From the NCBI GenBank assembly GCA_003614675.1, contig ML002411.1, forward strand, positions 1 to 33,246: a DNA stretch of 33,246 bases. The letters run 5' to 3'. The notes below the pieces were generated by a model, which worked only from the letters and a program-made list of their open reading frames with translations, was not told the origin of the DNA and ran no database searches. The position numbers were made by a program, and so were the translations under genes. This DNA is from Dimargaris cristalligena (lineage: Eukaryota). How positions within the stretch are numbered: position 1 is the stretch's first letter; the number at the start of each line of letters is the position of its first letter. Shown piece by piece: positions 1 to 33,246 of this stretch.

Positions 1-124
1 GCCGGGTAGCGGACACGGGGGCGCGTTGGTTTCCCGCCACAGATGGGGGGGCGGGGTTCGCATTGGAGCTGGCTGACGGAGAAGCCGCGGGTACAGTGGT
101 GGAAAAGGTCGCGTTGGGAGCCAT
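1..124 (-). CDS. Probable 5' end of an unidentified gene running off the left edge (MAPNATFSTTVPAASPSASSNANPAPPSVAGNQRAPVSATR...)
   Basis: The ATG at 124 on the minus strand has CCCAACATG context (A at -3). The frame is open and GC-rich to the window edge and is preceded by a pyrimidine-rich leader like other genes here. It is divergent from LSM7. No homology recognised. Confidence 0.55.
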   Translation of the reverse strand, partial: MAPNATFSTTVPAASPSASSNANPAPPSVAGNQRAPVSATR

Positions 125-625
125 GTTGGGAGAGGAGGGGTAAAATACAGTAGTGGGTGAGGCAGGGGGATGAAGCAAATGCTTTCTTCGGGAATCGGCG
201 GCTGAAGAGTAAGTAGGGTAGAAGAGGTGACCAATTCAAGTAAAAAGGCGCCTTGGGGCAAGATGGGGGGGGGAAATAGCGGAGATGGTATAGCCAGGCT
301 GCTCCAGGCCTGCTGCAGGTACGAAGGAAAGAGAAATAGAGAAAGGGTGATAGAAGAGCCAGCGCCATACAGTTCACACCTCACCATAACCCAGGCGTTG
401 TTGGACAAGACCTTCCTCCCCTCCATTACTATCCCCCCCCCAATCACCTCAAGTAAGGAGTAGTTTAGTTGTTGTAGGTCGTTTTTACACACCCGCCTTT
501 CCTACTTTCCATTTCCCGTTCTTCGAACTTATATTTCACTTTTCTAGCTGGTAATTGCCCTTTGCTATTTATTACGCATCCCCTTTAGCTATCGTCCTTT
601 TCTCCAAGTTTCCCTTGTAATAACT

Positions 626-1404
626 ATGCGCGGTGGAGGTAACAGTCAAGGCGGACGCGACGGTGGCGAGAAGCGCGGCAAGCGTAACCCCATTCTGGAT
701 CTGTCCAAGTACTCCGATAAGAAAATCACCGTGAAATTCATGGGTGGCCGGGAAGGTGCGTGCTTTGTTTAAATGGTCCCTTTCCAATACAGGCAGGGGG
801 TCTATGCTACATTCCACACCAGGAAGAGCCCTATCGCAAGCTCGTTTTAGCCCATTCCATTGGCTAGGTTATTATACCCTACCATGATGCCGTCTACTAC
901 CAGCTATAGTATCTTTTGACTAACCTTGCGTCAACCTCTCCCCCCCCCTCATTCCACCTTTTTTTAGTTACCGGTCTACTTAAGGGATACGACCAACTTC
1001 TGAACCTGGTCCTTGATCAAGCCGAGGAAGTCATAAAAGGTAACCGTCATGTATAAGTGCATATATATTTATTCACTCACGCCTATAATCTCATATATTT
1101 GACCAAACGCAATTCGGGTACAGTGTCGGGCGAGTGGAATGCCTTCCACAGAACCACCCTTGATATTGCTCATAGACACCGATGCCTATAATTCAGAGAC
1201 TGCTACCCTAAATTATATATGCTCGATCCATTCCAATTTTGTTTGTGCATTTTCAATTCCACAGCTCCCGAGGGCGAAGAATCCGCCGAACCCCAGGTCC
1301 GCCAAATTGGCCTCATGGTGTGCCGTGGTCCCGCCGTTATCACCATAGCGCCCGTCGACGGGTCATCGATGATTGCTAACCCCTTCCTGGCGGCCGAGCA
1401 ATAG
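626..1404 (+). CDS. LSM7: U6 snRNA-associated Sm-like protein Lsm7; exons 626-755, 968-1039, 1265-1404; 113 aa
   Basis: The spliced translation ...PILDLSKYSDKKITVKFMGGREVTGLLKGYDQLLNLVLDQAEE...RQIGLMVCRG...DGSSMIANPF matches the Lsm7 Sm1/Sm2 motifs. Both introns are GT-AG and phases are consistent. Confidence 0.95.
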
Positions 1405-2363
1405 TAATCTATAGGGTTCGACATTTTCCTCGACTATTTGAGCTTTGGTGGTGTGTAATTTCTGAGTTGTTTTTGTTTTCGCCCACTGGGATAATCCCAA
1501 GACATCAAAAAAGACTGGTGCGTTTTTATTTACCCCACTTGATTAAAATGTAATCACCAATTGACTACTCTGTTTAATAGCTGGTCTTGTTAATGACTTG
1601 CTGTCCATGTTAGCCCGTCTCTAATAGCAACAGTAGCCAAGAAGGCATTCCCGAGACTTTAAACATCCCCGCTTGGGGAAACTAATTGCCTTTAGATAGT
1701 GAATTCCTTTATCCGATAAATCCCTTATTAGTTGCGGTACTTTAGACCAATAGTTGAATCTGGCCCAGCCACTCGGGACTGAGTGGTAGGGAGTTTGTGT
1801 ACTTTTCCCTAATGGGTCGCGGACTTCAGCTGTAATTTCCCTGTAAATTAGACAAGCCTAGCCCAGACGGCGTAGAGCATGTTCATTGGGATATACCTGT
1901 AATGCCTCAATACTATATGAGGTATACACTATAGGTAGTGGCCAGAATTACTAGTCTAGCAAAGTAGTGGCAGGTCGTGTGTTATTCTGGTGAAGGCCAG
2001 CAGGTGAACAACTGCATAACCCTGGTTCTACTGCAAACTAATGTACTTAATGATGAAATCACGTGGCAACTGCGGACCTTGATTATGTTCCCTATTATAA
2101 GGATAGGGTATGTAATAAATGAAGCTTCTCCACACACATTCACTCCGTAGTCAAAGTCACCAAGGACAAGGACGACAAGGACTTTTCCGCTTGTCCAGCC
2201 ATTCTCCATTACAGTGCCTTTCCCCCCATTTTAGATTGCTTATTAGCCTTTAAACATACTTCGGTTCCGGTAAACCACGTCACATTGTAGTCATACCATT
2301 GTCTCTATTTGAACTACTACTCTGTTTGCAGTTATTCCCATTCCCCCCACCTTAGGAGTCGAA

Positions 2364-5300
2364 ATGGACACGGAACCCGAGAACACTCTCCGTCTCCTAC
2401 TGGCCACCGACAACCACCTGGGCTATCTCGAGAAGGACCCCGTTCGCAAGGACGATTCGTTTCTCGCTTTCGAAGAAATCCTCTCCATCGCCCAGCGCGA
2501 GAAGGTGAGTTCCTGGCTAGGACCCAAAGGACCTCGCTTGGTATACCCATTCTATGTTGGCAGTTTGCTTATTCGGGAGAGTTTTTTAAATAATAATGAT
2601 AATATGTATTTCGCCACTTGCTACATTATTAATTCCCCCTCCCCCACCGTGTGTGTGTGTATCTAGGTAGATATGATTCTGCTTGGGGGTGACCTATTTC
2701 ACGACAACCGTCCGTCGCGGAAGGCATTGTTCACGACCATGAAACTATTTCGCCAGTATTGTATGGGGGATCAGCCCAGCGCTGTACGGTTCTGCAGCGA
2801 CGCTTCTGCCACATTGGAAAACAGGTACGTACGGAAGCAATGCCTCCATTTTGTACTTTGGCAGTTCAGTGCGGTTAAATAAGCCTTACTTACCAATCTG
2901 GCCGTCCAGGTCAAGTTTCCGGGCTGTTTTGCCCACATATCCGTTATATTGGTTGGGCCAAAATGCCAACTTCTCACCCAATGTCCCCACTAATTGTTTC
3001 TTTAATGACTGCCGCATGTACAAACCATCACCTGTTTTACCAGTTTCGGCTCGGTCAACTACCAAGATCCCAATTTAAATGTCGGAATTCCAGTATTCAC
3101 AATCCACGGTAACCATGATGATCCCACCGGAGTAAGTCCCAGTCCACTACTTACAAAGTAAAACGGCCTGAGTAACATGTGATAGCCATATTGGGCATGG
3201 TAAAAGCCCATATTCCACGTACAAATACCATTTCTTAACGTAGCTTAGCCCGGTTATTTTCGGGAATTTGGTCCCTTATCTGCCAACTTAAAACTAGGAT
3301 GGCAATTTATCGGCTATTGACCTATTATCAGTCACTGGCCAGCTCAACTATTTCGGCAAGTCCCAGCAAGTCGACCGCGTTGAGATCAAGCCTCTGCTAT
3401 TACAGAAGGGTTCTACTAAGCTTGCCCTCTACGGACTCGGCAATATACGGGATGAGCGCCTTCACCGCACCTTCCTGTCGAAAAAAGTAAATACGATCCG
3501 GCCCGAAACCACACCCGCCGACTGGTTTAATCTCCTGGTCCTCCACCAGAACCGAATCGCCCACGGACCTACTAATTTCATTCCCGAGGAATTCCTCGAC
3601 TCCCTCTTTGACCTGGTGATGTGGGGACACGAACACGAGTGCCGGATCGACCCCGAGCCCAACTCAACCCGCGGCTTTGCCGTTACCCAACCCGGCTCCT
3701 CGGTGGCCACCTCCCTCTGCGATGGCGAGTCCCGCACTAAACACGTGGCTCTGCTCTCGCTTCATCAGCGCGATTACCGGCTGCGGAAAATTCGGCTCAA
3801 ATTTGTGCGGCCGTTTTTGCTGGAGGATGTGGCACTCCGGGATATTCCCGGCCTAGAGCCACTCGACGAAAGGGGTACCATGAATTTTCTTCGCAAAAAG
3901 GTAAACACTCTCAATCAAGCGAATACCGAATTTGTTGCTTTTTTTATTATTATTTAATAGGGAACTTATATCTTAAGCATGGAATGAGGTGCCCTTTGGG
4001 ATAGCTGGCCCGTATAACCTCATCAGCCATAGACCAGTCCGAAGCCTGATAATCTACCCGCCCGGTACTTATTTTTTAAAAAATACGGGGTTTTCTTTCC
4101 GCTTTTGGCCTCCTCATTTCCCCTATTATTTGATTAGGTCGATGACATGATCGAGCGAACCATGACCACGTGGTTGAGCGAGATGGGGTACGGGTTTGAT
4201 CAAAACGATCTACCCGAGGGCCTTCGATGCATGCAACTACCTTTGATTCGCCTGAGAGTCGACTACAGTGGCGGATTTACCTCATTCAATCCCCAGCGGT
4301 TCGGTATGCACTATACGGACCGGGTCGCCAATCCCAAAGATATCATTTACTACCACCGGCGGAAAGTGACAAACGGTCCACCGTCCCGGACTTCGCTCAA
4401 GTCCGGTACCGCTGCTGATCAGCCGGCGTCTGTGGAGGATATAGACTCCGTTGGCATAGAGGATTTGATCAACGAGTTTCTTGAAGGCCAAGTACTAGAC
4501 GTATTTATTGATCGTGAATTGAATGAGGCCGTTCGATTGTTCGTTGACAAAGAAGAACCCCACGCTATTGTCCAGTAAGTAGCTCGTACCCAACCGCGAG
4601 TTGATGGGGCTGGTAGTACCTCCACCTCCTGGTTGCTTTTTTATTGATTGATTGATATTGATGTTGGATAATGGCGCTAATTATATATTCCAATGGTTGA
4701 TAGATGCCGTCGAAGTAGTTGGTGGCTGGCCTTACTCTCGACAGGAAAATTGGTAACATAATTGGGCCATCGATTTATCATTGAATTATACACTGATTCT
4801 ATTTGATAAATGTTCGGCCTTTGCACCAAACTATAACCCCTCCCAGAATGGTAGAGGAATCAATCGGACAGAGTCGGACCCATTTAAAGCTACGGGATGC
4901 CTTTGTCGATGACATCCAATTAAAACAGGAACTCCACACTATCCGATCCCAGAAAATAATGAAGTACGGCCCGCTTGACCAACCCCGTAAATTTGATTTC
5001 ACTTTTACCGTGGACCATTCCGACCGTGACATCGAAGTAAAGGCGGAAAAGCTGAACCCCAATACAACAGCTACCTATGCGTTTAACCCTCAGTCCTTTC
5101 GGGAACCCTCAGGTTCCGTAGCTACCCCCGATTCCAATCAAGCACCAGTAAGCAAGATACAATCTTCACTGGAGCTCGATAGACCTTCCGAGGATCTTGC
5201 TGAACGTGCTTCCGTAGCGAAAAGCCAGCCAACTTCGAAGGGCCGGCCCCAGCGGCAATCTCGACGGACTGCCGCGGCGAAGGCCACCGCGGCTGTAAAT

Positions 5301-5555
5301 TCCAAGGGCTTGTTGGATGAAGTGGAGGATGACCCACCACCAGCCAAATCCGCCCGCCTCAATCCCCCCAAGCCAGAGATAAGCCACGAGGCTGATGGGG
5401 TTCATGTCCATTTCGGTACTGCTCCAAAAACGCGTAAAACACCCGCTCCCCCGCCCACCAAACAACCCCAAGTATCAATAACACGCCGGCTACCCCGGTC
5501 GGCCACTGGTACCTCGTCACATCAGACCATCAATCTGTCCTCGGATGATGAATAA
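2364..5555 (+). CDS. MRE11: Double-strand break repair nuclease Mre11; exons 2364-2504, 2667-2824, 3044-3131, 3298-3900, 4138-4574, 4847-5555; 711 aa
   Basis: Phosphoesterase motifs TDNHLG, GGDLFH, HGNHDD, LHQN and WGHEH are present, plus [10 protein letters not shown] and [21 protein letters not shown]. Five GT-AG introns give a continuous frame totalling 2136 nt. Confidence 0.96.
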
Positions 5556-6019
5556 AGCCGGTTTAGTTTCCCTCGTGGCTGTTGGGCGGGGAAATATATG
5601 TATGCCATTACTTCCTAGATATATGTATGCATTTTATTATATATGTAAAAATATAAGTGACAGTCCCGCTTTAAAATTGGAATGGTATGGCTGGCTCGCC
5701 ACTGAATCCCATATTTTTGGCATTGAACAACCCTCTTATGAACCCGGGCAGATAAAAGATGCTGGCCAAAAAGGGTAGGGACCTTTATATAGCCGGTAGC
5801 AGCAACATTCGTAAAGTCGGGGGAAATCGCCATAGGCATGGTAACCCTTCTACCTGTACATTTTCATGCTTGTCCATAGTGAACATTACTATCCCCGCTG
5901 TTGAATGAAAGACTTAATGATATGTTGCATCATAGATCCGATAATGACCCATTTAAATCGGTATTTCTATAACTTCTATATATTGCTAAACATAAAACCT
6001 CAAGCCGAGACTTGTCTGG

Positions 6020-6694
6020 TGTTATGGTCGTAATTAATACCACAAGATAATATAACCTGATAACCTTATCAGGACCGGCTGGAGCAGTGACAGCCTGGTG
6101 GTAAAACTAAATAACTATGGGAAAACGCGCACTCAGTGGGGACAATTATTATCTGATCTTCAGACAGGGACAACTAGGCAACTGGGGATCACTCAGGGAC
6201 CCTTCTAGTACGCGGCGGATAGGGCACAATGAATGGGCTTGGGCCAAATGAAGACGTGGATAGAACAAGACCGGGGATCGAAATAAAACTTAATGGTATA
6301 AAAACTGCTTGTCTTTATTGAGAGAATACCCAACGGGTATTTATATAAAACAGGGTTAAAGGAAATGAAATATAATGTAGCAACTTACTGGTGCTACTAT
6401 AGTACTAGAATAGTAAATAGAATAATCAAGGTCACCAATGTTGGTGGCTTGGAGATACAAAGAATGGGGATACGCCCCAGCCTTCTATAACTAATAAATC
6501 CTCCAACTAGAAATAATAACTAAGAATATCAAATAAGGAATAATGAATAATGGAAAGTGGACTAAGCCACCAAATGACCCATATTGGTGGGAAAAGATGT
6601 AGACTGACCTTTGGTGATATTCTCTATCTTTTCTAAACTAAAAATAGTTTGGCCGGGATATGCGATTAAAGATTAAGCAGGCCCGGCCACAACA
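6020..6694 (-). mobile_element. Solo LTR (~675 bp) of an LTR retrotransposon
   Basis: TG...CA ends with an imperfect terminal inverted repeat: TGTTATGGTCG versus revcomp TGTTGTGGCCG (9/11, both differences transitions). Flanks CTGG/CTAG form a 4-bp TSD with one transition. The minus strand has TATATAAATA followed closely by AATAAA (~6314-6347). No ORF. Confidence 0.7.
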
Positions 6695-7231
6695 CTAGTA
6701 ACAAATGGCGAGTTTCCTGGCCGGCAGGGACATGCCGGTTGTCGGGAAAGAAAAAGTAAGCAATGGGTGGGATTCAACAACAATTGAACTATAGAAATAA
6801 CCAATTACCAAAAAGTATAATACGCCGGTTTGCGAATAACGTATTTATTTTAATAATCAATTATGGCAGTATGATTATAAATCGCAAAAGGAAATGAAAG
6901 GCATACGCGGTGCATCTTAATCTGTTTCGAAGAGAGCTCCACAAACCAAGGTCTCAAAGTAATCATTTACTTTATGCCTTATTGAATTCCACATTTCAAA
7001 CAGACGTCATGAAATCATCATAACATACAGTCAGTAAGACAATTGCGAGCATAACTGTCGGGGCGTAGACATCCCAAAGGCGCGGAAATATCCATAAAAA
7101 TTATCATATTAGTTGTCGACATTCAAATAATCATTAATTGTCGATTCTATTATCTAAACTATCAACTGAACCGATAGCAAGATAGTTGCAGTCAATTGGT
7201 GCCGCATCTCTGTCGTTCCATAATACAATCG

Positions 7232-7815
7232 GTGGATATTATACTCATCCTTTTATCCGCTTCATATTTGGGACCCCTTAGCTGACTTATTACTATCCCG
7301 CCTAACCAATAAACTCTACTGGCTATCAACGGTCTGTAGCTTCCTCCACTCGACTGATCGTGAAAGGTTTGGCGTTGATACCTACCTGTTACCTAATTCC
7401 AGCCTTGAACCCTCTATACTCATCCCTAAAGGCAAACAGCAGGGTAAACGATGCTGGCGTTATGCCACCATTGATTCTTTTTATGCCCCAATACTGTGCC
7501 CGGTGTACACTTACTCTTGCTATTTATCCCATTTTACAATTCCAATTAATTACGCCCCCCCCGACCTCCGAAGCCCCCAGTATCGCCTCTCATTCGTGAT
7601 TAGACTTCCCCCAACTGGGATATCTTAGCCAGCTAGATCTCGGCCGATATATGATCAACTACGTCCATCCTGCAGAGCCCCACTAACGGCCTCATCTCAG
7701 CATAGACGCTTGGGGCTGCTTGCGCTACTCAAACTGGTACATCATGGACCGGTATTTTATCACAAAATCCCTGGTCGGACTCTAATTCTATTGGTACTTT
7801 CCAACCCCTAATGTG
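7232..7815 (+). pseudogene. Decayed tyrosine-recombinase (YR) domain of a DIRS-like retroelement or Crypton-like element
   Basis: Frame 7269-7625 reads WDPLADLLLSRLTNKLYWLSTVCSFLHSTDRERFGVD...ILIPKGKQQGKR...TIDSFYAPILCPVYTYSCY. A shifted frame reads A*TLGAACATQTGTSWTGILSQNPWSDS. Both align by eye with the fungal DIRS YR pattern LTxKLCWLLAVCGFLRxSD...APKEKRxG...LCPV...ARAIGATLA...G...I...WS. Frameshifts and stops are present, and both catalytic Arg positions are altered. The alignment is from memory, not a search. Confidence 0.7.
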
Positions 7816-9209
7816 CACAACATCCTCCATTATCCCCCGCATAGGCCTCTCAAAATCATTGAATATCTAATATTGGAAGGATTGAAATTCCTCTGATTAT
7901 TTACTCTGAACTAATTTTAGATTCTCACCTAAAAAAAAATATGTAGACTATGCCAAAGCGGACGCCAACTGATCATTTGTACATTTTCGTTGACGGTGAA
8001 AGGGACATGTAATGTGGGCGGGTGGGTCCAACTCGGCTGTTTAACTAATAATACATATTCGGTGGGACAAGTATAAATAGTATAAAAGTGAACACGTCTA
8101 GCTCCCATGCACATCCCGTATAATTGTATACAGCCGCCCTAAATATTACCCGTATATAAGCAATTAATGTTAGCGAAATGGCCTGATACGCCTTATTTTG
8201 AAATAAAAGTAGGTGGTGTGCCGGCTTGGCTTAATAGGAATGGCGCCTTTGTTAGCCCTAGATGAATGGGTAACGCAAACCTATTGTGATTTCTATCTAG
8301 CTCTAACCGTGCCGGGAATGCTGAGAATACGTTTATGCGCTATAGGTAAGGTCAGAGGGATGCTGCAGACGTGGCTCCAGAAATAATATACAAGGTGAAG
8401 TTTACCTCTATATTTCCTTTATATTTGAAAACCAAAATATCGTATGAATGGTATGTGAGCCCAACCAAACTCTAACCATGAAATAAGATGAAGTAAGAAA
8501 AAAACTCAATGACCTACCGACGTACAGGCCAACGGGTCGTTGTTCCTCGGTCACTGTAACCGTTGCCTTGGGGACTGTCTGTATCAACACCCGCGTCCTT
8601 GTTCCCCCTCTCCTCCTATTCATCCCCTTCTATCTATTCGCCAATTTTTGACCCTACAGAATTTGACAATGATGTTGTGCAACGTGTGCCAGTCTGAGAC
8701 CCAATAATAGGGATTGGTCAAAAGGGTGGCTTCGACAGAAAACGGTGTAATAGTTTAACCATTACTCAACCGACCTATTGTAAGTTCATATAGCTTGGTT
8801 CAACACAATTTGTATGGAGGCTAGGCTGCAGCACTTATAATATCATTTTTCGTTCTATTACTACCACCATAAACAATGCCTGTCCCCATTTGGTGCTCGG
8901 ATGGGTTGGCCTTCTATTGCCTCTAAAGACCTTACCAATCCCCTGTGAGTGTGTCTTCGTCCGGCTGTTTCGAATAATACATAAACATCACCGGTTTCCG
9001 CTCTTTTTCCGTAACCTTCATCTTTCATTCGCTTACAGTTGCCCTATATTCAGAGCGGGTTATATGACATTTTCGTTTTACCTCGCGCTTTCCAATCCCC
9101 CTCAATTTTCCCCCTCCGATATTTACCGAAGGATTTCAATTGACCGCCCGCTTATTTTCCGTCCAACGATAAGTTAAATCGACTCTTTTACCATTGCCAT
9201 TCTGTTGTC

Positions 9210-11268
9210 ATGATGAAGTCATATTTCCTCTCTGTATCCGTAGTTGGCATGGTCCTCGCTAACTTCGGCTTTGGTCTTCCCCATGGTATTGAATCCGTGG
9301 GTATTGTGACGGGTAGTCAAGCCAGTCCACAACTCATTCGTCGTTCGCAAGTAAGTCATCATGGCAACATTAATCTGGTTTGTGCCACTACTCTTCGGCC
9401 ACCCTATCGTTAGTCGTAATTGAAGTATTCTCAACCTATATGTCCCTATATTCCTTGCTGAGCATTTGAGCGACAATGCCCATCTTTTGTATCGGGCAGT
9501 ATTCATTAACGATTTTGGATATGCGGAACCCACCCTACGCTTCCGATATACTTGAATTGATAAATTATAGGGTCAGGGCCAGTCACTGAGCGCCAGCCAG
9601 GCCAGTCCGAATAACAACCAGCATATGCAAGCAACAGTAAGCCAAATGGATAAGGTGAAAACGGAGGCCGACTTCTCGTTCTTTTTGACCACCACTAGCT
9701 TATCTATGCAGGATGGCAATTCGTCTGGCACTGGAAATACTCGACTGAAACCGACCCTAAGCTCCCTGCGTACCAACTTCGCCGAACTTGAGGAGTGGTC
9801 CCAAAATTTTGATCAGGTACGCACTGACGACATAGATGCCAATACCTTCCATGTACTGTTCCCCCTGGTCGCCCAGATACTTGACGATGGCCCAAGCGCC
9901 ATTGTAATGTTGGATGCCCTTCCCATGGGTGTGGGCGCCCCTGGCTTTCGGCGCGACTATTACACGGTAGCCAGCGAGTTCCCTGGCCTAGGCCGGACTA
10001 CCCTGCCCGAGGATTTGGCACAGCATACCCTCAGTCACATCTCCAATTTAGCAAAGGCTCATTTGGCTGCCCATTACGTTCTCGAAGATAATGTGGAGGG
10101 GCTCAAGGAAATTATCCGTTCCTGGATCGCCCAGGATCGTCAGGCGACCCCGACTAGACCACCGACTGACATAGCCGCTAATTCTGATGAGCAGTATGAT
10201 GTTCCAGAGCTTGACCATGTAACATCTGACGATGATGACTCTATGGACGAATCCGGATTTCCTTCCGATGAAGATGGCGATTCCATGGCTGATGACGACG
10301 AATCCATGGCTGACGAGGATGACGATTTCATGACTGATGAAGACGACTACCCTGAATTCAATCCCAATGACCATTCCCCTTTGGATACCCTCGGGCCCCA
10401 AGGTCTCCAAACTAGTAAATATCGACGGTTCATAGCGACTGTTTATATGTGGGCCTCGGAACATGGGGTGTCAGATTTTGATGACCTTCTCACCGAATTT
10501 GGTAATCCCTTCCGAAAGAGTGATCTCCCATGTTTCTTAGCATTTGATTACGATTTGGCTTTAGTGAGATTTAATACTGAGTATTCGGATCAATCATTAA
10601 TTCTCAGCCCTTATGAGCAATTCCTATGTTACCAGAACTTCTCTTTCCAAGGGTATGTGACCATGTCTCCCCACGGCGTAATGGGCGATAAGGAGATCCG
10701 CGTTCGCTATAATCGTAAACTCGACCCCCGAGTGACAGCGGTCCCTGATGATGATAGCCAAATCCTCGATGGTATTGTTGGCGACCTAAACACTCTCATG
10801 TCCCAGATTCACTATAAACGGGCCTGGGACCATATAGTATATCGCCTGAATATTATCCATCCGTGGGCCACGTCCCTCAGAAACGTCATTGGACATGCGA
10901 ATACTATTGCCTCTTCGAGGTCTACCGACTCTAGTCAACATACTGACCAAGATAGCCTCGGGCCTACATCGACCCCTTCCGAAAATCTATTGCCAAAAAT
11001 CGAAGTGGTCATTGAAACAATGTCACGTTTGATGGGTTCGACCGAAAATATTAATTCCAGCCACGGGCCGTTGAGTAATACGGCGGATACCGGCGTTTCT
11101 ACAACCAACGCCGGAGCGGGTAACAACTCGGAAGCCCGAAACTTTGGTATTGCTGATGATATCCTCGTGAGAATTAGCAGAGGCTTGCAATTACTTCTCG
11201 AAAAGCACACTTTCAGGGCCTCAACCGAGGAAGGGCTGAGCAATATTAGAGGTTTAACGAGCGCTTAA
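9210..11268 (+). CDS. Orphan secreted protein with an acidic Asp/Glu tract; exons 9210-9350, 9571-11268; 612 aa
   Basis: Exon 1 encodes a signal-peptide-like MMKSYFLSVSVVGMVLANFGFG and ends ..LIRRSQ|GTAAGT. The TAG acceptor at 9570 joins in phase 0 to the 547-aa ORF frame. No conserved domain recognised. Confidence 0.8.
10228..10347 (+). repeat. Degenerate coding tandem repeat (21-24 nt units; DSM(D/A)D/E... peptide)
   Basis: Units tccatggctgatgacgacgaa / tccatggctgacgaggatgacgat / ttcatgactgatgaagacgac, preceded by tctatggacgaa. Confidence 0.75.
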
Positions 11269-11960
11269 ATGTCTCTGCCCTATATGTTGTTAAAACTTTC
11301 AGTCAAAGGGTAAACCTGAGGATTTCCTGAATAGTATAAACATTTTATATAAAGTGAGATATTCCCGCAAGTGATATTAGTAGCCACCCGTGGTTGGGAT
11401 AAACGCACTTGATAAAGCCGTTGATCTAGATAAATTGATATTTAGAATATGTGATATTTTTTTGAGTAGTATAAATTCATGGGGAAGTGGTAAATTTATT
11501 TCTAATACTCGGAGTGGTCTAATCTGTCACCCAAATCCAAATGTACAAGCCTGTGCCGCTGTTGTTGGGTTCTTAATTGGTCTTATGATTGGCCCCTTTT
11601 ACTCCCTGTGCCGACATTGCCATTATATCAGTCCCGTTTCACATACACATTTAGTTGATCTTTAAAAGCCACCCTTCTTTCGCAATACATATATGCACAT
11701 TTTACATCATGGTTTAGCAAGACCTAATCGAGACATATCTGACTCAAATCTATGTTTATATTCAATTAAACTCATGTCCACTAGAAAATATTATTGACCA
11801 ACAAGTATTTACCCATACCCTTAGCTTAACAAGAGTCACACATCTGAAGGTATTCTAGGCTGTTGTCTTATATCAAGGATCCTGACCAGTGCCTATGAAG
11901 CTTGGCACATTCTACAGACTAACACGGGCAGTTTCCATAAAAATCACTAATGTAGTTCAC

Positions 11961-12744
11961 TGTAACACATAATATACCAATATTTAAATATCCATCTTTT
12001 TAGCCAGTTTATTTATTCCTTCCATATATATGTATTAAATTACCTATATATACCCAATGGTAATTATACATCTGTACCCCCTTTTCTTAAGTATTACTCT
12101 TGTGAATACAACTATATTGATTTGTCAAATAATAATTACACTTACCCTATTATTCTTACTATTAGCCCATCTAATCCACCTTAATCTAGCTGGCTTAGAT
12201 ATCTGACCATATTAAGCCTTATAGCACCATATTAGCTTTCCCATAGTCACCCCCAGTACCATGGGATCATCCTTTATCATGTATAACTTTTCCCCCACCC
12301 AGACTCCACTTCTTTATACTAATCACTTAAGTACTAATCTGTTAAACTCTTCCAGTTATGATCAGAGTCTTCCAGATAATAGTAGCCATCTGGCTAGCCT
12401 ATTTACCTATACCTTAGTCTTAGTAGTATCCTTCCCTTAGGGCCTCCCTCTGGAGCCATCCCTATATATATATACCTGGGCTCTATTAGGACTAGTTAGA
12501 TTCCTTAGCTTATTCTTACCCCTTACTTAGTCAATAAACCCTATATGCACTTACTCCCCCTTATAGTAACTAGTAAGGATGCTTCTTGTATATCCCTTGC
12601 ATATACCTACTGTATCCTTTATTAGATAGTACTATACCTATACCTAATACTAGGAAACCTCTTAGCCAAGTCTAAGCCCTACCTACTGCTAGAAGCCTAT
12701 CTTTAGGACTCTTAATGGACTAAGAGTAGTAAACCTAAGTAATA
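11961..12744 (+). mobile_element. Heavily C>T/G>A-mutated LTR-like relic (probable solo LTR); left boundary uncertain
   Basis: Starts TGTAAC and ends GTAATA (a mutated GTGACA). A TATA-like run at ~12463 is followed by AATAAA at ~12533. Its right ~200 bp are homologous in inverted orientation to 33037-33246, which starts TGTCAC. No CpG. The TSD is not convincing. Confidence 0.6.
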
Positions 12745-13140
12745 CACACTTACTGTGGTCAAATCAAAACCTGGGTTTATTAGTAGGGCCTTGAGTTATA
12801 ATAGTTAGTTGTTTAGGGATAACTAATAAGATACTGCACAGTTGGGAATAGTGTAAAGGCCCTTACTTCCAGTTATCCTATCAGATGTTCAATGTCTCTG
12901 ACTAAGTACCTATTTTAGACCACCCATTAAATATTCCAAAATTTAGATCACTACCCTACTTAGATAGTCTTTCCATCACCCAGGACTATTTATAAATGAG
13001 AGAGATTCAGCCCAGCTGTATAATAAAGAATCTGTCAGATTAGGTAAATGGTACTGGTTAAAAATATGTATCCAGCCTTCTTCCCTATATATATATATAT
13101 TATTTAAAATTATATACAGCTGGGTTGCATTTAACCCATA

Positions 13141-14453
13141 TACACAGTCTGACCCAAAGGTTCTGTTACTGGTACTCTAAAATGAAAATGGCTTAATATT
13201 TTTATTTATTTTTTTATTTATTTAAAATAAGATCCATTTTCATTAATACACTACTGGAATTGCCTAAACAATGAGTGAAAGTAGCCTGGAAACCCCTCCT
13301 TTGGAATGCCCTTTATGATGTTGGTCCTGGCATCTTGGATGTCCTTTATGGGGTTGTAATGCTCCCCTTTTATGGCTAGCTTAAGTTTTGGGAACAGCCA
13401 GATGTTAGCTGGGGCTAGATCAGGTGAATATAGTGGGTGGTCTAGCATTACCATACCCCTTTTAGCTAAAAACATTTGGATAATTTTGTACTTGAGTATA
13501 GGCACATTATTATGGACAAGACTCCAGGATCCTCACTACTTGTACTTCAGCCTTACATAGTTAATCCTTGCCAATAGGCATATTAAGACTCCCAAGTAGT
13601 ACTAACTAGTGGCTATTTGGCCTTGGGGAGTGAATTCCTGGTGGATGATCCTCTTGGAGTTGAAGAAAACAGTAAGTAAGGTCTTGACTCAGCTTAGATG
13701 AAGGCACAACTTCTTTGGTCTTGGATCTCCAGTACCTACCCACTCAGAGCTGTCATGTTTTTTTAATAGCTCATATTAGAAGTACCAAGTCTTGTCCCTA
13801 GTGATAATGCTTCTGGTAAAGTTTTAGTCATTTTTACCCATTTTCTGCATGTCCAAGCTGTGGTCTACTCTGGATATCATTTAGTTATTAGTTAGCTGGT
13901 GGGGGATAAACTGGGCATAGACCTTTTTCAAGCACAAACCCTCAACCAGAATCTTGTTGATAGTGGACCTAGGTATTCTAGTTATACCCTTGAGCAATTG
14001 GGTGGTCATCCACCAGTCAGTTTTCAAGATATCAGCAACTATTTGGATATATTATTTGCTACAGCCTTCCTTTGGGCATCCTGAGCAGGAGTCATCCTCA
14101 ATCTCTTCCTGACTGACCTTCTTTAAAGCTTACAAACTAATAGAAAATAGTCTTAAGAGTTACAGTACCATCCCTATGGACTTTTTGGATTATCTCTAGG
14201 GTCTCATTGGCACTTTTTCCAGGCTTATAATATAACTTAATATTTGATCAAATTTCGAATTTAGAATCCATAATGAGAGAAGAAAAGTTGGGAGAAAAAT
14301 TGTAGTAAAAAAACTATAAACACTGGAGCCTTTAAATTTTCCCATGTGATAGGGTTTTTGTTTATCTATTTAAAACCATTTCACGCTAATAGATGGCGCC
14401 CGTAAAACCGATTTTACGGCCCCAGTGACAGAACTTTTGGGCCAGACCATGTA
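13141..14453 (-). mobile_element. Full-length (~1.31 kb) inactive mariner (Tc1/mariner, DD34D) DNA transposon
   Basis: ~32-bp TIRs: tacacagtctgacccaaaggttctgttactgg versus revcomp tacatggtctggcccaaaagttctgtcactgg. TA dinucleotides lie on both sides, and a transposase relic lies inside. Confidence 0.93.
13218..14271 (-). pseudogene. Mariner transposase pseudogene with multiple stops and a frameshift
   Basis: Reads MDSKFEI*SNIKLYYKPGKSANETLE (HTH), FIPHQL (WVPHEL motif), IITRDKTWYF (ITGDETW), LVHNNVP (LHDNAP), YSPDLAPANIWLFPKLK, and ends CINENGSYFK*. There are 34 residues between the second and third catalytic positions. Confidence 0.93.
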
Positions 14454-15152
14454 TATAATAGGTAGGTATGGGTAGGTAAGGTCTAGCTTCACCCTGAATT
14501 AATGTAATCCCAATGGGAAAGATTTGACGCAGCTACATCCGTTTTCAATTGACGAGTAAATGGGTAAATAGATTAAATGTTTACCATAATATTCTGCAGG
14601 GCTTTTTTGGGCCACCAAGATTTTTCATGAACTCTCCCAATTACATTTCACTCAAATGCTGTCACAGCCATCTGTAGTATCTCTCCTGCTTATTTCCAGA
14701 TGGTTAAGCGATCAATAATGGATTTAGTGAAAATCAGCCTGCATGACTAAAATAGTCGTGATCCTAATCAAATGAAACGGCAACCCCAGCAAGCGCAACG
14801 AAATCAAGAACTGGATAGGATAAGGATCGGCCCAATATAAAGGCGGGTAATTAACTGACAGGGTCGGCTCTACTTAAGCACGCCCCCCTTCGCCTTGGAT
14901 AATAATGAAAAATGGTAATAACTAGCATATATAACAAACGGGCCCAGTTGGCATAAATATCGGCAATTCAGGAAACTATGGAGGCTAAAGGATGGCGGGT
15001 ACTACTAATTAGGATAGCCAACTAGTTCACTCCAAGTCATTCCGGATAAAGTAATAATAATAAATGCCCAAGTCGGCTATGAGCAGGAGTGGCGAGTGCT
15101 ATCATATCGGCAATGTCCACAATACCAAATTCATTTCTCCCAAATCCACTCC

Positions 15153-18100
15153 TTATTTGGAAGAATTCACCTCCTGTACCCATAAGCGGGCGTTGACGAA
15201 CAACCGGAACCAGGGTGAGTTTTCACCCCATTGACCCGCCTGACTCGGGGGCGCCCACGATAAGGCACTAGTCCGGGTGACACGTTCGGGGTGGGGCATC
15301 ATGGCCAGAATCCGGCCGTTGGGGGTGGTCAACCCGGTAATACCCCGCGGCGAACCGTTGGGATTAGCGGGATAGGCTTCGGCCACTTCGCCGTGACTGT
15401 CCACGTATTGCATGGCCACCAGACCCTGGGCGATACAGGCCTCCATGGCCGCAGTTTGGGCGGCCGGGGTGTCCCCGGGGAATTCGGCGCGGCCTTCACC
15501 GTGGGCCAGGGCCACCGGGAGGCGTGAACCCACCATGCCGCGCAGGAAAATACACGGCACGGCCGTCTTGGGGCTGTCGGTTCGACTGGCCTGGGATACG
15601 GCAGTAGCGTCGTTAGAGGTAGTACTATTGCTGTGGTCCTCCGGCGAATCCACCCACAGGCTTCCGGTGGGATTTACTTGGAGTCGACAGAAGCGGGCCT
15701 CGAACTGGTCACTCTTATTCCGCACCATCCGGGGCCAGTTTTCGGTACCGGGGATCAGTTCCTTAATGCGGGTCAGGAATTGGCAACCGTTGCACACCCC
15801 AAGGATAAAGGTGTCGTTACGCACCTGGATAAAGTGTTCTAGTTCTTTGCGAATCCGTTTGGACAGGAGACTGGACAGGGCCCAACCCGAGGCGGCGCCT
15901 AATACGTCACCGTAGGTGAAACCACCGCAGCAGGCCAGACCAGCAAAAGCGTCGAGGGAAAGTTTACCGGCCAGTAGGTCGGACATGTGAACATCAATCA
16001 CTTCAAACCCGGCACTGTGGAAGGCGTGGGCCATTTCTACTTGACCGTTGTTGCCTTGCTCCCGCATGATGGCCACCCGGGGTTGGTTGCTCGACAGAGA
16101 ACGGGCAATCGAAGGGCGGCAGTCCTGGAGCATTGCCGACTCATCCCCGGGCCGGTAGGTCAATTCGTAGGATAGGCCAATGTCACGAGTATCGGCCAGG
16201 GCCGTATATTCCTGCTCCGCGCATTCAATATGGTCGCGCAGGCGCTGCATCTGGTAGGAAGTATTGGCCCAGGTTTGGTACACTTGAATAATGGGTTCGC
16301 TGTACAGTACTCGGCCCTGGTGGGTAAAAGTCATGTTGGCAGTTTCGCCCTGGTTAGCCGCCTGGTGTACGAGCTCGCCTACTGAACCCAGGAGGTGGAT
16401 GTGTTGGGCCGGGAAACCGTGGGAAGTGAAGACCTCCAGGAAGGTCTGGTAGTGGGCGTCGGGGACTTGCACCACGGCCCCCAGTTCTTCGTTGAAGAGG
16501 GAAGCAACTGGGTCGGCCCCCAGACCGGTGAGGTCCACCGACACGGCCGTTCGCCCAGCCATGGCCATTTCCGCAACGGTGGCGAAGAGACCGCCGTCGC
16601 TTCGGTCGTGGTAGGCCAGCACCAGGCTGTCCCGGCCGCCGTAGGCCTGGCGGGCTTCTACGACACGGTCCAATTGTTCAGCGGAGCCGCCATCCAGGGA
16701 CGTCCGGTGCACCGGGCGTTTGGTACCACGGATATCATCGGTGGGAGGGTTCTTGAAATCCTCGCGGATAGCCGCCGTATGGGCCGGCCCATGGTACCGC
16801 TTGCAGGCGATGAGGGCAGCATAGAAGGCCTTGAGCAGCTCGGGTTGATCCACATCCGGGGCGGTTTCGCCGAGGCGGTTGAACACCTGGGCCAGGGCAG
16901 ACCCACCGAGACGCTGGCGACCGGCACCCAAATCAATGAGAACCAGGGAAGTACTGCCTGAGAGATGCTCGTAACCGGGGACGTTGGGATGCTGCAGCTG
17001 AGGAGTGATGCTGCGGCGTACATCAGTGACGGGGGAGAAGCCCGTTACAATGAGGGACAAGGGGGAGGTCACTTCGACCGCCTGGCCCTGGTAGGGATGG
17101 CTGGGATCACTCTGTTCGAGCCAGGTCATTTTCATGCTCATGGAGTCCTTGCCCACGGGGATGGAAATACCCAGAGCGGGACACAATTCCATACCCACCG
17201 CCATAACGGCTTCGTACAGGGCCGCACCTTCACCAGGGGTGGAAGCCGAGCACATCCAATTAGCGGAGAGGCGGATGCTATCCAGGCCGGGAATATCCGC
17301 GGCGATCAGGTTAGTGAGGGTCTCACCAACCGCCATGCGCGCCGAGGCGGCCGCATTGATGAGAGCGATGGGGGGGCGCTCACCCGTGGCCATGGCCTCA
17401 CCCGAGCAGGAGGAATCGGAGGTGGCGGGACAGAAGGGGGTGTCTTGGCAGTAACCAGTGGCAGTCACGGCCACATCGGCCACGGGCACCTGCCAGGGAC
17501 CTACCATCTGTTCCTGGGCGATCAACCCCGACACGGAACGGTCACCGATGGTGATGAGGAAGGACTTGCTCGCCACGGCCGGGAACTGGAGAACCCGGTC
17601 AGCGGCGGCCCGGATACGATCAGGTAATCCGTTGCTGTCCTGGGGCAGGGATGGCAGGTAGCTAGCCAGGCTGGAGTCGAGGGAGGTTGGGCGGCGGACT
17701 ACGGTCTGGTCGGACCGATGCATCTTGGGGGGTTTGCCGAATAGCACATCCATAGGCAGGTCAATGACATGGTGGTTGGGGGTACCCTGGTGGTCGCGGT
17801 CAGTCACGCGCAGGTGGAGCTCTTCGGTGGCGACACCGACCACAGACATGGGGCAGCGCTCACGGGTCGTGATGGCCTGGAAAAGCTCCAAGGCGTCGGG
17901 GTGGACGGCGCAAACGTAGCGTTCCTGGGATTCGTTACACCAGATTTCCATGGGGGACATGCTAGGGTCATCCACGGGGATATCCCGCAATTCGATGATG
18001 GCCCCGAGACCACTGTCGTGAACCAATTCGGGTAGCGCATTGGATAACCCACCAGCACCCACATCGTGAATGAAGAGGATCGGGTTATCCTCCGGGGCGT

Positions 18101-19934
18101 AGGACGAGCAACTGTCAATCACCTGCTGGACACGGCGTTGCATTTCCGGGTTCTCGCGCTGGACCGAATCGAAGTCCAGGGCCGCCGAGCTAGCACCCGA
18201 AGCCATGGACGAGGCCGCACCACCACCGAGACCAATCAGCATCGCGGGACCGCCTAATACTACGAGGTGGGCACCGGGAGAGAAGGGTTTCTTGAGCATG
18301 TTGACCTGGCGGACGTTACCGACACCACCGGCAATCATGATGGGCTTGTGGAAACCGCGGAATCGGCCCTGCTGGACGCCGAGGGGGGCATCTTCGTAGA
18401 GGGCGGACTCGTGTTCGGCGAAAGTTCGGAAGAACCCGGTTAGACAGGGCCGGCCGAATTCGTTGTTGAAGGAGGCACCACCGATGGGGGCTTCCAGCAT
18501 GATATCCAACGGGGACGCGATGTGCAGGGGCTTCTGCAACTGGGCTAGAGGGCCCTCGGTTTCCCAGGGCCGCTCGGCCCCGGGGATGCGGAGATGGGAG
18601 ACGATAAACCCGGTCAGGCCGGCCTTGGGCTTGGAGCCGCGGCCTACACTTCCTTCGTCCCGGATTTCACCACCCGAGCCGGTGGCGGCACCGGCAAAGG
18701 GGGACACGGCGGTGGGATGGTTGTGAGTCTCGACCTTGCAGAGAATATGGATGGGCTCGTTCTGGTAATGGTATACGTTGGGGGAGCCGGAGTGGGCCGA
18801 ATCTTTGGGTGAAACGGGGGGCGCGGGGACGAAGCGAACGCCCGGGGGGCCTTCCAGGACGGCGGCATTGTCGCTGTAAGCCGACAGGACGCCCTTGGGG
18901 TTCTGGACGAAAGTATTTTTGATCATTTTGAATAGCGAATGGGGTTTATCGACTCCGTCCAGGGTCCAGGAGGCGTTGAAAATCTTGTGACGGCAGTGCT
19001 CGGAGTTGACCTGAGCGAACATCATCAGCTCCATGTCGGTGGGGTTACGCAGCAGGGCGGCGGTGGGCAAGGTAGCCGAGCCGGGAGCGGAGGCGCCGGT
19101 AAAAACCTGGACCAGGTAGTCCATTTCGTCGTCGGCCAGGGCCAGACCCCAAGTACGGTTGGCCTGCACCAGGGTAGCGCGGGCCTGGGCGAAGGACACC
19201 TGGGACTCGTCCGTGGGAGCGGTGGGCTGATCGGCGAGTAGGGGCACCCGCTTCAGCGGACGCGGCAGCCCCAACTCGAAGAGATCATTGAAGGACGGTA
19301 GACAGTCCCACACGGTCTGGGTCATACGGTCCGAGAAGAGGGCCAGCAGCGGCTGGGCCAGGGGGTCGCTAGGGGCCGGGAGGGTGGTATTAATATCACC
19401 TTGGTTGGTGGTATCGACGGTCAGGAAGTACACCACGCCCCGTTCGATGCGCTTGACGCAATGATCCAGGTGGCAACAGTTGGCAATATCGGTAGCCTTG
19501 GACGACCAGGGAGAAATAGTGCCGCGGCGGGGCAGGACCAGGAACATTTGGTGGGGGGAGTTATTCACTGGGCGGAAGACCACACCGGCCGGGTCGGTGC
19601 CGGTGGTCTGGGCGTGGACCAGGTTGGGCTGGTTCTCATGGAGGTAGCCCTCGGTATAGAGGAGATCGGTGGCCTGGGAATCGGCGCTGGGGCCGGTGTG
19701 AGTGGTGAGGGCGCGCGGGGGCGTGGGCATGAGCCGCTGTAGTACTTGGTAGTTGGGATCGTTATCGAGGGGGCCTTCCGGGAAGGCGAAGCCGGGCTGG
19801 AGTTCCACAAAGTGGATATAGGCCGAGCACACGGACTTGACGGACGGGTGCAGCTGGCGCACCTGGCGGAGCAGGGTCTGGCTCCAGAAGTCGGTCAGGG
19901 CCGGCCCGCTGGGCATAAGGAGCATGCTAGTCAT
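15153..19934 (-). CDS. ADE6: Phosphoribosylformylglycinamidine synthase (large PurL/PFAS), intronless, 1593 aa
   Basis: Motifs [68 protein letters not shown] and YHDRSDGG. The glutaminase triad lies in GVCNGCQ and MMPHPER. ACCATG start context. Confidence 0.98.
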
Positions 19935-21218
19935 GGTGATATGGTGTATTGTGTTGTGTAGTGGTTATAGGAAAGAGACGGTTCGAGCTGCCGACTAAGC
20001 CCGGCAAGAATGGATAGGAGAGTGTAGTTTAAAAAGGGAAGAAAGAGGGACTGGCTTGGGAAAAACCGAGGGAGCTGTCCCTTTGAGAAAGGGTTCAGGG
20101 AAAACGGGTGGTGTGGGTTGGGGCAAACCCTACTTGAAACAGTCTCCTCTCTAATCGAAACATGCGGGTAAGAAAAACAACGGGCCCAGCCAATTGGCTC
20201 AGTCAGTCGCTACTATGAGAGAAATGAATTATACAGGCATTATATGTTCCCTACACGTTGTGACTGGATCAGTGGTTTTGGGCCACTGATAGTGCGATTC
20301 ATCTGAATCATTATCCCCAACCTTGTTAATTGCTGGGCCAATCCCCCGCCTATTTCTACCCACTATCCTATGATATATGTCCGGTGCGGGGAGATAGCAG
20401 TACATCTGTGGACAGTAAGCAGCAAATATAGACTCCCGTCATACCCAGAAAATAAGATGGCTATTCCGCAGTAACGCAATGGTAGGCATCTCCTAGGCGC
20501 CGATCCAACACCATGGCGCTCGCACCTTAAAGAGCGACTTCATCAAAGATGGAGTTGAATAGCGCAGGCTTGGAGGGCCGGGTGGTGGTAGACTATAGGG
20601 CATAGTTGGGGTTCATCTGCACGTGTAAGAATTAGGTTCAGACATTAAACCACATTTAACCATATGGGAGAAGTTCATCTAAGCTGTATAACGAAAAATC
20701 CATTAGATTCGGCCAATATTACTAGTTAAAAATAAAATTCCCATATATTCTCCCATACACATATAATGTAAGCCCTTATATTGCTGGGCTGAATTTCACC
20801 CATATACATGCAAAAACACCCCACCGCTTAATTCATGCAGTTGGGCTCAGCAGTCCAATTGAACCGGGTTGAAGGGAAGATGAGGACAATACGTACTTCT
20901 CTCCCAGTCAAGGTCACGAGGTTCTTGGTGAGTTGACCAACTAGCTATAAACAGTGGAAAATCTGGGGAAACATTATTTCTCCCAGACAGTCGCCCTTCT
21001 GGCTGCAGGCTGGAGCCCTCTGCTCCGTATCCGCTATACCCCGTCTGCTTTGGCCCGCGCCTTTGGAGGCTGACCTTTGCCCATCGCATTCCCACTTTCC
21101 CAGAAGTATAACATTCCCTTCCCCCCCCCGGCCTTTATGCCTTCCCGTCCTCTCTGGCTACATACCCCGCCTGCGGTTATTCCCCCTCTTCTCCACCTCC
21201 CCCGGCCTTCCATTTTAT

Positions 21219-22307
21219 ATGCCCAACGGAACCCTGTTCGAATGGCTGGAAATCCTCAATGCCGAAGTCTACGTCGATGTCGATAAAATCCGCCGCTTGG
21301 CCCAGTACCGCGGCATCCCCCGGGAAGTCCGCGGGGAGGTCTGGAAGTACCTGTTGGGCGTGGAATTGGCCGATCGGTCCCACGAGGTGGCCGTAGACCA
21401 GGCCCACCAGGAGGAATATGCCCACATTGACAAACACCACTCCGAATACGCCCGCCGCGTCCACCGCGACACGGACCGCTACCTGGCCCGCCAGTCCGCC
21501 ACGCTGCAGGCCGCCGGCTCCGGTGGGGGAGGGGGACTGTCCGTTCGCCTCACCCGGGACGACGACGCCCCCGTCCTCGAAAATGTGCTCAATGCCTATC
21601 TGAATCGACACACCGCCGTCGAATACCATGCCGCCCTGGTGCCCTTGTGTGCCCCCTTAGTGGCCACCCTGGACCGGGAATCCGATGTGTTCTTCTGTTT
21701 TGAGCGCATCACGGCCGCCCTCGACGAATACACCCTGGAACACCCCGTTAACACCCGCGTGGCCCGCTTCATCACCCTGTTCCGCCTCACCCTGCCCGAG
21801 TTATTCAACTATTTCCAGGAGGAGGAGGTCGACATGAACGAGTGGATATCGTCCTGGTTGCTGGGACTGCTCACGCGGGAACTTCCCCTGGACAACATCA
21901 TTTCTCTGTGGGACCATTACTTCTCCCACGACACCTTCATCCATTTCCACACCTACGTCGGCTTAGGTAAGCCCCCCACCCCACCATTCCCTATGAGACT
22001 ACCCGTACATCTGGGCGGTTAACGCACGGCCTACTGATCCATATATATATATATGATTCGATTTTTCTCGATATAACTAAACCACTTACCACTCTAATAT
22101 CTTCGTGGTATATACGCTGTGTGCCCCCTTTACTCTCTCGATCCCTTAGCTATACTCAAGTTCTGCCGGCCAAGCCTCGAAGAATTAGAACAGTCGGAGA
22201 TCCGAACCTTCCTGCTACACTTGCCCCGGTTGGATATCGCCCAAGTTATTGTCGTGGCGAACAATATCCAGACTGAAATCCAAAAACAAGACCGGCTCGA
22301 TATATAA
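21219..22307 (+). CDS. TBC (Rab-GAP) domain protein; exons 21219-21966, 22150-22307; 301 aa
   Basis: GIPREVRGEVWKYLLG, an Arg-finger-like VHRDTDR, and WISSWLLGLLTRELPLDNIISLWDHYF. A GTAAGC..TAG intron restores frame into AILKFCRPSLEELEQSEI. Confidence 0.9.
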
Positions 22308-23060
22308 CAGGCACCGTTGCATTATCATATCCTCTAATAATATTTGCCTGTCCATCGGTATACTCAGCATTACACTTCCAGTGCACTGTAGTTACTTTGA
22401 ATAATACTGGTACATCAGTTTGCTTGTTCTGGGGGCGGAACATGGCTCTCTCTGACTTCTATTTTATGTAGGTTAACTAGCTTGAGAGTCGATGTCAATT
22501 TGCAGTGGATAGCATATAGTTGTCGGCTGAATCGCTCCTCCCTGGGTAGCTACGGATCTGTTTGTTTATTTCAGCACACTGGCTATATTCGGTAGGCTTA
22601 ATAGGACCTTATCAGTAGTGGAAGGGGGCCTGTTTGTTACATTTTTCGGTCTTGACAGTCTTTGGCCCAATTAACAATTCGTTAGGTAAAGCGAACCACC
22701 ACAAATTGCCTAGTACCCCAATAAGTCTATTCCACTGAGATACCAAGGAACTAATGTCACGCAGAACAACACCAACTATACTACATTACGGCTGTACCAC
22801 AACTGCCCGACCACTGGCGGGCGTCATTTTATAGCCACGCCCCACCCCTTTCTCTTTGATATTCGCCCTATACCACCAACTTAAGCCCTCGTTGTTCTCT
22901 TTCTTACTCTTACCTAACTAAACTAACGGACTTGTCAATAGTGAAGAGCTACTATCTCTTTCTTGAACTGTGAATTTAAGATAACCCCCTATCTAAGTCC
23001 CTTCTACCACATTTTCTTCAGATTCAGTGCCCGTCCATTGGCCCGACTTTTTCCTCTGTC

Positions 23061-24563
23061 ATGCTGGACTGGCTGAACAATCTACGCTGGCCCTCATTGT
23101 CGGGTGGCCCGGCCTCCCTCTCACCCCAACGGGCCCAAGTACTGCTAGCCGCCGCCTCCGCCTCCATCGTCACCGCGGGTTCCATTTTCGCCTTCCAATC
23201 CTACCGCCGCAAACATTACCTCCGGCAACTAAAGGACGAGCTGTTGGCCACGGTGGACACCCCAGCATCGACTCTCCAGACCAGCCGCCTCAACCAACTA
23301 GGCCTGCCCATGTCGCCCGATTTACCCGATCTCGTGGGGGCAGACGATGTCCACATGGACAAGGGCGGTAATTTCCCTACGGGTGCTACTACTATTACTC
23401 AGTCGACGACGACTCATCCGGAATTCCTGGTGCGTGAGCAGCTGGCGCGTAACATCGCCTTTCTCGGGGAAGACGGCGTGGCTCGATTGCGCCGCGCCCG
23501 GGTGGTGGTTGTGGGGGCGGGGGGTGTCGGGTCCTGGGCCACGGTAATGCTCGCCCGCTCGGGGGTCGAATACATCCGCGTCATTGATTTCGACCAAGTC
23601 ACCCTGTCCTCACTGAACCGCCATGCCGTCGCAACCCTCGCTGATGTGGGCACCCCCAAAGTGGTGGCCCTGAAAAACCGCCTGGCCCAGGTCACCCCCC
23701 AAGTGACCATCGATGCCCGGGTGACTTTGTTCGATAAATCCTCCGCACCCACCCTCCTGGAAGGTGGTGACAGGGGTCCCATCGACATGGTACTGGACTG
23801 TATCGATCACATTGACACCAAACTCGAGCTACTCCACTACTGCCATACCCACCAACTCCCCGTGATCAGTGCCATGGGCGCGGGGGCCAAATGCGACCCC
23901 TCCCGGGTCCAAATTTCCGATATCAGCGAAACTTTTGAAGACCCCCTGGCTCGGGCCGTGCGCCGCAGTCTCAAAAAGATGGGCGTCAACGGAGGGATTC
24001 CGGTGGTCTATTCCACCGAAAAACCCGGCCAGGTCCGGCTCCTACCGCTGGATGAAAGTCGCGTGGCCGACGCCGATGAATTCGCCGTGTTGCCCGATTT
24101 CCGGGCCCGGATTTTGCCCGTGTTAGGCACCCTCCCGGCCATTTTCGGTATGGCCATGGCGACCTACGTGATCTGCCAACTCGCGGCGTTTCCCCTGGAA
24201 CCCCTGGCCATCAAGCAACGCGATGCGCTCTACCACCGCCTCCACCGCGATCTGTGCAACCGCGACGGCCACCACCACCACCACCAGAAAGGAGTACCTT
24301 TGTCCCAGGATGACGTAGCGTATAGTTTCGAGGAAATCTGGCGCGGCCGCAGCGTTATATCGGGGTCGTTTGAGAAACCCGCGCTCACGCGATGGCACCA
24401 CGACCAGCCCTTGTCACTCCAGAATTGTGTGTGCATGACTAAACACGAAGCGAGTATCCATGATGCCCTTACCGTGCCACCGGAGGAATACTACCCCTCT
24501 GATGTGGTTGAACGAGTCCAGGCCCGGTTCCGTGAAGAGATGCGGCTGGGTCAGTGGCGATAA
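23061..24563 (+). CDS. TCD1: tRNA threonylcarbamoyladenosine dehydratase (TcdA / yeast Tcd1-Tcd2 family, ThiF/E1-like), 500 aa
   Basis: N-terminal hydrophobic anchor, then EQLARNIAFLG, VVVGAGGVGSW, DFDQVTLSSLNRH, DCID, SAMGAGAKCDP, DPLARAVR, GIPVVYSTEKP and LPVLGTLPAIFG. The TCD1 versus TCD2 paralog cannot be assigned. Confidence 0.93.
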   Translation: MLDWLNNLRWPSLSGGPASLSPQRAQVLLAAASASIVTAGSIFAFQSYRRKHYLRQLKDELLATVDTPASTLQTSRLNQLGLPMSPDLPDLVGADDVHMDKGGNFPTGATTITQSTTTHPEFLVREQLARNIAFLGEDGVARLRRARVVVVGAGGVGSWATVMLARSGVEYIRVIDFDQVTLSSLNRHAVATLADVGTPKVVALKNRLAQVTPQVTIDARVTLFDKSSAPTLLEGGDRGPIDMVLDCIDHIDTKLELLHYCHTHQLPVISAMGAGAKCDPSRVQISDISETFEDPLARAVRRSLKKMGVNGGIPVVYSTEKPGQVRLLPLDESRVADADEFAVLPDFRARILPVLGTLPAIFGMAMATYVICQLAAFPLEPLAIKQRDALYHRLHRDLCNRDGHHHHHQKGVPLSQDDVAYSFEEIWRGRSVISGSFEKPALTRWHHDQPLSLQNCVCMTKHEASIHDALTVPPEEYYPSDVVERVQARFREEMRLGQWR

Positions 24564-24616
24564 AAGACGCACGTATAAATACAAAGCCTACTCCAGACAG
24601 TCCGTTGGGGATGGCT

Positions 24617-24640
24617 TCTCTCTCTCTCTCTCTCTCTCTC
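24617..24640. repeat. (TC)12 microsatellite in the TCD 3' region
   Basis: Direct reading of the sequence. Confidence 0.9.
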
Positions 24641-27600
24641 TGTTGACCCCCTTTTTATTATTTTTTAATGAATATAGTTATTTTCTCCGCTTGTTTTGGG
24701 ATGTTTAGATTGTTTTTTTATTTTTATAAATGGGCTAGGCAATGTTGCCCTAGCCGGATATCTAGTATTGAGGGTTCTCGTTCACTTTCTTTCACCCCTC
24801 TGCCCTGCGCCCTACAGCGAATTCTTCAGGTGGAGATGATTGGGTGGGATTTGAGTCATAATGTAAAGCATTATAAGTAAACCTATGTTCAGTATATTTG
24901 GGCTTGGCGTTTGATATTGGCCTTATTACAAAACAATATCAAATTTATGACATCTGGGCCTTCACAAGGCACCGCCAGCTCCATCATTTTTACTATTGGT
25001 TTTGTCTTGGCTTGGCTGAGCACCCCCAAAAACCGGGAGGTTAAGTAGGTGCTCAGTTATCATGACCAGTTCAAACCGGCCCCACTAGTTGGGAATCGCC
25101 CACTTTTCAACCTAAAAATGGATTGTAGTATATTGGAATATTTCGAGCCGTCTTCTGATCCCGTATGGCTCACTCAGAAACTTAACCTCCCCCTGCCGGG
25201 TGATATATTATTTAATTTCAAGTTGCACATATTTTTGATTGGGAGAAGGGGAGATCATTTAGCTGGCCTGGATACAAGAGCGTGCCCATCACCACAGTAA
25301 TTTTCTACCCTTTCTTTTCAAAGCATCCACATATTTCCTTGTTCTAAATCAAATCAAGAAGTACTCTCTCCCTTACTGTATAAGCTGATTCGAATTAGGT
25401 CACATTCCGAAACCACGGTCTGGTTGACTAAAAAAAATAGTACGAAAAGTTCCTTTTCCTTGCTTAAAAACCGGACCGGGTTCTCTGTGGATATGGAGCC
25501 ACCCGGTTTAAAATAATCTGTAGGCAGTAGATTACAGGCCTCTATTAAGCTCAATATTATCCCTAGCAATTCTTAAAACGGCCGATGGCCCAATAGCTCG
25601 ACCACGGAGTGAGACAGCCGTGTTTACACAATACGCACCCCGACATCCCAAATATTACATTCGGCGGATTTACATTGTTACTTTACTCGGGCTATGGTGA
25701 GGCATATAGGCAGCCCTCATGGCACCAGCCCACTGAAGGGTGAACACTTCATCAAATACTCATCACTTAAGCGTAAACACTGTATTTTTTAATTTCTCAT
25801 TTGTAGGGGAGTGCAATAAGAAAAAGCGAATACTCCTTATTCCATCCTTATAATTCAAAGTGCACCCATCCATATAATAAATAAATGGATCTATAATTAA
25901 GCAGTTACCATCTCTGGGCATATGGCCGTAGTGACTGGAATTTCTGGTACCAATTCTCCCAGATCCCCCGTCTCAGGCGAGTTGGGAATAGTGAGGGAAG
26001 TTAAATTGACTTGCTTAAGACGCCCATTCTTTTCAATGATGAAGCTCATCGCTTATTTTCCGTATCAGCAGTGGTTGACAGGTGGATTGGCGGTCGTCGA
26101 ATGATTTACCCCATCGTGATTCTTTTAACCATAGTCCTTGGGACGTTTCAACTGATCTCTTAGCCTTGCCTAACTGATACATGCCATTCGAATCACACTC
26201 TGCTTGGTGGTTATTCCTGGGCACCCGAGTACACTGTTCTAAATTAGGACGCGAGGGTGGGACAGGGCCTGGGTATCATGAGTACGGGGATTCGCTAATT
26301 CGCCACCATTGTTGTCCCACTCCCACTCCCCCTCGCCCAACTTCCCAGTTAAGCCAAATTCATTACTTCTCATATCCAATATACTGTGTTTCATTTATTT
26401 AGCACTTGGTTTGTTCCCTCGGTGGCAATTCACCTGGATCTAATCGGAAGGGAAACAGCACCCATACACTTTCTGGTTTCTGGTAGAGAGGGGCGCAGAG
26501 AATGGAACCACTGAGGCATGTTAAGAAAACAAGCCGAATCTTTAGGGGTTTGCCCATCTATAGTTGATCCCGGTAAATTGAGGGAGGCTTATCCACCTAA
26601 TTGGTAAGCGCCGCCATATGGGCACTGCTATTAAGCGAGAAAATTAGAAACCCTTAAGGGGCAGGGGAGGGCTGTATCCGGATACCCTTTTAGCCTGATT
26701 TATTAATTTTTTGTTTGAGGGCCGGAATATCTCCGGTAGTTTTTGTAAGGCATGCTACTTAACTTCAACTAGTGTCGTTAGCCAGATTAGTCGAGTTGGG
26801 TAGCCCCCTTAAATCAGATAGTCAAGGCGGTGAGCTAAACACTTTGTCGGAGTCCAGCTATCAGGATATTCACAAAAATTTGTGAATGCGGGAGGTCAGT
26901 GTTGGTGCAGTAATGGTCTATTTAAAAGGTGCAGATGGCTCACCCAGCAGACCCAATAAAGTCCAATTCAGTGGAAACGGGCAGTGTTAGGGGTTTCTTT
27001 TTGATTTTTTACCCAGCCCATTATCCGCATTCGGCTGCACACTGCATATGTTACTACCTACCTACCCACCTCCCCCTCCTGAATGAGAAATAATCTGACT
27101 TGGTTAGTGATGCATTTTTCATTCCTTGCGTGTGTACTCCCTCAGTCCGCAGGAATGACGAGGCGTGTAAAACCATAAATAAAACAGACTTGCTATGAGT
27201 CGAACGAAACGGGGAGGAGGTTGGCGAGTCATTGTTTCTGTTTGGATTTTGTTCAGATGAAGTAGAGTTTTATTTAAAGTGAATCTAAGGCAGGCGACCT
27301 TTTGGCCATGATTTGCCATCCACAGGGAACATATTAAAGGATGAATGGCTCAAAAACCCTCAAAAGCTACAAATAAAGAGGGAAAGGACATGGTAGGATG
27401 GCCCTCAAGCTGTTGTCTATTCGACTAGTTCGACTTATTTCCCGGAAGCTGCAGGTAAAACTATGCAATTCTTAAACACGATATTAAAAGGAGTAGTTCC
27501 GAAGAGCCTGGTCGACACTTACGGGGCTACATTATCCGGTTAAGTTGCTGAACTTGGGCTATTTGTTACCGGTAAGGCTTCTTCCTCCCGCCCCCGAAGC

Positions 27601-29009
27601 TCGGAGGAATAGGCCAATTTAGACATTTCCCGATGGTCTCCAACTAGCTGGAATACCCTGTCCCGCCTCTAACCCTCACGTTTTGGATTGCAATGGGCTA
27701 GTCACACGCACATGTATACTATGAACAGTATGTCCCTAGACGAATGTGTTACCACTTTGCAGTTCAGCCACAGTCTTATCACCTTGTGCACTGGGGCCGA
27801 CCAAGGCTGGCCTGGTCGAGAGCTACTCCTTTCTTCAGGCAACATTGTTATTATCTAATTTACCGGTGCGAGTCGGCCAAGCACTATTGGGGGGGGATGT
27901 CTCCGATTCTTTATCATAAGGTTGGCAGTGGGATCCCAGAAGTATATATTAATCACTTAAACATACCACACCGCATGGTGGGCGGCTTGTTTCAGGAGGG
28001 TTTGCTCCGAACTAACTCCGCAAGCCCACCGACTCGCTCCTCGATATTTTCTTTTTCCCAGTATCCTCTTTCCCCCGTCTCCTGTGGTCGTTCTGCGGTA
28101 TTCCACACTAATAGCGACCCACTCCTGTGCCCAACTAATAATCGCTGGAATCCCCTTTGCATAGGGATTCCAAACACTGGGAGGAAAGGAGTGCCACTGT
28201 AATGCAAGCCGTGCAACTTTTCGGAGCGCCCGTTGGCCTCCCACTCTCGTTTTTTCTCTCCCCTAACGTCCGTTTCTCATACCCCTCCTTTTTTCATACA
28301 CTCCCCAACTCCGATAATATCCCAAGAAACGGTCGTTCAGCCCAGTAATTTTATCTGCAGCTAGTGAGTGAATAGTAGCGTATTTTCTCTCTCTCGTTCT
28401 CTCTCTCTCCAAAGGTGGGTATGGCTCGGGTCGTGCTTGGGGGGCTGGCTCAATTCATTTCGAGCCAGCCGCGGCCTGATTTTTTGACCGAGTGGTACTG
28501 GGAGTAGCTGCAGTCTCCTTCCTTTTCTTATGGGGTGTCTCCAACCGGTGAAAAGGACCTAGCGGACCAAAACCTGTTTTATTTTACTATGGCTGAAGCA
28601 GCCGGTACCGTTACTAGTTGGGAAATCCGCTATTGATGGACTGCAGCGATGTGCAAAGGGCCCATCCCCCTTCGGTGGCTATTTAATCCGCTCCTCCCGG
28701 CCGCCCCCTTCGTCCTTTTCACTAGACTTATACTGTACCTTCTCCCCTCCCCTCCACCTTACCTTCGTGTCATTTACCGGAGCCATCATCTTTTTTTATC
28801 AAGATTGCCTGATGCAACCCTCCCATTCTTAGGGCTTATACTATTCGACCTTCTCCATTTTTACCATTGTTCTCTGCCCTTCCTTCGCTCTTGTTTGATC
28901 ACTTTCCTCGACAATCTTTGGACGGGGCTCGTCCACTATTTAAATTGCTATATTGATCCAATTCATCGCCGCTGTCCAAACCTGCCAGTCCCCCCATCAA
29001 AACAGCACA

Positions 29010-31069
29010 ATGGTCTTCGAGATTCGATTTCCCAGTTACTCCGGCACTCCCCGGTGTCGGCCTGATTCAGTCCTCGCAGGTAATTATTGGTATTTTTGGA
29101 ACCCATTTGGGCTCAATGTGATAACCATTTGGGTTCGGGGGCAGACACCCGCTTAAACAACCTACCAGTTTACGATCCGGCTTGCCATTCTTATATTGGG
29201 TGATGCGTTCTATTCTCCTCACCCCCTTCCCTCACTAAATAGCCATCTAACCGTTCTAGCTTGGGCCGATCTACCATTTTTTACTTTACTTTCCTTATCC
29301 TGTGCTTCTGCTCAATTTAGGTGTAGTAATGCTAAAAAATACCCGGACGATATCTGCCAAATCACTGATTCTTACTTTTAAGGGTGTCGAGCGCATCAAC
29401 AGCAACCCCTCATTTCCCACTTACAATTCGCCCGCGGCCCAGCAGCTAGCCTCCAACCAATGGCTAGAACACATTTATTTCCAACGGGAGTCCATTCTGC
29501 TGGGCGAGGGCGAAGAGTCGATATTCCTGGAGCCCGGGCTCCACCTCTACCATTTTGCCTGTAGCATGCCCTTTATGAACTACCCTAGCTCCATTCGCTC
29601 CCCCCAGTTTGAGATTGTGTATACTTTGACCGCCCGGTTGGAGTGTCCCCGCGACGACGTCACCAAGAAACTCTCCCTCCCGGCCGCGATTCACTTTGAA
29701 CCCTTACCCCTCGTGGTCCCCCACCTGCCCGAGTCGCTCAAGTGTTTCAACACCAACGTCCTGGACGGCGACAAGGTCCTGTTCCACCTCCACGCCAACT
29801 TCATGAAGAACAGCTTCGGCCCGGGGGAGCCCTTCTCCATGGGACTGGTTCTGAAACCTGTCACCCCCCGCCTGGTTAAATCCGCCCGGGTGATGCTCAA
29901 GGAACATGTTCAGTGTCATTTGCGCAACGCGTTTGATCATACGGAGGAACCCCTTTGGTACAACCACCGGATTATCCACCATGACATACTCCACCTCAAT
30001 CGGATCGCCAGCGAGATGAGCCGCGACCCTTATGTAGCCACCGTCAGTTTCGAGCTGCCCGACTTTTTTCAGCCCAATAACAGCGTCTATCTCTCGTTCA
30101 ACTACACCATCTGTATCGTACTCAAAGTGGCCACGGGGTTTTTGCTCACGAGCAACAAGGAAATCTCGGTCGAAGTCCCCATTACCATCATTCGCCCCGA
30201 GAAAACCCCCAACCCCAACTCCACCAAAGCGTCTAGCCATCGGGCTGGCGTAGGCAGTGGTGGTACGGGCGACGCCAGTTCCGTTCATTCGTCCCGGGCC
30301 TCCTCAACCTACAGTCCCTCCCTCCAATCCGATATGTTTAATTTCACCACCTATAACCCCCAATCCCAACCGAACCATCCCGCTGCAGGGGGGGGGTGCT
30401 CACCACCCTTCCCCGCCGTCTTTTCCCCCCATGATGTACTCCATCCGGTATGCCCTCCCCATCATCCATCCCCCGTCTATGAAGGATATTCCAATCCCCG
30501 ATGATATGCCCGTGCCCCAGCTGGAAAATCTCCTGCGGTCGGTGTTGCCCCGGTCCAAAACCGAACAATCCGCGTCTCTGTCCTCCCCCAGCGGCGGCGG
30601 CGGTGGTGGCGGTAACAGTGGTCCTCCGTATAGGCCAAACTATTCCAGTCCGCTGAATAGTAGTGGTAGTGGCAATAATAGCAGTAATCAAGCGGGTTAC
30701 GCGACTACCATGGTCGTCTCCACGAGGGGGGGAGGACTCTACCATGAGCTCATTAGTCGAGGGGATAGGACAGCTGGTCAACGTAGTGATGGGTCCAGTA
30801 GTACTACTACTACCAGCCCTACTCCCCGCCACAGCAGCCGCAGCGCCAGTGAAATGAGTGACCTTTCCCAAGTCTCCCGGGTCCTTAACGATACCCTGGT
30901 CCAGCGTCCACCTAGCCCGGCCGATTCCGATAACGGTCCCCTGATAACTTCCGTGCCTGCGAAAGCCAAGTCCGGTATATTGGGGATGATAAAACCGTCT
31001 AGTGCGGTGGCATCCGTGATATCGCTCGCTTCTTTATCATCGAATATTATAGTCCCATCTCCGGATTAG
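29010..31069 (+). CDS. Alpha-arrestin-like protein; exon 1 29010-29079, exon 2 from 29321. As written it stops at 30504 (417 aa); a +1-frame tail continues to 31069.
   Basis: The spliced N-terminus ..VLAGVVMLKNTRTISAKSLILTFKGVERI.., then LEPGLHLYHFACSMPFMNYPSS..FEIVYTLTARL, F.PGE and ISVEVPITI, fits arrestin N and C domains. The low-complexity S/G/P tail lies in ORF 30257-31069. Confidence 0.82.
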
Positions 31070-32448
31070 AAGAATCCCCTTCCCCCTCCCCAACTCGGCC
31101 ATCGTGTATCTTACAGGCAATCCTGTCAGTGTGACTACCGCCCCTTTTTCACTCACTCTCATTCACCTCACACACATTAAACTTGTTATGGTCAGTTTGT
31201 CTTTGTTTAACCTGTAATTTTATCTCCTTCTATTTTTATATATGAGGCAGTCTTAATGGTTTAATGCTCGTATCAGTATCGCATTCTTATATAAACTTTT
31301 TACGTTACTTGAGTGGGATCTAATTTTCAAAATAGCTGAATCTTTGTAAACTAGGTTTAGTGTGTTGACGAACATAACAGGGGATGCAAATGTATTAAAT
31401 GTCCATGTCGATATATACGATCTCATGGCCGCATTGCCACCTTATTTTGCACTTACGACTGTACTCTGAATTAGCATGACATAATATGTTCTTGGAGCCC
31501 GCTAGATAAAATATAGCCAGTTATAAATGTCATGGGCATATGCTCTACAGATGAATCAGTTTTCGGCATGTTTGTATATTTCTAAATACCCGGTTAGTAT
31601 TATAACAAAAAAAACACGAGTAATTGGCATGACTTAAACATTTCGAGTGATGTAATTGACAATATACTGGACTATACACTTTGGTCCGGAAATGTTACAT
31701 TAACATGATGGGATATCCTCTACATCAGGCAATTAGTCAGAAAGGATTGGAATAAACGGAGTCGCATACACGAGTCCGTTTTAGTGAATAATTTCTGACT
31801 CCTAGCGAATAAACCATTGGTGGGGGGGGGGATTATCGACAGCTCCCCCCTCCCAACTGATATTCCGTAGTCTACCCCTCATATGGTTATTTTGATTTTT
31901 ACTGAGAGACAACTAAGGCGAACGCTCGACCATGCGTTTTTTGGATTAGGAATATCCGTGTATATTTCTGTAACTTGGCTGTGCTACTTGCCAAGCCCCG
32001 TTTGGGTCGGATATTTTTCCTGCCCGACCACCTAAGAAAATACTGCGCTTTCTTCTTCATATATTCTTCGTTGATTTTTTTGAACCTCGTGGGCCTTGCC
32101 AACTCTCTTAAGCCCACCTGGTGGGCCGCGTGGGTGCGGGCACCCTTGTTCACCCTCCGCCAAGCTTCCATAGGCCACACATAAATCTTCTGTATCTCCG
32201 ACCACCATAACTAATCTGGCCCTGGTGGTACGGCTTGACGTATTTTTCGGCAGTCATCTCTAAGAGAACAGGGGAGGGGGGAAGTCGTCATCTGGAATTC
32301 CAATATCACATACTATTTTTAGGCTAAAGGGAAGGCAGGCGCAGTGTGCTCAGGTATCGGCTAATTTTCTGTTGTATACATTCATCCGTTTGGGCGACCA
32401 GCGTATCAAACCTCCCTAAGCCAGCTGCACTCCCAACATTCCAATTGA

Positions 32449-32456
32449 TATAAATA
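32449..32456 (+). promoter_or_regulatory. Putative TATA box (TATAAATA) of the small secreted peptide gene
   Basis: Canonical TATA about 140 nt upstream of the ACCATGG start at 32593, followed by a C/A-rich leader. Confidence 0.5.
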
Positions 32457-32592
32457 CATATGCTCACATTCTCTATATTCTCAACCATCATCCACATTCC
32501 ACTACAATCCCCTCCCTCTTAAAGTATCTCTACCACCACCACCACCCACATCTCCTTTCACCAACCGTCTCCTTACCACCCAACAATTCACC

Positions 32593-32823
32593 ATGGCCCG
32601 TTTCCTGTCCCCCATTGTCCTTCTCGCCGTTGTCCTCGCTGCTTCGACTACTACTGCCCAGAACCCCGCTGAGACCCAGGCCACCTTTCACCATCACAAT
32701 GTCATTACCAGAAACAAGTTTGCCCTCAGGGGAGCTGCTGCTGGCAGTTTTACTTTAGGCAAGACTAGTGCCCTTGGGGGTGCCCTTATTGGCCATGCCA
32801 CTGACAAGAAGTACAGTCATTAA
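32593..32823 (+). CDS. Small secreted Gly/Ala-rich (glycine-zipper-like) peptide, 76 aa
   Basis: Strong Kozak context (CACCATGG), signal peptide MARFLSPIVLLAVVLAASTTTA, a GAAAG..LGGALIGH tail, and an upstream TATA. Confidence 0.7.
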   Translation: MARFLSPIVLLAVVLAASTTTAQNPAETQATFHHHNVITRNKFALRGAAAGSFTLGKTSALGGALIGHATDKKYSH

Positions 32824-33036
32824 GTCTGCCTATGTGAGTTGCCATCACTGGTTAGCATTACTTACCTGGTTTACTGGTTGAGAATTATAGATGTTTTTAG
32901 TTCTACCAAAGACAAACTACTAAAATAGGACACTGGTGTATGTTAACTCTAGCTGGGTTATCCCCTGACTCTTTAGTTAGCCCATTTTAGAGCTCCCTGT
33001 TTATTTATATACTGTTCATCCAATGGATTTTATTGA

Positions 33037-33246
33037 TGTCACCCGAGTTAACCACTCTTAGTCCGTCAAGAGTCTCGAGGATAGGCTTCTAACAGTAGGT
33101 GGGGCGTTGGATACGGCCAAGCGGGCTACTAGTGTTAGGGGCGGTGACAAGACTAACCGAATAAAGCAAGCGTAGGACATAGGCGAGGTCCGTGCACTAG
33201 ATGCACACTTACTGGTCAGTACTAGGGGGTGAGTGTATATAGAGTA
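33037..33246 (-). mobile_element. End of an LTR-like repeat, truncated by the window edge; relative of 11961-12744
   Basis: Begins TGTCAC. The segment actcttagtccgtcaagagtctcgaggataggcttctaacagtaggtgggg matches the revcomp of ~12678-12728 (actcttagtccattaagagtcctaaagataggcttctagcagtaggtaggg). Confidence 0.65.

Follow-up and report, generated by a model that had tools for sequence, protein, structure and literature searches.

The CpG-free block and its surroundings

The stretch of DNA analysed here (the window) comprises 33,246 nt of Dimargaris cristalligena, a member of the Zoopagomycota and not an ascomycete, whose order is the earliest-diverging of the Kickxellomycotina; the early-diverging source that a preliminary description of this DNA could only suppose is therefore real. 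A block without CpG separates two convergent genes, whose 3′ ends face it (Table 1). The window also carries an FGAM synthase gene, the product of which shows 100% identity to the D. cristalligena protein at NCBI. The block is the longest CpG-free gap in the window, reaching from a CpG at 11925 to a CpG at 14256 (2331 bp), where the window as a whole contains 1596 CpG and its second-longest gap is 377 bp. From the base counts of the block (489 C and 368 G), 77.2 CpG are expected, and 2000 mononucleotide shuffles gave a mean of 77.2 and a minimum of 47. Loss of CpG is confined to this island of repeats, and the genes of the window keep a normal CpG content, with an observed-to-expected ratio (o/e) of 0.84 outside the block, in agreement with the initial observation of a stretch without CpG among CpG-rich neighbours. 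CpG is partly depleted in the flanks of the block, with an o/e of 0.45 to the left and 0.67 to the right. The unique intergenic sequences of the window have a CpG o/e of 0.6–0.9 without a deficit of CpA/TpG, and so do not carry a load of transitions like that of the block. A second CpG-free stretch (32667–33043) overlaps part of a unique ORF, whose segment 32667–32823 has no CpG, whereas the adjoining copy of a repeat, here called repeat B, retains 11.

Table 1. Coordinates of the CpG-free block, its components and related copies in the window
Feature	Position	Strand	Remarks
CpG-free block	11926..14256	.	0 CpG in 2331 bp, ~77 expected
Left block part	11926..12083	.	single-copy (≥80% identity, four runs); 28.5% GC; no CpG
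Repeat B, very high-copy, dispersed, non-coding	12084..12767	+	core ~12165–12735; no CpG
Low-copy spacer between repeats	12768..12995	.	no CpG
MITE-like palindromic element	12996..13142	.	arms 12993–13022 and 13113–13142
Dead mariner, ~1309 bp	13143..14451	-	TA on both flanks
Mariner ITR, 3′ end of element	13143..13172	+	G>A and C>T changes relative to the other ITR
Transposase pseudogene	13203..14271	-	gap-free alignment to 349 residues of P0122
Mariner terminal part	14257..14451	-	first five codons, 5′ UTR and ITR; outside block
Mariner ITR, 5′ end of element	14422..14451	-	found by ITR search
MITE-like element, second copy	20664..20808	+	outside block; control pair
Repeat B, partial second copy	33044..33246	-	contig end; 51% GC, 11 CpG

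The block had been described as about 2.3 kb of transposon DNA. Its CpG-free extent is correct, but instead of one transposon it contains, besides low-copy spacers, several nested repeats: a 1.3-kb mariner, a MITE-like element and a non-coding repeat with a very high copy number. Read mapping over a 3401-bp stretch gave 805–1447 contig records per run, with summed depth peaking in the bins of repeat B; the depth figures differ more than 10-fold between runs and are not taken as copy numbers. The left part of the block has the same depth as the flanking contig. The repeat upstream of the mariner was previously regarded as an LTR, which is not borne out, since none of the six read-through frames has a Pfam match. 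Scans of 11926–13142 for tRNAs, Rfam families, tandem repeats and six-frame Pfam domains gave no match that identifies repeat B, and a search by eye for TG..CA ends with a target duplication found none that was convincing.

The mariner element and its transposase pseudogene

On sequence features, the right-hand element of the block can be assigned to mariner (Tc1/mariner superfamily), having a predicted HTH and catalytic domain, a DD34D triad, ITRs, flanking TA and a length of ~1.3 kb. A 26-nt ITR core is present at 13147–13172 (+) and 14422–14447 (−), with 0 matches in 100 shuffles, and ATATA precedes each end. The ITRs place the mariner at 13143–14451, so that all but a terminal part lies in the block and the element reaches ~195 bp beyond. 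This terminal part is nearly single-copy at ≥80% identity and holds five CpG beyond the closing CpG at 14256–14257, the CpGs inside the mariner being at 14256, 14384, 14397, 14401, 14409 and 14417.

The read-through of the window transposase matches PF01359 (E = 2.6e-6) and, among PDB entries, SETMAR (5.6e-19) and Mos1 (2.1e-15). Its intact relative P0122 carries PF17906, PF01359 and PF13358, and the closest transposase relatives are arthropod and nematode mariners. The triad of P0122 consists of D181, D276 and D311, with 34 residues between the last two; the Asp of the SPD motif is at 306, and that of APAD five residues further on. Where P0122 has IVTGDETWCF, HDNAPAH and APADFW, the window copy has IITRDKTWYF, HNNVPIL and APANIW, so that two of the three catalytic Asp residues, D276 and D311, have become Asn (HNNV, APAN). 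The amino-acid changes listed in the preliminary description are all real when P0122 is the reference, including the codons cat aat aat gtg, and the changes of Arg to TGA, Gln to TAA and Trp to TAG are all present as well. The pseudogene has many stop codons and one 4-bp insertion near 14109–14112. In its length of ~1.3 kb, ITRs of ~30 bp, flanking TA and transposase with HTH and DD34D, the element resembles Mos1 and Hsmar1 (SETMAR); in contrast to these, the Dimargaris copy lies in a fungus and is dead, with many stops and two catalytic Asp residues changed to Asn.

Substitution spectrum and sequence context

Base changes in the mariner were inferred from the P0122 protein, which is a relative and not a proven ancestor, and the contig-end copy of repeat B served as a less-mutated comparator; the evidence comes from one locus and two repeat families. 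In the mariner, 98 of 349 aligned codons have changed, and C>T or G>A accounts for 89 of the 106 base changes inferred, against 5 reverse transitions, 12 transversions and a single indel. As in RIP, C:G to T:A changes dominate in this repeated DNA. CpG has been lost from all 21 CGN Arg codons, 4 of which became TA. Clean CpA/TpG sites changed in 11–12 of 36 cases, compared with 5/66 for CpT and 3/84 for CpC (Fisher tests: CpA versus CpC, p = 9e-5; CpA versus CpT, p = 0.004), with a split of 6/25 for CAx>TAx and 6/11 for TGx>TAx. Nine of the 11 listed clean CpA changes fall on Cys, Trp or Gln residues that are conserved in P0123 or P0124. Cytosines in neither CpG nor CpA changed at ~4–8%. On the coding strand G>A exceeds C>T (56 versus 33), and no strand-coherent tracts of C>T or G>A were found in the mariner (42 runs observed versus 42.5 expected).

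Read from the end copy towards the block copy, repeat B shows 46 differences, of which 24 are C>T or G>A. The changed sites are 10/13 for CpA, 10/17 for CpG, 2/23 for CpT and 2/21 for CpC (CpA versus CpC and CpT together, 10/13 versus 4/44, p = 5e-6). Thus, CpA is elevated above background, as the preliminary description had proposed, and CpG is at least as strongly changed (21/21 and 10/17). Depending on the 3′ neighbour, C has become T to saturation in CpG and at about one third to three quarters of CpA/TpG sites, rarely in CpT and almost never in CpC. Because an unrelated repeat family gives the same order of contexts, more than plain decay of CpG is involved: the block, where all CpG and numerous CpA sites have gone, carries a RIP-like C-to-T pattern in an early-diverging fungus. 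The 147-bp pair of MITE-like elements shows no directional context bias among its differences.

In four runs, the differences of other repeat copies from the window are mostly transitions (323 transition places versus 89 transversion places in X1) and go in both directions, so that the copies were mutated independently. The best-supported alternative letters over 13918–14242 were tried as an ancestor and rejected, as they do not reproduce P0122, because the other copies are themselves mutated.

Classical RIP indices

RIP is classically indicated by a high TpA/ApT and a low (CpA+TpG)/(ApC+GpT). These indices, the calculation of which had been suggested at the outset, are 1.10 and 1.26 for the mariner, outside the classical range, and 1.61 and 0.73, within it, for the block copy of repeat B, which also has a strong base skew (C > G) and a TpA o/e of 1.61. 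The CpG-retaining end copy, with indices of 3.0 and 0.61 and a TpA o/e of 1.76, outscores the mutated copy; therefore, the values are partly native to repeat B, and the indices, although computable, do not discriminate.

Mechanisms that may account for the pattern

The explanation that we favour, and to which we give an even chance, is that the dead repeats of the block form a silenced island in D. cristalligena, where methylated CpG and CpA have been chronically deaminated. Cytosine-5 methyltransferases of the DNMT1 family would keep the island methylated, at CpG fully and at CpA partly, and the 5-methylcytosines, or enzyme-bound intermediates, would turn into T by deamination in the course of many generations. 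The result would be RIP-like, with a chromatin or methylation domain, not each duplicated segment, as the unit acted on. Methylation as the cause, the acting enzyme and the timing are what we infer from the pattern. Several observations point to a domain: the block takes in single-copy and low-copy DNA and ends within the mariner, its flanks are partly depleted of CpG, a unique ORF is partly included in the CpG-free stretch 32667–33043, there are no runs of C>T or of G>A, and in the mariner the products of CpG change, TpG and CpA, are not depleted (ratio 1.26). On the other hand, the spared end of the mariner is its nearly single-copy part, as a homology-dependent process predicts, and the absence of bias in the MITE-like pair is also compatible with a length threshold. 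Moreover, the contrast between CpG (0 of ~77 remaining) and other cytosines (~4–8% changed) fits a burst-like mutator better than passive decay of 5mC, for which the ratio of rates in mammals is 10- to 20-fold, far lower than here. Since maintenance by CpG-specific DNMT1 or DNMT5 leaves the CpA changes unexplained, a CpA-capable enzyme has to be assumed. Among the Kickxellales, Coemansia reversa and Linderina pennispora both have DNMT1 and UHRF1 entries, Coemansia also an entry in the Dim2 column and Linderina the entry Y for 5mC (Funabiki et al. 2023, PMC10538959, supplement 1).

Alternatively, but with a clearly smaller probability, duplicates recognised by homology may have been mutated in bursts by a non-RID enzyme of the DNMT1 superfamily acting on CpG and CpA, as in a true RIP analogue; in such a case the process would probably accompany sexual reproduction (the zygospore phase) and also reach, to some degree, into linkers and flanks. 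The excess of CpG and CpA over CpT and CpC changes in two unrelated families, saturated CpG loss together with low background divergence, one indel against 106 base changes, the sparing of the nearly single-copy mariner end and the unbiased 147-bp MITE-like pair are all consistent with such a process. Most repeats of the genome fall in the class of 80–95% identity, long copies that are nearly identical being few (Badet & Croll, supplement 3), and a signature of CpG and CpA is found in Tuber and cited for Aspergillus in the part of Amselem et al. (2015, PMC4352252) used here. However, RID is described as exclusive to Pezizomycotina (PMC9963178, in the statement cited) and RID/Masc1 as reported only in Ascomycota (Amselem et al. 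2015, PMC4352252, likewise in part). Comparison of duplicated with unique DNA points both ways: the near-single-copy mariner end keeps CpG, but 11926–12083, 12768–12995 and 32667–33043 are CpG-free, the last including the unique ORF segment beside a repeat copy with 11 CpG. Strand-coherent tracts are lacking, and the mariner indices of 1.10 and 1.26 fail the classical values. Accordingly, of the repeat-targeted defence on CpG and CpA that the preliminary description put forward, the sequence context and the taxon stand, whereas an active trigger by repeats is a candidate at most, as the borders of the CpG-free domain differ from those of the repeats, low-copy DNA is affected and strand clustering is missing. 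That the Zoopagomycota have a homology-triggered, RIP-type defence using a non-RID DNMT1-superfamily enzyme on CpG and CpA is, in our judgement, doubtful.

Ordinary decay confined to CpG, together with neutral drift, is improbable; it would mean that the CpA signal arises only because P0122 and the end copy were taken in place of the true ancestors. It agrees with the excess of TpG and CpA in the mariner (1.26) at a TpA/ApT of merely 1.10, and with the TpA richness of the CpG-retaining end copy of repeat B (o/e 1.76), part of which is native; the alignment of repeat B is just 77% identical over 93 bp, and up to 11 CTR>TTR changes at Leu are invisible to the codon test. A plain model of 5mC decay at CpG, however, expects no excess elsewhere, which the CpA count of 11/36 against 3/84 (CpC; p = 9e-5) and 5/66 (CpT; p = 0.004) contradicts. 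In addition, 9 of the 11 clean CpA changes affect Cys, Trp or Gln residues that P0123 or P0124 shares, the unrelated repeat B gives the same context order, and the four CGN codons that became TAN need a second change in a TpG/CpA context.

Still more improbable is an AID/APOBEC-type cytidine deaminase, or transcription-linked deamination of single strands, aimed at transposons. The strong bias to C>T/G>A with few other changes, and the excess of G>A over C>T on the coding strand (56 versus 33), would fit. Deaminases of this type read the 5′ neighbour, whereas here, as with methyltransferases, the 3′ neighbour (G or A) is decisive; furthermore, both strands are changed along the whole element without runs, and non-transcribed spacers are affected too. 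Finally, the idea that the sequences arrived CpG-poor, for example by transfer of the mariner from a CpG-depleted animal genome, which the arthropod and nematode affinity of the transposase might suggest, is hardly credible and already contradicted by 21 P0122 Arg positions that are now TGN, CAN or TAN and derivable only from CGN by transitions, by the CpG in the last 195 bp of the mariner, by the 11 CpG of the other copy of repeat B and by the independent transitions among copies.

Comparison with known systems

To our knowledge, demonstrations of RIP are limited to Pezizomycotina and those of CpG-only hypermutation to some basidiomycetes, and good documentation of a RIP-like pattern exists for ascomycetes and basidiomycetes alone. 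RIP of Neurospora crassa requires RID, acts premeiotically on duplications and prefers CpA >> CpT > CpG > CpC. The Dimargaris block resembles its products in the dominance of C:G>T:A changes, the presence of CpA>TpA, an element inactivated by point mutations and not by indels, and some extension into neighbouring DNA, but CpG ranks first. Hypermutation of transposons at CpG in Microbotryum and rusts was reportedly described by Horns et al. in 2012. In the relevant part of PMC4352252, this hypermutation, at TpCpG, is attributed to a Masc2/DNMT1-type enzyme and 5mC deamination; it likewise involves loss of CpG in repeats outside the range of RID, but is reported there as CpG-only, whereas in Dimargaris CpA/TpG changed 4 to 8 times more than CpT or CpC. 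The C-to-T signature of transposons in Tuber melanosporum and in Aspergillus/Penicillium RIP similarly affects CpG and CpA in repeats and leaves genes unaffected (PMC4352252, same part). These fungi are Pezizomycotina with a gene of the RID/Masc1 class, whereas Dimargaris is a zoopagomycete, a group in which RID is reported absent (PMC9963178, as far as its cited statement extends), and its CpG loss is complete and ranks above that of CpA.

A literature search gave no paper that treats methylation or RIP of Dimargaris, and for RIP in Zoopagomycota, early-diverging fungi and Mucoromycota the relevant papers were one in eLife (2024) and one in PLoS Biology (2025) only. The section of the former consulted suggests RIP in Zoophthora radicans (Entomophthorales), which is also outside Dikarya and within Zoopagomycota (PMC11105155). 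The Zoophthora claim rests on windows of RIP indices, in contrast to the context-resolved counts against an intact relative used for Dimargaris, and Zoophthora belongs to another subphylum than Dimargaris, which is in Kickxellomycotina.

If a mutator of both CpG and CpA is confirmed, the origin of methyltransferase-linked repeat mutagenesis would lie deeper in the fungal tree, or there would have been an independent invention, and a CpA-capable methyltransferase would be indicated in a lineage in whose relatives only machinery of the DNMT1/UHRF1 type is catalogued. If the trigger is homology, RIP-like genome defence would either be older than Dikarya or have evolved twice. A homology-triggered system of this kind would escape screens based on composition or k-mers, because its main product would be loss of CpG and not gain of TpA. 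A kingdom-wide k-mer screen (2025) found RIP-like signatures unique to ascomycetes and lists the D. cristalligena genome as "no_rip" (its Table S14); a signature such as that of the present block is one that k-mer and RIP-index screens can miss.

The CpG-free block and its repeats

The comparisons at this locus, which cover two repeat families, support the view that repeats of an early-diverging fungus carry C>T hypermutation at both CpG and CpA. This part of a RIP-like reading, proposed in a preliminary description made from the sequence alone, is upheld, and an active repeat-triggered defence goes beyond the present evidence.

The longest interval of the window without CpG, whose limits had been correctly placed by eye, lies between the CpGs at 11925 and 14256 (2331 bp); the second longest in a window-wide count is 377 bp. 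The window contains 1596 CpG, and its CpG o/e outside the block is 0.84. The base counts of the block (489 C and 368 G) predict about 77 CpG, and the minimum in 2000 shuffles of the block was 47. The GC content is about 60% in long exons and about 40% in intergenic DNA, with CpG near expectation in both except in the two CpG-free stretches.

Alignment of contigs from four public sequencing runs at at least 80% identity, together with self-comparison of the window, shows that the region is a nest of repeats, not a single element; the stretch itself is present in five public runs of one organism. The contig records, 805-1447 per run, fall mostly on the non-coding repeat B and are mostly 80-95% identical. 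In scans of the repeat region, repeat B matched no tRNA or Rfam family and showed no remnant of coding sequence, which leaves the earlier label "LTR" unsupported.

Features of the block region and of the rest of the window
Feature	Coordinates	Strand	Basis or remark
Single-copy segment	11926-12083		contig alignment, at least 80% identity
Repeat B, very high-copy, non-coding	12084-12767, core about 12165-12735		contig alignment
Low-copy segment	12768-12995		contig alignment
MITE-like palindromic element, 147 bp	12996-13142		self-comparison; second copy 20664-20808
Mariner	13143-14451	minus-strand transposase remnant	ITRs, TA-rich flanks, transposase matches
Mariner ITR cores, 26 nt	13147-13172; 14422-14447	plus; minus	0 matches in 100 shuffles
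Transposase remnant	14271 to 13203	minus	Pfam Transposase_1; SETMAR and Mos1 in PDB
FGAM synthase ORF	15153-19964	minus	1603 codons; best match 100% identical, Dimargaris cristalligena
Small ORF, unique	32449-32823		start resembles signal peptide
Second CpG-free stretch, 377 bp	32667-33043		CpG o/e 0.06
Repeat B end copy, partial	33044-33246	minus	11 CpG, 51% GC

The limits of the block are not repeat borders: single- and low-copy DNA lies inside it, and its right limit falls within the mariner, whose terminal 195 bp retain CpGs and are nearly single-copy at at least 80% identity. The second CpG-free stretch spans the 3′ half of the small ORF and its downstream flank, and adjoins the CpG-retaining end copy of repeat B. 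In unique intergenic stretches of the window, CpG o/e is 0.59-0.86 and (CpA+TpG)/(ApC+GpT) is 0.95-1.29.

The two MITE-like copies are 69.5% identical, and one of them directly abuts a mariner ITR. In run X4, positions 12730 and 14291 are adjacent on one contig, with 1560 bp missing between them; the shorter side of this contig has only 25 letters, and the junction may represent either an allele with an empty site or a fortuitous join between repeats. In run X3, from another study, four differences from the window in the left flank (11636 G>A, 11698 C>T, 11789 T>C and 12003 G>A) are strain-level variation.

Substitution spectrum of the mariner

The mariner has a TA-rich flank on either side, and its transposase remnant aligns without gap over 349 residues to P0122, an intact mariner transposase of 372 aa, with 251 identities (71% by BLASTP on the read-through). 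Apart from 4 bp inserted near 14109-14112 it has no indel, and two of the three Asp of the catalytic triad, DD34D in P0122, are now Asn. The amino-acid changes cited in the preliminary description recur in the window translation. Other copies are also mutated, in places more heavily.

With P0122 as stand-in for the ancestor, the most parsimonious change per codon in 98 changed codons gives 106 base changes on the coding strand (33 C>T, 56 G>A, 5 reverse transitions and 12 transversions). Where denominators are limited to C and G whose neighbour is set by the amino acid, CpG is lost in 21/21 CGN Arg codons (C was hit 14 times and G 11 times, 4 codons now being TAN), CAx became TAx in 6/25 and TGx became TAx in 6/11; 11 of the 12 CAx/TGx changes are simple single hits, 9 of these 11 at residues conserved in the relatives P0123 or P0124. 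The remaining classes are CCx>TCx 0/16, GGx>GAx 0/24, AGx>AAx 3/18 and CTx>TTx 0/16, the last being blind to CTR>TTR, with 11 Leu codons now TTR.

The wobble-neighbour classes concur. C at codon position 2 changed in 0/18, 0/21, 8/22 and 5/5 cases before a present C, T, A and G, respectively, and G at codon position 1 in 3/26, 2/27, 19/44 and 8/9 cases after a present G, A, T and C; the one unchanged G in the last class belongs to the CpG still present at 14256. When the classes are pooled over the mariner, 11/36 CpA were hit, compared with 3/84 CpC (p = 9e-5) and 5/66 CpT (p = 0.004). C>T and G>A events form 42 runs, with 42.5 expected, and are thus not clustered by strand.

Repeat B, the MITE pair and RIP indices

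When the end copy of repeat B is taken as the starting state and the block copy as the product, C>T/G>A changes affect 10/13 CpA, 10/17 CpG, 2/23 CpT and 2/21 CpC (CpA against CpT+CpC, p = 5e-6), and in the reverse direction 0/4 CpA, 6/33 CpT and 0/14 CpC. Several CG of the end copy face TA in the block copy, in line with the earlier suspicion that CpG had become TpA. Because the two copies align over a short length and at only 77% identity, this comparison is supporting evidence rather than proof. The 147-bp MITE pair has no bias of direction or context (CpC 4/17, CpA 5/19, CpT 5/13 and CpG 2/4, with similar reverse values).

Classical RIP indices cannot serve as a test here. TpA/ApT and (CpA+TpG)/(ApC+GpT) are 1.10 and 1.26 for the mariner, which scores as not RIPed by the usual thresholds, and 1.61 and 0.73 for the block copy of repeat B, which scores as RIPed. 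The CpG-retaining copy scores more strongly still, at 3.0 and 0.61, and part of the TpA richness of repeat B is therefore native.

Possible origin of the pattern

AID/APOBEC-type deaminases read the 5′ neighbour of the cytosine. The spectrum found here is set by the 3′ neighbour, G and then A, and this dependence marks an enzyme of the cytosine-5 methyltransferase type, neither random decay nor a deaminase of that 5′-reading kind. The pattern could well have arisen by chronic methylation: a silenced island would be methylated fully at CpG and partly at CpA, and its methylated cytosines would then deaminate. Such a model would account for borders that resemble those of a domain, for flanks partly depleted of CpG, for the lack of strand tracts and for the TpG/CpA excess of the mariner.

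A RIP-type, homology-triggered burst by a non-RID enzyme is possible but less likely; it better fits the saturated loss of CpG against background change of only a few percent, the sparing of the low-copy mariner end and the unbiased short MITE. Decay confined to CpG, in which the CpA signal would be artefactual, is quite improbable. A deaminase of another kind is a minor alternative, as is a CpG-poor foreign origin of the sequences, which the 21 former CGN codons contradict.

According to PMC9963178, RID occurs only in Pezizomycotina, and some early-diverging fungi have DIM-2-like and DNMT1 homologues. For Kickxellales relatives, supplement 1 of PMC10538959 lists DNMT1 and UHRF1, one species with a Dim2-column entry, and 5mC in Linderina. 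Amselem et al. (2015; PMC4352252) tie ascomycete CpA/CpT signatures to RID/Masc1 and basidiomycete CpG-only signatures to a Masc2-type enzyme, and describe CpG plus CpA in Tuber, citing the same for Aspergillus. RIP calls from indices are given, with caveats, for Zoophthora (PMC11105155). Badet and Croll (2025) conclude that only ascomycetes show RIP-like signatures; in their Table S14 the D. cristalligena genome has 4/0/0 enriched k-mers and carries the label no_rip, and their tables put its repeats at 2.19 Mb, 2.11 Mb of these unclassified. Since the same Table S14 also classes Leptosphaeria maculans as no_rip, the screen has blind spots. Our literature search yielded no publication that treats methylation or RIP in Dimargaris.

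Host and neighbouring gene

The next-best matches of the phosphoribosylformylglycinamidine (FGAM) synthase, after the identical D. cristalligena protein, are from other Dimargaritales (61-65% identity). This places the host among the zoopagomycetes (Kickxellomycotina, Dimargaritales), outside the ascomycetes, and settles the question of an early-diverging fungus that the preliminary description had left conditional.

Among named proteins and Atlas clusters, those nearest to the mariner family (P0122-P0126) belong to arthropod and nematode mariners; the top named match is a spider SETMAR-like protein (45% identity), and horizontal transfer may have brought the element into the fungus.

All 1603 codons of the FGAM synthase form one open frame. 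With its 1379 aa, the public D. cristalligena model spans 79% of the first 600 residues, and Dimargaritales relatives of 1514-1597 aa cover them fully; the deposited model is probably truncated at its N-terminus.
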